The notes under the pieces: model-generated
Databases searched by the model: none
Told to the model about the DNA's origin: nothing
The model's input: the letters and a program-made list of their open reading frames with translations, nothing else
Position numbers and translations under genes: made by a program
In this document: positions 1 to 64,000 of the stretch, in pieces
Layout: the number at the start of each line of letters is the position of its first letter
Position numbering within the stretch: the stretch's first letter is position 1
Origin: Candidatus Latescibacterota bacterium
Lineage (GTDB): Bacteria > Latescibacterota > UBA2968 > UBA8231
Length of the DNA: 64,000 bases
Assembly: GCA_965206595.1 (NCBI GenBank)
Contig: OZ242214.1
Coordinates: 5,728,001 to 5,792,000, forward strand
Reading direction: 5' to 3'

Positions 1-1
1 G

Positions 2-328
2 GGCCGGCTGGCCGATATCAGGAAGCGGCAGAGGTTTGCCCTCGACGCCGTTGGGCGGTCTGGCGCGGTGATCGAAACCTGCCCGACCTCCAACCTCTGC
101 ATCGGGGGGGTGCCGGATCCGGCCGCCCATCCGGTGCAGAGGTATCTCGAGTCCGGGGTGAACCTCGTTGTCGCCGCCGACGACCCGGGGATCTTCGATT
201 CGCCCCTGGCCGCCGAGGTCGACTGGGTGTTGCGCCACTCGGGGATGGATGCCGCAGGGCTCGCGGCGCGTCTCGGGGACCCGAGGCGGTTCAGGCTGGG
301 GCGGGGGCGCCCGGCTGCGGCAGGTTGA
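2..328 (+). CDS. Adenosine/AMP deaminase family protein, C-terminal fragment (5' end outside window)
   Basis: Frame open from window start; motifs [11 protein letters not shown] and AADDPGIF typical of the adenosine deaminase C-terminus. Confidence 0.8.
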
Positions 329-908
329 TCTCGCCCGCGGCGATCCTCCGCAGGGTATCGGTGAACAGCAGGTGCTCCCGTTTGAGGACGCGCGCCGCCA
401 GGGTTTCCGGGGTGTCCCCGGGGAGCACCGGGACCCGGGCCTGGGCGAGGATCGGGCCGTGGTCGTAGAACTCGTCGACCAGGTGCACGGTGGCGCCGCT
501 CTCGGTGTCCCCGGAAGCGAGCACCGCCTCGTGCACGGCCCTGCCGTAGAACCCGCGGCCCCCGTATTTGGGCAGCAGCGCGGGGTGAATATTGAGGACG
601 CGGCCCTGAAAGGTCCGCAGCGTGCGCTGCCCGAGCAACTTCATGAACCCCGCCAGGCAGACGAGGTCGGCGCCGCTGCGGCCCAGCACCGAGGCGATGG
701 CGGCGTCGAGTGCATCCGGATCGGGATGGGTGCGGCTGCTCAGGTGAAACGTGGGGATACCCTGGCGGCGGGCCCGCTCCAGCGCCTTCGAGCGCGAGTT
801 GTTGCCGACTACCGCCACCGGTTCGGCGGGCAGGCGCCCGTCCCTGCAGGCGTCGACGATCGCCTGCATGTTGGTGCCGCTGCCGGAGGCCAGGAATCCG
901 AGCTTCAT
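291..908 (-). CDS. purN: Phosphoribosylglycinamide formyltransferase
   Basis: [37 protein letters not shown] motifs. Confidence 0.95.
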
Positions 909-946
909 GCGCGCCCGCTGCCGGAGGCGACTCGCGCTCCGTCCGG

Positions 947-1297
947 TCAGAGTATCTCGAGCACCTGCTGCGGAGGCCGTCCCAGGCGGGCGCGGTCACC
1001 GGCGACGACAATCGGGCGCTCGATCAGGATCGGGTGGGCGGCCATCGCCGCGATCAACGCCTTGCGGTCGTCGAGCTTGCCGGCGAGGCCCAGGTCTTCG
1101 TACTCCTTCTCCTTCGAGCGCAGCAGGTCCGCGGGCTCGATCTCCAGGAGGCGGAGCAGGCGGTCGAGGGTCTCCTGGTCGGGGGGCGATTTCAGGTACT
1201 CGACGACCGTCGGCTCGATGCCGCGCTCGCGCAGCAGCCCGAGAGTCTCGCTGCTCTTGCTGCATTGCGGGTTGTGGTAGATTGTGACGTCCGTCAT
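947..1297 (-). CDS. arsC: Arsenate reductase, glutaredoxin-dependent ArsC family
   Basis: [10 protein letters not shown] catalytic Cys; LLR, IERP and LGRP arginines. Confidence 0.88.
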
Positions 1298-1332
1298 GGT
1301 TCCTCCAGGATGATTGGAGTTTGACAGTCGAA

Positions 1333-1354
1333 GCGGTTTGTGATTACAAACCGC
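1333..1354. promoter_or_regulatory. Perfect inverted repeat between divergent genes, candidate operator
   Basis: GCGGTTTGT-GATT-ACAAACCGC, just downstream of TTGACA at 1321-1326. Confidence 0.45.
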
Positions 1355-1392
1355 GCCCCCTGACTCAGCTGATTCTGAAGAAAGGTTGATCC

Positions 1393-2355
1393 ATGTCCTT
1401 CAAATTCGTTCTTCTGCCCCCTTCCGGCGACTTCCGCATGGCCGCCAGAATCGAGGCGGCCGTTCCCGAGGCGAACGTCGTCGTCTGCGAGGACCGCGCC
1501 CAGGCGCTCGAGGAGCTGGCCGATGCGCCGGCGGCGTTCGGAACCCTGGACCCGGAGCTGCTGGCGGCCGCTCCTGGCCTGAAGTGGCTGGCGGCGCCTG
1601 CCGCCGGCCCTGACCCGAGCTTCTACTTTCCCGAGCTGGTGGCCAGCGACGTCGTAGTCACCAACATGCGTGGCATCTACTCCGACCATATCGGCGTCCA
1701 CATCATGGCTTTCGTGCTGGCCTTCGCCCGCCACCTGCACGTTTACCTGCCGGCGCAGCAGCGGGGTGAATGGGGCCCGGGAGGAGAAGGGGGTACGTCG
1801 ATTCACCTTCCCGGCGCCACCGCGGTCATCGTCGGGGTGGGCGGCATCGGTTCCGAAGCTGCCCGGCACTGCGCCCACTTCGGCATGCACGTGATAGGGA
1901 TCGATCCGCGGGTTGCCGAGGCGCCCGAAGGGGTCGACGAGCTGTACGCCCCGGAGGCGCTCGACGAGCAGCTCGGCCGCGGGGATTTCGTCATCATGAC
2001 CGCCCCTCAGACGCCGCAGATGGAGCGGCTCATCGACAAACAGCGGCTCGCGCGCATGAAGACGAGCGGCATCCTCATCAACATAGGACGGGGTTCGAAC
2101 GTCGTCCTCGACGACCTCGCCGACGCCCTCTACGAGGGGAGGATCGGAGGGGCGGCGCTGGACGTCTTCGAGATCGAGCCGCTGCCGCCGGGCCACAGGC
2201 TGTGGAAGGCGCCGAATTTTCTGATGACTCCGCACACCGCGGGGTCCGGGCCTTATCTGGGGGAGCGCCGCGTCCAGCTGCAGGTCGAGAACTGCCGCCG
2301 CTTCGCCCGCGGGGAGGAGCTGGCCAACGTGGTCGACAAGACCAACTGGTTCTGA
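1393..2355 (+). CDS. D-2-hydroxyacid dehydrogenase
   Basis: GVGGIG Rossmann motif, INIGRG, LDVFEIEPL, MTPHTAG. Confidence 0.92.
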   Translation: MSFKFVLLPPSGDFRMAARIEAAVPEANVVVCEDRAQALEELADAPAAFGTLDPELLAAAPGLKWLAAPAAGPDPSFYFPELVASDVVVTNMRGIYSDHIGVHIMAFVLAFARHLHVYLPAQQRGEWGPGGEGGTSIHLPGATAVIVGVGGIGSEAARHCAHFGMHVIGIDPRVAEAPEGVDELYAPEALDEQLGRGDFVIMTAPQTPQMERLIDKQRLARMKTSGILINIGRGSNVVLDDLADALYEGRIGGAALDVFEIEPLPPGHRLWKAPNFLMTPHTAGSGPYLGERRVQLQVENCRRFARGEELANVVDKTNWF

Positions 2356-2498
2356 AATTCTCGCGGTTCGCCGGGCTGCGTGCCTGAGGGGGTGGTCCGG
2401 TGGTCGAGACAAGAAGGCCTCCCAGGCAGCGATGGGATGCCCCGGCGAGCGGTGAATCGGCTGGCTTTCCCGATCGCCGGCAGGTGCGGTGAGGATGA

Positions 2499-3152
2499 TC
2501 AGGGGAGGCGCAGGGAGGAGCCCTCCACGGGCAGGCTTCCTATTATCAGCAGCCAGCCGTGGGCCTTCGGCTCTTCGACCGACCACTCCTTGATCTCGCC
2601 GCCGAGCTTCTTCTCGGCCCTCTCGCATACCTCGTCGAACGGAGGCCTGCCCGGGTCGGCGATGATCACCTGCTGCACCCCGGCCTTCAAGGCCTTGCGG
2701 ATCACCTTGTAGAGCGGGTCGATCAGCTCGTCCCAGAAGCAGATCTCGACGCCGATCATCAGGTCGTATCCTTCCATCTGCTTTTTGGTGAGGTTCTCGA
2801 AGCGCGATCTCCGGTGCGACAGGTCGACGCCGTTGATCTCGGCGTGGATGTGCATATAGGGGAAGACGTTGGGGTCGGCATCGACGCCGGTGACGCTGGC
2901 CCCGAACTCCCTGGCGCAGAAGATGCCGGTCAGCCCCCAGCCGCAGCCGAGTTCCATCACTTTCGCCTGCTGCGGCAGGCCCTGGCGCTGCAGGTAGTCC
3001 ATTGCCAGGAAGCTAGTCTTCCAGAACCGGTCGCCGTGGATTTCCGGCTCGTTCTCCCTGCTGAGCGCCCGCACCCGGGGGTGCGATTTCTTGAGAATCG
3101 TCAGACCGAACGCGGAGCGCTCCGTGCTTTTGGCCTTCTTCTTCTTGCCCAT
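2499..3152 (-). CDS. Class I SAM-dependent methyltransferase (METTL21/lysine MTase-like)
   Basis: HGDRFW, VMELGCGWGL motif I, IADPGR. Confidence 0.8.
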   Translation of the reverse strand: MGKKKKAKSTERSAFGLTILKKSHPRVRALSRENEPEIHGDRFWKTSFLAMDYLQRQGLPQQAKVMELGCGWGLTGIFCAREFGASVTGVDADPNVFPYMHIHAEINGVDLSHRRSRFENLTKKQMEGYDLMIGVEICFWDELIDPLYKVIRKALKAGVQQVIIADPGRPPFDEVCERAEKKLGGEIKEWSVEEPKAHGWLLIIGSLPVEGSSLRLP

Positions 3153-3298
3153 GGGAAAACAGGGGGGATGGGTTAGATTAAAAGGTTTGCCGCAATTGCC
3201 TGGAACGCCTGTCGCAGGCCGCAGAAACTACGAAACCCTCCCCTTCCTGCAAGAAAGCGGCTACCCTCCGGACCAAGGCGTTTCTTAGGACCAGACCG

Positions 3299-4708
3299 TT
3301 GATAAACTACCTTGTCGAGCGCTGGCGCGCCGACGGCGGCTACCGCGAGTTCCTCGTCATAGCGTTTCCGCTGATCCTCAGCACCGCCGCCTGGAGCGTC
3401 CAGCACTTCGTCGACCGCATGTTCCTGACCTGGTACTCGACGGAGGCCATGGCAGCAGCGCTTCCAGGCGGCATGACGAACTTCGTCTTCGCCAGCTTCT
3501 TCATCGGCATCGCGTCCTACGTCAACACCTTCGTCGCTCAGTACAACGGCGCCGGACGGCGCCGGCGGATCGGTCCGGCGCTCTGGCAGGGAGGCTACCT
3601 CGCCCTCATCAGCGCCGCCGCGGCCGGCATCCTCATCCTCCTTGCCCACCCGATCTTCGACCTCATCGGCCATGAGCCGTCGATCCGCGAACAGGAGGTG
3701 ACCTACTTCAGCATCCTCTGTTTCGGGCATCCGCCGCTGATCCTGTCGACTGCCCTGTCCTGCTTCTACAGCGGCCGCGGTAGGACGTGGATGGTGTTCA
3801 ACGTCAACGTCGCCGCGACCGCGGTGAACATCGTTCTCGACTACGGCCTGATCTTCGGCAAGTGGGGCCTGCCGGCCTGGGGGATTGGCGGCGCCGCCTG
3901 GGCGACCAACCTCGCCGAGGTGTTCGCCGCCCTGGTTTTCTGCGCACTGCTGTTGCAGTCGAGGTACCGGCGCGAGTTCGCGACCCTTTCCGGCTGGCGT
4001 TTCGACCGCCAGCTGTTCGCGCGCATGCTGCGGTTCGGCGGCCCCAACGGCGTCAACTTCATGCTCGACATGATGTCGTTCTCGCTCTTCATCCTCATCG
4101 TGGGCCGCGCCGGGATTCTCGAGCTCACCGCGACGAACCTCGCCTTCAATATCAACACCCTGGCTTTCATGCCGCTCATCGGCGCCGGTATCGCCGTGTC
4201 GACGATGGTGGGGCAGCGTCTCGGACAAAACCGGCCGGAGGCCGCGGCCTATGCGACCTGGTCCGGTCTGCACCTCGCTCAGCTGTACATGGGAAGCATG
4301 GCGCTCGCCTATTTCCTGGTTCCGCAGTGGTTTCTGATGCCGTACGGCATCAGGGCGTCCGGCGAGGACTTCGAGGCCGCCAGGGAGATGGCGCTGTTGC
4401 TGCTCAACATCGTCGCCCTGTACTGCCTTTTCGACGCCGGCTACATAATTTTCACCGCGGCCCTCAAAGGTGCCGGCGACACCCGCTTCATCCTGTTCGC
4501 CGCTCTCGCCGCGGGCTGGTTCGTCATGCTCATACCGGCGTACGTGGCGCACGCCCTGTTCGATGCCAACCTGTACGTCCTGTGGGGCTTCCTGTGCGCC
4601 TACATCATCACCGCGACGGGCATCTTCTACTGGCGCTTCCGGCAGGGAAAGTGGATGCAGATGCGGGTCATCGAGGAGGAGCCGCTGGCCGGGGCGGCAG
4701 GAGGATGA
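3299..4708 (+). CDS. MATE family efflux transporter
   Basis: ~12 hydrophobic helices; FVDRMF, NIVLDYGLIFGKWGLPAWGIGGAAWAT, LKGAGDT. Confidence 0.92.
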   Translation: MINYLVERWRADGGYREFLVIAFPLILSTAAWSVQHFVDRMFLTWYSTEAMAAALPGGMTNFVFASFFIGIASYVNTFVAQYNGAGRRRRIGPALWQGGYLALISAAAAGILILLAHPIFDLIGHEPSIREQEVTYFSILCFGHPPLILSTALSCFYSGRGRTWMVFNVNVAATAVNIVLDYGLIFGKWGLPAWGIGGAAWATNLAEVFAALVFCALLLQSRYRREFATLSGWRFDRQLFARMLRFGGPNGVNFMLDMMSFSLFILIVGRAGILELTATNLAFNINTLAFMPLIGAGIAVSTMVGQRLGQNRPEAAAYATWSGLHLAQLYMGSMALAYFLVPQWFLMPYGIRASGEDFEAAREMALLLLNIVALYCLFDAGYIIFTAALKGAGDTRFILFAALAAGWFVMLIPAYVAHALFDANLYVLWGFLCAYIITATGIFYWRFRQGKWMQMRVIEEEPLAGAAGG

Positions 4709-4711
4709 GCC

Positions 4712-5611
4712 GTGGCTGACCTGGTCTGGGGCATCGACCTCGGGGGAACGAAGATCGAGGGGGTTGTGCTGCCCTCGCGCGACTCGGCCGAGCCGCTGTG
4801 CCGCCTGCGCGTGGCGACCGGGGCGGAGGGGGGCTACGCCCAGGTGCGCCGCCGCATATGCGAGTTGGTCGCGGCGATGAAGTCGGAGGTCGGCGAGGGC
4901 CCCCGGGCCCTGGGCATCGGAACGCCCGGGGTCCTCGATCCGGTAACCGGGCTGATCAAGAACAGCAACACGACCTGCCTGATCGGGGAGCCGCTGCGCG
5001 CCGATCTGGAAACGGAGCTGAGCGTCGAAATCGCGCTCGCCAACGACGCCAACTGCTTTGCCCTCGCCGAGGCGAGCCTGGGAGCCGGCAGGGGGGCGGA
5101 GACGGTTTTCGGGATCATCATGGGAACCGGTGTAGGCGGAGGCGTCGTGGTCGACGGCCGCGTCCTCTACGGCTGTCAGGGGATCGCCGGAGAGTGGGGC
5201 CACAACCTTCTCGACCCTGCGGGGCCGGACTGCTACTGCGGCCGCCGCGGCTGCGTCGAGACCTTTCTCTCGGGGCCGCACCTCGAGCGTTTCTACGAGC
5301 AGGCGGCCGGGCGCCGCCGTTCCCTGGCCGAAATCGTCGATCTCCATCGCATGGACTCGGACCCGCACGCCACGGCCACGGTCGAGCGCCTGCTCGATTA
5401 CTTCGGCAGGGCGCTGGCAGTGGTCGTCAACCTCCTCGACCCCCACGTCGTCGTTCTGGGGGGAGGCGTCAGCAACGTCGATCTGCTCTACAGCGAGGGT
5501 CCCGGGCGGCTGGCGCAGTGGATGTTCAACGACCGCTGCGAGACGCGGATTGTCCGCAACCGGCTCGGGGACAGCGCCGGGGTTTTCGGCGCGGCCATGC
5601 TGGTTGCCTGA
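4712..5611 (+). CDS. ROK family sugar kinase (fructokinase/Mak-like)
   Basis: GIDLGGTK, NDANC, GTGVGGG, GEWGH, CYCGRRGCVE. Confidence 0.92.
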   Translation: MADLVWGIDLGGTKIEGVVLPSRDSAEPLCRLRVATGAEGGYAQVRRRICELVAAMKSEVGEGPRALGIGTPGVLDPVTGLIKNSNTTCLIGEPLRADLETELSVEIALANDANCFALAEASLGAGRGAETVFGIIMGTGVGGGVVVDGRVLYGCQGIAGEWGHNLLDPAGPDCYCGRRGCVETFLSGPHLERFYEQAAGRRRSLAEIVDLHRMDSDPHATATVERLLDYFGRALAVVVNLLDPHVVVLGGGVSNVDLLYSEGPGRLAQWMFNDRCETRIVRNRLGDSAGVFGAAMLVA

Positions 5612-5620
5612 ATTTCCGGG

Positions 5621-6331
5621 CTACTGCTGCCGCCGGCGCTTCCACTCCTCGTACTCGGCGAGAGTCTGCTGGTCCGGGGGGTAGTTGCCGACGATGCTCG
5701 CCCCGGAGCGGATGCGCTCGAGGATAAAGTCCTCTCTCTCTTCCATCTCCTCCGCCTCCGCGGCGACGGTGTCGGCGAGATGCGACGGGATGACGACCAC
5801 TCCCTCGCTGTCTCCGACGACGATGTCGCCGGGAAACACGGCGACGCCGCCGCAGGCTATCGGCACCTGGATTTCGCTCGGATGGTGAACGGTCTTGTTG
5901 CTGTGGGCGTTCATCGCCGCGGCGAACGCGGGGATGCCGATTTCGGCGATCGCCGGGGAATCCCTGTAGGCGCCGTCGGTGACGATGCCGGCCCCGCCCC
6001 TGGCGTGGATCCGCGTCGCCAGGATGTTGCCCATGGTACCTGCCGAGGTCTCGCCGCGGGCGTCGATGACGAACACCTCGCCGGCCGCCAGCTGCTCTAT
6101 GCCGACGCGCTGCGGGTCGGTCAGGTTGTCGACCTCGCCGGAGTCGAGATCCTCGCGCGCCGGGATGTAGCGCAGCGTGTACGCCGGCCCGGCCATTTTC
6201 ATTCCGGGCAGCAGCGGTTCGACTCCCTGCATGTAGGAGTTGCCGAGGCCGTGCGCTTTCAGCACCGAAGTCAGGGTGGCGGTGGTCGGAAGCTGGAGCT
6301 TGTCGAGGGTTTCCCGGGAAACGGTGGTCAT
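5621..6331 (-). CDS. RraA/HMG-aldolase family protein
   Basis: VIDARG, GIVTDGAYRD, PGDIVVGDSEGVVVIP. Confidence 0.88.
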   Translation of the reverse strand: MTTVSRETLDKLQLPTTATLTSVLKAHGLGNSYMQGVEPLLPGMKMAGPAYTLRYIPAREDLDSGEVDNLTDPQRVGIEQLAAGEVFVIDARGETSAGTMGNILATRIHARGGAGIVTDGAYRDSPAIAEIGIPAFAAAMNAHSNKTVHHPSEIQVPIACGGVAVFPGDIVVGDSEGVVVIPSHLADTVAAEAEEMEEREDFILERIRSGASIVGNYPPDQQTLAEYEEWKRRRQQ

Positions 6332-6423
6332 GGAAAGGTCCGTGGGTTGCGGATGAGCGGTGGTGGATTGCCGTACAGTAAACCCCTGCCGCGGATCGTC
6401 AAGCGCACCGGAGAGCCTGGACC

Positions 6424-6969
6424 ATGCCCCTCGCGGTAGAACCGGAGCGCCCGGTGCTGGCGCTGTGCGCGGTAATGGCCCGGCGCCCGCTGCTCGCCGC
6501 CGCCGCCGCGGACCTCGAGAAGGAGATCGGTCCCCTCGGCCCCCGGGGTCCCGTCTACCGGTTCGACTACACCAGCTACTACGAGAGGGAAATGGGCGGG
6601 GAACTCTGCAAGCAGATCATCGTCTTTGCGGACTTGGTGCCTCCCCACCGACTGGCGGGGTTGAAGGAGCGCACCATGGAGATAGAGCGCCGTCTGGCGG
6701 TAGATGACGGCAGCGGAGGCCGGCGTCGTCGCGCCAACATCGATCCCGGGCTGTTGTCGGAAGGCTCCCTGGTGCTGGCGACCACTAAGCACGGCCGCCA
6801 TCGCATCGCCGTCGCACCGGGGCTGTACGCCGAAATCACCCTGCTTTTCGAGCGCGGACGCTACCGCGGGCAGCAACGGACGTACGCGGATTACAGGAGT
6901 GAGGAGATGCAGGCTTTCCTGCTTCTGCTGCGGCGGGACCTGCTGGAGCGGCGGCGCGAGAGCCACTAA
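6424..6969 (+). CDS. DUF4416 family protein
   Basis: TSYYEREMG, NIDPG, LATTK, YAEITL motifs. Confidence 0.8.
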   Translation: MPLAVEPERPVLALCAVMARRPLLAAAAADLEKEIGPLGPRGPVYRFDYTSYYEREMGGELCKQIIVFADLVPPHRLAGLKERTMEIERRLAVDDGSGGRRRRANIDPGLLSEGSLVLATTKHGRHRIAVAPGLYAEITLLFERGRYRGQQRTYADYRSEEMQAFLLLLRRDLLERRRESH

Positions 6970-7026
6970 TCCCTGGGCGCGCACTCAAGGGCAGGAACAA
7001 GGGCGAGGGCAAACTGCGTGCCGGTA

Positions 7027-8157
7027 CTAGCGCTCTGCCAGCGGCACGAACGGCCTCGGCTCCTCCCCGGTGTATATGTGTGCGGGGCGGATCAGGCGGT
7101 TGTTTTCGTGCTGCTCGATGACGTGGGCGGCCCAGCCGGCGATGCGGCTGGCGACGAAGATCGGCGTGTACAGTGGAATCGGTATCCCCATCATGTAGTA
7201 GGTGTAGCCGCAGGGAAAATCGACGTTGGGGTGGATCCCCTTCTCGCGGATCATCGTCGTCTCGACTGTTTCCCCCATCTCGACCCACTTCGATTCTCCG
7301 GTCGCCGCGGAGATTGCGCGCGCCACCTGCTTCATCGAGGGGACGCGCGAGTCCCCCGACTTGTACTCGCGGTGGCCGAAGCCCATGATCTTCTTCTTCT
7401 CAGCGAGGGCATCGAGCACCCACTGCTCCGCTTTCGAAGGGTCGCCGATCTCGAGCAGCATTGCCATTGCCTGCTCGTTGGCGCCGCCGTGCAGGGCTCC
7501 GGCGAGGGCGCCGATCCCGCTGGTCACGGCGGCGTGCAGATCGCTCAAGGTCGAGGCGGTCACCCGCGCTGCGAAAGCCGAGGCGTTGTACCCGTGCTCG
7601 GCGTAGAGGATCAGCGATACGTCCATCGCCGAGGTTTCGTGCCCGGCCGGGGCGCTGCCCCTCAGCATGTACAGCAGGTTCTCCGCGTGCCCGAAGGTTT
7701 CGTCCGGGGCCACCGGATCCTCCCCATGGCCCAGGCGGTAGCCCGCGGCGATCAGGGTGGGGGCCTTGGCGATGATCCGCGCCGCCTTGCGGATGTTGGC
7801 CTCGCGGCTGTTGTCTTCGGCGTCCCGGTCGTACAGAGCCAGGGCCGAGACCCCGGTGCGCAGAAGGGTCATCGGGTGGGCGTCCGGCGGCGCCTGCCCC
7901 AGGATCTCCAGGACCTGCCCGGGGACAGTGCGTTCGGCGGCCAGGGCGGCGCTGAAGCGGTGGAGCTGTTCCGCGGTCGGCAGGTCTCCGTGGAGCAGCA
8001 GGTAGGCGACCTCCTCGTAGCTCGCCCCTTCCGTCAGGGCGACGAGGTCGTATCCGCGGATGATCAGGCGGTTGCGCTCCACGTCGATCCGGGAGATCGC
8101 GGATTCGCCGCCGATCACCCCCTCGAGACCGGGACTGTAGGCTGGCTTTTCAGACAT
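7027..8157 (-). CDS. prpC: 2-methylcitrate synthase / citrate synthase
   Basis: GLEGV, YAEHGYNAS, LHGGANE, MGFGHR, PNVDF; directly follows prpB. Confidence 0.85.
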   Translation of the reverse strand: MSEKPAYSPGLEGVIGGESAISRIDVERNRLIIRGYDLVALTEGASYEEVAYLLLHGDLPTAEQLHRFSAALAAERTVPGQVLEILGQAPPDAHPMTLLRTGVSALALYDRDAEDNSREANIRKAARIIAKAPTLIAAGYRLGHGEDPVAPDETFGHAENLLYMLRGSAPAGHETSAMDVSLILYAEHGYNASAFAARVTASTLSDLHAAVTSGIGALAGALHGGANEQAMAMLLEIGDPSKAEQWVLDALAEKKKIMGFGHREYKSGDSRVPSMKQVARAISAATGESKWVEMGETVETTMIREKGIHPNVDFPCGYTYYMMGIPIPLYTPIFVASRIAGWAAHVIEQHENNRLIRPAHIYTGEEPRPFVPLAER

Positions 8158-8160
8158 CGA

Positions 8161-9078
8161 TCAGCGTTCCTCCGGTTGTTTGTCCGGGTACGCCCCGGCC
8201 AGCGCGGCGTCCGTTTCCCGGTACTCGTCGTAGCGCAGCAGGTCGTAGAGCTCCCCGCGCGTCTGCATGCGCTCCTTGAGGGCTCTCGGCGTCCCCCGCT
8301 CCATCAGCTCGGTGAGCACCCCTTCGACCGCTTTCATCATGACGCGGAAAGCCGTCATCGGGAAGATCACCATGCGATAACCGAGGTCGCTGAACTGCTG
8401 CGCGGTGAGGTCGGGGGTCCTTCCGAACTCGGTCATGTTGGCCAGGAGGGGCGCCTGCACGAGCTCGGCGTAGCGCCCGAATTCCTCCTCCGTTTCGAGG
8501 GCCTCGATAAAGACCGCGTCGGCCCCGGCCTCGAGGTAGCGCAGCCCTCGCTCGACCGAGGCGCCGAACCCCTCGACCGCCCGCGCGTCGCAGCGCGCGA
8601 TCAGGGTGAAATCCGGATTCTCGCGCGCGGCCGCGGCCGCGGCCAGCTTCCGCTGCATCTCCTCCGCGGCAATGAGGGTCTTGCCCTCGAGATGGCCGCA
8701 ACGCTTGGGGGCCTGCTGGTCCTCGAGGTGGACGCCGGCGAGGCCTGCGCGCTCGAAGGCCTGAACCGTCCGCATAACCTGCAGGGCATCTCCGAACCCG
8801 GTGTCGGCGTCGCAGATCGCCGGCACCTCGACCGCCTGGGCGATGTACGCGGCTTCGCGAACCACCTCCTCCATGCCCAGCAGCCCGATGTCGGGGTAGC
8901 CCGCGGTGCCGTTGATAAGCCCCGCTCCGGAGATGTAGAGCGCCTCGAACCCGGTGCGCTCGGCGAGCATGGCCACGGGCGCGTTGAACACTCCCGGCAT
9001 GACGACGGTCTTCCCGGCGATGGCGCCGCGGAACGCCGCGCACTTCCGAGCCGGTGATGTGCGAGGCTTCAGAAGCAA
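8161..9078 (-). CDS. prpB: Methylisocitrate lyase
   Basis: LYISGAG, DADTGFG, EDQ, KRCGH, ANMTEFG; TTG start at 9078 inferred (ORF track extends to 9213). Confidence 0.9.
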   Translation of the reverse strand: MLLKPRTSPARKCAAFRGAIAGKTVVMPGVFNAPVAMLAERTGFEALYISGAGLINGTAGYPDIGLLGMEEVVREAAYIAQAVEVPAICDADTGFGDALQVMRTVQAFERAGLAGVHLEDQQAPKRCGHLEGKTLIAAEEMQRKLAAAAAARENPDFTLIARCDARAVEGFGASVERGLRYLEAGADAVFIEALETEEEFGRYAELVQAPLLANMTEFGRTPDLTAQQFSDLGYRMVIFPMTAFRVMMKAVEGVLTELMERGTPRALKERMQTRGELYDLLRYDEYRETDAALAGAYPDKQPEER

Positions 9079-9181
9079 CGGCAGGCGCTCCACGGAGGAG
9101 TTTGACGCCGCCGGAGCTCCGCGAAATGGGGCATCCGGCCGCCGTGGGCGAGGTCCATCAGGCAGCGCTCGGGAAGCGCCT

Positions 9182-10480
9182 TCACCGTCCGGCCCCCAGA
9201 CCGCCGCCTGCAATCGTGGCGTCGCGGTCGGCCCCGACCGAAATCAGCGACACCGGGGCGCCGGTGAGCTCGCTGATGCGCCCGACGTAGCGGCGCGCCT
9301 CCTCGGGAAGCTCCTCGATCCTGCGGGCATCGGTGGTCGGCGTGCACCACCCGGGCAGTTCCTCGTAGATCGGGGTGCAGCGCTCGAGCACGCGGGAATC
9401 CATCGGGAACTCCTCGACCGTCTCCCCTTCGAGCCGGTACCCCGTGCACAGCTTCAGCCGGTCGACCGTGTCGAGGATGTCGAGCCGGGTAATTGCCAGG
9501 CTCGTCAGGCCGTTGACGAGGCGTGCCCGCCGCAGGATCGTCGCGTCGAACCAGCCGCAGCGCCGCGGCCGGCCGGTGGTCGCGCCGTATTCACGGCCGA
9601 GTTCGCGAATGCGGTCCCCCTCTTTTCCGAGCAGCTCCGTCGGGAAGGGACCGTTGCCGACCCGGGTCGTGTACGCCTTGGTGACTCCTATAACCTCGTC
9701 TATGCGCGTCGGCCCGATGCCGGTGCCGGTGCAGGCGCCTCCCGCGGTCGTGTTCGACGAGGTGACGAACGGGTAGGTGCCGTGGTCGATGTCGAGGAGG
9801 GTGCCCTGGGCCCCCTCGAACAGCACCGTCCTGCCGTCGTCGAGCATGCTGTTGAGCAGCACCGACGTATCGGTCACGAAGGGGCGCAGGCGCTCGGCAC
9901 TGGCCAGGCAGGTATCGACGATGGTGGCTTCGTCGAGAGGCTCCAGCCCGTAGAGGCGGGTGAGGATCCGGTTCTTGGCCCTGACCGTGCCGGTCAGCTT
10001 CTCTCGCAGGGCTTCGGCGTCGAGCAGGTCGACCACCCTGAGGCCGTGGTCCCTTTCGACCTTGTCGCGGTAGGCGGGGCCGATGCCGCGCAGGGTCGTG
10101 CCGAGTTTTTCGTTTCCCCGGCTCTCCTCGCCCGCCTTTTCCAACACCTTGTGATACGGCATCACGAGATGGGCGGCGGCGCTGATGAAAAGGCGCCCAT
10201 CGACGGAGACGCCGCGCCCGGCCAGCTCGTCGAGTTCCTGCAGCAACGCCTCGGGGTCGAGCACCACCCCGTTGCCGATGACACAGGTCTTGCCGGGGTG
10301 CAGGATTCCGGCGGGAATGACGTGAAAGATGAAGACGTCGTCCCCCACCTTGACGGTGTGCCCGGCGTTGGCTCCCCCCTGGTAGCGCACCACGCAGTCC
10401 GCTTCGTCGGTCAGATAATCGACGACCTTGGCCTTTCCCTCGTCCCCCCACTGGGCGCCGAGAACCACTTTGGTCGGCAT
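9182..10480 (-). CDS. purA: Adenylosuccinate synthetase
   Basis: QWGDEGK, GGANAGHT, EGAQG, TTGRPRRCGW. Confidence 0.97.
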   Translation of the reverse strand: MPTKVVLGAQWGDEGKAKVVDYLTDEADCVVRYQGGANAGHTVKVGDDVFIFHVIPAGILHPGKTCVIGNGVVLDPEALLQELDELAGRGVSVDGRLFISAAAHLVMPYHKVLEKAGEESRGNEKLGTTLRGIGPAYRDKVERDHGLRVVDLLDAEALREKLTGTVRAKNRILTRLYGLEPLDEATIVDTCLASAERLRPFVTDTSVLLNSMLDDGRTVLFEGAQGTLLDIDHGTYPFVTSSNTTAGGACTGTGIGPTRIDEVIGVTKAYTTRVGNGPFPTELLGKEGDRIRELGREYGATTGRPRRCGWFDATILRRARLVNGLTSLAITRLDILDTVDRLKLCTGYRLEGETVEEFPMDSRVLERCTPIYEELPGWCTPTTDARRIEELPEEARRYVGRISELTGAPVSLISVGADRDATIAGGGLGAGR

Positions 10481-10501
10481 GGCCGCTTTCCTACCTGCCT
10501 C

Positions 10502-12081
10502 TCACAGGCTGACCCGGGTCGCCCACTTGACGTGGTCGCTCGCCAGCAGCTCGTCGAGCACGGCGTCGGGTATGGGGCTGTCGACGTTGAGGATGGTCAG
10601 GGCGCGCCCGCCGACCTGCTGCCGGCCGCAGGACATCTGCGCGATGTTGACCCCGTGGGACCCCATGATGGTGCCGACGCGCCCGATGACACCGGGGATG
10701 TCCTCGTTGATGTAGAAAAGCATGTTTCCTTCTGGGACGGCGTCGAAGTGGTAGTCGTCGAGGCGCACGATGCGGGGGTCGCTCTTGCCGAATATCGTCC
10801 CTGACAGCACCCGTTCGCTGCCGGCGTGGTAGACGACCGTGATCATGCTGGCGAAGTCCTCAGGCTCGCGGCTCTTCAGCTCGTCGACCGAGAGGCCTCG
10901 TTCCTGGGCGAAGATCGGGGCGTTGACGAAGTTGACGATCTCGTCGGAAATCGTCTCCATGAGACCCTTGAGGACCGCCGCGGTGATCGGCGAGGTCGGG
11001 TGGTTGGTGACTTCGCCGTGATACTCCACGGTGATCCGCTCCAACTGCCCGGTTCCGAGCTGCGCCTGAATCCGCCCCATGCGCTCGGCGAGCTCGAGGT
11101 AGGGTTGCAGCGTCCGGTACACCTCCGGCTCCACCGAGGGAAGGTTGACGGCGTTGCGGACCGGCATGTCGGTCAACGTCTCGCCTACCTGCTCGGCTAC
11201 CTGCAGCGCCACGCTCGCCTGCGCTTCCTCGGTAGAGGCCCCGATATGGGGGGTGCAGATGACGGCCTCGTGGCGAACCATCTCGTTCTCCAAACCGGGG
11301 GGTTCCTGCTCGAAGACGTCGAGGGCTGCCCCGGCGACCTTGCCGGAGTTCAGGCCCTCGAGCAGGGCCTCTTCGTCGACGATGCCGCCGCGGGCGCAGT
11401 TGATGATGCGCACGCCATCCTTGCATGAAGCGATCTGTTCCCGGGAAAGGTAGTGCCGCGTCTGGTCGGTCAAATGAAGGTGGATGCTGATGAAATCCGA
11501 CTCGGCGTAGAGCTGTTCGAGGGGTACCAGCTGGGCGCCGTGCGCAAGGGCGGCCTCGGCCGAGACGTAGGGATCGTGCCCGAGCACGCGCATGTGAAAG
11601 GCACCGGCCCGATGCGCCACCTCGCGGCCGACCTTGCCGAGACCGACGATGCCGAGGGTCTTGCCGGCGAGCTCGACCCCGGTAAAGCGGGTGCGCTCCC
11701 AGCGGCCGGTGCGCACCGATGCCGAGGCCCCGGGAATCTGCCGTGCAAGCGCCAGGAGCAGGCCGAAGCAGTGCTCGGCGGTAGAGGTAGAGTTGCCGCC
11801 GGGAGTGTTCATCACCACGATCCCGCGGCGGCTCGCCGCGACGACGTCGATGTTGTCGACCCCGGCCCCGGCGCGGCCGATCACCCGCAGGCGTTTGCCG
11901 GCGCCGATCACCTCCTCGGTGACCTTGGTGCTCGAACGCACGATCAGCCCCTCGTAGCCACCGATCGCTTGGAGGAGCCCTGCGGGCGTCAGGTCTGTGC
12001 GCACCTCGACGGATATCCCCGGAAAGCGCGCCAGCAGGTCGACGCAGCCGGGATCCATGGGGTCGCTGATAAGGACTTTCA

Positions 12082-12082
<1 letters not shown>
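10502..12082 (-). CDS. serA: D-3-phosphoglycerate dehydrogenase with ASB and ACT domains
   Basis: RAGAGVDNID, GLGKVG, TPHIGAST, C-terminal ACT (DIPGVIG, NIAQM); ATG overlaps yihA stop. Confidence 0.93.
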
Positions 12083-12693
<611 letters not shown>

Positions 12694-12715
12694 AGCCTGT
12701 GGGGCCGGGTCCCGG

Positions 12716-13963
12716 TCATGCCCGCTGGCGCATTAATACGTCATCGCCGTCGATGTTTTCGACCCCTTTCAGGATCATCTCGGACGTCACGACGAGCTCT
12801 CCGACGCTGTCGCGGGAGGGGGTGTCGTACATGATATCCATCATCGACTGCTCGAGCACCGAGCGCAAACCGCGAGCCCCGGTACCCTTCCTTACCGTCA
12901 GGTCCACGACCGTATGCAGCGCCTCTTCGGTAAAATCGAGGGTGACCCCGTCGATCTCGAAGAGCCTGCATACCTGCCTGACAATGGCGTCCTTCGGTTC
13001 CGTCAGGATCCGGAACAGGTCTTCTTCGGTGAGCGGGTCCATGGTGGTCACCACCGGGACGCGGCCCACGTACTCCGGAATCAGCCCGTACGCCAGCAGG
13101 TCCTCGGGCTGGACCTGGCTCAGCACCGACATCGGATCGGTATCGTGGGTTTCCCGATCGTCCGCGACGCCGAATCCGAGGGTGCGGCGTCCCACGCGAT
13201 GGGAGATGATTTTCTCCAACCCCTCGAAGGCGCCTCCGCAAATGAAGAGGATGTTGCCGGTGTTGATCTGGATCATCGACTGCTCGGGATGCTTGCGCCC
13301 TCCCTTCGGCGGGATATTGGCGACCGTGCCTTCGAGGATTTTCAGGAGGGCCTGCTGCACTCCTTCCCCCGATACGTCGCGGCTCACGGCCGGGGTGGCG
13401 GACTTGCGCGCGATCTTGTCGACCTCGTCGAGGTAGACGATCCCCTTCTCGGCGCGCGCGACGTCGTAATCGGCGGCCTGCAGCAGTCCGACGAGGATGT
13501 TCTCGACGTCTTCGCCGACGTACCCGGCTTCGGTCAGTATGGTGGCGTCGGCTATGGAAAAGGGCACCTGAAGCACCTTCGCCAGGGTCTGGGCGAGCAG
13601 GGTTTTGCCGGTACCGGTGGGCCCGACGAGAATGATGTTGCTCTTCTCGAGCTCGACGTCGTCGAGGGAGACGTTGGGCCGGATGCGCTTGTAGTGATTG
13701 TACACCGCCACCGAAAGGATCTTCTTTGCCCGGTCCTGCCCGATGACGTAGTCGTCGAGAAACGACTTGATGTCGAACGGTTTGGGCAGGGCCCCGGTTT
13801 CCCAGGGCGTCTGCTTTCTGTTTTCCGCCAGCACCTCGTTGCAGAGCTTCACGCACTCGTTGCAGATGTGAACGGACGGACCCGTGATGATTTTCTCGAC
13901 CTGGGAGGCTCCGCGGGCGCAGAAGGAGCATTTCGGGTCGGTCTTGGAAGGACGGCGTCGCAC
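12716..13963 (-). CDS. clpX: ATP-dependent Clp protease ATP-binding subunit
   Basis: CSFC...ICNEC zinc finger, [24 protein letters not shown]; GTG start at 13963 inferred. Confidence 0.96.
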
Positions 13964-13989
13964 TCTGTTATGGCTGCTCGAACGGGGTG

Positions 13990-14601
13990 TCAGCCGGCCG
14001 CTTCTGCTGACTGGGCGGTCCCGGTTGGTTGGATGATTTCGTCGATGAGTCCGTACTCGAGCGCTTCGCCGGGACTCATGTAGAAGTCCCGTTCCGTGTC
14101 CCTGCGGATCGTCTCGAGATCCTTGCCGGCGCAGTCGGCGATTATGTCGTTGATCTGCTCGCGGATCTCGATGATCTCGCGAGCGTGGATCTCCATGTCG
14201 GAGGCCTGGCCGCCGATACCGCCCATCGGCTGGTGGAGAAGTATTCGCGCGTTGGGAAGGCTCTGGCGCTTCCCTCTGGCGCCCCCGGCCAGGAGCACGG
14301 CCGACATGCTCGAGGCCTGGCCGATGCAGATCGTGGCGATGTCGGGCTGGACGTACTGCATGGTGTCGAATACGGCCATTCCCGCGGTCACCGATCCACC
14401 CGGGCTGTTGATGTAAAGCGAGATGTCCCGCTTGGGATCTTCGGAGGCGAGAAACAGCATCTGGGCGATGGTGAGGTTGGCGATCCCGTCCCCTATCGGC
14501 GTGCCGATGAAGATGATGCGCTCCTTGAGCAGGCGGGAGTAGATGTCGTACGAGCGCTCGCCTCTGCCCGTCTGCTCTATTACCATGGGTATCAGGGACA
14601 C
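13990..14601 (-). CDS. clpP: ATP-dependent Clp protease proteolytic subunit
   Basis: [22 protein letters not shown]. Confidence 0.97.
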
Positions 14602-15875
14602 TATACCGACTCCTCGCGTATATCGGCGCGCTCGCCAAGGTACTCGAATATCTTCGAGTTCTCCAACTCGCGCCTGATATCGTCGGCCCGGGGGGATCTT
14701 TTCAGGTCGGCCGCCTGAAATCCGAGCTGTTGCGCCCGTTCTTCGAAGTAATCGGCGGTCTCTTCCTCGGTGACCTCGAGATTCAGTTTCTTTCTCAACC
14801 CATCCAGCAGCAGGGAAGTCTTCAGGCTCCTGATAACGGCGATGCGCTCCTCGCCAGTAATCTCAGGATGCTCTTCGTGTTCATCGTGATGTTCGTGTTC
14901 GGCCTCCCGTTCCTCCTTCATTCTCTCGATATAGCTCTCTATCAGACGGTCCGGCAGGTCGAACGGGTTGCCCCTGATGAGGCCGTCGACCAGATCGCTC
15001 CTCTCCTTGCGCCGCGCTAGGGAATTCCAGGTTTCCTGAAGCTGCCCGCGCAGGTACTTGCGCAACGTCTCGAGACTGTCGAACCGGTCCCCGAGGTCCT
15101 TGGCGAACTCGTCGTCCAGCTCGGGAAGGGTGCGCTCCCTGACCTCCCTGGCGGTTACGTTGAAAGACCGCTTCTGTCCGGCGAGCTCCTGATTGGGCAG
15201 ATTCTCCCGGTAGGAGAAGTCGACACGCCGATCTTCGCCCGCGCGGATCCCGATGAGAGCCTCTTCGAACTGCGGGCTCGGGGCGTCGTCGGAGCCGATG
15301 AGGAAATAACGCTCCTCGTAGCGGTCGCCGACCAGGGCCACGCCCTCCTCGGTTACCCCCTGCAGGTCGGCAATGAGCACGTCCCCCTTTTCGAGGGGCC
15401 GCTCCACCGACATCTCGGTAGCGTTGCGCTGCCGCAGCTTGTCGATCTCGCCCCCGACCTCCTCTTCGCCGACCTCATGGGAAATCCTGGAAACCGCTAT
15501 CCCTTCGTAGTTCCCGACATCGATCCGAGGCCAGATGTCCATGGTGGCCGTGAACCTGAGCGGCTTTCCGGGTTCGTGTTGATCCATGGAGATCGTCGGG
15601 GTGCTGGCCGGCACGATGTCGGCCGCCTGTGCGGCCTCGTGAACCAGGTCCGGAAGCAGGCCGGTGACCACGTCGTGGCGAATCGATGCGCCGTACCGCG
15701 ACTCGACGACGCGCATCGGCACCTTGCCTTTGCGAAACCCGGGGATTTCGAGTCTATTCCGGTACTTGCGGACGGCGGTGGCCACTTCCGAGTCGATGCG
15801 CTCGGCCGGGACCTCGATCTCGAGCTCGCGTTCCCACTGTCCTTTTTCGATTACTTTGGTTCTGGCTTCCGACAA
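14601..15875 (-). CDS. tig: Trigger factor
   Basis: PGFRKGKVP ribosome-binding motif, ELDDEFAK; tig-clpP-clpX order. Confidence 0.95.
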
Positions 15876-16007
15876 GGAGGACCCTGAAGTTTATGTGGAT
15901 TAAGTATAAAAAAACCGGTTCCGTGGATGGTTCGGCAAGATGAATGAGGGGCAGCGGCGCAACTATTGTTTTTGCGCGGCGCAGTTCGTGGGGTTGAGTG
16001 TTTTCCG

Positions 16008-16091
16008 TGCGGAAGGGGGGACTCGAACCCCCAAGCCCGTTAGGGCACCAGATCCTAAATCTGGCGCGTCTGCCAGTTCCGCCACTCCCGC
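16008..16091 (-). tRNA. tRNA-Leu (anticodon TAG), CCA not encoded
   Basis: Minus strand GCGGGAGTGGCGGAACTGGCAGACGCG CCAGA-TT-TAG-GA-TCTGG, long variable arm, GGGGGTTCGAGTCCCCC T arm, discriminator A. Confidence 0.96.
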
Positions 16092-16122
16092 TTGCGACCT
16101 GCTGGTGTTGCCTCCAAACTAA

Positions 16123-16156
16123 AATTACCAACGCCCCGAGCGGGACGTTGGTAATT
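16123..16156. other. Inverted repeat between glyQS and tRNA-Leu (terminator, processing stem or operator)
   Basis: AATTACCAACG-N12-CGTTGGTAATT. Confidence 0.5.
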
Positions 16157-16194
16157 GACCGGATTCGAAAATATAGGTTTGGGCATCTAGGGGG

Positions 16195-17595
16195 TCAAGG
16201 TAAGGACGGCTGGATCGAGCCCGGATCCGGGTGCCTCCAGCTGGCGCTTCGGTGGGCGATTTCAGCGCCGAGGCTATCGATGGCAACACGGTCTTGCTCC
16301 ATGGAATCCCGTTCCCGAAGGGTGACCGTCCCGTCCTCTAGGGTCTGCGAATCGACGGTCAGGCAGAAGGGCGTTCCGACTTCGTCCATGCGGCGATAGC
16401 GGCGCCCGATAGCCCCCCCCTCGTCGTAGAAAACGCGAAACTCCGAACGCAGGTCTTCGACGATCCGGCGCGCCACGTCCGGCATGCCGTCCCGCTTTAC
16501 CAGGGGCAGGACGGCTGCCTTGATCGGGGCGATTTTCGGGTGGAAGCGCATCACCACACGTCTGTCGCCCCTGACCTCCTCTTCGCTGTAGGCGTTGACC
16601 AGGCACATCATAGCGGAACGGGTGGCGCCGACCGCGGTTTCCACTACCGCCGGCAATACCTTCTCGCGCGACTCCTCGTTGAAGTAGCGCAGCGCCTTCC
16701 CCGAGAACTCCTCGTGCCGGCAGAGGTCGAACTGGCCGCGGTTGTGGACCCCTTCGATTTCTCCCCACCCGAAAGGGAATTCGTACTGGATGTCGAATGC
16801 GGAACTCGCGTAATGGGCGAGCTCGGCGCCCACGTGTTCATGCCAGCGCATTCTCGCTTCCGGGATCCCGAGCTCGACGAACCACTTCCAGCGCTGCTCC
16901 TTCCAGTAGTCGAACCACTCGTTCTCGGTTCCAGGCTGGACGAAGTACTGCATCTCCATCTGCTCGAATTCCCGCACGCGGAACAAAAAGTTTCTGGTGT
17001 TGATCTCGTTGCGAAACGATTTGCCGATCTGGGCGATGCCGAAAGGCAGTTTCTGGCGCATTGCAGTCTGCACGTTGAGGAAGTTGACGAAGATCCCCTG
17101 CGCCGTTTCCGGCCGCAGGTAGGTGACGGAGGCATCGTCCTCTACGGGGCCGACGTGGGTCTTGAACATCAGGTTGAAATGGCGCGGCTCGGAGAGCTCG
17201 TTTCCCCTCGGGCTTCTCAGGCCGAGCTCGGCGAGCTTCGCCGACATCTCCTCGAAGCTCCAGCCGGTGGGGTCGACGCCGTTCTCCTCGAGAACGTGAT
17301 CCAGGCGGAAACGCTCGTGGGTTTTCTTGTCTTCTACGAGAGGGTCGTGAAAGCCGTCGACGTGTCCGGAAGCCTCCCAAACCCGCGGGTGCATCAGTAT
17401 GCTGGCGTCGATGCCCTCGACGTCCTCGCGAAAGGTCATCGCCCGCCACCACGATTCCTTGACGTTGCGCAGCAGCTCGGCGCCGAGCGGACCGTAGTCC
17501 CAGCAGCCGTTGAGGCCGCCGTAGATCTCGGAGCTTTGAAAAATGAACCCCTTGCGTTTGCACAGGGATACGATCTTTTCCATTACCTGTTCCAT
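16195..17595 (-). CDS. glyQS: Glycine--tRNA ligase, homodimeric type
   Basis: YLRPETAQG, FRNEI, REFEQME, EIEG, C-terminal anticodon-binding domain. Confidence 0.96.
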   Translation of the reverse strand: MEQVMEKIVSLCKRKGFIFQSSEIYGGLNGCWDYGPLGAELLRNVKESWWRAMTFREDVEGIDASILMHPRVWEASGHVDGFHDPLVEDKKTHERFRLDHVLEENGVDPTGWSFEEMSAKLAELGLRSPRGNELSEPRHFNLMFKTHVGPVEDDASVTYLRPETAQGIFVNFLNVQTAMRQKLPFGIAQIGKSFRNEINTRNFLFRVREFEQMEMQYFVQPGTENEWFDYWKEQRWKWFVELGIPEARMRWHEHVGAELAHYASSAFDIQYEFPFGWGEIEGVHNRGQFDLCRHEEFSGKALRYFNEESREKVLPAVVETAVGATRSAMMCLVNAYSEEEVRGDRRVVMRFHPKIAPIKAAVLPLVKRDGMPDVARRIVEDLRSEFRVFYDEGGAIGRRYRRMDEVGTPFCLTVDSQTLEDGTVTLRERDSMEQDRVAIDSLGAEIAHRSASWRHPDPGSIQPSLP

Positions 17596-17608
17596 ACCTG
17601 CCGATTCC

Positions 17609-18454
17609 TCAATGCAAGAATTCGAGAGCTTTCAGGCGGCAGCCCGCGCCCCCGTGGTATTCGAGAAAACCGCCGAGCATCGCGCGTATCTCCCCGCATC
17701 CGGGAGGCTCCGGGGGAATCGCTTCTTTACGATACGTGCGGATGTTCTGCAGGCGCGCGAGAAAGCCGAGGCTGTCTCCGGCGACGCGGTGACCGCCGCT
17801 GCGGGAGTAGCGCGCCCGCGCCGATTCATGCGTATCGCCGCCGATAGCTGCTCCCGCGAGGTAGCCGTCATCCTCCGGGACGGCTTCGGCGCGGTGGCAG
17901 TCGCTGCACAGGCCGCCGCCAAGTCCTGCGCTGAAGTAGGGTGCTTCGCAACCGGAGAGCGCAGCGTTGCAGGAAACGCAGCCGCTAAGCTCGGGCCGGT
18001 ACCCCAACGCCTCGGCGAGGCGCAGCTGGAAGTACCAGAACAGCGACTCGATCTGTTCCGGCTCCACCTCCTCGAGAGCGGGAAGCACACCGGTCAGACA
18101 TCTGTAAAGCCGCTGGTTCGGCTCCTGCTCGATGGTGATGCGGTCGACCGACTCGCATGCGGCGCTGGCGAACGACAGGCGCCGGAAATCCCGCAGCAGG
18201 GCGGGGAACGACTGCAGGACGTCGCATTCGCTCAGGATCTGCAGTTCGCGATCTTCCCGCAGGTAGCAGACGGCCTGCACTTCCGTCATCACTTCAAGGG
18301 CAGCGCCGAACTTGCTCTTCGGGCGGCGGGCTCCTTTCGCGGTAACCTTCAGCTTGCCGAACTCCTCGGAGTAGAGCGTCACCAATTTGCTCGTCTCTCC
18401 CATGCGCCGGGTGCGGATGACGACGGCCAGCGTCTTGACGATCTGCCTTCCCAC
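17609..18454 (-). CDS. recO: DNA repair protein RecO
   Basis: ETSKLVTLYS..GK...AKGAR; CVSC...CSDC zinc finger. Confidence 0.92.
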   Translation of the reverse strand: MGRQIVKTLAVVIRTRRMGETSKLVTLYSEEFGKLKVTAKGARRPKSKFGAALEVMTEVQAVCYLREDRELQILSECDVLQSFPALLRDFRRLSFASAACESVDRITIEQEPNQRLYRCLTGVLPALEEVEPEQIESLFWYFQLRLAEALGYRPELSGCVSCNAALSGCEAPYFSAGLGGGLCSDCHRAEAVPEDDGYLAGAAIGGDTHESARARYSRSGGHRVAGDSLGFLARLQNIRTYRKEAIPPEPPGCGEIRAMLGGFLEYHGGAGCRLKALEFLH

Positions 18455-18455
18455 T

Positions 18456-18782
18456 CTATTCGGCCTTCCCCGTCTCTTCCGGGATGCGATAGACCTCTTC
18501 GCCCGGTTTCTTCATCCCGTATTCCTCGCGCGCCACTTTTTCAAGATATCCGATGTCGCTCCGCAACAGTTCCAGCAGGGTGCGCAGACTGTCGTTCTGG
18601 GCGCCCAGCGCGTCGACCTCATTGCGGAGTAGCCGCAGCTCGGTGCGCCGCGCCTCCACCTGCAGGTAGCCGCTCTCTCCCGCGACCAGTATGTACACGC
18701 CGCCAGCGAAGAGGGCGAGAAGCAAAAGCTGTTTCCACCTGCGGTGGGATCGCGCCGCCAGCTTGTCGTTGCCGCGGTTCAT
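18456..18782 (-). CDS. Septum formation initiator FtsB/DivIC family
   Basis: Single TM, coiled coil, LEKVAREEYGMKKPGE. Confidence 0.88.
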   Translation of the reverse strand: MNRGNDKLAARSHRRWKQLLLLALFAGGVYILVAGESGYLQVEARRTELRLLRNEVDALGAQNDSLRTLLELLRSDIGYLEKVAREEYGMKKPGEEVYRIPEETGKAE

Positions 18783-18791
18783 ACAAGTCGC

Positions 18792-19964
18792 CTAGAGCAG
18801 CACGAGATCGTCCCGGTGAATCACCTCGATGGCGGGCCGGCCCAGTGCCGCTTCCACGTCCGCGGAGCTTTTCCCCAGTACGCGGGCGATCTCCTCGGAG
18901 TCGTATCGCGTCAGCCCGCGCGCGACCTCCGCTTTGCGGCGGTTCTCGACCCGGATGACGTCCCCCGGCTTGAACTCGCCGCTGCAGCCGATGACACCGG
19001 CGACCAGCAGGCTCGAGCCCAGCTCACGGATGGCGCGCTCGGCCCCCCTGTCGATGGCGACGCTCCCTTTGCTCGGCGAGGCGAATCCGATCCAGCGCTT
19101 GCGGCTGCCGAGGCGCTTGCGCGAGGGAAGGAACAGGGTGCCGAGTTGCCGCCCCGCGAGGATCTCCGACAGGCGGTGCTTGCGGGCGTGGGCGATCACC
19201 GTCATCTCCCCACACCTCATCAGCAGGCGCGCGGCGCGGATCTTGGTATGCATTCCGCCGCGGCCGAGGTGGTTGCTAGAGGTGCCGACAGCGGTCTCGA
19301 TATCGGTATCCTCCTCCACCTCGGAGATCAGCTCTCCGCAAGGACCTTCGGGCCCGTAGGAAGAGAACAGCCCCTCGATGTCGGAGAGAATCACGAGCAG
19401 CTCGGCGTGGACGAGGTTGGCGACATACGCCGCCAGGGAGTCGTTTTCGCCGATCGTCAGCTTGAGCTCGGCGACGGCGACGCTGTCGTTTTCGTTTATC
19501 ACCGGAACGGCGCCGAAGGAGAAAAGGGAACGGAAAGTATTGCGAAGGTTGAGGTAGCGACGGCGGTCGTCGAGGATGTCCTCGGCAGTGAGAAGCACCT
19601 GGCCGACAGCGATGCCGTGGCGTTTGAAAGCCGCCTCGTAGCGGTTCATCAGCAGGCTTTGCCCGATGGCCGCGGCTGCCTGCAGATCGGCGATGGCGCG
19701 CGGCCTCTTTCCCAGGCCGAGGCGTCCCATTCCGGCCGCCACCGCGCCGGAAGAGACGATCACGACCTCCAATTCCTGCCGGCGAAGAGCGGCGACGTCG
19801 TCAGCCAGCTGTTTGATGACCTTGCCGTCGAGCTCGCTGGAGCTGCCCCGGGTAAGGCTGCTGCTGCCGATCTTGACGACCAGGCGTTTGACCCGCCGCA
19901 GGCGCTCGCGGCCTGTTGCCGGTGCCGCGGCTGTCTGCTCCTCGATCGATTCGACCTCAGTCAC
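18792..19964 (-). CDS. proB: Glutamate 5-kinase with PUA domain
   Basis: [28 protein letters not shown]; GTG start overlaps hisF stop. Confidence 0.95.
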
Positions 19965-20749
19965 TGGCAGTCCGGGATCTGGGGGCCGCGCACCAGGACG
20001 CCCCGCTCCTCGAGAAAGCTCTTTACTTCGGGAATGCTGTACTCCTCGTAATGGAAGATGGAAGCGGCGAGGGCGGCAGACGCCCTGCCCTCGGTCAGCA
20101 CCTCGTAGATATGGGCGCAGTTGCCGCAACCTCCCGAGGCGACGATGGGGACGTCGACGTGCCCGGCGACGGTGCGGTTCAGCTCGAGGTCGTACCCTTC
20201 GCGCGTTCCATCTGCGTCGATGCTGTTGAGCACGAGCTCTCCAGCGCCGCGGTCGACGAGTTCCTCCACCCAGTCGACGGCATCCAACCCGGTCGCTTTG
20301 CGCCCTCCGTTGACGTAGATCTCCCAGGTGGGCTGATCGCCTCCGGAAGTGCGCAGGGCGTCGATGGCCCCGACGATGCACTGACTGCCGAAGCTCTCGG
20401 CGCTCTCGTTGATGATGCCGGGGTTCTCGACGGCGGCTGAGTTTATCGATACCTTGTCCGCACCCGACTTGAGAATCCCTCTCACGTCGGCGAAGGTGCG
20501 GATGCCGCCGCCGACTGTGAGGGGGATGAAAACCTGCTCGGAGACCTGCTGCACCAGGTCCATCACGATGCCGCGTTCGTCAGCCGACGCGGTGATATCG
20601 TAAAAGACCAGTTCGTCCGCGCCTTCGGCGTCGTAGCGCATCGCCAGCTCGACGGGATCGCCGGCGTCGCGGTCGGCGGAAAACTTAACCCCGCGAACGT
20701 TGCGTCCGTTCTTTACGTCGAGACAGGGTATGATCCGCTTGGCCAGCAT
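19961..20749 (-). CDS. hisF: Imidazole glycerol phosphate synthase cyclase subunit
   Basis: [35 protein letters not shown]. Confidence 0.97.
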
Positions 20750-20752
20750 CGG

Positions 20753-21358
20753 TCAGTTGGTGGCTGCGAAGTTGCGGAGCAGCCTCAACCCGACATGCTG
20801 GCTTTTTTCGGGATGGAACTGCACCCCCCACATGTTTTGGCGAGCGGCTATGGAGGTGTAGTCCAACCCGTAGTCCGTCGTCGCCAGGCAGTCGCTCGAT
20901 TCGTCGCAGTCGACGTAGTACGAATGGACGAAATAGAAAAAGCTGCCTTCGGGAACGCCGTCGAGCAGGTCGTCTTCTTTCTGTTTTATGGCGATCTGGT
21001 TCCAGCCGATTTGCGGCACTCGTTCTCCGCTCGGGAATCGCACCACGCGTCCGGGCAGCATGGACATCCCGCGATGCCTGCCGCGTTCCTCGCTCTCGTC
21101 AAACATAAGCTGCAGTCCGACGCAGATACCGAGAAACGGTTTCCCCGCTTCCACCTGGCGCAGCAGGAAATCGTCCCAACCGCGCTCGCGCAGGTTGCGC
21201 ATGGCATCTCCGAATGCTGCGTCTCCGGGCAACACGAGGTGACTGGCGTCGCGCGCTTCGACCGGATGTTCGACGATGGCGGCATCGAACCCGAGGTACT
21301 CGAAAGCCTTCTGCACACTGCGCAGGTTGCCCATTCCGTAGTCGATGACCGCGATCAT
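20753..21358 (-). CDS. hisH: Imidazole glycerol phosphate synthase glutaminase subunit
   Basis: DYGMGNLRSV, GICVGLQ, YFVHSY, QFHPEKS. Confidence 0.97.
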   Translation of the reverse strand: MIAVIDYGMGNLRSVQKAFEYLGFDAAIVEHPVEARDASHLVLPGDAAFGDAMRNLRERGWDDFLLRQVEAGKPFLGICVGLQLMFDESEERGRHRGMSMLPGRVVRFPSGERVPQIGWNQIAIKQKEDDLLDGVPEGSFFYFVHSYYVDCDESSDCLATTDYGLDYTSIAARQNMWGVQFHPEKSQHVGLRLLRNFAATN

Positions 21359-22164
21359 CGTCCCAGCTCCCGGGAACGAGCCGTGGCGGCCTGCACCGCG
21401 CTGATCAGGGCGTCTGCAAGTCCCTTGTCGCTGAGCGCCTGCAGTCCCGCGACTGTTGTGCCGTTCGGCGAAGTAACTCGAGCTCTCAGGTTGGCAGGCT
21501 TCTCTCCTGTTTCGAGGACCGTGTGAGCCGCTCCGAGAACTGTCTGGGCGGCAAGGGTAGTGGCGACGTCACCTGGAAGGCCTACCGAAACCCCTCCCTC
21601 AGCGAGTGCTTCTATAATTGAATACACGTAGGCGGGGCCGCTGCCGGACAACCCGGTTACCGCGTCCATCTGAAGCTCCTCGACGACGACGGAAGTTCCA
21701 ACCTGGTCGAACAGCTCCTTGGCGAGCAGCAGCTGTCCTTTTCCGGCGTGTGCTCCGGGACAGATAGCAGTTGCTGCGACTCCGGCAAAAGCCAGCAGCT
21801 GGGGCATGGAGCGAACTACGGCGACGTTCCCTTCCAACCGCGCTTCGATGGCGGCCGTGGTTACTCCCGCCATGATGGAGATCAACAACTGCGCCGGGGT
21901 AATCGAAGGGGAAAGCCGGTCGATCAAACCGGGAGCGATCTGAGGCTTTACAGCCATCAGAATGATATGCTTGTCGGCGATGGCCGCTTCCTGATCGGAG
22001 GTGGTTTCCATTCCCAGTTCAGCCAGCGGCGCCAGCGCGGTCTCATCGATGTCGCAGACCGTAATGTTTTTTGCAGGGACGCGCCCATGGGACACGATCC
22101 CTCGCAGCAGGGCGGCACCCATATTTCCGGCGCCGATGGAAGCGATTTGGCACTGTTCGATCAT
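21355..22164 (-). CDS. proC: Pyrroline-5-carboxylate reductase
   Basis: IGAGNMG, AVKPQ, SGSGPAY, VTSPNGTT; ATG at 22164 inferred. Confidence 0.95.
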   Translation of the reverse strand: MIEQCQIASIGAGNMGAALLRGIVSHGRVPAKNITVCDIDETALAPLAELGMETTSDQEAAIADKHIILMAVKPQIAPGLIDRLSPSITPAQLLISIMAGVTTAAIEARLEGNVAVVRSMPQLLAFAGVAATAICPGAHAGKGQLLLAKELFDQVGTSVVVEELQMDAVTGLSGSGPAYVYSIIEALAEGGVSVGLPGDVATTLAAQTVLGAAHTVLETGEKPANLRARVTSPNGTTVAGLQALSDKGLADALISAVQAATARSRELGR

Positions 22165-22373
22165 ATTTGAGGACGGAACAGACGGGAAGGCGGGATATAC
22201 AGTAGGAGGTCCACTCTGGAAAGGCGGCAATTTATGATAGACTGCACATTGCGGCCTGTCAATTTTCCGCCCGGTGAGAGATGCCTCAGGCAAGGATTTT
22301 GCAACGAATTGCGGCAGATGGGTAAAAGTTTCTCACCAATCTGTTTCCCAGTCGCGAATGGCACAATTTCTGC

Positions 22374-22403
22374 TTGACGAATTAGTTTCAGCAATGGTAC
22401 ATT
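22374..22403 (+). promoter_or_regulatory. Putative sigma70 promoter for the mini-ORF/SWIB unit
   Basis: TTGACG (22374-22379), 18-nt spacer, extended -10 TGnTACATT (22395-22403). Confidence 0.5.
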
Positions 22404-22485
22404 TTTCCCAATGTACTATTGGCAAAGGTTAGGCAATTCGAAGGAGTTGGCATATTCGCCGGGAACCGAGGGAGGAGGTGATCGA

Positions 22486-22527
22486 GTGAAGTCCGGCGGT
22501 CCTGCCGCCCCTGTTAGCTTGGATTAG
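22486..22527 (+). CDS. Putative 13-aa leader peptide (MKSGGPAAPVSLD)
   Basis: GTG...TAG preceded by GGAGGAGGTGATC at normal RBS spacing. Confidence 0.35.
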   Translation: MKSGGPAAPVSLD

Positions 22528-22580
22528 GTTCGCGATTGAGCGAGACCAAGCGCCAGCCGAACACGTAAAGGAGAAAGAGA

Positions 22581-23009
22581 ATGGCCAAGAAAAAGGCAGC
22601 CAAGAAAAAGGCCGCCGCCAAGGGCAAGGTCCCTAAGAAGAAGGCCGTCAAGAAAGCAGTAAAAAAGAAGGCGGCCTCCCCAAAAGCCACGGTCGCCATG
22701 AAGAAGGCCGCCAAGAAAAAGGCGGCCAAAAAAAAAGGCGGTAAGAAGAAAGTGAAACGCCAACCGAACTCCGCTTTCATGAAGCCGTTGCAACCGGATG
22801 AGGCACTGGGTGCCGTCGTCGGCAACAGCCCGTTGCCCCGGACGCAGGTGGTGAAGAAGCTGTGGGTCTACATCCGCAAGCACAAGTTGCAGGACGCGAA
22901 GAACAGGCGCATGATTAACGCCGACGACAAGCTCAGGGCTGTCTTTGGCGGTAAGGATCAGGTAACCATGTTCGAGATGACCAGCCTGGTTAACGAGCAC
23001 CTCGGCTAG
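22581..23009 (+). CDS. SWIB/MDM2-domain protein with histone H1-like Lys/Ala-rich N-terminus
   Basis: AKKKAAKKK repeats, then LGAVVG..PLPRTQVVKKLWVYIRKHKLQD, INADDKL, VTMFEM; RBS AAGGAG. Confidence 0.92.
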   Translation: MAKKKAAKKKAAAKGKVPKKKAVKKAVKKKAASPKATVAMKKAAKKKAAKKKGGKKKVKRQPNSAFMKPLQPDEALGAVVGNSPLPRTQVVKKLWVYIRKHKLQDAKNRRMINADDKLRAVFGGKDQVTMFEMTSLVNEHLG

Positions 23010-23054
23010 GCTAACGGGTCGGCAGCGTCGTTTACTGCATTCACCTTGAAATGA

Positions 23055-23085
23055 AAAGGGGCTCTCTTCTGGGAGAGCCCCTTTC
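23055..23085. terminator. Rho-independent terminator hairpin after the SWIB gene
   Basis: AAAGGGGCTCTC-TTCTGG-GAGAGCCCCTTT. Confidence 0.75.
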
Positions 23086-23188
23086 TCATGTACTCTTGGT
23101 GGGATTTTTGCCCGTTGGAGATCTGCTTTTATATTCCGGACTACATCCGTAAAGGCCGTACCCACCACACCCCTCTCGACACAACAGC

Positions 23189-24277
23189 ATGAACGCATTT
23201 GTCGCCCTTGAAGACGGCACCGTATTCGAAGGAAACGCCGTCGCCGCCGAGGGCGAGGTCCTCGGCGAAATGGTGTTCAACACCAGCATGACCGGCTACC
23301 AGGAAATTCTCACCGATCCTTCCTATGCCGGACAGATCGTCGCTATGACCTATCCGCACATCGGCAACTACGGTGTAAACCCTGCCGACGCCGAATCGGA
23401 ACGTCCCCAAGTAAAGGGATTCGTGATGCGCGACTGCTGCCGGCGTCCAAGCAATTACGCGGCAACTCAGAGTTTGATTGAATATCTCGTCGAACACGAC
23501 GTCATCGCTATCGAGGGAATCGATACACGCGAACTCACTCGCCGCGTGCGCATACACGGCGTCATGAATGCCGCCATCTCAACTGCCGATCCGGATCCCG
23601 AGGACCTCCTCCGCAAAGCTCGTGAGTGGGAGGGGTTGGGAGGGGTCGACCTCGTTCGCGAGGTATCCTGCGAATCCAGGTACATCGTCCGTCCCGAGGG
23701 GGCCGTCCGTCACCGGGTCGTCGCCTACGACTTCGGTATCAAGCGCAACATCCTGAACAAGCTGACGGAGCTGGGGTGCGAGGTCATCGTGTTACCTGCG
23801 GCGACGCCCTGCGCCGAGGCGCTGGGCCTCGACCCCGACGGCATCTTTCTGTCCAACGGGCCGGGAGATCCGAGAGCCGTCGAATACGCCATCAGGACCA
23901 CCAGGGAACTGGCCGAGTCGGGAAAGCCGATCTTCGGCATATGTCTCGGCCACGAGATCCTGGGGCTGGCCTTCGGCGCCGAGATCTTCCATTTGAAGTT
24001 CGGGCACCGCGGCGCCAACCAGCCGATAAAGGAATACGAGACTGGCCGCATCCTGATCACTTCCGAGAACCACGGTTGGGGCATCAGTCCCGAGAATCTG
24101 CCCGACTGTCTGGAGATCACCCGCCAGAACCTCAACGACGGCTGCGTCGAAGGCCTGCGTCACCGCGAGTTGCCGATTTTTTCGATCCAGTGTCACCCGG
24201 AAGCCTCGCCGGGCCCGCATGACAGCTACCATCTCTTCGGCCATTTCGCCGAGATGATGCGGAAGAACGCTGCTTGA
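23189..24277 (+). CDS. carA: Carbamoyl-phosphate synthase small subunit
   Basis: FNTSMTGYQE, LSNGPGDP, GICLGH, HPEASPGP. Confidence 0.97.
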   Translation: MNAFVALEDGTVFEGNAVAAEGEVLGEMVFNTSMTGYQEILTDPSYAGQIVAMTYPHIGNYGVNPADAESERPQVKGFVMRDCCRRPSNYAATQSLIEYLVEHDVIAIEGIDTRELTRRVRIHGVMNAAISTADPDPEDLLRKAREWEGLGGVDLVREVSCESRYIVRPEGAVRHRVVAYDFGIKRNILNKLTELGCEVIVLPAATPCAEALGLDPDGIFLSNGPGDPRAVEYAIRTTRELAESGKPIFGICLGHEILGLAFGAEIFHLKFGHRGANQPIKEYETGRILITSENHGWGISPENLPDCLEITRQNLNDGCVEGLRHRELPIFSIQCHPEASPGPHDSYHLFGHFAEMMRKNAA

Positions 24278-24361
24278 GACGCAGGGCGCGGATTGCCGTG
24301 CCCCGGGTTTCTGAAAAGAGGAACGCGGCACACGTCCGCAGGCCAGCCAACCGCCGGACGT

Positions 24362-27055
24362 TCAGGTGGAGACGCCCAGACGCCCGCGCGTGATCTGAAA
24401 ATCCGAGTTGCCGCGGAGCGACAGCTTCGGTGAGGAGGTCCTGGCAGCTACCGCGACCAGGCATTCGAGGAGCGCCCGCGCGACAACCTCGGGGCCCTCG
24501 GACTCATCGATCGACAGGTCGAGATCATCCGCATAGTCCGCTTTGACCGCGTCGCGGCCGCTCACCTGGACCACCGGCACCAGCGGGTGCGTCTGCATCG
24601 GGTGCTCGCCGGCGTGAGCGAGGACGACCTCCACTCCGGTCGCTCCAAGCCCGGTCAGGGTCTCGACCCAGTGATCCGAGGGAGTTTCCATGCAGTAGAA
24701 CCCGGGCAGGGGAAAGCACTCTCCGTGCCCGAGATTGGGTAGCAGTGCGTCGTTGTCCAGTCCGGCGGTGAAAGCGGGGTTCGTTGCAAAGTCGGAGTTT
24801 TCCGCGATGACGACGGTGCCGCCGGCCCCGGCGATCCACCGGCACAGCTGTGAAAAGGCGGCGGCCGTGCTGTCGCCGAGCGGTCCCGAGCAGATCATTC
24901 CCAGGCGCAGACATTCCAGTCCGACATCGGCGTAGTGGGGCTTCTCCATAGCCTCGATCCGGTCCGAGAACCACGCCTCGACCCCGTTCATCACCGACTC
25001 GATGCCGCCGTCCATCTGCACGCTTGCCCAGCCGAATTCCGCTTCGGAGCGGCCCATCTTCTTCAACTGTTCGCGGAAGTAGTCGTTGTGCGTTTTTTCG
25101 CACCCGTGCTCCATCAGCAACCCGACGCTAACCAGCGGGTGGGAGAGGTAGCCGACGAGGGTGCGGGCGTAGATCCCCTCGGTGTCGTAGCCGGTGACGC
25201 CGCATCCTTCGGTATGAACGAGACTGACGAACCGCGTAATTCCCTTTTCGGCCCCGACGGCGCGCGCGTTGAGCCGCTCAGCCGTCAGCCTCGCTATCTG
25301 GCCGGCGCAGAGACTGGTAGGCAGCACCAGGCCGACGCGGTCGGTTGCGGTCGATCCCTCTCTGGCGACTGCGGCCTTGAAACGGATCTCCGGCGCCGTT
25401 TCGGTGGCGATGGGGTGCGGTTCGCCGCTGGGGGCCGGAGCGGCCAGGAGAGTCTCGAGATTCGACTTGTCCCGCTGCGGCCAGTTGCGCCAGATGGAGA
25501 CCTGCGAGTGTCCGGCCTGCTCGCCGCGCGAACGCTGTCCGGAGGCGACCGCCCGGGTGCGCTCGAAGAGATCGGCAGCGAGCTCCTCCATCGGGGTGCC
25601 TTTCTGGTACGCACCGGCGTCGACGTCCATGTCGTCCGCCAGCAGCCGGAAGCGCCGGGAGGTAGTGACGATCTTGATCGTCGGCACGAACGGAAAATTG
25701 GTGATCGAGCCGTTGCCGGTGACGAAGTAGATGAGGTTGCAACCTGCCGCGACCTGACCGGCGATGCTTTCCAGGTCGTTTCCGGGACTGTCCATGAAAT
25801 AGTACCCCGGCTGGCGCATCGGCTCGGCGTAGTCGATGGCGTAGTCGAGACGCACGTCCGGGTCCCTTTTTCTCGCCGCCCCGATCGACTTGAGCACGAT
25901 GTTGTAGAGACCGCGAAACTTGTTGCCCCCGGAAGGATTCCCTTCAGCTGTGGACCCGTGCCAGGCGACGCGTTCCTTGAAGCGCTCGACCATGTGCAGG
26001 AACCGCTGCGCAGTTTCCAGGTCGCGCACGTTCTGAAGTACGTAAGGCTCGGCGCCGATCAGTTCGTCCGTTTCCGCGAGATTGGCCGCGCCGCCGTGGC
26101 GGATCAGCTCCCGCGCCACCCGCGCCGCCAGCGGGTTTCCCGAGATGCCTGAGAAGGCATCGGAGCCGCCGCACTGGAGTGCCAGCTTCAGCCGCGACAG
26201 CGGCTGTTCGGTGCGCTCGTTCCGGTTCAGGGGCTCGAGCCATTCCCTTACCACCCTTTCCCCCTCGGCGATAGCCTCGTCGAAACTGCCGGAGATCGAC
26301 AGGAAGCGGTGGGGCATGTCGTCGATGGCGTAGCCGCCGGCCCGCAGGTATTCCCGCAACTGCGCGTTGGAGACCGATTCGCTGCCGTAGTCGACGGCGA
26401 GCACCGCGCCGACGTTGGGGTGGACGGCGAACCCGGCCAGGGTGCGCAGCAGCAGCTCCTTGTTGTTGGGGGTTCCGAGTCCGCCTCCCTCGGTATGGGC
26501 GATCGCCACTACCCCGTCGAAGTTGGCGTTTTGAGTTCCCTGCAGGCGAGCCGCCAGAAGGCGAGCGTAGCTGGCGGTGCGGGAGGTCGTTCCCAGGATG
26601 ACGGCGTAGTTGCGGGTTCCGGCGCCGCGCCGTCCCCGCGCGTATCCCGAAAAGGTGCCCGCCTGCTCGTGGAATGAAACCTGCCTGCCCGGCCGGAAGC
26701 GGTCCCTGTCGAGCTCGTAGGGACTGATGCGATCCTCGAAATTCGGGGCCGGGGGCAGCTCGAAGTCGATCCTGCGCCCGTTCAGCGCTTCCAGCATCCC
26801 CGGGTTGCAGACGTACGAGCCGGGCTGGATGTCGGCGATCGCGACGCCGAAGGGAAGGCCCCAGGACAGCAGCTCGGTTCCCCGGGCGACAGGCTCCACA
26901 GCGAAGCGGTGGCCCTCCATCACCGTGCAGTCGAGCTCGAAGCGCGCGGTCCCCCGGAGGATGGCCGTACCCTGCTCGAGCCGGCGCGAGGCGATGGCGA
27001 CGTTGTCCCCGGCGGCCGGAAGGCGGCCGGCGTCGTCAAAACTGATTTCAATCAT
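24362..27055 (-). CDS. UxaA/GarD-family sugar-acid dehydratase with SAF domain and internal duplication
   Basis: DNVAIA/GHRFA SAF domain, GTRNY, HPNVGAV, QCGGSD, GNPSGGN, then a second degenerate copy; ATG at 27055 inferred. Confidence 0.85.
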   Translation of the reverse strand: MIEISFDDAGRLPAAGDNVAIASRRLEQGTAILRGTARFELDCTVMEGHRFAVEPVARGTELLSWGLPFGVAIADIQPGSYVCNPGMLEALNGRRIDFELPPAPNFEDRISPYELDRDRFRPGRQVSFHEQAGTFSGYARGRRGAGTRNYAVILGTTSRTASYARLLAARLQGTQNANFDGVVAIAHTEGGGLGTPNNKELLLRTLAGFAVHPNVGAVLAVDYGSESVSNAQLREYLRAGGYAIDDMPHRFLSISGSFDEAIAEGERVVREWLEPLNRNERTEQPLSRLKLALQCGGSDAFSGISGNPLAARVARELIRHGGAANLAETDELIGAEPYVLQNVRDLETAQRFLHMVERFKERVAWHGSTAEGNPSGGNKFRGLYNIVLKSIGAARKRDPDVRLDYAIDYAEPMRQPGYYFMDSPGNDLESIAGQVAAGCNLIYFVTGNGSITNFPFVPTIKIVTTSRRFRLLADDMDVDAGAYQKGTPMEELAADLFERTRAVASGQRSRGEQAGHSQVSIWRNWPQRDKSNLETLLAAPAPSGEPHPIATETAPEIRFKAAVAREGSTATDRVGLVLPTSLCAGQIARLTAERLNARAVGAEKGITRFVSLVHTEGCGVTGYDTEGIYARTLVGYLSHPLVSVGLLMEHGCEKTHNDYFREQLKKMGRSEAEFGWASVQMDGGIESVMNGVEAWFSDRIEAMEKPHYADVGLECLRLGMICSGPLGDSTAAAFSQLCRWIAGAGGTVVIAENSDFATNPAFTAGLDNDALLPNLGHGECFPLPGFYCMETPSDHWVETLTGLGATGVEVVLAHAGEHPMQTHPLVPVVQVSGRDAVKADYADDLDLSIDESEGPEVVARALLECLVAVAARTSSPKLSLRGNSDFQITRGRLGVST

Positions 27056-27080
27056 GGCTGCTGACAGGATGCGTGTGTGT

Positions 27081-28328
27081 TCAGAACAGCTCGAAGTTCC
27101 TTGCGTCCACCCTCTTCGCCTGGTGGGCAAGCACCGCATCCATCAGCTCGATCGCCATGCGCGACTCCAGGGTCACGCTGGCGCGCACTCCCACGCATGG
27201 ATCGTGCCGTCCCTTCTTCAGCTCGAAGTCGGTTTCGCTCAGATCCTTGCGCACCGATTGCTGCGGCGGGAGAATGGTCGACGTCGGTTTGAAGGAGACC
27301 CGGCAGGCCAGGGGCATGCCGGTGGTGACGCCGCCGATGATGCCGCCGTGATGGTTGCTCTGATAGCCTGAGCGACGGATCGGGTCGTTGTTTTCGCTGC
27401 CCCGGCGCGCCACGACCTCGATTCCCGAGCCGACCTCGCACGCCTGCACGGCGTGCAGCCCCCCGAGCGCTCCCATGAGCCTGAGCTTGAAACTGTCGTA
27501 GAGCGGCTCTCCCACCAGCGGAGGCACGTTGACGGCGACGACCTCGATCGCTGCCCCGATCGAGTCGCCCTGCCTGCGGGTCTCGGAAATCAGGTCCGCG
27601 GCGGCGCCTGCGAACTCCGCGTCCAGGGTCCGGATCTCCGACTCTTCCAGTGCCGCCTCCAGCTCCTCGAGCTCTGCCGCGGGCACCCGGCCGTCACCGC
27701 CGGGGGAAAGCTCATGCACGTGGTCGGCCAGCCGCCGCCCTGCCCGCAGCTCGCCGACCTGGCATATCGACGACAGGAAGGCGGTCCCGAACCTGTCCCC
27801 CAGGTACAGCCGGGCGATGGAGCCGCCGAAGACGTCGGATATGGTCGAGCGAAAACTGGAGCGTCCACCGCCGCGCGGGTCCGCGAAGCCCCGGGACTTG
27901 TGATGCTTGACGAGGTCGGTGTGGCCGGGGCGCACGTCCCCGGTGGGGCCGAGGAACTGCTCGTAGTCCGCGGTGCGCTTCGCAGCCGACAGGACGACCG
28001 CGGCGATCGGCTCCCCGGTAGCGAGGCCTTCCTCGTATCCCGGTGCGGAAACCTCCTCATCTCCAACGGCAGCGGCGATTCGCGACCCGGACAGGAGGAG
28101 GTCGTGGTCCTCCGAGTATACCCCGGACAGGATCACCACCTTGTCCCCCTCCCGCCTGGGAGTACCCAGCTTGTTCGAGCCGGGCCGGCGCCTGTCGAGG
28201 TAGCGCTGGATCTCCGACCGGGAGATCCTCTGTCCTGGGGGGCAGCCGAAGACGATTGTGGTGATGGCCGGACCGTGCGATTCCCCGGCTCCGGCCACGG
28301 CGAACAGGGAGCCGCCGAGGATTTCCAT
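27081..28328 (-). CDS. aroC: Chorismate synthase (divergent)
   Basis: GESHG, RRRPG, RPGHTD, GGGRSS, GGIIGG, FKPTST, GRHDPC. Confidence 0.92.
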   Translation of the reverse strand: MEILGGSLFAVAGAGESHGPAITTIVFGCPPGQRISRSEIQRYLDRRRPGSNKLGTPRREGDKVVILSGVYSEDHDLLLSGSRIAAAVGDEEVSAPGYEEGLATGEPIAAVVLSAAKRTADYEQFLGPTGDVRPGHTDLVKHHKSRGFADPRGGGRSSFRSTISDVFGGSIARLYLGDRFGTAFLSSICQVGELRAGRRLADHVHELSPGGDGRVPAAELEELEAALEESEIRTLDAEFAGAAADLISETRRQGDSIGAAIEVVAVNVPPLVGEPLYDSFKLRLMGALGGLHAVQACEVGSGIEVVARRGSENNDPIRRSGYQSNHHGGIIGGVTTGMPLACRVSFKPTSTILPPQQSVRKDLSETDFELKKGRHDPCVGVRASVTLESRMAIELMDAVLAHQAKRVDARNFELF

Positions 28329-28509
28329 TTTGTCGCGCTGTCTCTCGTGCGGCGATAGGCGATAGGGGTAAGGGTCTTTTCGAATGTACGCCCTGTGCTC
28401 CAGGGGAGCACTTTGCCGCGGCAACGGCCGATGGATACTGTCCCGGCTTCGTCGAGAAGGGGCAGGGCTACCCGCAGAGTGCCTTCGCCGCCCCGTCCCC
28501 GATCCCGCT

Positions 28510-29871
28510 TCAGTCGGGCGGGCCGCCGAGCAACCTCTCGATATTGGCGCGTGCCACCGCGAGGTCGTGGCGCGCCCGCACCCGGCTGGTGCGCGCCTGG
28601 GTGAAGTTCACCTGGGCGTCGAGCAGCTCGAGCAGCGTGCCCTGGCCCACCTCGTAGCTCTCTTTGGCGAGCTTCAGGTCTTCCCCGGCGACCGCCAGGG
28701 TTCCCTCGCTGATCTCGAGGATCTTGTCGAGCCGCACGAGCTCGAGATGGGCGGTTTCGACGGCGAGCGCCACCTCCCGCCGCTGTTGCTCGAGGTTTAG
28801 GCGGGTGTTCTCCAGGCCGATGCGGGAGCGCTGGATGCCGGCGCTGCGCACGCCCCCGTCGAAGAGATTGTAGGTCACCGACAGGCCGGCGTTGATGCGG
28901 TAGTTCTGGTCGAAGTCCTGGTACACGCGATCGAACACCTCGTTGTTGCGCCCGTAGGAAAGGCTGCCGCTGAGACGCGGGTGCCAGGCGGACTTTGCCG
29001 ACGAAAGGTCGTGCTCCGCGGCGAGGTGGGCGTATTCCAGTTGCCGGATGTCGTGATTGGAGCTCTCGGCCGCCCGCAAGAGTTCGTCGAGCGGCAGCTC
29101 GGCGAGGGGAAAGGGAGTGTTCTCGACGGGAGCGGCCTGCAGGGGCTCGGAGATCCCCCTCCCCATGAAGTGGTTGAGGCTGGCGCGCGCCAGAACGACC
29201 CCCTGCTCGGCGTTGATCAAGTCGGCCTCGGCATTGCCTACGGCCACCTTCAGGCGCAGCACGTCGGCTCTCACGCCCGCTCCTACCTCGAGTCGCATGG
29301 CTGCCCCCTCGAGCTGCTTCTCGCTGAGCTTGAGAGCCTCGCGCTGGACTTCGAGGAGATCATGTGCCTTGAGCAGGGCGAAGTAGCGCTGTCTCACGCC
29401 GAAGACCGTCTCCGCCCGCTGCGCCTCGAGCGCCGTCTCGGACAGGTTCAGCGCCTGGCGCGCGGCGTTGTGTGCGTGGCGCCGGCTGCCGCCGTCGTAC
29501 AGGGTCTGGCTGACCGATGCGTTCAGGGAGAAGGAGTTGCGGTCGATCGCCGGAATCTGGGTCGTCTCCTCGCGGAAGATGCGCTGGCCGGTCTCCGGAT
29601 CGAACCGGTCCGTCGGGTTTTCCTGGATGCGGACGGACGGTCCCGTGCGCGAGCGGGAGAAGTTCAGCAATGAGACGTTGACGCCGGGCAGCCTGCCGGC
29701 CCCGGCGGACTTGACGTCCATCTCGGAACGGCGGACCGCCTGCGCCGCGAGGCGCATCTGGTTGTTGTGCTCCAGAGCCTGGCGGATGCAATCGTCGAGG
29801 GTCAGGGTGCCGGCTCTCGCCGCGGATGCCGCGGCGGCCAGCAGGGTGAAGAGGGCGATGCTGCGTATCAT
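28510..29871 (-). CDS. TolC family outer membrane efflux protein
   Basis: Signal peptide, LTLDDCIRQAL, two OEP repeats, YEVGQGTLLELLDAQ. Confidence 0.9.
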   Translation of the reverse strand: MIRSIALFTLLAAAASAARAGTLTLDDCIRQALEHNNQMRLAAQAVRRSEMDVKSAGAGRLPGVNVSLLNFSRSRTGPSVRIQENPTDRFDPETGQRIFREETTQIPAIDRNSFSLNASVSQTLYDGGSRRHAHNAARQALNLSETALEAQRAETVFGVRQRYFALLKAHDLLEVQREALKLSEKQLEGAAMRLEVGAGVRADVLRLKVAVGNAEADLINAEQGVVLARASLNHFMGRGISEPLQAAPVENTPFPLAELPLDELLRAAESSNHDIRQLEYAHLAAEHDLSSAKSAWHPRLSGSLSYGRNNEVFDRVYQDFDQNYRINAGLSVTYNLFDGGVRSAGIQRSRIGLENTRLNLEQQRREVALAVETAHLELVRLDKILEISEGTLAVAGEDLKLAKESYEVGQGTLLELLDAQVNFTQARTSRVRARHDLAVARANIERLLGGPPD

Positions 29872-29966
29872 GGGGTTCCCCTGGTTACTGGCGGAATCGA
29901 AGGCGCGGGAGCGCCGCGGTCGGGATGGCTCGGCGAATGGGTTTCAAGGTATTCGCGGCACGGACA

Positions 29967-32900
29967 CTACCTGTCCCCGGCGGCGTGGACGACCCGGCGG
30001 AACCACAGCGCCAGGTCGTCGAGGAGGGAGTACAGGGTAGGGGCCAACACGAGTGTCAGCACGGTGGAGCAGATGAGCCCGCTGACGACGACGAGGCCGA
30101 CCGGACCCCAGCGCCTGGCGAACCCTTCCGAGGTTCCGTAGACCATGGGCAGAACCAGCGGCATCAGGTTGAGGACGGTGGTCGTGGCCGTCATCAGGAT
30201 CGGCCGCAGGCGGTTCTGGCCCCCGCGCAGGATCGCCTCGGTACGGGCCATGCCCTGGCGGCGGTAGTGGTTTATGTGATCGATGAGCACGATCCCGTTG
30301 TTGACGACGATGCCGAACAGAATCAGCAGTCCGAGGATGCCGTTGTTGTCCAGCGGCACGTCGAGCAGGTAGAGGCCGACCGAGACGCCGATCAGGGAAA
30401 AGGGAATGGCAAGCATGATCGTGAAGGGGTGAATCAGCGACTCGAACAGCGAGGCCATGATCAGGTAGATGAGCAGCAGCGCGAACAGCAGCGTGAAGGT
30501 GTTGCCCTGGGTGTCCTGCTGCATCCAGCGCGCACCCCTCCCCAGGTCCCACGAGTACCCTGCCGGCAGGGAGAAACCGGCCATCATGCTGCGCACCGGA
30601 TCCATCAGGGAGAACGCCTGCATGCGGGTCTCGGTGTTGGCGAAGATGTTCATGGTGTGCTCGCGGTCTTCGCGCACCAGGTTCTTCGGGCCTTCGGCGA
30701 CCTGGAAGTCGGCTACCGCCGCCAGCTGGATGCGCATTTCGTCGCGGCCTTCGAAACTGCTGTTTTTCAGTTGCTCGAGGTCGACCCGGTCCTCCTCCTC
30801 GAGCTGCAACACCAGGTCTATTTCCCGGTCTTCCGCTTTGAAGGTCGAGGTGCGCCGGGTCCCCAGCGCCGTGGATATGGTGGTGGCGACGTCGCGCGGC
30901 GACAGCCCGTACTCCAGGGCCTGCTCGCGGTCGACGGCGACGCGGATCTCCTCCTCCCCGTCCTCGCGGCTGGTGTCGACGTCCTTGACCCCGGGCAGCT
31001 GTCCGAGGGCGGATTCGATGTCTTCGGCGAGCAGGGCCAGCACGTCCTGGTCGCGTCCCTTCAGCTGCACCTCGACTCCCAGCATGTTACCCTGCCAGCT
31101 GCGCTGCCGCCCCATCTTCCAGGTCACCCCGACCGTCTCCGGCAGCAGCGCCTTTATCGCTTCGCCCGCTTCGATAGAGGTCAGGCTGCCCTCGTCGGCA
31201 TTGACGAGGCGTGCCGTAATCCTGCCGCGGCGCTGGCCGAAACTGGTGTTCAGCGACTCGATGTCGAGCTCCCCGGCGCGCGCCAGCAGCCGCTGCTCGA
31301 TGTCGCGGAACATCGCTTCCACCTCCTCGAGGGAGTAGTTCCTGTCGATCTCGACGGAGATGTCGACGCGGCGCTCCGGAGTCCAGGGAGTGCCGCGCTG
31401 CTCCAGCTGCATGAACAGGTAGATCCCGGTCGCCATCAGCAAGGCGGAGGCCAGCAGGGTCGCGAGGCGGTGCGCCAGGGTCCAGCGCAGCAGGCCGATG
31501 TAGGCGCTGCGCATGCCGCGGCGGCGGCACTGCCAGGCGGCTGCCGCGGTGACCGCCCCGGCGGCTGCCAGACCCGCCGCGGTCGTCCACTGCATGCCGG
31601 CGAAGCCCGCGGCGACGCGGCTGCCGGTGCGTCCGGCCCAGTCAACCAGGCCATCCCAGGTGAGCTCGTGGAACCCCATGGCGGCCAGAACCAGCAGGGC
31701 CAGCAACACCATGCCTTTCAGCACGCGGTCGTAGCGGTCGTAGCGGTCCTTGAAGAGGCGGGAGCTGGCCAGCGGAATGAGAGCCAGCGAGACCACCGTC
31801 GACACGGCTACGGCCAGGCAGATCGCCAGCCCGGCGTCCCTCATCCAGGCCGTCATGCGGCTGCTCGAAAGAAAGAAGAAGGGTATGAATACGACTACCG
31901 TGGTCAGCGAGGAGGCGATGACCGCCATGCCGATCTCGCGCGCCCCCGATAGCGCCGCCTCGGCCGGCTCCGCCCCTTCTTCCTGGCGCCGGCGGAAGAT
32001 GCTCTCCAAGGTCACCACCGCCGGGTCGACGAGCATGCCGACCGCCAGCATGAGGCCGGTCATGGTCACCATGTTCAGAGTCACCGTCGATCCGAAGAAC
32101 TCGCGGGCGGCGAAGAACCCGGTGAACACGCACAGGACCGACACCGGTATGGCGACCGATATTACCAGGGTGCTGCGGATATTGCGCAGGAACAGGAAGA
32201 TGATGCCGATCGCCAGGACCGCGCCGAGCAGGGCCGAGTCGGTGAGTTTGTCCACTTCCCGCAGCACCTGCTCGGAACGGTCGCGGACGATCTCGATTTC
32301 CAAGTCCCCGCCGTACGACAGCTCGATTTCCCGAAGGGTCGACCTCACGTCGCCGGCCATGTCGACGAGGTTGGCGGTGGAGGACTTGTACACCTCGACG
32401 GTGACGGCGTCGGCGCCGTTGAGGCGCTCGTAGCGCTTTTTCTCGGGGTAGTCGTAGTTGACCGGGCCGACGTCCTCCAGCCTCAGGGCGGTCCCGGCCA
32501 GCGGCAGCTCGCCGATTTCGTCGGCGCGGGCGAACTCGCCGAGGGCCCGCACCTGGTAGCGCTGGTCGCCGTCCATCACCCGTCCGAGAGAGACGTTGAC
32601 GTTGTTCTCCCTGACTTGCCAGGCGAGGTACGGCAGCGACACGTCGTGGTCCTGCAGCCGCTGCTGGTCGAGCTCGACGATCAGCTGCTTTTCCTCGATC
32701 CCCTCCACGGTGACGTTGGCGACCCCGTCGAGGCGCAGCAGCTGCGGCTCGATGACCTTGCGGTAGATGTCGAAGAGGCGGTCACCCTGTCCCCGCCAGG
32801 CGACGTTGGCGTAGAGCGACGGGCGCTCGTCGCTCTGCCAGCGGCGGATGCGCACGCTCCGGACATCTGCGGGAAGGTTTCCCCTGATCGCCTCGACCCG

Positions 32901-33230
32901 CTCGCGCACCTCCATGGTGGCGATGTCCATGTCGGTGCCGGCCTTGAACTCTACGCGCACCGACGAATTGGAGGAGGAAGAGGTGGCGCTGACGCGGTCG
33001 ATGTTGCCGAGCAGGGCCAGCGATTCTTCCAGGGGCCGGGTGATGTCCCGCTCCACTTCCTCCGGAGACGAGGACGGGTAGGAGACGTTGACGTTCACTC
33101 CCAGCGAGGAAATGCTCGGGAACGACTCCAGCGGCAGCCGCGTGAGGGAAATGACCCCGAGGACGATCATGCTCAGGGTCGCCATCACCATGGTGATCGG
33201 CCGCGCGACGGAGAATTCGGCGAGTTTCAT
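29967..33230 (-). CDS. RND efflux transporter permease (AcrB/AcrD/AcrF family), subunit 2
   Basis: FSVARP, GMLVD, GIVVNNGIVLID, RLRPILMT. Confidence 0.93.
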   Translation of the reverse strand: MKLAEFSVARPITMVMATLSMIVLGVISLTRLPLESFPSISSLGVNVNVSYPSSSPEEVERDITRPLEESLALLGNIDRVSATSSSSNSSVRVEFKAGTDMDIATMEVRERVEAIRGNLPADVRSVRIRRWQSDERPSLYANVAWRGQGDRLFDIYRKVIEPQLLRLDGVANVTVEGIEEKQLIVELDQQRLQDHDVSLPYLAWQVRENNVNVSLGRVMDGDQRYQVRALGEFARADEIGELPLAGTALRLEDVGPVNYDYPEKKRYERLNGADAVTVEVYKSSTANLVDMAGDVRSTLREIELSYGGDLEIEIVRDRSEQVLREVDKLTDSALLGAVLAIGIIFLFLRNIRSTLVISVAIPVSVLCVFTGFFAAREFFGSTVTLNMVTMTGLMLAVGMLVDPAVVTLESIFRRRQEEGAEPAEAALSGAREIGMAVIASSLTTVVVFIPFFFLSSSRMTAWMRDAGLAICLAVAVSTVVSLALIPLASSRLFKDRYDRYDRVLKGMVLLALLVLAAMGFHELTWDGLVDWAGRTGSRVAAGFAGMQWTTAAGLAAAGAVTAAAAWQCRRRGMRSAYIGLLRWTLAHRLATLLASALLMATGIYLFMQLEQRGTPWTPERRVDISVEIDRNYSLEEVEAMFRDIEQRLLARAGELDIESLNTSFGQRRGRITARLVNADEGSLTSIEAGEAIKALLPETVGVTWKMGRQRSWQGNMLGVEVQLKGRDQDVLALLAEDIESALGQLPGVKDVDTSREDGEEEIRVAVDREQALEYGLSPRDVATTISTALGTRRTSTFKAEDREIDLVLQLEEEDRVDLEQLKNSSFEGRDEMRIQLAAVADFQVAEGPKNLVREDREHTMNIFANTETRMQAFSLMDPVRSMMAGFSLPAGYSWDLGRGARWMQQDTQGNTFTLLFALLLIYLIMASLFESLIHPFTIMLAIPFSLIGVSVGLYLLDVPLDNNGILGLLILFGIVVNNGIVLIDHINHYRRQGMARTEAILRGGQNRLRPILMTATTTVLNLMPLVLPMVYGTSEGFARRWGPVGLVVVSGLICSTVLTLVLAPTLYSLLDDLALWFRRVVHAAGDR

Positions 33231-33345
33231 TATCGCTCCTCCGGCCGTGCCGCCTGCGCATGCGGGCGGAGGGGGGGCGGGCGAAGAGAGCAGGGCAGGC
33301 AGGGGCGGAAACACCTGCGCCCGTTGCGGCTGGGCGGCAACAGGT

Positions 33346-36300
33346 TCACGGGGACCGGTCCACCAGCGTGTATACCACCGGGATGACGATCAGGGTCAGC
33401 ACTGTCGACACCAGCAGTCCGCCGATCACGGTGATCGCCATCGGCGCCCGGATTTCCGCCCCCTCACCGAGCCCCAGCGCCATCGGCAGCAGCGCCAGGA
33501 TCGTCGTCGACGTCGTAATCAGGATCGGGCGAAACCGCAGCTCGCCGGCGCGCAGCACCGCCTCCGTTTTTTCCATGCTCTCCCTCCGACGGAGCTGATT
33601 GATGTAGTCGATCAGCACAATGGCATTGTTGACGACGATGCCGGCGAGCATGATCAGGCCGATGAGCACGACGACGCTGATCGCCGTGCCTGTGAGCATG
33701 AGTGCGGCGGCGCTGCCGACCATTCCCAGCGGGATCGTGAACATGATGACGAACGGGTGCAGAAGCGACTCGAACTGCGACGCCATGACGAGATAGACGA
33801 GGAATACCGCCAGCAGCAGGGCGAACTTCATGCTGTCGAACGAGCGCACCATCTCCTCGTTCTGGCCGCCGACGTTGATGCCGAAGCCCTCGGGCAGGCT
33901 CATCCCGGCCCCGGCCGCCTCGATCGCGGCGACGGCGCTGCCGAGGTCGAGACCGCTGAGGTTGGCGGTCACCACGGCCACGCGCTCCTGGTCGATGCGC
34001 CGGATTTCCGCGGGGCCTTCGACGATGACGACGTCGGCCACGGCCTCGAGAGCTACCGGAACGGCGTAGGAAACGGGACTGACCACCATGCCCTTGAGGT
34101 CGGCGAGGCTGCGGCGCTCCGACTCCACCGAGCGCACGCGCACGTCGATCCTGCGGTCCTGCCGCGTCAGCTCGGTCGACACCTCTCCCTGCAGCTTGTT
34201 GCGCAGCAGGTCGCCGATGTCCTGAATCGTCGTGCCCAGCTCGGCGACCCGGTAGCGGTCGAAGACCACCTGGATTTCCGGCTGCCCCCCCTCGACGCTC
34301 GACTTGACGTCGACGAGGCCGGGGATCTGCCGCATCCGCTGCGCCAGGTCGTCGGCGATCAGCTGCAGGGTCTCGAGGTTGAATCCGGATACCTCGACCT
34401 CGACCGGCGTGCGGAAGGAGAAATAGGACGGTCGCGAAAACTTGTGCTCGAGGTCGGGAACTTCCCCGACGAGATCGCGGACCTTCTCCATCACCTTCTC
34501 TTCGGTTTCGCGGCTGCGGTGGCCGGCCTCGAGGCGCACGAACAGCTGCGCCATGTTCTCCTTCTTCTCGTCCGCGTAGCCGCCCGTCTCGCCGGTCGCC
34601 CCTACCATGCTGAAGGCGGTCTCGACCTCGGCGAACTCTTCGATGCGGCCGTCGAGGGCGGCGACCTGGGCCGCGGTCCTCTCCAGCGGGGTTCCGGCTG
34701 GCAGCTCGATATCGACGAGGAACTCCCCCTGGCTCATCTCGGGAATCAGCTCCAATCCGAGGTCGCGGGCGCGGAGCAGCAGCAGGGCCGGCAGGGCCGC
34801 GAAGACCAGGAGCACGGCGGCGCGATGGGCGAGCGCCCCCTGCAGCAGGCGCGGGTAGGCGGCGGAGAGGGCGCCGTAAGACTTGCTGAACAGGCGCTCG
34901 AACGGGTAGATCAGCAGGCCCGCCAGCCGTCCGATGGCCGTGAAGAATCCCCGAAGCAGGCCCAGAAGCAGGGCCGGACCGCGCACGAGGGCGCCCCCTT
35001 CCCCCGCTTCCTCCGGCGCCAGCGGGCGCAGGACGAGGGAGGCAAGCATCGGGATGAGCATGAGGGCCACGAACAGGGATGCGACGAGTGAGTAGGTCAC
35101 CGCGAGCGCCTGATCGCGAAACAGCTGACCCGCCACCCCTTCGACGAACACGAGCGGCACGAACACGCAGACCGTGGTCAGGGTCGCGGCGATGACCGCA
35201 TTGCCCACCTCGCCGGTGCCCTGGCGGGCTGCCTCGACGATGGACAGCCCCAGCTCTTCCCGGTGCCGCCGGATGTTCTCGAGCACGACGATGGAGCTGT
35301 CCACGAGCATCCCCACCCCTAGGGCCAGGCCCCCCAGCGACATGATGTTGAGGCTGACGTCCGACACGAACATCAGAAAGAAGGTCGCCACCACCGAGAT
35401 CGGGATGGAGAGCGAGATGATGGCGGTGCTCTTGAGATGTCTGAGGAACAGGTAAAGGAGGATGACGGCGAGGATGCCGCCGTAAATTGCCGTCTTGAGC
35501 ACCTCGTCGACCGCCTGCCGGATGAAGGTCGCCTGGTCGACGACGACCTCCATTTCTCCGCCGGCCAGGAGGTCCGCGTAGTCGGCGCGCACCTGGTCGA
35601 GCTCCCCGGCCACGGTATCATGCACCCTGACGGTGTTGGCGTCCCCTTCCTTGTAGACGGCGATCTCCACCCCTTCCCTGCCGTTGATGCGGGTGATGAC
35701 GTCGCGTTCGCGATGGCCGCGAAACACGCGCCCGACATCGTTAAGCCTGATCGCCGCCCCCGCCGGCCGGGCGATCACGATCTCGCCGATCTCGTCCCAG
35801 CTCTGAAATTCGTTCAGGGTACGCACCAGGAACTCCGCTTCCCCGTCCTTCAGCAGACCCCCGGTGAGGTTGACGTTCTCCGCGGCCAGCCGCGCCGTGA
35901 CCTGGCCGATGGGAATGCCGAGGTGGGCCAGCCGCGCCGATTCGACCTCGACGTGGATCTCCTCTTCGAGCCCCCCCTCGACGCGCACCGCGGCCACTCC
36001 TTCGAGGCTTTCGAGGTCCAGGCGGATACGCTCCTCGGCGATCCGCCTCAGCTCCATGAGATTGGCGCCGCCGTAGAGGGCGATGCGCATTATCGGGTCG
36101 AGCGAGGGGTCGAAGCGCAGGAGAATCGGTTTGTTGGCGCCGACAGGCCGCTCCCCCATGTCGAGCTTCTCGCGCAGGTCGAGGGAGGCGAAGTCCATGT
36201 CGGTGCCCCAGGCGAACTCGACGATGACGTCGGACAGTCCGGGCCGCGATATCGAGCTGACCCGGATGACGTTGCTCACGACCCCGACGAGTCCCTCGAT

Positions 36301-36498
36301 CGGTTCGGAGATCAGGCGCTCGATTTCGTGGGGCGAGGTCCCGGGGTACTCGGTGCGGATCGTGATCGTCGGGTAGGTGATGTCCGGCAGCAGGTTGACC
36401 GCCAGGCGCGAGAAACCGACCGCACCGAAGGCGACCACCGCCACCATCAGCATGGCGACGGTCACCCTGCGGCGGATGGAGAAGTCTACGAGTTTCAT
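33346..36498 (-). CDS. RND efflux transporter permease (AcrB/AcrD/AcrF family), subunit 1
   Basis: FSIRRRV, GMLVDSSIVVLENI, GIVVNNAIVLID, RFRPIL. Confidence 0.94.
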   Translation of the reverse strand: MKLVDFSIRRRVTVAMLMVAVVAFGAVGFSRLAVNLLPDITYPTITIRTEYPGTSPHEIERLISEPIEGLVGVVSNVIRVSSISRPGLSDVIVEFAWGTDMDFASLDLREKLDMGERPVGANKPILLRFDPSLDPIMRIALYGGANLMELRRIAEERIRLDLESLEGVAAVRVEGGLEEEIHVEVESARLAHLGIPIGQVTARLAAENVNLTGGLLKDGEAEFLVRTLNEFQSWDEIGEIVIARPAGAAIRLNDVGRVFRGHRERDVITRINGREGVEIAVYKEGDANTVRVHDTVAGELDQVRADYADLLAGGEMEVVVDQATFIRQAVDEVLKTAIYGGILAVILLYLFLRHLKSTAIISLSIPISVVATFFLMFVSDVSLNIMSLGGLALGVGMLVDSSIVVLENIRRHREELGLSIVEAARQGTGEVGNAVIAATLTTVCVFVPLVFVEGVAGQLFRDQALAVTYSLVASLFVALMLIPMLASLVLRPLAPEEAGEGGALVRGPALLLGLLRGFFTAIGRLAGLLIYPFERLFSKSYGALSAAYPRLLQGALAHRAAVLLVFAALPALLLLRARDLGLELIPEMSQGEFLVDIELPAGTPLERTAAQVAALDGRIEEFAEVETAFSMVGATGETGGYADEKKENMAQLFVRLEAGHRSRETEEKVMEKVRDLVGEVPDLEHKFSRPSYFSFRTPVEVEVSGFNLETLQLIADDLAQRMRQIPGLVDVKSSVEGGQPEIQVVFDRYRVAELGTTIQDIGDLLRNKLQGEVSTELTRQDRRIDVRVRSVESERRSLADLKGMVVSPVSYAVPVALEAVADVVIVEGPAEIRRIDQERVAVVTANLSGLDLGSAVAAIEAAGAGMSLPEGFGINVGGQNEEMVRSFDSMKFALLLAVFLVYLVMASQFESLLHPFVIMFTIPLGMVGSAAALMLTGTAISVVVLIGLIMLAGIVVNNAIVLIDYINQLRRRESMEKTEAVLRAGELRFRPILITTSTTILALLPMALGLGEGAEIRAPMAITVIGGLLVSTVLTLIVIPVVYTLVDRSP

Positions 36499-37856
36499 CG
36501 CCCCCCTGGGGCGCCGCCGGCGCCCGTGGAGTCGCTCCCCGTTCTCGCGGCCATGCGCGATTTGAAGCGCTTCCAGGACTCGACGGCCTCGGCCTCGCTG
36601 AGACCGCGGCGCTCCTGCACGCGGGCGATGAAGGCGGCCGAATCCGGCATCTCCCCGTCGCCGCCGAAGCGGCCTCCTCCAGAGCGGCGGCCGCCGCCGA
36701 AGCCGGGAGACGGCCGTCCCCCGGGAGGCCCGCCAGCGGATTCCGCGCTCTTCACCGCCGCGGCAGCCATCTGCGCCGCCTCGCTGCCGACGGTGCGCAC
36801 CGCGGAGCCGTCCTTGAGCCCCTGCTGGCCGATGGTGATGACCGCTTCACCCTCCGCGAGCCCGGAGACCACTTCGACGAGATCGCCGCTGACGTACCCC
36901 AGCTCGACGCCGCGGCGCCGGGCGCGTCCCTCTTCGACCACGAAGACGTCCTCCTCGTCGGTCTCAAGCACCAGCGCCTTCTTGGGGATGACCAGGGTTC
37001 CCGCGTGCACGTCGGTGATCAGGCGCACGGTTGCGAACATGCCGGGTTTGAGCCCGGTGCCTTCGGATACCTCGAGGGTGACCTTTACGGTTCCGCTCAG
37101 CGGATCGATGCCGGGGTTGATCATTCTCACTTCGGCGGCGATCCGTTCCCCCTCAATGCCGGAGGCGGTGATCTCGGCGCGCTGGCCGACCTGCACCTGG
37201 CGCACGCGCTTTTCGGGAATGCGGATGCGCGCCAGCAACGGCTCGAGATCGGCCACGGCGAACAGCTCCTCGCTGGCGCGCACGAGATCCCCGACCTCGA
37301 TGTTGCGCAGCATCAACAGGCCCGCGATCGGCGCGCGAATGTCGGCGTAGGCGAGGTTGAGACGCGACTCCTTGAGCGCGACCTCGGCGTTGGCCAGCTG
37401 ATTGCGGGCGGTCTCGTACTCCTCCTCGCTGACCAGCTGTCGTTCGAACAGGGCCTGGCGGCGGCTGTGCGAGGCGCGCGCCTGCCCCAGGGCCGCTTCG
37501 TCCTGTTCCACTCGCAGGCTCAACTCCTCCTTGTCGAGGCGGGCGAGCAGCTCCCCCTCGCCGACGCGGTCCCCCTCTTCGACTAGCAGCTCCTCCACGG
37601 TTCCCTGGGTGCGCGCCACCACCGTCACCCAGCGCTCCGCTTCGAGGCGCGCGTGCGTCTCGATGTAGCTGGAAATGTCGCCGCGGGCTACCGCCGCGGT
37701 CTTAACCGGGATCGCCGCTTTCTCACCGGGGGAGCCGCCCCACTGGCCGCGGTCGCCGCGCGATGGACCCCCCTCCTCGCCGCCGCAGGCGCTCAACAGG
37801 GCGCCGAGTGCCGCCGCCACGACGATTCGCACTGCGTGAACTGAGACCATGTTCAC
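36495..37856 (-). CDS. RND periplasmic adaptor (membrane fusion protein), lipoprotein
   Basis: LSAC lipobox, VEEGDRV, IRAPIAG, LKPGMF. Confidence 0.92.
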   Translation of the reverse strand: MNMVSVHAVRIVVAAALGALLSACGGEEGGPSRGDRGQWGGSPGEKAAIPVKTAAVARGDISSYIETHARLEAERWVTVVARTQGTVEELLVEEGDRVGEGELLARLDKEELSLRVEQDEAALGQARASHSRRQALFERQLVSEEEYETARNQLANAEVALKESRLNLAYADIRAPIAGLLMLRNIEVGDLVRASEELFAVADLEPLLARIRIPEKRVRQVQVGQRAEITASGIEGERIAAEVRMINPGIDPLSGTVKVTLEVSEGTGLKPGMFATVRLITDVHAGTLVIPKKALVLETDEEDVFVVEEGRARRRGVELGYVSGDLVEVVSGLAEGEAVITIGQQGLKDGSAVRTVGSEAAQMAAAAVKSAESAGGPPGGRPSPGFGGGRRSGGGRFGGDGEMPDSAAFIARVQERRGLSEAEAVESWKRFKSRMAARTGSDSTGAGGAPGGR

Positions 37857-38108
37857 TGGTTCACCTTTCCGTTTGGCAGAATGACAACCAAGGTTGGACC
37901 ACTCCAGGGCTGCTCCTGTTTAATCCTTCCCGTATTCCGGGTTCGACAGGGAAATACCGCTCAGGGGGCAGGCGCACGATTCCCGGGGGGGATCGCGCAA
38001 GCGCCGACTGCCGCGCTCACGAGTCGTTGGGGTGTCGTTTTGACCCGGATCCGGGTACAGGGAGAGAGCAGAGGAGGCTGGTTCCGGGAAGCACCCGGGG
38101 GGCGCGAT

Positions 38109-38891
38109 TTATTCGCCCTTGCCGGAAAGCTTGTAGCTGCTCGCCGTGTAGGTGAGGGTCTGCCCCGCCTTCATCTCCTGCACCCTGGTGTTCGAAGACA
38201 GGAATTCAACCGCCGTGGAGAGCGTCTCGATGTCGGCGGGCTGGCCCATCGCTTCGCCGTAGTGGCAGGGAATGACCACGTCCGGGTTGACGAAGCTGGC
38301 GGCGCGCGCCGCCTGGCGGATGTCCATCGTGTACTTGCCGCCGACCGGAAAGATGGCGACCTGCGGTCCGTACATCTGGCCGATCAGCTGCATGTCGCCG
38401 AACAGGCAGGTGTCGGAGGAGTCGTAGATCGAAATGCCGTTGTCGAAAGCGAGCACGAAACCGCTTACGGCGCTGTCAGGCCGGAAGTAGTCGTTGCCCG
38501 TGGGCGGCCCCTTGACCAGGTGCGGAGCCATCGACAGCGAGTGATGCGCCTGCACCATCGTGATCGACACGTCCTTGACCTTTACGGTCCCTCCCGGGTT
38601 CATCGTCAGGGCGCGGCTCTCCATCTCGAGGCCGTGCGCCTCGGCTACCTGGCACATCTCGTAGTTGCCGACGAACTTGGCGTTCGTTCGCCTGCAGATC
38701 TCGAACGAGTCGCCGATGTGGTCCATGTGGCCGTGGGTGGCTATGACGAGGTCGGCCTTGCGCACCTGCGACAGCCTGATGTTCGCCATCGGATTGTCGT
38801 CGAGCCAGGCGTCGAAGTAGATGGTCGTGCCATTGTCCGACTCGAATTTGAACGAGGCGTGACCGAGGAAGGTGATTTTTACGGATGCCAT
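38109..38891 (-). CDS. MBL-fold metal-dependent hydrolase (UPF0173-like)
   Basis: LGHASF, THGHMDH, SDT, IPCHY. Confidence 0.9.
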   Translation of the reverse strand: MASVKITFLGHASFKFESDNGTTIYFDAWLDDNPMANIRLSQVRKADLVIATHGHMDHIGDSFEICRRTNAKFVGNYEMCQVAEAHGLEMESRALTMNPGGTVKVKDVSITMVQAHHSLSMAPHLVKGPPTGNDYFRPDSAVSGFVLAFDNGISIYDSSDTCLFGDMQLIGQMYGPQVAIFPVGGKYTMDIRQAARAASFVNPDVVIPCHYGEAMGQPADIETLSTAVEFLSSNTRVQEMKAGQTLTYTASSYKLSGKGE

Positions 38892-39077
38892 GTGTTCCCT
38901 CCGGGATTAGAGAAGGTGACGGTTCATCCGCAGCCCGGAACTGGCTGTGGAGTTCGGGCCGGCGGTACGACACTTGCGATCCGCGTACGGCAGGTGCAAA
39001 CCGCCGGGATACAAAGGCTTATTAGGCAGCCTGCGGGTCAAGCAGGACGGGACTTCCAGCTCCCTGAGAGCCCGCCC

Positions 39078-41465
39078 CTATTGCGACTCCCGCTGCCTGG
39101 TAGTCGAGGCGGCGAGACCGTCGATCTTGAGCACTTCTCCGGTCTTGCGGTCGACCTGTCCGAACTCGAGGACCCCGGTGGGGCAGGACTCGACGCAGGC
39201 GCTGCAGCGCACGCACTCGGGATCGGCCATCGGCAGACCCTTGTTGGCGAAGTTCATGATGTCGATGCCCTGGTGGCAGACCGAGGTGCAGACGTTGCAG
39301 GAGATGCACTTCTTCTTGTCGGCGAGAATGCGGAAGCGGCTGAAGCGGGCGTAGATGTGCATCAGCGCAGCCAGGGGACATGCGAAGCGGCACCAGACGC
39401 GGCCGCTGAACCAGAAGTAGGCCCCGTACCCCACGATGCCGGCCAGCAGCAGATCGACAGCCCACTTGTAGTTCAGCTGTATGCCGAACGGTTTCCAGCC
39501 GTACAGCAGCCCGGCGTAGAAGGCGGCGAGGCTGCTGCCCAAACCGGTGTCGGGCCAGATCCAGCTGATGACCCGGGTCGCCAGCAGGAGGAAGCAGATC
39601 AGCAGGATCGCCTGGCCCAGCATGTTCGCCCTGTTCCAGGCGGCCCCGTGCGGCATCTTGTGGCGGTGGGTATCGCCGAGGGTTTCGGCCATGGCGCCGC
39701 AGGAGCAGATCCAGCCGCAGTACGCACCCTTCCCCCAGAAAAAGATGATCAGCGGGATGAGGACGAAGGTCTGGACGAGACTGATGCCCAGCCACCACCA
39801 GAGCGGCTGCGAGGTGAACACGTTCCAGATGAACAGGGGCCAGGCGAGAACGAAACCGAAGGCGCGCCAGTACTCGCGGCCGTGGCCGTAGTCGACGGCG
39901 GGAAACAGGGCGTCGGCGAAGCTCTTGCCGAAGCCGCCGTCGAACCAGCCGTTGTACCCGAGCCAGGGGAGCAGGAGGTAGGGCAGCAGGAACAGCGGCA
40001 CCACCTGGACCGCGGCGAGGGTCCAGGTCTGCACCTTGACGTACGGGGTGCGCCGGCGGCGGATACGCCGGATTCCAAATACGACGACGAGGACGCAGTA
40101 AAGCAGGCTGTAGTAGAAGCCGGGTTCCCCGAGGTTGAAGTTGAGGGTGCCAAGGATGGTCGCCGGGTCCGCGGCCATGGCGCCGAGGGCCCCGCCGGCC
40201 TGGCTGAGCAGGGAGGGAACGCTGAAGGGAAACCAGCCGCTCCCCTGGAACCAGCCGGTCAGCGAGCCGCCGGCCTTCCAGTTGTAGACGAAGGCGCACA
40301 GGGCGGTGAACAGCCCCAGGCAGGCCCAGTTGCGGGGCCGCAATTCGCCGCGGATCGCCACCCCCGAGCGGCGGAAGAACTCCAGCGGCGCCTCGCGGCC
40401 GATCATCGAGAAGACCGCGTCGTTGGGGATGCGGACCTCCTGCCTGTCGGCATCCTCGATGGCGACCTCGTTCTCCTCGATCGCCTTGAGGTTCGACGCC
40501 ATCATCATCCGGACCGAGCCGGCGCGGCGGCCCCCTTCGAGGAAGGCGCCGCTGCTCGTCGTCACCCGCTCGGAGGTCGGGGTGTCGACGGCGACGTCGG
40601 CCATCGGGTCGGCCGACAGCATCTCCAGCTTCTCGATGTTTTCCGGCTTTGGCCGGGCGAACTCCGGCTTGCGGTAGGAGAGGGTGACCCGCCCGCCGGC
40701 GAGGGCGACGGCGATCGCGGTTTCGAGGGCGCTGTCGCCGCCGCCGACGACGAGGACGTCGCTGTCGCCGTAATCCTTGGGGTCGTGCAGGCGATTGGAG
40801 ACCTTGTCGAGCTCCTCCCCCGGGACCCCGAGCTTGCGGAAGTTCCCCGAGCGCCCGATGGCGACGATCACCCGGCGCGCGCGCACCGTGTCGCGCCCGG
40901 GAACGATCAGCTCGAATTGCCCTCCGCCGCTGCGCACCTGCTCGACGCGCGCCATCGTCGGGACGATACCGTTCTCCAGGGTCTGGCCCTTGAGCTCGGC
41001 TACCAGCGGCTCCTTGACTTCGGCGGTGAACTGCAGCTCGCCCGCAGGCACCATTTCGGTCGGGTAGGTGAAGATCGGCTTGCCGCGCGGGAAGTTGACG
41101 ACGGTGGAGAACGGCTCGGTCGCCTCGAACAGCTCGAAGCGCAGACCGGCTTCCCGGGCGGCGAGGGCCGCGGCCATGCCGCTGACCCCGGCGCCGACGA
41201 TGGCGACGTCGAGGATGTCGCCGTCCCCCCCGGACTGCCGCTCCTGCTGAAAGCGCTGATCGTCGCGGATGTGCTCGACCGCCCTGGCGCCGCTGTCCGA
41301 GGAGAACTTCAGCAGCGGAATGCCGGTGAGGTCGCCGACGATGTAGAGCCCGGGGACGTTGCTGCGATAGTTCCCGTCGACCTCGGGCAGCTTCTCGACC
41401 ACCCCTGCGGGCCAGCGCGTGTGCAGCCACTTCGCGTAGGATCCAAGAGTTCGCATCTCGATCAC
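39078..41465 (-). CDS. Fusion of TrxB-like FAD/NAD(P)H oxidoreductase with polytopic membrane 4Fe-4S (NapH/RdxA-like) domain
   Basis: IVGAGVSG and VVGGGDSA dinucleotide motifs, multiple TM helices, YCGWIC, WCRFACP, CISCNVCTSVC, CVRCSACVESCP. Confidence 0.85.
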   Translation of the reverse strand: MIEMRTLGSYAKWLHTRWPAGVVEKLPEVDGNYRSNVPGLYIVGDLTGIPLLKFSSDSGARAVEHIRDDQRFQQERQSGGDGDILDVAIVGAGVSGMAAALAAREAGLRFELFEATEPFSTVVNFPRGKPIFTYPTEMVPAGELQFTAEVKEPLVAELKGQTLENGIVPTMARVEQVRSGGGQFELIVPGRDTVRARRVIVAIGRSGNFRKLGVPGEELDKVSNRLHDPKDYGDSDVLVVGGGDSALETAIAVALAGGRVTLSYRKPEFARPKPENIEKLEMLSADPMADVAVDTPTSERVTTSSGAFLEGGRRAGSVRMMMASNLKAIEENEVAIEDADRQEVRIPNDAVFSMIGREAPLEFFRRSGVAIRGELRPRNWACLGLFTALCAFVYNWKAGGSLTGWFQGSGWFPFSVPSLLSQAGGALGAMAADPATILGTLNFNLGEPGFYYSLLYCVLVVVFGIRRIRRRRTPYVKVQTWTLAAVQVVPLFLLPYLLLPWLGYNGWFDGGFGKSFADALFPAVDYGHGREYWRAFGFVLAWPLFIWNVFTSQPLWWWLGISLVQTFVLIPLIIFFWGKGAYCGWICSCGAMAETLGDTHRHKMPHGAAWNRANMLGQAILLICFLLLATRVISWIWPDTGLGSSLAAFYAGLLYGWKPFGIQLNYKWAVDLLLAGIVGYGAYFWFSGRVWCRFACPLAALMHIYARFSRFRILADKKKCISCNVCTSVCHQGIDIMNFANKGLPMADPECVRCSACVESCPTGVLEFGQVDRKTGEVLKIDGLAASTTRQRESQ

Positions 41466-42910
41466 CTCACCAGGGTCATCACCCGGGTCTCGCTGACCCT
41501 TTCGCTCTCGACCAGGAGCCGGCAGAGGTAGCTGCCGCTTGCCACCTTGCCGCCGTCTTCGTCGCGGGCGTCCCAGCGGTAGATGTAGCGCCCCGCGTCC
41601 TGGAAGCCGCTGGCGAGGCTGCGGACCTGCTGGCCGGCGGCGTTGAAGATGGTCAGGTCCACCTCGGCGCCGCGCGGAAGGCCGTACTGAATGTGGGTGC
41701 CCGGGTTGAAGGGGTTGGGGTAGTTCTGGGCCAGGGTGATCGCCCTGGGCAGGGAAACGTCGAGCTCTACGGCGGTGTCGGGCTCCGGCAGCTCTTCGAC
41801 GATCCCCTCACCCTTCCAGACCGGAGCCCCGTTCCAGAAGGTGTCCCAGGCGAACCACATCGAGTTGTACGCCGGGATCTGCTCGAGCCGGGTCCCCTTG
41901 AGCTCGCCGGAGACCGCCTCCCCCAGCATGTTCCAGCGGCTGCCGGTCTCGACGTCGACGAACTCGACCGGCAGGTCGCCCAGCGGCTCGGCGAAGACGA
42001 AGGACAGCGACCTGCCCCCGACCTTCCTGCTGTAGGGAATGGCGGTGCGCGAGGCGCGGTCGAAGACGACGAGCAGGCTGTCGCCGCCGACTTCGTCGTT
42101 GATGACCACCCCGTCCGGGATGTCCTTGAAGGGGTACGACTTGGCCTCGCCGTTGCGGGAGATGCCGAGCACGGTCTCCTTCGCCAGGATGCGGCCGTCG
42201 AGATCCGGGGTGGCAGTGGTCATCGGGAAGAAGATGGCGAGGTGATCCTCGCGGTAGCTGTCGTAGGGGTAGATCTCGTACTGCCCCTCACGCAGGTAGC
42301 GGTCGCGCTGGCGGCTGTCGTAGCGGTCCATGCCGGTTCCCGACAGGGCGACCTCGGTGTCGGGGTACATCTGCTTCCACATCGACCAGGTGGTCTCGAC
42401 GATCGGCAGCAGCTCTAGCTTCTCCCCCAGGTAGCGGCCGCTGATACCGGTGTAGATCATCTGCGGGTACAGGGTCAGGCCGTCGCGGCGGTCGTACATC
42501 ACAAGGTTGCTGTTGATCAGCTGCCCCGAGACGCCGAACTCGATCTGCGCCAAGTCGTCGCCGGTGGCGTCGAAGTCGAGGGCCGTGCCGGTGAGCGGAC
42601 AGAGCGTCACCGAGATGAACTGGCCGCCGATCTCGTCGTTGATGATCTCGTGCCACCACCCGAGGTTCTCCGGGTAGGCCTTGGCGACGCCGTGCCTGAA
42701 GATTCCCATGACGAGGTCGTCCTCGCGCACGTACTTCGCATCCTCGGGCCTGCCGAACTCCGGGTTGGTCAGCGCCGGGATGCCGTCCTTGGCGGGGCCG
42801 CCGCTGAACAGGTGCTCCGTCAGCCCGGTGACGTCGTCCTGCAGGTACTCACCGCCGGAGGCGGGCAGCGCCGCAAGGGCGCAGATGGCCGCCGCCAGGC
42901 TCTTGTTCAT
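41462..42910 (-). CDS. Exported DUF3179-family protein with C-terminal FlgD-Ig/T9SS-like domain
   Basis: Signal peptide, GGPAKDGIPAL, WHEIIND, CPLTGT, FGVSG.L.NSNLVMYDR, WFAW; C-terminal LAQNYPNPFNP...ASGSYL. Confidence 0.85.
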   Translation of the reverse strand: MNKSLAAAICALAALPASGGEYLQDDVTGLTEHLFSGGPAKDGIPALTNPEFGRPEDAKYVREDDLVMGIFRHGVAKAYPENLGWWHEIINDEIGGQFISVTLCPLTGTALDFDATGDDLAQIEFGVSGQLINSNLVMYDRRDGLTLYPQMIYTGISGRYLGEKLELLPIVETTWSMWKQMYPDTEVALSGTGMDRYDSRQRDRYLREGQYEIYPYDSYREDHLAIFFPMTTATPDLDGRILAKETVLGISRNGEAKSYPFKDIPDGVVINDEVGGDSLLVVFDRASRTAIPYSRKVGGRSLSFVFAEPLGDLPVEFVDVETGSRWNMLGEAVSGELKGTRLEQIPAYNSMWFAWDTFWNGAPVWKGEGIVEELPEPDTAVELDVSLPRAITLAQNYPNPFNPGTHIQYGLPRGAEVDLTIFNAAGQQVRSLASGFQDAGRYIYRWDARDEDGGKVASGSYLCRLLVESERVSETRVMTLVR

Positions 42911-42940
42911 GGTCCTCGTCCTCGGTTGCAGCCACAGCGC

Positions 42941-44036
42941 CTACAGATCGACGACCTGCAGGCGCTGTGCCAGCTTGTCTCCCATAAGATCGGACTTGCT
43001 CTCGAGTTTCAAAACGCCGCGCGGGCAGACGTGGGCGCACATCCCGCAGCCGACGCACGAAGCCCGCTTGACGTCCTGGAAGCCCGCTTGACGTCCTGGT
43101 TGTTGCGGGCGTAGGCGCGCACGTCGATTCCCATCTCGCAGTAGGCGCTGCAGTTGCCGCACGAGATGCACATGTCCGGTTTCACGCTGATGCGGAAGCG
43201 CCCGAACTTCTGGATCAGGCCGAGCAGCGCCGCCATCGGGCAGAAGAAGCGGCACCAGACCCGGGTCCCCAGCAGCGGGTAGAGCGCCACGGCGAACACC
43301 CCCGACAGCAGCGCCCCGACGATGAGCCCGTACATCTCCTGAATCTTGAAGGCCACCGCGGCGAAGCCTGGGTGGTTCTGGCCGATGCCCCAGTTGATGA
43401 AGACGACCGCGGTTGTGCCGAGGGCGAGAAGCAGCACCGTGTGGATGGAGACCTGCTCGAACTTCCACGCACGCGTCGACTTGTCGGAGAGGTGGCGCCA
43501 GGAGTCGCCGGCGGTCTCGGCAAGGCCGCCGCAGCCGCAGATCCACGAGCAGTAGAAGCGCTTGCCGAAGATGAAGGCCAGCGCCGGAAACAGGATCAGC
43601 GAGCCGATGAAGCTGTAGAGGGCGATCAGCACCGGGTACTCGAGGATCGTGCTCGGGTAGAAGTACTCGATCTTAAGCGGCCACAGGTAGGAGAAGAAAA
43701 AATCCTTCTTCCCGACAGGGCGACCGCGAAAGGCAGGCAGAAGGCGAGCACGATCTGCACCGCCACCACGACAAGGGTCCTGACGCGCTGGTAGCGGCTG
43801 TTGCCGTGGCGGCCCAGGAAGAAGGCGCCGCCGGCGATCATGGCGAGCGAGTAGATGGCGCCGTAGAGCCACCACTTGTTGCCCAGACCCAGGGCCGCGG
43901 CGAGCGGGTCGAACCAGTCGGTGAAATAGGTCGCCAGGTAGAAGGCGAGGATGGCGGCCCCGAGGATCCAGGCGCTCGCCCCGCGCCGCCGCCATGCTTC
44001 CCGGTAGGTGCTCATCAGTCCGTGTTGGTACATCAT
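42941..44036 (-). pseudogene. Membrane 4Fe-4S binding protein, two frameshifts
   Basis: Pieces in three ORFs: N-terminal TMs (44036 to ~43715); GKRFYCSWICGCG, WCRFFCP, CISCGNCSAYC; CVGCGMCAHVCP after a 20-bp duplication. Confidence 0.75.
43059..43098. repeat. 20-bp perfect tandem duplication
   Basis: GAAGCCCGCTTGACGTCCTG x2. Confidence 0.95.
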
Positions 44037-44065
44037 CTGCTCGCGCCCTCCTCGGAAATGTTTCC

Positions 44066-45421
44066 TTATGTGACCGTCGCCTGCAAAAGGTGTCGAAGAC
44101 CGGCGGGGGCGTCAGCTCCGGGTCGAACAGGGCCTCCCGCAAGTGGGACAACACGTAGCGCAGGTCGCGGCGCTCCTCGATCCAGCGCACCAGGAAGGTG
44201 TGGTCCCAGCGGCGGCCCAGCATGTTGAAGCCGACGACGCGGTCGTTCTGCAGGACGATCCGCGTGGTGCTGCGCACCGGTCCGGTCTCCTCGTGGAACC
44301 AGTTCCTCTCCCCCTCGAGGTTGAAGTTGACCAGCCCGGCGGTGGTGTACTCGACATCCATGAACTTCGCCGAATTGTAGAACGTCCCGCGCTCGTAGGT
44401 GGCGGAGTCTCCCAGCATGGCGACGCCGGCCACCCGGCCCTGGGCGCGCGAGGTGTACCACAGCTGCTCCGGCCTGCGGCTGCCGTCGAACCAGGCGACC
44501 GCGGCGCCGCCGGCGGCGAACACGCCGGGGGCCGAGGTCGCAAGCCCCCCGTCGACGGCGATGCCCCAAGAGCGCTCGTCGAGCTCGATACCCGAGTCAC
44601 CGAGTCACCGAGTCACCCGGTGTGGGAACCACCCCGATGGTGATGACGGCGATATCGCACTCGATCCCGGGACCGTCGTCCCAGGTGTCGTCGGGAAAGG
44701 CGTTGGGCCGGTGCCCCGAACCGGCGACCTTGGTGCGCATTCCCGTTACCGCGCCCGCGGCGTCGCCGACGAACTCGTCGACGACGGTGTTGAGGTGCAC
44801 GTGCAGGCCGTTCTCCTCCATCACCCGCGCGATCCAGGCGGCCTCGCGGCCGTCGATGGCCAGCGGCCAGTACCAGTCCTCCATGATCAGGAAATGGGTG
44901 TCGACCCCGGCATGGGCGAGGATCTCTGCCGCCTCGATGCCGACCAGTCCGCCCCCTACGACCGCGGCGCTCCGGGCGCGGCGGCCTGCCGGCGCCGGGG
45001 CCGCCGTGGGCCTCGCGTTCGAGCCACTCGAGGTCCTGCATGGTGACGAAGTGGCCGATCCCGTCGAGGTCGGACCCGGGCCAGGGGCCCGAGCGCGGCC
45101 GCGAGCCGCAGGCGATCAGCAGGCGGTCGTAGGGAAGCGGCTCGAGCCCGCCGGCGAGAAGCACCAGCCTGGCCTCGACGTCGACCCCGGTGGCGCGCGC
45201 CCTCACCCGCCCGAAGCCGACGCGCTCGTACAGGTCGCGCTCGTAGGTCTCGATGTCGCGGTGCGACAGCTGTCCGCAGAAGACGTACATCAGCGCCGTG
45301 CGGGAGAAGGGTGGTCGGACTCTTCCGACACGATGGAGATTTCCCAGTCCGGCTCGCGCTGGCGAATCGTCAGCGCCGCCTCCATTCCGGCGACTCCGTT
45401 TCCTATAATGACGGCTCTCAT
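44066..45421 (-). pseudogene. NAD(P)/FAD-dependent oxidoreductase (ferredoxin/rubredoxin reductase-like), multiple frameshifts
   Basis: MRAVIIGNGVAG, then YDRLLIACGS, VVGGGLVGIE, GVFAAG and YNSAKFMD in successive different frames; 3' end approximate. Confidence 0.75.
44592..44615. repeat. 8-bp tandem repeat x3
   Basis: CCGAGTCA x3. Confidence 0.95.
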
Positions 45422-45646
45422 TGCGGTATGCGGTTTACCAGTTGGATGACCGAAGCGCGCCTCGGTTTCAAGGTTCCGCCGCATTTGGCTGCAACGGCCT
45501 GTTGCTCCCCCTTCGTCGCCGGCATCGTCCCGGCCGGGGCAAGGGGAGTGAATCTCGTCATGGAACAGGCTGGAATCCAGGTTGCCGAGGGCGTCGCTCC
45601 AGCGGCTTGAAGCTTGTGGAACCCCGAGTCAATGCGGATAATCCAA

Positions 45647-45677
45647 TATAGTACATCTATAGTACAACTATAGTACA
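45647..45677. promoter_or_regulatory. Three direct repeats with 11-bp period upstream of arsS, candidate operator
   Basis: TATAGTACA at 45647, 45658 and 45669. Confidence 0.55.
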
Positions 45678-45696
45678 ACGCATCACACCGCATCGG

Positions 45697-46758
45697 ATGA
45701 CGATGAGCGAACTGGTTCACATCGAAACAGCTGCCGCCGGACCGGCGCCCCGCCCGCGGGTCACGAAGTCGAATCGCGACCTGCTGGCCGGCGACTGGCC
45801 GCGCTTCTCCGACGTGCTCGACGAGCACGCCTTCCTCCTCGAGCGACGCCGGCTCACCACCCTGCAGGTCAACGTCGGCAAGCTCTGCAACCAGACCTGC
45901 CGCCACTGTCACGTCGAAGCCGGCCCCACACGCACGGAACAGATGACCCGCCGGACCGCGGAGCGGGTCGTCGAGCTGATGGACCTGCCCGGCGCCGAGG
46001 ATCTCGACCTCGTCGATATCACCGGCGGGGCGCCGGAGCTCAGCCCGCAGTTCCGCTTCCTCGCCGGGGAAGCGCGCTCCCGCGGCCTCCGCGTCATCGA
46101 CCGCTGCAACCTCACCGTGCTCTTCGAGCCTGGCCAGGAGGACACCGCCGGCTTCCTGCGCGACCACCGGGTCGAAGTCGTCGCCTCCCTGCCCTGCTAC
46201 TCCAGCGAAAACGTCACCCGGCAGCGGGGGGAAGGAGTGTTCGCCAAAAGCATCGAGGCGCTGCAGCTGCTCAATTCCCTCGGCTACGGGCAGGAGGGTA
46301 CCGGTCTCGTCCTCGACCTCGTGTACAACCCGGTGGGGGCCTTCCTGCCGCCGGACCAGGAGGAGTTGCAGAGCGACTACAAGGAGCGCTTGCTCGCCGA
46401 CTTCGGCATCCTCTTCAACCGGCTCTACACGATCACCAACATGCCGGTGAAGCGCTTCCTGTACGATCTCAAGCACAGCCACGGGCTCGAGGAGTACATG
46501 ACCCTCCTGGTCAACAGCTTCAACCTGCAGGCCGCGGAAAACGTCATGTGCCGCGACCTGGTCTCCATCGGTTGGGAGGGGACCGTCTACGACTGCGATT
46601 TCAACCAGATGCTTGAGATGCCGGTCCCGGGTCCGCGCCGCAGCATCTGGGACCTCGACTCCCTCGACGAGTTCAACCGCGGCCCCATCGCCGTCGCCGA
46701 CCACTGCTTCGGCTGCACCGCCGGGGCCGGCAGCAGCTGCGGCGGCTCCCTGGACTGA
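45697..46758 (+). CDS. arsS: Radical SAM/Cys-rich protein, arsenosugar biosynthesis ArsS family
   Basis: LQVNVGKLCNQTCRHCHVEAGP (CxxxCxxC), DITGGAPE, ASLPCY, YDCDFNQML, HCFGCTAGAGSSCGG. Confidence 0.9.
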   Translation: MTMSELVHIETAAAGPAPRPRVTKSNRDLLAGDWPRFSDVLDEHAFLLERRRLTTLQVNVGKLCNQTCRHCHVEAGPTRTEQMTRRTAERVVELMDLPGAEDLDLVDITGGAPELSPQFRFLAGEARSRGLRVIDRCNLTVLFEPGQEDTAGFLRDHRVEVVASLPCYSSENVTRQRGEGVFAKSIEALQLLNSLGYGQEGTGLVLDLVYNPVGAFLPPDQEELQSDYKERLLADFGILFNRLYTITNMPVKRFLYDLKHSHGLEEYMTLLVNSFNLQAAENVMCRDLVSIGWEGTVYDCDFNQMLEMPVPGPRRSIWDLDSLDEFNRGPIAVADHCFGCTAGAGSSCGGSLD

Positions 46759-47281
46759 GAACCACCCCCGGTTACCGGCAGTCTTCCTGGAATCCCCGCA
46801 TCCTTCCACGGGGCGCCGTAATCAGACAGGCGCGACCCTGCCGGAAACCGGTCCATACCGCGGTCGCCGGTGGCGCCACGTGCCCGCCTGACCGCGGCAA
46901 CCTGCCTGCGCAACCCCGTTCCGGTGTGAGGTCGCATTCAATTCCGGGGAATCCGGCCCCCGCATCCCTCCCTCGACGTCACTTTCGCTCGCGGCGATCA
47001 CCCGTGCGGACTCGCATCAAGCGCCCTGCGAGCCGCGGGCATCGGCTGAGAACTTGTGCCTGCGGGCGCAATTCCGCGTGAATTCCGTCGCCCTACATCC
47101 TGAGGGAAAAAATCGCGGTTCCAATCCAAACCCGTTCATCTGTGCGGAACTTCCCCCCAATCCCGGCTCGCGGCGTTGCCTTCCGCGCGCCGTACTCCCC
47201 AGGCACGACTCACAGGCGCATTTGCGATCCGGGCGCATCGGCGAAAGGAGGTAGTTGGTCCTCGTTCAGCAGGCGCGAAGG

Positions 47282-49831
<2,550 letters not shown>

Positions 49832-50002
49832 CCGGTTTCATCGGCTCCCGAAAAAGATGTTGGTGTCGAACCTGCAGGGGGCAGCCGGCCGCGGCAGAGG
49901 CCGCTGCCCCGGCAGCTTGTTCCCGGCCCGCAAAGCAGCTAAGGTATCCGCTCTTTTCCCGCTGGATCCATTCGCCGCTCTCCAATCGCAAGGAAATTTT
50001 CC

Positions 50003-51634
50003 ATGGCCATATCCAAGCACGGACTCAGGCATCGACCCACCGTAATGGGCAGGCGCGGCATGGTCGCCTCCGCCAATCCCCTCGGCTCGCTGGCCGGGCT
50101 GCGCATCCTCATGCAGGGCGGCAACGCCGTCGACGCGGCGGTGGCGACCGCCGCCGCCCTCAACGTGGCCGAGCCCTACATGTCGGGGATCGGCGGCGTC
50201 GGATACATGCACATCTACAGCGCCCGCGATCAGGAGCACAAGGTGCTCGACTACATAGGGCTGACACCAGCGGCCGCGGACCTTTCGCTGTTCGACGAGG
50301 AGAAAAAGGGGAGCGGGCCCTTGTCCCCTATCGTGCCCGGCGCCTGCGGAGGCTGGCTCGAGGCCCTGCGCAAGTACGGCACCATGGACCCCGACACGGT
50401 GTTCGCCCCGGCGATCGATCACGCCGAGCAGGGGATCGCCCTGACGGTCAGCAACAACTTCTACTTCGAAACCTGCGAGCCGAGGCTGTCGAAGTATCCC
50501 TCCTCGGCTTCCAACTACCTGGTGAAGGGGCGCGCTCCCCTGCCGGGAGACGTGCTCGTGCAGAAGGATCTCGCCGAGACCTTCCGCGCCGTCTGCCGCT
50601 CGGGACCGGAGGTGTTCTACACCGGGGAGATCGGCGAGATGACCGCCGCCTTCCTCGCCGAGGTCGGGGGGCTGATCACCAGGGAGGACCTCGCCGGCTT
50701 CGAGCCGGTCTGGCTCGACCCGGTCTGCATCGACTACCGCGGCTACAGGATCTGGGCGCCCCCACCCCCCTGCCAGGCGGTGCAGTACCTCGAGACCCTC
50801 AACATCATGGAGGGATACGACGTCGCCGCCATGGGGCACAACACCGCGGACACCCTTCACACCTTCCTCGAAGCGGTGAAGCTGTCGATCGCCGACCGCG
50901 CCGAGTACACCGCCATCGAACATCCGCCGACCTCGGGCCTGTTGTCCAAGGAGTTCGCGGCGAAGCGCAGGGAGCTGATCGGCGACCGGGCCCAACCATG
51001 CGGCGGCGACCTCTACACCGCGGAGAAGATGGAGAACGAGGTGGTCGCAGGGGACCCTTACCCCTACGTCCTCAACGAGTGCACGACCCATTTCGACACC
51101 GTGGACGCCGACGGCAACGCCGTCGCCTGTACGCAGAGCCTTGGCGGCGGTTTCGGCTCGGCGATGGTGGTGCCGGGCACCGGGGTGGCGCTCAACAATT
51201 TCATCAACTGGTTCGACCTTGAGCCGAAAAGCCCGAACGCCATCGGTCCGTTGAAGAAGAACGAGATGTGCATGTCGCCGATTCAGGTCTGGGACGACGG
51301 CGGACTGCGCCTGCTGATCGGTACCCCGGGAAGCCACGGGATTCTGCAGACGACGCCGCAGATGATCATGAACGTCCTCGACCACGACATGAACGTGCAG
51401 GCGGCGATCGAGGCGCCGCGCGCCAAGACCAACAGGGGTTACCAGATCGGCGCCGAGGACCGCATCGGCGCAGAGGTATTCGCCCGGCTCGAGGAGCGCG
51501 GGCACGTGATCGAACGTCTCGGAGACTGGACCGCCGGCGTGGGAGGCGGACAGGGGATCATGATCGACCCCGACAGCGGCTCCTTCACCGGCGGGGCCGA
51601 CCCCAGGCGCGACGGCTATGCCATGGGGTGGTGA
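50003..51634 (+). CDS. ggt: Gamma-glutamyltransferase family protein, no signal peptide
   Basis: GGNAVDAAVA, EPYMSGIGG, TTHF nucleophile, GTPG, GGADPRRDG. Confidence 0.92.
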   Translation: MAISKHGLRHRPTVMGRRGMVASANPLGSLAGLRILMQGGNAVDAAVATAAALNVAEPYMSGIGGVGYMHIYSARDQEHKVLDYIGLTPAAADLSLFDEEKKGSGPLSPIVPGACGGWLEALRKYGTMDPDTVFAPAIDHAEQGIALTVSNNFYFETCEPRLSKYPSSASNYLVKGRAPLPGDVLVQKDLAETFRAVCRSGPEVFYTGEIGEMTAAFLAEVGGLITREDLAGFEPVWLDPVCIDYRGYRIWAPPPPCQAVQYLETLNIMEGYDVAAMGHNTADTLHTFLEAVKLSIADRAEYTAIEHPPTSGLLSKEFAAKRRELIGDRAQPCGGDLYTAEKMENEVVAGDPYPYVLNECTTHFDTVDADGNAVACTQSLGGGFGSAMVVPGTGVALNNFINWFDLEPKSPNAIGPLKKNEMCMSPIQVWDDGGLRLLIGTPGSHGILQTTPQMIMNVLDHDMNVQAAIEAPRAKTNRGYQIGAEDRIGAEVFARLEERGHVIERLGDWTAGVGGGQGIMIDPDSGSFTGGADPRRDGYAMGW

Positions 51635-51640
51635 AGCCGC

Positions 51641-52366
51641 TCACTTGTCGGTTTCGTTGCCCAGTGCCTCGCAGGCGGCGGCGAACCCGGCGGACGTGCT
51701 GGTGTAACCGATGACGTGCTCGAAGTTGCGGAACACGATCTTGCGCAGCCATCCGCCTTCCTCGAGGCGGTCGTCCACGGTGTCGGAGTACTCCCCGGAG
51801 TGGGTGCAGTCCCGCAGCATGATAACCCGATAATTGTGCTCGACCGCCCCGGCGGTGGTCTGGTAGAGGCAGGCCCGCTGGCTGAACCCCACGGCGATCA
51901 ACGTCTTGATGTCCCTGCAGCGCAGGTGGTAGTCGGTGTGGGTCTCGTGGAACCCCGACCATTCCCGCTTGGGAAAATCCGGCTCGTGCGCCAGCGGCCG
52001 GATCGAAGGTGAGTAATCGGGCTTTACGGGGGTCCGGGCCGGGGCCGGCCGCGCCGCGGCCCCGGGAATGCCCCAGCGCGTTCCGTGCAGCTCGCGCTTG
52101 ATGCTGCCCGGCTCGTCGACGAGCGAGAAGTCGTTGTGAATGTAGAAGACGTGCATGCCGGCCTTGCGCGCCGCGGCCAGGGCCGGCGCGATCCCCTCCT
52201 CCACGTGCGGATTCCCGGAGCCGCAGTCGCTGTCGACGACCATGAACGCGGTGCGTTCCAGCTCGAGCTCGAGGGTGGCGTAGCGATGCCCTTCCTCCCC
52301 GTACCGCTGTCCGTTGTAGTTGCCCGCCGGGCCGAACCAGCGCACCGGCATTTTCAGTGTCGTCAT
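51641..52366 (-). CDS. Isochorismatase/cysteine hydrolase family protein
   Basis: VVD, FPKREWSGF, GFSQRAC (Asp-Lys-Cys triad), RDCT. Confidence 0.82.
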   Translation of the reverse strand: MTTLKMPVRWFGPAGNYNGQRYGEEGHRYATLELELERTAFMVVDSDCGSGNPHVEEGIAPALAAARKAGMHVFYIHNDFSLVDEPGSIKRELHGTRWGIPGAAARPAPARTPVKPDYSPSIRPLAHEPDFPKREWSGFHETHTDYHLRCRDIKTLIAVGFSQRACLYQTTAGAVEHNYRVIMLRDCTHSGEYSDTVDDRLEEGGWLRKIVFRNFEHVIGYTSTSAGFAAACEALGNETDK

Positions 52367-52376
52367 CTGGAGACTC

Positions 52377-53723
52377 CTATCCGAACCAGGAGGGTTTCGG
52401 TGTCGCCGGCGGCCAGTAGCCGGCGGGGTTTTCATCCCACTCCCGCCCGCACATCCGCGAGATGACCACCCACTCCGCGGCGGTGAGGTGGCCGTGGTTG
52501 TGGAAGAGGAAACGCTTCAGCCCGGCGGCTTCCGAGGCGGTGAGAATGCGCTGCAGGTCGCCGGCCGTCATCGGGTCGCCGGAGTGCGGCATGCGCCCGG
52601 TGTCGACCCAGGGCATGATCTTGCCGGGATCCCCCACCGCGGCGAGGGCGCGCCGGGTTTCCCGCTGCACCACTTCGTCGAAGAAGGTCTGGGGAAACCC
52701 GAGCTCCAGGTCTGCGAGGCTCTCCACCTCGGGCAGCTCGATCCCCATCCAGGCGCGCAGGACGGTCCAGCAGTCGTCCTCAGTCGTGCCCGGGTTCCAT
52801 TCGGCGATCTGCTTTACCCAGCGCGCGACGGTGCCGTACATGCCGTCGAAGCCGCGATGCCAGAAGTAGTGCTTCACCAGCAGGATATCGACGATCTCGT
52901 CCCAGGCGTGGAAGTCGAGGGCGGTCATTCCCGAGAACATCGCCGAGCGCGGACCGTTTCCGAGCAGCAGCTTGCGCGGCATTCCCTCGAGCTCGCCGCG
53001 GAACGCCCGCCCCTCGCGAAGGCCGTCCTCGCGGCGCCAGCGCAGCCAGTAGAGGGCGTCCTCGTCGATGTCGAACAGGTCCATCGCCGACAGGACCCCG
53101 CCCTCGGCGTAGTAGCGGATCTGGGACGGGGTGAAGCTGTGGAAACGCCGGTGCAGGTGCTCGCGGCCCCGCTCGAGGCGTCCGGCATCGTAGCCGCGTA
53201 CCTCGGCCGCCTCCTTCTGCGACTCGTTCATCTCGCGAAACACGGCGTTGCCATGGTGGTAGACGAGCTCATACGCCGATTCCGTCCAGCCGTCCATGAT
53301 GCCGCCGTCCGCTTCGGGAAAAGCGGCGAACACATCCTCCCATACCGCGGCCTGCAGCTGCGTGCCGTAGGGATCCTCGGCCAGCGGCAGGGCGGTCGCC
53401 GCCGCGGTCCCGGGGCCGGGGCAGAAGATCATCAGGCTCCAGCCGCGGCGCTTGGCGTCTTCCAGCATGGCGTGCAGGAGGCGTTCCTTGGCGGGGTTGC
53501 AGGCGACGTCGCGCCGCGCGACCTCCAGGCCTCGATCCCGGTACGGGTCGAGCCTGCTCTCGAAGGCGGGCACGGTGAAGTTTCCGTCGGCGTCGGCGAA
53601 CAGCAGGCGCCCGAAGACCATGCCGCGGATACCGCCGGCCTCCCAGGCGTCGAAGATGCGCTCGTAGTCGTCCATCACCGCTTCCAGAGGCTGTCCGATC
53701 CGAATCCAGGGAATCAATGCCAT
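52377..53723 (-). CDS. Hypothetical protein, possible TIM-barrel enzyme
   Basis: 448-aa ORF with natural composition, RBS GGAG, 10 bp upstream of the hydrolase. Confidence 0.7.
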   Translation of the reverse strand: MALIPWIRIGQPLEAVMDDYERIFDAWEAGGIRGMVFGRLLFADADGNFTVPAFESRLDPYRDRGLEVARRDVACNPAKERLLHAMLEDAKRRGWSLMIFCPGPGTAAATALPLAEDPYGTQLQAAVWEDVFAAFPEADGGIMDGWTESAYELVYHHGNAVFREMNESQKEAAEVRGYDAGRLERGREHLHRRFHSFTPSQIRYYAEGGVLSAMDLFDIDEDALYWLRWRREDGLREGRAFRGELEGMPRKLLLGNGPRSAMFSGMTALDFHAWDEIVDILLVKHYFWHRGFDGMYGTVARWVKQIAEWNPGTTEDDCWTVLRAWMGIELPEVESLADLELGFPQTFFDEVVQRETRRALAAVGDPGKIMPWVDTGRMPHSGDPMTAGDLQRILTASEAAGLKRFLFHNHGHLTAAEWVVISRMCGREWDENPAGYWPPATPKPSWFG

Positions 53724-53763
53724 GGCGGCTGCTCCGGTCGTCCATGTTGCGGCAGGTTAAAGA

Positions 53764-53792
53764 AAAAGCCGCTCCTGTTTGAAGCGGCTTTT
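53764..53792. terminator. Rho-independent terminator hairpin (bidirectional form)
   Basis: AAAAGCCGCT-N9-AGCGGCTTTT. Confidence 0.7.
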
Positions 53793-53863
53793 GTAGTTAA
53801 AGCCAGACAGCGTCAGTTGGCGCCCTGCTCTCCGGCTGTCTCGTATTCCAACTCGTCCCAGCT

Positions 53864-54532
53864 CTAATCGCCGGTAATGGGCGGATGGTCGACCTCCAGG
53901 CTGCCGGCGCCGGTAGTATCGGGTACGTCCCCCTCGTCGTGCCAAGCGGCGCGAATCCGCTCCAGTTCCAGCCCCTGCTCTGCTGTCAGCATGGCCTCGA
54001 AAGCCATGCGGTGCTCCTCCAGCAGGCCGCCCGGGTCCACGAGACCGGATGCCTCCGCCGCGGCGTAGCGGGCGCGCTGCCGCTCCAGAAGATCGAGCCA
54101 GCGGCGCTGCTGCTGCTCCGTGAGCTCCAGGGCGTCGGCAAGGTAACCGGGTTTCAGCCCGCCGGGTGGAGCGGGGATCATGCGTTCCTCGATGAACTCG
54201 CGGGCTCGCGCCAAAAACAGGCGCTGGTCCTCCGACAGAATCCGGTCGCGCTCCGCGGTGTGCGCGCGCAGGGCACGGCGAAATCGCTCCCGCCCCTCTC
54301 CGGGCGTCAGCATCCCTTCCTCGACCTGCCGTCTCACGGACTTCACTTCCCACTCCAGGGCAGCGCGCAGATCCCGCAGGCTGACTTCCTGGTTCTTCGT
54401 CAGGTTGAGCGCCTTCCGCACCCGCTGGCGGAAACGCTCCGGGTCGAATCGCTCCCCGCCCTCCTCTCCAAGTTGTGGAAGGGACGGCGCGGAAACGGCG
54501 AACACCAGAAATGCAATCAGTACGCGTGTCAT
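53864..54532 (-). CDS. Exported helical protein, Spy/CpxP-like
   Basis: Signal peptide; LNLTKNQ, ILSEDQ, LELTEQQ, MLTAEQ (LTxxQ-type motifs). Confidence 0.6.
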   Translation of the reverse strand: MTRVLIAFLVFAVSAPSLPQLGEEGGERFDPERFRQRVRKALNLTKNQEVSLRDLRAALEWEVKSVRRQVEEGMLTPGEGRERFRRALRAHTAERDRILSEDQRLFLARAREFIEERMIPAPPGGLKPGYLADALELTEQQQRRWLDLLERQRARYAAAEASGLVDPGGLLEEHRMAFEAMLTAEQGLELERIRAAWHDEGDVPDTTGAGSLEVDHPPITGD

Positions 54533-54699
54533 TCTCCCGAGCCTGGATCGTCTCTATGCAGCAGGCCGCCCTTCCGCCCCGAGTCGGTCCGTCCGGCCGC
54601 CGGACCGTTCATGGCGGTACCGTCGATGAATATAGGCAGGAGAGGGAGAACTTGAACGAGTTCCTGCGAGCACTGAAATTCTGGCACCAGGTTTCCCTT

Positions 54700-56367
54700 A
54701 TGACTGAACACCTTCCCGCGCTGGCGCGCCTCTGTTTTCGCGTTCCCCCAGAGCGCATGTCCGAGTTCGAGAGCGCCTTCGAGAGCAGGCTGCTGCCGCG
54801 ACTGCAGGACCGCGGTCTCACCCCGGCAGCCGACCTCGGCCGCCCCACGGTTCCCGGGGTCTTTCACCGGCTGTTCCCCCTCGAGGAGACAGGGCAGATA
54901 ACACGGGTCAGCGTCGATCTTGAGGCGGACGCGGACTGGGCGGCGGCGCTCGATGAAATCGGGGGAGATCTCGGCGCGACGATTTCCTGCACCTTCCACA
55001 GCTATCTCGCCGCCGGCGTTCAGGGGCGCCGCGTCGATGTCGACGAATCGACCGAGGGCCGCTGGACGACCTACACCACCGCCAACCTCGTTTCCGGCGA
55101 CCTCGTCACCTGCATTCTGCGCGACAGCCGGCAGCGGTTCTGGTTTACGACCGCCCACGCCGGCACCACCATGTTCGACGGTAACCAGTGGCACGACTTC
55201 GGACCGGAGACTGGACTGCCTGTCGACCGCTGCTGGGCGCTGTTCGAAGGTAGCGAGGGAGAGATCTGGTTCGGCTCTCACCGCAGCGGGGTAACCCGGT
55301 TCGACGGCGACAGCTGGATGTCGTTCAGGCAGGAAGACGGCTTGCCCAGCAACAGCGTGATTTCCGGATACCAGGACGGACAGGGGAGGCTCTGGTTCGG
55401 ATCGGACGTGTCGGAAGCGGGAGAGGGACTCGCCTGCCTGAACGGGGATTCCTGGACCCTCGTAACCGTCGCCGACGGCCTTGCCGACAATCGCGTCAAG
55501 TGGATCACCCAGGACCGCGACAACCGCCACTGGGTCGGGACCGCCGGAGGGGTTTCGGTTTACGACGGATCGGGGTGGCAGACCTACGACACCGGGGACG
55601 GGCTCCCCGGAAACTGGGTCGAAACGATTCTGCAGGATCGCGAAGGAGATATGTGGGTCGCCACGGACCGCGGCCTCGCCCATTTCGACGGCGTCGAGTG
55701 GACGGGGTACACGGCCCAGGACGGGCTCCCCGGGAGCTGGGTGACCGCGGCCTTTCAGGACAGCCGCGACATTCTCTGGTTCGGAACCTTGAACGCCGGC
55801 GTCTGCTGTTTCGACGGGGAGACCTTCCAGACGCTTAATCACGAAGATGGCCTTTCCGGGGATGCTGTCTGGTGGATCTACGAGGACGAGACGGGGGACC
55901 TCTGGTTCGCGACCGACGGCGGGGTGTCGCGCTATCGCCCGCCGGAGCCGGATCCTCCGGCGGTGAAACTGAATGCGGTTACCGCCGACAGGCGCTACGA
56001 GCAGTTCGACGACCTGGTTCTTCCGGCGTCGGCCGACCTCGTCGCCTTCGAGTTCGACGGGGAGAGCCCGCACACCCGTCACAGCGGCCTGGTGTACCGG
56101 CACCGGCTCGTCGGCTGCGACGACGAGTGGCGCACCACGTACCGGCGCCGCGCCGAATACAGCTATATAGAGCCGGGCACCTACAAATTCCAGGTGCAGG
56201 TTGTAGACCAACTCCTCGACTACTCTCCCATCCTCGAGACCGAGTTCACAGTGCAGGACCCGCAGGGAGACCGCATCGGCGAACTCGAAGAAAGCGTAGA
56301 CGAGCTGTCGCGCCGGCTCGAGGAGGCGAACCGCAGGCTGCGGGACGCCGGTCTTCACCAAGCATAA
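54700..56367 (+). CDS. Two-component-regulator beta-propeller + Y_Y_Y protein with N-terminal alpha/beta domain and no output domain
   Basis: Repeated DGLPxNxV..I.QD..G.LW.GT..G; YRHRLVG...Y.YIEPGTYKFQV; short C-terminal coiled coil; ATG 54700 inferred. Confidence 0.82.
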   Translation: MTEHLPALARLCFRVPPERMSEFESAFESRLLPRLQDRGLTPAADLGRPTVPGVFHRLFPLEETGQITRVSVDLEADADWAAALDEIGGDLGATISCTFHSYLAAGVQGRRVDVDESTEGRWTTYTTANLVSGDLVTCILRDSRQRFWFTTAHAGTTMFDGNQWHDFGPETGLPVDRCWALFEGSEGEIWFGSHRSGVTRFDGDSWMSFRQEDGLPSNSVISGYQDGQGRLWFGSDVSEAGEGLACLNGDSWTLVTVADGLADNRVKWITQDRDNRHWVGTAGGVSVYDGSGWQTYDTGDGLPGNWVETILQDREGDMWVATDRGLAHFDGVEWTGYTAQDGLPGSWVTAAFQDSRDILWFGTLNAGVCCFDGETFQTLNHEDGLSGDAVWWIYEDETGDLWFATDGGVSRYRPPEPDPPAVKLNAVTADRRYEQFDDLVLPASADLVAFEFDGESPHTRHSGLVYRHRLVGCDDEWRTTYRRRAEYSYIEPGTYKFQVQVVDQLLDYSPILETEFTVQDPQGDRIGELEESVDELSRRLEEANRRLRDAGLHQA

Positions 56368-56399
56368 AAAAACCGGGCGCGCCGCTGCGACGCGCCCGG
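56366..56399 (-). terminator. Rho-independent terminator oriented for a minus-strand transcript
   Basis: CCGGGCGCG-N9-CGCGCCCGG followed by T7 on the minus strand. Confidence 0.75.
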
Positions 56400-56467
56400 G
56401 ATACCTCGGTAACCGGCGGGTAAGGCCGGTTCCGTCCAGGTGATCGACCACCTGGTGAATCCGAAGG

Positions 56468-56506
56468 TCAGGTGGTCGACCTCCTTAAGGGTATTCTACT
56501 ACTCAC
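56468..56506 (-). CDS. Putative 12-aa peptide (MSSRIPLRRSTT)
   Basis: AAAGGAGGTGGTCT then GTG AGT AGT AGA ATA CCC TTA AGG AGG TCG ACC ACC TGA. Confidence 0.4.
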   Translation of the reverse strand: MSSRIPLRRSTT

Positions 56507-56667
56507 AGACCACCTCCTTTCTATTCGGCTCCGGGCCCTCGGCGCTTACCGGTGCCTTGAACCCGTGCTCGTTCATTTAGGCCGGCGCAGCGCTATCGGT
56601 TTTGAACAACCGGCCATTTGGCGAGATGCCAGAAACGGAAACGGCCTTCGTTTCCGTTGCCTTTCCA

Positions 56668-56697
56668 AATATAAACAGGGCGAAAAAACAGAGTCAA
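56668..56697 (-). promoter_or_regulatory. Putative sigma70 promoter
   Basis: -35 TTGACT (56697-56692), 18-nt spacer, -10 TATATT (56673-56668). Confidence 0.55.
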
Positions 56698-56757
56698 CAG
56701 CTTTTTTGGCCCCCCGTCCCAGTGCCGCAATTCTCGCAACTCCAAGTCCTGCAATCG

Positions 56758-57648
56758 CTACTGGTTCAGCGAATCCATTGTTGTCGAGAGCCCGAGGGCG
56801 AGCTGCCGGCCAGCGGGGAAGTTCCTTCCCCCCAGACTCTGACGCACCGCCAGCTCGAGGAGCGCGTTCCCGGGAAGCGAAAAGGAAAGCGCCGGCGCCA
56901 GGTAGGTGATGCGCTTGATCTGCGTCCTGCTGGGAAAGCCGAAGTCCGTCCCCGTCCGGCCGCGCAGCATCTGCAGCTTGAGGGCAAGCCCGACCCTGTC
57001 CCCGACGTCTCCTCCCGCTTCGAGGTCGATCATCCACTCGTCCCCCGGGTCGCGGAGGATCTCCTCGTTTTCGGTGCGCACCCGATAGCCGACATCGGCG
57101 TTGGCGTACAGCGGCAGCGGCCAGAAGGAACGGCCGGCCTGCAGGGTGAAGTCGAAGTCCCACTGGCCTTCGCCCACCGGTATCAGGCCGTCCTCGTTGC
57201 GGAACTCCCCCGTCGGCATCTTCACCGCCGTCTTCACAGTGAAGACCGCGGGGGTTTGGAACGCCCGCCACTTCGCCAGCAGGCGCAGGTCGCTGAAGCC
57301 GCTGTCTCCCACCGGGTCGAGGTGGGTGGCGTCGTCGAACTGCTGGTCGAACCAAGGCACCTGAAAGCCGAGGTCGAGACGGTCGCTGGCGCCGAAAAAT
57401 CCCTCGGCGAACACCGCCATCGAGTCGTACTCCCCGTTGAAGCGATAGGGCCGCCGGCTCCCGGCCTCGTGCATCCGGCCCGTGAACTCCTGGGCGTTGA
57501 TGTACCATTCCCGGGCGTGCTGACGGAACCAGGTGATCTTGCCCCAGGCGCTGCCGGCGGGAAGGGTCCAGGCGCCGGCGCCGGCCGCGTCGGGAACGAG
57601 AATTTCCGCGACGGCGAACAAGGTCACTGCCCACTGCTTCCTATACAT
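56758..57648 (-). CDS. Putative outer-membrane beta-barrel protein (MetA-pathway/transporter-like)
   Basis: Signal peptide, AWTLPAG, SGFSD, KMPTG, PVGEGQWD, alternating beta-strand pattern; ATG 57648 inferred. Confidence 0.65.
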   Translation of the reverse strand: MYRKQWAVTLFAVAEILVPDAAGAGAWTLPAGSAWGKITWFRQHAREWYINAQEFTGRMHEAGSRRPYRFNGEYDSMAVFAEGFFGASDRLDLGFQVPWFDQQFDDATHLDPVGDSGFSDLRLLAKWRAFQTPAVFTVKTAVKMPTGEFRNEDGLIPVGEGQWDFDFTLQAGRSFWPLPLYANADVGYRVRTENEEILRDPGDEWMIDLEAGGDVGDRVGLALKLQMLRGRTGTDFGFPSRTQIKRITYLAPALSFSLPGNALLELAVRQSLGGRNFPAGRQLALGLSTTMDSLNQ

Positions 57649-57830
57649 GGATCCGCGACCTTTCCTGGTTTCGATTCTGCGACCCAAGCCCCACTGGAAA
57701 AAGCGGATTCGCCAATGCGTCATCGAGGCCTTTCCGCGGCCGGCGCCCGTGCCAAATTGCCCGACCTCGCAGGCACAGCGACTTTTTGATTGCGGACGCC
57801 GCACCCGGGAAACAACATACCTCCTTTGCC

Positions 57831-59129
57831 ATGCACCTGCTGACCCTCGGACTGAACCACGAAACCGCCCCTGTGGAGACGCGCGAGCAGCTCGCTTTTT
57901 CCCCGGCCGCCCAGACCGAGGTGATGCAGCGCCTCGTAGGCGACTACGGCATCGAGGAGGCCGCGGTGCTGTGCACCTGCAACCGCTCCGAGATTTACGC
58001 GGTCAGCGGCGACCTCCACGGCCTCGACGGGGTGCGCCGGTACCTGTCGAGCGAGCACGACGTCGACCTCAGAGAGCTCTCCCCCTGTCTCTACGAGTTC
58101 GCCGACGCCGATGCCGCCATGCACCTGTTCCGGGTCGCCTGCGGCATCGACTCCCTGGTCACCGGGGAGTCGCAGATCCTCGGACAGGTGCGCGAGGCCC
58201 TGGAGCGGGCGCAGCAGACGCGCACGGCGCGGCGGTTCATCAACGAGGTGTTCCAGCGTGCCCTGAGGGCGGGGAAGCGGGCGCGGAGCGAAACCGACAT
58301 CGGGCGCGGCCGCCTGTCGGTCAGCAGCGCCGCGGTCGAGCTCGCGGGGCAGATCTTCGACCGCCTCGAGGGCCGTTCGGCGCTGCTCCTCGGGGCCGGC
58401 GAGATGATCGAGCTCACCGCCCGCTACCTCGTCAACAGCGGCATCGAGCGCTTCCTGGTCGCCAACAGGACCTTCGAACGGGCACGGGAGCTGGCGCGTC
58501 GCTTCGGCGGCGAGGCGGTGCCGTTCACCGACTTCGGCGAGCGCCTCGAGCAGGTCGACATCGTCATAACCTCGACCGCGGCTCCCGGTTTCGTCATCTC
58601 GCCGGAGATGATCGACGAGGCGATGCACCGCCGGCGCGGGCGGCCGCTGTTCCTGATCGACATCGCCGTGCCGCGCGACGTCGACCCGGCCGTGCGCGAC
58701 GTCGACAACCTCTTTCTGTTCGACATCGACGACCTCGAGGAGGTCGTCAGGGCCAACCGCCGTGAGCGCGAGCAGGAGATCTGCCAGGTGCAGGAGGTCA
58801 TCGACAGCGAGCACCGCGAGTTTGTGCACTGGCTCAACGCCCTGGAAACCGGCCCCCTGGTCAAGTCGCTGCGGCGCCACGCCGACGACCTGCGCCGCCA
58901 GGAGCTCGACCGCTGGATGGCCAAGCTTTCCCACCTTTCCGACGAGGACCGCGAAACCGTGGAGGCGGCCATGCGCGGTTACGCCAACAAGCTGCTTCAT
59001 CACCCCCTGGTGGAGATCCGCAACCTCGCCGGCGAGGAGGACGGGTACGTCCGTCTCGAGACCGTGCGGCGCCTGTTTGGGCTCGACCGCATAGGGGAGG
59101 AGGACCCCGGCGGAGGGAAGGACCCGTGA
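57831..59129 (+). CDS. hemA: Glutamyl-tRNA reductase
   Basis: GLNHETAP, CTCNRSE, GESQILGQ, GAGEM, DIAVPRD. Confidence 0.96.
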   Translation: MHLLTLGLNHETAPVETREQLAFSPAAQTEVMQRLVGDYGIEEAAVLCTCNRSEIYAVSGDLHGLDGVRRYLSSEHDVDLRELSPCLYEFADADAAMHLFRVACGIDSLVTGESQILGQVREALERAQQTRTARRFINEVFQRALRAGKRARSETDIGRGRLSVSSAAVELAGQIFDRLEGRSALLLGAGEMIELTARYLVNSGIERFLVANRTFERARELARRFGGEAVPFTDFGERLEQVDIVITSTAAPGFVISPEMIDEAMHRRRGRPLFLIDIAVPRDVDPAVRDVDNLFLFDIDDLEEVVRANRREREQEICQVQEVIDSEHREFVHWLNALETGPLVKSLRRHADDLRRQELDRWMAKLSHLSDEDRETVEAAMRGYANKLLHHPLVEIRNLAGEEDGYVRLETVRRLFGLDRIGEEDPGGGKDP

Positions 59130-59944
59130 CCGCGGCCTGCCTCCTTTTTCTCGGGGTGTCGCTCTGTTGTTATCTGGCCGCGGCCTTCCTGTATCACGTC
59201 CGGCTGTTCTTCAACAAGCCGCACCTGGACCGCTGGGGGCGAAATGGGTTGCTGTTGGGGGTGGCCGTCCACGCCGTGGGGGTGATCCTCCACCTGCTCC
59301 TGTCGGGACAGCCCCCCTTTTCCAGCATGCTGCTGCTGGTCTCGCTGCTGATTATCCCTTTCGTGGGAGCCGGCCTCGCCATCGAGGAGTTCACGCGCGT
59401 TCGCCACCTTGGCCTGCTGCTGGCGCCGCTGGCCTTTCTCGGCCTGCTCTACCCGCTGCTGATGCCTGTGCAATTCGACGAGGCCGAGTCGATGCTCCTG
59501 CGCTTCCCCTGGCTCGGCGTGCACGTCCTCGTCACCCTGCTGGGGGACGCCGGCTTCGCGCTCGCCTTCTGCACCGCGGCGTCCTACCTCATCCAGTCCC
59601 GGCAGTTGAAGAGGGGCCGCCTCAATCGCTATCTGCCGGCCCTGGACACCGCAGGACGGATCACCGACTACGCGGTGGGATACGGCTTCTTCCTGTTTTC
59701 GGCAGGGCTCGCGATGGGCTTGGTCTGGCTGCTCGGGGCGCCGGGGGAATTCCTCGGGCGGGGGGACCCGAAGGTCCTGATGGCCGTGCCGACCTGGCTC
59801 GCGTACGCCGCCTACCTGTACCTGCGCGGCGTCCGCGGCGAGTACGGGAGCCGCCTGAAGTGGCTGGTGATCGCCGGGTTTCTGTTCGTCGTCGCCAATC
59901 TGCTCGGCGTGCGCCACGACTTCGCGGTGAACGCGGCTCTCTAA
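59126..59944 (+). CDS. Cytochrome c assembly protein family (CcsA/HemX-like)
   Basis: ~8 TM helices, WLGVHV, LPALD, DPK; overlaps hemA stop. Confidence 0.85.
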   Translation: MTAACLLFLGVSLCCYLAAAFLYHVRLFFNKPHLDRWGRNGLLLGVAVHAVGVILHLLLSGQPPFSSMLLLVSLLIIPFVGAGLAIEEFTRVRHLGLLLAPLAFLGLLYPLLMPVQFDEAESMLLRFPWLGVHVLVTLLGDAGFALAFCTAASYLIQSRQLKRGRLNRYLPALDTAGRITDYAVGYGFFLFSAGLAMGLVWLLGAPGEFLGRGDPKVLMAVPTWLAYAAYLYLRGVRGEYGSRLKWLVIAGFLFVVANLLGVRHDFAVNAAL

Positions 59945-59992
59945 GGGGTTCCCGGGGCCGGTCCCTGGCCCCGAGCTGCCGAAAGTTCTTAT

Positions 59993-60048
59993 CCCACGAA
60001 ATAACGGATCGGCGTCCGAAATACCGTTGGTCTCCGATATTTCGTGGG
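59993..60048. promoter_or_regulatory. Tripartite CGAAATAxCG element, candidate sigma54 upstream activator sequence (copy 1)
   Basis: CCCACGAAATAACGG, CCGAAATACCG, inverted CCGATATTTCGTGGG. Confidence 0.6.
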
Positions 60049-60123
60049 ACAGTTTTTCCCGCGAACGGCGCGAGATGTTTCGCAATCCGTTGTAAATGAT
60101 ACATATAGAAGATCGGACTGGAA

Positions 60124-60139
60124 CGGCACGGGAGTTGCG
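60124..60139 (+). promoter_or_regulatory. Sigma54 (-24/-12) promoter
   Basis: CGGCACG-GGAG-TTGCG matches TGGCACG-N4-TTGC spacing. Confidence 0.65.
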
Positions 60140-60446
60140 AATTGCCGGAAACCGTCGCTGGTGAACACCGCTGTGCAGGAGGCTGCCCTTCCCTCGGCCC
60201 GGGGGCGGACCGTGTATCCCCAGAAAATCCGAATGCACGGAACGACCCATGTCCGGCTGCGGACTGCGGTTGCTCCCTTGATTTCCCGCCCACCCAATCT
60301 GCCACTGGAGACCGAATGAGAACCGTCGCACCGTTTCGTCAATCACCCCCGGGGCTCCCAGGGCGAGCGTCCAGCCTCGGGAGATTGCCGCAAGCCGGCT
60401 GCCGGAAGGAGGTGGAACCGCGGGAAAAACGGCGGCCGGGGCTGGC

Positions 60447-62255
60447 GTGGTATTCGTGAGACAGGACATCCGGCTTTCCGTTGCCCTTCTGGCGACGGGC
60501 CTCGCCGGGGCCGCCGGCGCCAGCCCCCTGCACGTCCTGGAGGCCGAGCGCTTCGCGACCCCGCCAGTACTTGACGGCGAGTTCACGGACTGGAGAGGCG
60601 CACACTGGACCCGGTTCTATCCGGGCGCCCCCCAGATGTCCGGTCGGGCGTTGAACTGGTTGAAGGACGACGGACTGTCCGAACCACCCGGCACCGCCGC
60701 GACCGCGGCCGACCTGTCGGGCAGCTTCTCGATCCGCTGGGACGACGACTGGATCTACCTCGCCGCCGATGTAACCGACAACGTCCACGACGTCTCCGGC
60801 GGCACCAGCCTGACCTGGTACCTGAAGGACGCGGTAGCCCTGTACCTCGACGTTCCCGACGACGGCGACGGCGGCGGGTGGGTACTGGGGGACCACGCCT
60901 TCGCCTTCGTCGCCGAGCCTTCCGGTCCCGGGGACGGCCGCTGGTGGCGGCGCGGCGAAGCCAAAGGGAGCGAGGAGTCGCAGGCCCCCCCGGAGACCCG
61001 GCTGGCGGTCGTCCTCAGTGAGACCGGATACCGGATCGAGGCCGCTATCCCGATGGCGCCCCTGACGGAACGCACCCCGGAATGGCGCCCCCCGTTTGCC
61101 GGGCGCTCGGCCGGCTTCTTCCTGCTCGCCGCGGACCCGGACGGGGGTGCGGAGGAGGTCAGCCAGATCCTGTACGGCGGAGACGACGACAACGACGCCA
61201 ACTGGGCGACCCTGCGGTTCGTCGAGGCGTGCGGCCCTTCCCCAGGGAGCACCGGTCCCGGACCCGTGCTCGGGCGCCTGGTCGTTCCCTTGTCTCCGGA
61301 ACGCGCAGGAGAGTTCACGGCATTCGATGCCGCCCTGCTTCCTCTTCTCGAAGGGCACGGCTTTCAGGCCGTGGAGCCCCCGCTGTCCGCCAGCGTGGAT
61401 CCATGGCATACGCGTTTCTTTACGGCTCCCGGTACCACCCTGCTGCGGCAGTGGTGGGCGGACGTCGAGACCGATCCGGCATGGATCGCCGCGAAGGTCG
61501 CCCTGGCACCCTATGGCCCTCGCGGGGATGGGGCGGATCCATCCATTGCCCCGCGGGGGCTGACCGCTTCGATGGAGCTCTACTCCTCTCCCGCGGGGGA
61601 GGGGGTCGCGAAGGAGCTGGGACCCGGAAAACCTCGTAATATCGAGCCGGTCACCGCGCGCGCCGGCGCCGGCTTGCGCACCGGAAACTGGTGGAATCTC
61701 GGGGTGCCGGACGGGGTGCCGCCGACCGTGGACATCCTTCAGGATGAAGAGGGCGCCCTGTGGCTGGCGACCTATCTCGGCGTCCACCGCTTCGACGGCG
61801 TCCATGTCACCAGCTACGAGGTGTCGAAAGGACCCTTGGACGAGTTCGTTCAGGCGATTCATCGCGACCGGGAGGGAAATCTCTGGGTGGCGCGCGGCAG
61901 GGCGATCTCCAATGGAAAGGGGGGCGGGCTCAGCCGCTTCGACGGGTCGCGCTGGCGCGACTTCGATGTCGAGGACGGCCTGTCACACAACTACAATACG
62001 GCGATTGCCGAGGACGCGGCCGGCCGCCTGTGGTTCGCGACCGGCCGGGCGTCAGTTGCCTCGAAGGGAACCGCCTGACCAGCTATACCCCGGAACATGG
62101 ATTGCCCGCCCCCGTAGTGCTCGATCTGCTGGGGACGAGGGACGGGGCGGTGTGGTTCGCGACCAACAGCGGGGTGTCCAGCTTCGACGGCGCCGCTTTC
62201 ACCAACTACACGGATGCCGACGGCCTGCCGGGCGGCCGTATCCTCGCCCTCGGGG
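60447..62255 (+). pseudogene. Exported CBM9/DOMON-like + alpha/beta domain + beta-propeller sensor, frameshifted and truncated
   Basis: Signal peptide, LDGEFTDW, WDDDWIYLAADVTD, propeller repeats; frameshift near 62045; repeats stop mid-unit at ~62255. Confidence 0.7.
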
Positions 62256-63834
62256 ATGGTCCTGGTGGTCGACGACACCCCGGCCAACCTCGAGGTTCTG
62301 GTGAGTGCCCTGTCGAATGCGGACTTCGGGGTGCTCGTCGCCACCAACGGCAGCGAAGCCCTGGAGCGCACCCGGCAGGATGAGGTCGACCTCATCCTGC
62401 TCGACGTGATGATGCCGGGGATCGACAGCTTCGAGACCTGCGCCAGGCTGAAACAGGACCCCCGCACCCGCGACATCCCCGTCATCTTCATGACCGCTCT
62501 CTCCGATACCGCCGACAAGGTCAGGGGATTCGCCGCCGGCGCCGTCGACTACGTCACCAAGCCGATCCGGCACGAGGAAGTGCTGGCCCGCGTCGAGACC
62601 CACCTCTCTTTGCGCCGGTTGCAGCGGGAGCTCGAGGAGGGGAACCGGAGGCTGAGCGCCGAGGTGGAGGAACGCCGCAAGGCGCAGGCCGCCCTCAGGG
62701 AGCTCAACGTGTCGCTGGAACAGCGGGTCGCCGAGCGCACCGCCGAGCTCGAGGCCGCCCTCGCGGAAGTGGAGCGGCTCAGGAACAGGCTCGAGGTCGA
62801 GAACCAGTACCTGCAGGAAGAGATCGGCCTCTCCCACGATTTCCAGGGGATCATCAGCCACAGCGAGCTTCCGCAGGGTGCTGTCCGAAGTGGAGCAGGT
62901 CGCCGACACCGGCGCCACCGTGCTCATCCTGGGGGAGACCGGAACCGGTAAGGAGCTGCTGGCGCGCGCCGTCCACGACATCAGCGGCGCCGCGAGCGCC
63001 CGTTGGTCAAGGTGAACTGCGCCGCCCTGGCCGAGAACCTGATCGAGAGCGAGCTCTTCGGGCACGAGAAGGGGGCCTTCACCGGGGCGGTTGCCCGCAA
63101 GGTCGGGCGCTTCGAGCTGGCCGACCGCGGCACCCTCTTTCTCGACGAGGTCGGGGAGCTGCCCCTCGACCTGCAGGCCAAGATGCTGCGAGTCCTTCAG
63201 GAAGGGGAGTTCGAGTGCCTCGGCGGCACCGAGACCCTCAGGGTCGACGTGCGCGTCATCGCCGCTACCAATCGCGACCTGCAGGGCGACGTCGAGGAGG
63301 GCCGCTTTCGCCAGGACCTGTACTACCGGCTCAACGTCTTTCCGATACGCAGCCTGCCGCTGCGCGAGCGCAAGGAGGACATCCCCCTGCTGGTCCGGCA
63401 TTTCGTCGGGAAATTTTCGGGCGAGACCGGCAGGCAGGTGGACTCGGTCCCCTCCGACGTGATGGAGCGGCTGATGGCCTACTACTGGCCCGGCAACGTG
63501 CGCGAGCTGGAGAACGTCGTCGAGCGGGCGCTCATCGTCAGCCGCGGCGGCCGTCTGCAGCTGGGGGACTGGTTCGCACCCGGCAAGCCGGAGCCGCTAC
63601 CCGGCGCCGCAACCCCCGCAGCGCCCGGAGGGATCGCACCCTCGACCGGGGGGGAGGTGGCGACCTCGGAGGAGAACGAGCGCCGCCACATTCTCGAGGT
63701 GCTGGAGCGGACCGGGTGGCGCATTCGCGGCGCCGGCGGGGCCGCCGAAAGGCTCGCCGTCAAGCCGACTGACCCTCGAGTCCCGCATGAAAAAGCTGAA
63801 CATCGCGCGAAGACCCGCCGGGCCCACGGAATAG
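62256..63834 (+). pseudogene. Receiver + coiled coil + sigma54 AAA+ activator + Fis HTH (NtrC/FhlA-like), three frameshifts
   Basis: VLVVDD, LLDVMMP, KP; GETGTGKE; GAFTGA; LFLDEVGE; WPGNVREL; TLESRMKKL; frame changes near 62868, 62985 and 63771. Confidence 0.8.
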
Positions 63835-63875
63835 CGGATTCGGCAGTCCGAAATATCGGGGCCTCCGGTATTTCG
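63823..63875. promoter_or_regulatory. Tripartite CGAAATAxCG element, candidate sigma54 upstream activator sequence (copy 2)
   Basis: CCCACGGAATAGCGG, CCGAAATATCGG, inverted CCGGTATTTCG. Confidence 0.6.
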
Positions 63876-64000
63876 CGTTTCCTCTCTGAACTGCCACACT
63901 ATCACTTGCGGTGCCTCTGAAAATGGGGTATTGATGATGTCGACCAAGACATTTATCGACCCCTTCCAGGAGGACACCGCAAGTGAAGTGTAGCAAACAA

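Follow-up and report, generated by a model that had tools for sequence, protein, structure and literature searches.

The minus strand of the window (the whole 64,000-nucleotide stretch of DNA analysed here) carries a transcription unit of ~300 nt between 56697 and 56366. Sequence inspection located on this strand every feature that the initial annotation had listed, including a promoter, hairpins, a ribosome-binding site, a short ORF, an 11-bp inverted repeat and a terminator (Table 1). The promoter-like site is the only one in a scan of 55800-57300, where 0.1 would be expected from shuffles, and the predicted transcription start lies near 56661 (minus strand). Comparable sites, matching 8-10 of the 12 consensus positions, are located 46-238 nt upstream of the Shine-Dalgarno (SD) sequence in 31/32 relatives' loci. 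At the other end, six of the eight consensus pairs of the terminator show compensatory changes among 29 relatives. The 305-nt RNA has a predicted fold of -137.1 kcal/mol (z = -4.24), and none of 100 shuffles was as stable. As also noted initially, no gene follows the terminator on the minus strand. The next gene, on the plus strand at 54475-56367 and encoding Reg_prop/Y_Y_Y domains, is convergent with the RNA, and its stop codon lies within the T-run. The locus, which is single-copy in the window's genome, is a stand-alone gene for a discrete structured RNA with its own promoter-like site and terminator, both conserved in relatives.

Table 1. Features of the RNA gene, in the order of transcription (positions in the window)
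Feature	Position	Strand	Description and basis
Sigma-70-type promoter-like site	56668..56697	-	TTGACT-N18-TATATT; 10/12 consensus positions
Structured 5' domain	56523..56661	-	~140 nt; folding, conserved blocks among close genera
First 5' hairpin	56658-56634	-	AACGGAAAC / GTTTCCGTT, loop GAAGGCC; opens the 5' domain
Extended SD (segment 1)	56508..56522	-	AGAAAGGAGGTGGTC; complementary over 15 nt (one G.U) to the 16S 3' tail GATCACCTCCTTTCT
Micro-ORF	56468..56506	-	GTG start, 12 codons, TGA stop; predicted product MSSRIPLRRSTT; translation and comparison
Hairpin H, 5' arm	56469..56486	-	MFE structures; reaches the second base of the stop codon
Internal SD-like motif	56486-56479	-	AAGGAGGT; in hairpin H 5' arm
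Segment 2 (anti-SD-like)	56477-56470	-	GACCACCT; in hairpin H 5' arm
Inverted repeat, 11 bp	56479-56469 with 56454-56444	-	Sequence inspection
Hairpin H, 3' arm	56436..56455	-	Pairs with segment 2
Segment 3 (SD-like)	56455-56446	-	CCAGGTGGTC; in hairpin H 3' arm
Segment 4 (anti-SD-like)	56445-56436	-	GATCACCTGG; in hairpin H 3' arm
Variable hairpin	56411..56431	-	AACCGGC-CTTACCC-GCCGGTT; sequence inspection
Intrinsic terminator	56366..56399	-	12-bp GC-rich stem 56399-56373, 3-nt loop, T7 56372-56366; terminator search

In 14 close genera the loop of the first hairpin is kept while its stem varies, and the 5' domain contains further conserved blocks; in other genera this domain differs in length and sequence. 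Since its alignment yields a weak consensus (-6.2 kcal/mol), we claim no structure model for it. The hairpin in front of the terminator is variable in sequence and missing from 5/29 relatives, and is therefore dispensable.

The RNA gene is abundantly expressed, judged from contig depth over its 5' half in close relatives. The data are unstranded metatranscriptome contigs of a single study, and they come from relatives of 95-99% identity rather than from this strain. Contigs of 161-186 nt over 56497-56646 reach depths of 718, 441 and 554 in runs X2, X3 and X4, and contigs of neighbouring genes in the same runs have depths of 2-5. A second relative contributes low-depth contigs (6-16) in X1, X2 and X4, and no RNA-library contig covers 56980-57800. 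High-depth contigs are missing over the locus in run X1 and over 56366-56496 in general, which are gaps in the contig data and not evidence of absence. The high-depth contigs thus span only the 5' domain up to the start of the ORF. They end where hairpin H begins, so the abundant species could be a processed 5' fragment; alternatively, this end could be an artefact of assembly or reverse transcription.

The SD was compared with the 16S 3' tail of the window's own genome. Complementarity of 15 nt to this tail occurs at four sites in the 7.05-Mb genome, the SD among them. One of the other three is the rDNA antisense and two are rich in G.U pairs; the SD is the best complement of the 16S tail in the genome outside the rDNA. 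The duplex between the two is predicted at -27.0 kcal/mol, which agrees with an earlier suggestion that the RNA binds ribosomes. The motif GAAAGGAGGTGGTC is unchanged in 28/29 aligned relatives, and in the remaining one a G replaces the first A. That this organism uses SD sequences is seen from 2972 filtered long ORFs, in which GGAG/GAGG/AGGA peaks 7-fold between -14 and -9 relative to the first start. The E. coli 16S tail has GAUCACCUCCUU in common.

The SD is followed by a micro-ORF, which is present in frame in 29/29 relatives. In 44 distinct cores its length is 30, 33, 36, 39 or 42 nt, always with the frame kept. TTG starts predominate (33, against 10 GTG and 1 ATG), as do TGA stops (41, against 2 TAA and 1 TAG), and a single genus has all three stop codons at one and the same position. 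The sole exception among the 18 metagenome copies listed is variant L180, in which TGG replaces the stop and five further codons are read. The ORF has what is expected of a translated small ORF, namely SD spacing, a start codon, a frame kept through indels and a stop kept through substitutions. Judged by its start, its frame over five length classes and three stop codons at one site, the ORF is conserved as an ORF. The peptide is not. The predicted products, as read from lists of translated ORFs, have 9-13 residues, are rich in Ser, Thr, Gly and Arg, and lack a hydrophobic helix. Because the frame of the conserved GGAGG differs by clade (AGG AGG, GGA GGT or GGG AGG), the same conserved nucleotide block is read as LRRS, AGGE or TGRL. 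An N-terminal Met-Ser-Ser is common, with Met-Glu-Ser in one genus, and one relative (L011) uses the synonymous non-adjacent Ser codons TCT AGC. An ORF that is kept while its peptide is not suggests that translation itself is selected, not the product. The RNA would therefore also be a real messenger, predicted to be translated and functionally 'empty'. Programmed frameshifting or readthrough of the prfB/dnaX kind was rejected for the 44 sequences. No +1 or -1 extension is conserved, the open length after the stop ranges over 2-534 codons (+1) and 2-127 codons (-1), and the alternative frames meet early stops in many of the sequences.

The 3' half of the ORF and the sequence after it can fold in several ways. 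Segments 2 and 3 form the 2:3 helix of hairpin H, which is 92.5% paired in the alignment with three pairs changed on both sides; both-side changes fill 20 cells versus 7.6 +/- 2.6 in shuffles, and 0/500 shuffles are as high. The competing state, 1:2 plus 3:4, is 99.3% paired in 28 distinct relatives, and its 3:4 helix is 99.5% paired with an invariant sequence. The mutually exclusive folds proposed in the initial annotation are thus real, with compensatory changes in 2:3. In addition, the 3' arm of hairpin H can form a 7-bp hairpin on its own (CCAGGTG / CACCTGG). Among 44 sequences, the best predicted state is 2:3 in 35, 1:4 in 6 and 1:2 plus 3:4 in 3, and the mean energies are -32.0, -28.7 and -26.7 kcal/mol, respectively. 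Hairpin H is the predicted ground state, backed by covariation, and holds the last ~six codons and the stop codon in its 5' arm. All four segments are invariant, in a manner that leaves the 1:2, 3:4 and 1:4 pairings each possible. As their sequence is invariant, these three pairings carry no covariation of their own. The ground state is on average 3-5 kcal/mol more stable than the folds that sequester the SD; given this difference and the invariance of those folds, switching is something we infer rather than observe.

The search for homologues that had been proposed at the outset found the RNA throughout one family. A covariance model detects one copy each in 58/151 genomes of the phylum. Of the 63 other genomes in the window's family, 57 have a single copy of the 3' core, which is far beyond chance, and 17/18 genera of the family carry the RNA. 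The six family genomes with no match are drafts of 170-780 contigs, and 0/87 genomes in 13 other Latescibacterota families match. The gene is single-copy and nearly universal within one family of uncultured Latescibacterota. Looser searches gave less. A pattern scan of the genome collection returned 35 loci, of which L021, L026, L034, L049 and L050 are chance matches at ordinary genes and L023 and L027 are uncertain analogues that reach only ~23 bits with the covariance model. In metagenomes the pattern was too loose, matching at least 120 stretches, so membership was decided by the covariance model, which recognised 18 family members among the 80 loci listed. A BLAST match (L017) was rejected, being 28 nt inside a coding region from a family in which the covariance model finds the RNA in 0/2 genomes. 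No neighbour or cis-target is conserved across genera. In 13 relatives the downstream genes differ and are often on the opposite strand, a result that rests on the lack of shared clusters because ORF calls in the highest-GC loci are partly wrong-strand shadows. Since the flanking genes vary among genera and no alternative-frame extension is conserved, the RNA probably acts in trans or on itself.

The RNA belongs to no described family that we could identify. At the Rfam gathering score, the locus has no match (the window's only match is a tRNA elsewhere), nor do 17 relatives' loci, in line with the term 'undescribed' in the initial annotation. With Rfam 15 at E<=10, the best real-looking match at the locus is CC2171, at 17.4 bits versus a gathering score of 75. 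6S RNA had been named initially as a family to which the RNA might turn out to belong. It is a long irregular hairpin with a central bubble; the fold predicted here has no end-to-end helix, and RF00013 matches neither the locus nor the genome. This model is insensitive, as the control was positive in only 5/14 genomes. A tmRNA has a tRNA-like domain and a tag ORF with neither SD nor start codon, and there is one per genome. The micro-ORF has both, and the genome's own tmRNA lies at G000:C1:832698-833051 (188.5 bits). CsrB/Rsm-type sponges occur with CsrA/RsmA and present many GGA motifs in hairpin loops. Here the GGA motifs are located in the SD-like segments, not in loops, and a search of the single-contig genome for CsrA (PF02599) was negative, with a control that matched 3/14 genomes. 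An Hfq-dependent sRNA was rejected as well, as the genome gave no match to Hfq (PF17209). A classical transcription attenuator combines a leader ORF, alternative folds that include the terminator and a regulated operon on the same strand. In our RNA the terminator lies outside the alternative folds and the downstream gene is convergent and not conserved in the 13 relatives, which bears out the initial view that this is not a classical attenuator. In erm/cat leaders the fold masks a second SD and the start codon of a downstream gene; after segment 3 there is no conserved start codon or ORF, and alternative frames are not conserved. What remains of the initial reading, an undescribed sRNA or small-peptide system, is the discrete structured unit with a switchable ribosome-binding site and a small ORF; its type I toxin-like version is not supported, as discussed below.

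In our best reading, to which we give a probability of about 0.5, the RNA is a stand-alone, translated, ribosome-actuated switch. In the ground state, the SD would be free and would bind a 30S subunit very tightly. The translating ribosome would have to melt hairpin H before reaching the stop codon. On termination it would cover segment 2, and the internal GGAGG would then lie 6-7 nt upstream of the P-site codon, a spacing like that of initiation. The released 3' arm may snap into the 3:4 hairpin. When the ribosome departs, segment 2 could capture the SD (1:2), so that the site would be shut until the RNA refolds. Ribosome traffic would thus toggle the RNA between a ribosome-accessible and a self-locked state, and the RNA may act as a switch or sensor actuated by ribosomes; it might also buffer free 30S subunits.

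Several of the same observations would suit simpler or different roles. The SD, strongest in the genome with its 15 nt and -27.0 kcal/mol, the weaker TTG or GTG starts in 43/44 cores, the very high RNA-library depth and the unconserved peptide would be expected if the RNA were only a tether or sponge, whose SD holds 30S subunits to stabilise the RNA or to titrate free 30S. The micro-ORF would then merely give the bound ribosome a way to run off and be recycled, the segments serving only to tune access to the SD. Taken as a whole, this account is a minor but real possibility; it leaves unexplained why the stop codon lies inside the covarying hairpin H and why four mutually complementary segments are invariant. 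A '6S RNA for the ribosome' is another reading of low probability. Here an abundant housekeeping RNA would offer a perfect initiation site and dock 30S or 70S by pairing over 15-16 bp with the 16S tail. Only the synthesis of a throw-away peptide of 9-13 residues would release and reset it, melting hairpin H so that the anti-SD-like internal copy of the 16S tail re-captures the SD. The invariance of two anti-SD-like segments could instead reflect base-pairing with mRNAs, as C-rich loops of RsaE/RoxS or 6C RNA bind and repress SD regions of mRNAs. The seeds (GAYCACCT, CCACCTGG) would repress mRNAs at their SD regions, with the SD-like segments and the ORF controlling whether the seeds are masked. 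An independent, abundant transcript with a terminator suits such a trans-acting sRNA, and the masking of both segments in cis in every predicted state can be read in its favour. By the same token, the seeds are never single-stranded in predicted folds. With a seed identical to the 16S tail there would be no target specificity, the genome has no Hfq that we found, and the conservation of frame and stop codon would have no reason. We regard this role as unlikely.

The remaining alternatives look to the peptide. We judge it quite improbable that the effector is a micropeptide of 9-13 residues, made abundantly from the best ribosome-binding site, and that the RNA structure does no more than control its production. 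Start, frame and stop are conserved, the N-terminus is frequently Met-Ser-Ser and L011 encodes Ser by synonymous codons, but the clade-specific residues follow the frame of the motif, the length varies, one genus has Met-Glu-Ser, and the neighbourhood has no conserved genes for modification or export. Less probable still is an orphan leader-peptide attenuator that senses charged Ser/Thr-tRNA. Stalling in the Ser/Thr-rich ORF would pick 1:2, 2:3 or 3:4, as it does in thr or trp attenuators, and the released RNA would act like rnTrpL, an attenuator RNA that acts in trans according to one source (PMC7968998). The four consecutive segments do follow this logic, and the ORFs contain many Ser and Thr codons. 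However, ACC ACC in segment 2 dictates several of these Thr codons. Moreover, the 3:4 hairpin is not a terminator, the terminator being 40-90 nt further on and outside the alternative folds, and no biosynthetic gene follows. Type I toxins are hydrophobic or membrane-active peptides, usually of at least 19 residues, with an antisense or overlapping antitoxin RNA. Anti-SD segments that sequester the SD are described for type I toxin mRNAs (PMC6733600), and those in and after the small ORF here resemble them. Nevertheless, a toxin mRNA whose translation is held off by SD sequestration can hardly be upheld. The predicted peptides are short and polar with sequences that shift with the GGAGG frame, the predicted ground state leaves the SD free, no antisense (plus-strand) promoter-like site was found at the locus, and the gene is single-copy and family-wide with vertical-looking clades.

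If the RNA acts as a ribosome-actuated switch or as a buffer, it would give bacteria a new means of sensing or titrating their translation capacity, and it would be a compact natural RNA device actuated by translation. Independently of this, the RNA adds a well-supported gene family to a candidate phylum that has no cultured model and for which our literature search found no described regulatory RNA. Its combination of features is unusual: the genome's strongest ribosome-binding site, a conserved 'meaningless' micro-ORF and four segments, all invariant, that are either copies or complements of the 16S tail. This architecture points to regulation centred on the ribosome, not on a particular gene. 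As the 16S tail is almost universal, the RNA is testable in vitro with E. coli ribosomes even though its hosts are uncultured.

Compared with known systems, the RNA shares parts with several. The leader-peptide switches of trp/thr attenuation and the erm/cat leaders also have a very short ORF followed by segments that pair 1:2, 2:3 or 3:4; which fold forms depends on where the ribosome stands on the ORF, and one segment is SD or SD-like, as in erm leaders. Unlike them, our RNA has no regulated gene after it and no conserved neighbours, its 3:4 hairpin is neither a terminator nor a mask of a start codon, all its segments copy or complement the 16S tail, and it is an abundant stand-alone RNA with a large 5' domain. 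The dual-function sRNAs SgrS/SgrT, RNAIII/hld and SR1/SR1P combine a structured RNA with the messenger of a small ORF, and like ours they are small independent transcripts with a terminator. Our RNA differs in its unconserved peptide and in an ORF made up of SD-like and anti-SD-like motifs, beyond which no base-pairing seed is conserved.

Two further systems resemble the SD itself. The Rfam consensus of the sRNA CC2171 (RF01867), from Alphaproteobacteria, starts with GAAAGGAGGUGAUCC and then GUG, and ends in a GC-rich terminator. One study reports its expression by Northern blot in Methylorubrum, with the condition of action described as unknown (10.1101/2022.01.24.477521). The low-scoring match to our RNA rests on the SD and the terminator, across phyla, and the CC2171 consensus lacks the repeat architecture of SD and anti-SD. 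A perfect SD used for a purpose other than a useful protein is the STAB-SD of Bacillus thuringiensis cryIIIA mRNA, GAAAGGAGG, which reportedly binds 30S and stabilises the mRNA. It has no start codon and protects downstream mRNA, whereas our RNA has a conserved ORF and no downstream cistron.

The likeness to 6S RNA is one of function, and we infer it by analogy. Both would be abundant, housekeeping-like RNAs that mimic the ideal substrate of a core machine: 6S RNA mimics an open promoter for RNA polymerase, and our RNA would mimic a perfect initiation site for the ribosome. Both would also be remodelled by a short product, the pRNA made on 6S RNA and a peptide of 9-13 residues on our RNA. The two have no relation in sequence or structure, and the partner here would be the ribosome and not RNA polymerase. 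Should the analogy hold, the RNA would represent a new class of riboregulators, ones that gauge free ribosome capacity or buffer it.

The minus-strand element is very probably a real, conserved and independent RNA gene. The initial annotation listed its parts accurately: all of them are found, in the order it gave, and a scan recovers both the promoter, the sole site in 1.5 kb where 0.1 would be expected, and the terminator. The 305-nt RNA has a predicted folding energy of -137.1 kcal/mol (z = -4.24). It was also right that no gene follows the terminator on the same strand, the neighbour toward low coordinates being convergent. The stop codon of this neighbour lies inside the T-run of the element, so the terminator hairpin may end both transcripts.

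Features of the element and related loci (plain numbers, window positions; G000:C1, contig of the window's genome; SD, Shine-Dalgarno site)
Feature	Position	Strand	Basis or remark
Promoter-like TTGACT-N18-TATATT	56697-56668	-	sequence reading
First hairpin	56658-56634	-	sequence reading
Further GC-rich structured stretch, ~110 nt	between first hairpin and SD	-	
SD, AGAAAGGAGGTGGTC	56522-56508	-	sequence reading
Segment 1, AGGTGGTC	within SD		nearly invariant
12-codon ORF, GTG start	56506-56468	-	sequence reading
Segment 2, GAYCACCT	last two sense codons and T of stop		nearly invariant
11-bp inverted repeat	56479-56469 / 56454-56444	-	
Segment 3, CCRGGTGNT			nearly invariant
GATCACCTGG	56445-56436	-	
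Segment 4, CCACCTGG			nearly invariant
Second hairpin	56431-56411	-	
Terminator, 12-bp stem, then T7	stem 56399-56373	-	sequence reading and scan
T-run with stop codon of convergent gene	56365-56372		
Convergent gene	54475-56367	+	Reg_prop/Y_Y_Y domains
tRNA, 84 nt	16008-16091	-	54.4 bits
50-nt repeat copies	G000:C1 near 293461, 968539, 3267920	+	
50-nt repeat copies	G000:C1, offsets 3801348, 4910133	reverse	
L009, copy in a relative	G016:C2:66683-66794		56.9 bits (covariance model)
L023, MAG locus	L023:366-573	+	
L027, MAG locus	L027:315-514	-	

The window's genome, a single contig of 7.05 Mb with 63.7% GC (window, G000:C1:5728001-5792000), holds one copy. BLAST against 40 relatives matched in 19 of 41 genomes, the window's own included, and beyond the genus only the 3' 165 nt, from SD to terminator, can be aligned. 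Scanning 185,579 species genomes for the pattern gave 35 loci. The element itself accounts for 28 (16 being duplicates of loci already collected), two are uncertain members, and five were rejected as chance matches at ordinary genes. The MAGs with these 28 loci are labelled Candidatus Latescibacterota, Gemmatimonadota/-etes, Planctomycetota or unclassified. With a covariance model built on the 91 positions of the 3' core, exactly one copy was found in 58 of 151 sampled genomes of the phylum. The window's family, its own genome excepted, carries it in 57/63 genomes and 17/18 genera, the six without a match being drafts of 170-780 contigs; the model found no copy in any of the 87 genomes sampled from 13 further families. 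Clustering of the sequences follows genus, a pattern suggestive of vertical inheritance. Flanking genes are common only inside genus-level groups, and the gene downstream is often on the opposite strand. In 31 of 32 loci examined, a promoter-like site matching at 8-10 of 12 positions lies 46-238 nt 5' of the SD, and six of the eight consensus terminator pairs show compensatory changes.

The loop of the first hairpin, GA(A/G)GGCC-like, is kept in several genera on a stem of wholly changed sequence (columns 76-100 of the 5' domain alignment, A3), which hints at a conserved loop contact. L009 retains SD and ORF; the sequence past its stop is replaced, with no segment 3 or 4 and no terminator nearby. 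An ORF of this type, with its segments intact, is present on two metagenome contigs (L196 and L163), so the L009 copy looks disrupted or rearranged.

RNA data came from four runs (X1-X4) of a single sponge metatranscriptome study, whose contigs cover about a tenth of the 2.5-kb query. In X2, X3 and X4, one contig each of 161-186 nt spans 56497-56646 (5' domain, SD and ORF start) at depths of 718, 441 and 554; these are unstranded contigs from close relatives, each with seven differences from the window. The neighbouring gene reaches a depth of 2-5, no contig covers 56980-57800, and X1 lacks the high-depth contig. The contigs stop ~11-13 nt past 56497, at the onset of a long hairpin. Possible reasons are RNA processing, differences between strains, or a stable stem that is poorly reverse-transcribed.

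Initiation in this organism is SD-led: among 2972 long ORFs filtered by GC3, GGAG, GAGG and AGGA show a 7-fold peak in the interval -14 to -9 relative to the first start. The 16S rRNA ends in GGATCACCTCCTTTCT, and the element's SD is a 15-nt complement of this tail with a single G.U. Only four GGAGG sites genome-wide reach 15-nt complementarity, G.U pairs allowed; one is rDNA antisense and two are G.U-rich, without a start codon. The predicted duplex with the tail is worth -27.0 kcal/mol, versus -9.5 for a bare GGAGG. GAAAGGAGGTGGTC is identical in 28 of 29 aligned relatives; in the remaining one the first A is replaced by G. Elsewhere in the genome, outside the window, a 50-nt sequence beginning in an ATG-containing SD-like context recurs unchanged in at least five copies; it is probably where a multi-copy insertion-sequence gene starts.

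An in-frame ORF follows in all 29 of the first distinct sequences. In 44 distinct cores it measures 39 nt (35), 42 nt (3), 33 nt (3), 36 nt (2) or 30 nt (1), starting with TTG (33), GTG (10) or ATG (1) and ending in TGA (41), TAA (2) or TAG (1). This count leaves out non-member loci, L009 and L052 (3' part replaced) and four loci of one genus, which, read separately, begin with ATG 4 nt later and have an ORF of 30 nt ending in TGA (1), TAA (2) or TAG (1). Among the metagenome matches listed, the model confirmed 18 copies, 11 of them new, and 17 keep the stop. The only exception seen among these matches, L180, has TGG instead, extending the ORF by five codons to an in-frame TGA 15 nt on, inside segment 3. 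ORF length falls into five classes, each a multiple of three, and all three stops interchange at one position; both facts argue for translation, and judged from these sequences the micro-ORF is likely to be translated. The frame of the conserved GGAGG block differs by clade (AGG AGG, GGA GGT, GGG AGG) and its residues differ as a result; one genus begins Met-Glu-Ser in place of Met-Ser-Ser. This points to selection on the nucleotides and on translation as such rather than on the peptide made. Extensions of the ORF in the +1 or -1 frame are not conserved.

The four segments can pair in several ways. RNAalifold picks helix 1:2, enclosing the ORF, with 3:4 and the terminator; these pairs are 99.3% kept, with zero covariation. 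The alternative 2:3 is 92.5% kept. Both partners differ in three of its pairs (UA/GC, CG/AU or UA, CG/UA), and its compensatory cells number 20 versus 7.6 +/- 2.6 in shuffles (0/500 as high); slid controls pair at 25-51%. In the window's RNA, 2:3 and an internal SD-like AGG paired to the CCT of segment 4 form a 16-bp hairpin, predicted at -28.4 kcal/mol as a duplex. Constrained folding of 44 cores gave 2:3 as best state in 35, 1:4 in six and 1:2 plus 3:4 in three, with mean energies of -32.0, -28.7 and -26.7 kcal/mol. As the best-scoring fold, 2:3 would be the ground state, with the SD free and the ORF end and stop codon buried in a long helix; SD-sequestering states are predicted a few kcal/mol above it. 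That the four segments stay invariant in an otherwise drifted family is best accounted for by a common partner that does not itself vary, the 16S tail, and a need to keep all cross-pairings. The internal GGAGG lies 9-10 nt 5' of the stop and hence 6-7 nt 5' of the codon in the P site when the ribosome terminates; this spacing falls within the 6-11 nt between main GGAGG and start codon.

In the cycle we propose, the free SD would dock a 30S subunit very tightly, and the translating ribosome would melt the long hairpin. At the stop codon it would cover segment 2, and the internal GGAGG may pair anew with its 16S tail; the released 3' arm would fold into 3:4. Once the ribosome has gone, segment 2 could hold the SD shut (1:2) for as long as the RNA takes to return to its ground state. 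Such an RNA would serve as a gauge or buffer of ribosome traffic. This particular switch or sensor mechanism is tentative; to the overall reading of the element we give a probability of about 0.5. Possible outputs are 30S titration, exposed anti-SD-like seeds, RNA stability and a role of the structured 5' domain. By analogy, the element might be a 6S-like decoy for the ribosome, which we consider unlikely. No CsrA and no Hfq turned up in the window's genome.

Rfam 15 at gathering score gives no match to the element in the window or in 17 relatives' loci, so the check proposed in the initial annotation yields no known family. The 6S family, which it had named as an example of a known family whose match would refute the idea, gives no match by its model, an insensitive one that found the control in 5 of 14 genomes. 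The sole Rfam match in the window is a tRNA with a long variable arm, whose anticodon loop reads as class II. A tmRNA identity was rejected, the genome's own tmRNA sitting at another locus. The best real-looking permissive match, CC2171, fails as a family assignment, with 17.4 bits where the cut-off is 75. Literature searches, at the level of titles and abstracts, brought up neither such an RNA nor any Latescibacterota regulatory RNA. Two MAGs under other taxonomic labels (L023, L027) carry the same 14-nt SD, then a 10- or 12-codon ORF with an internal GGAGG-like motif and a hairpin holding CACC and the stop codon; L023 has a near-consensus promoter 46 nt upstream. They score only ~23 bits and may be distant or convergent analogues.

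CC2171 (RF01867), an Alphaproteobacteria sRNA of unknown function, is the closest formal look-alike in Rfam: the consensus given there opens with a perfect 16S-tail complement and then GUG, and the element, too, has a perfect SD followed by GUG. CC2171 may itself be a small-ORF RNA of this general kind that has gone unnoticed. The element would work like a leader-peptide switch, but without a cis-regulated gene, and it resembles the dual-function sRNAs, from which it differs in that its peptide is not conserved.
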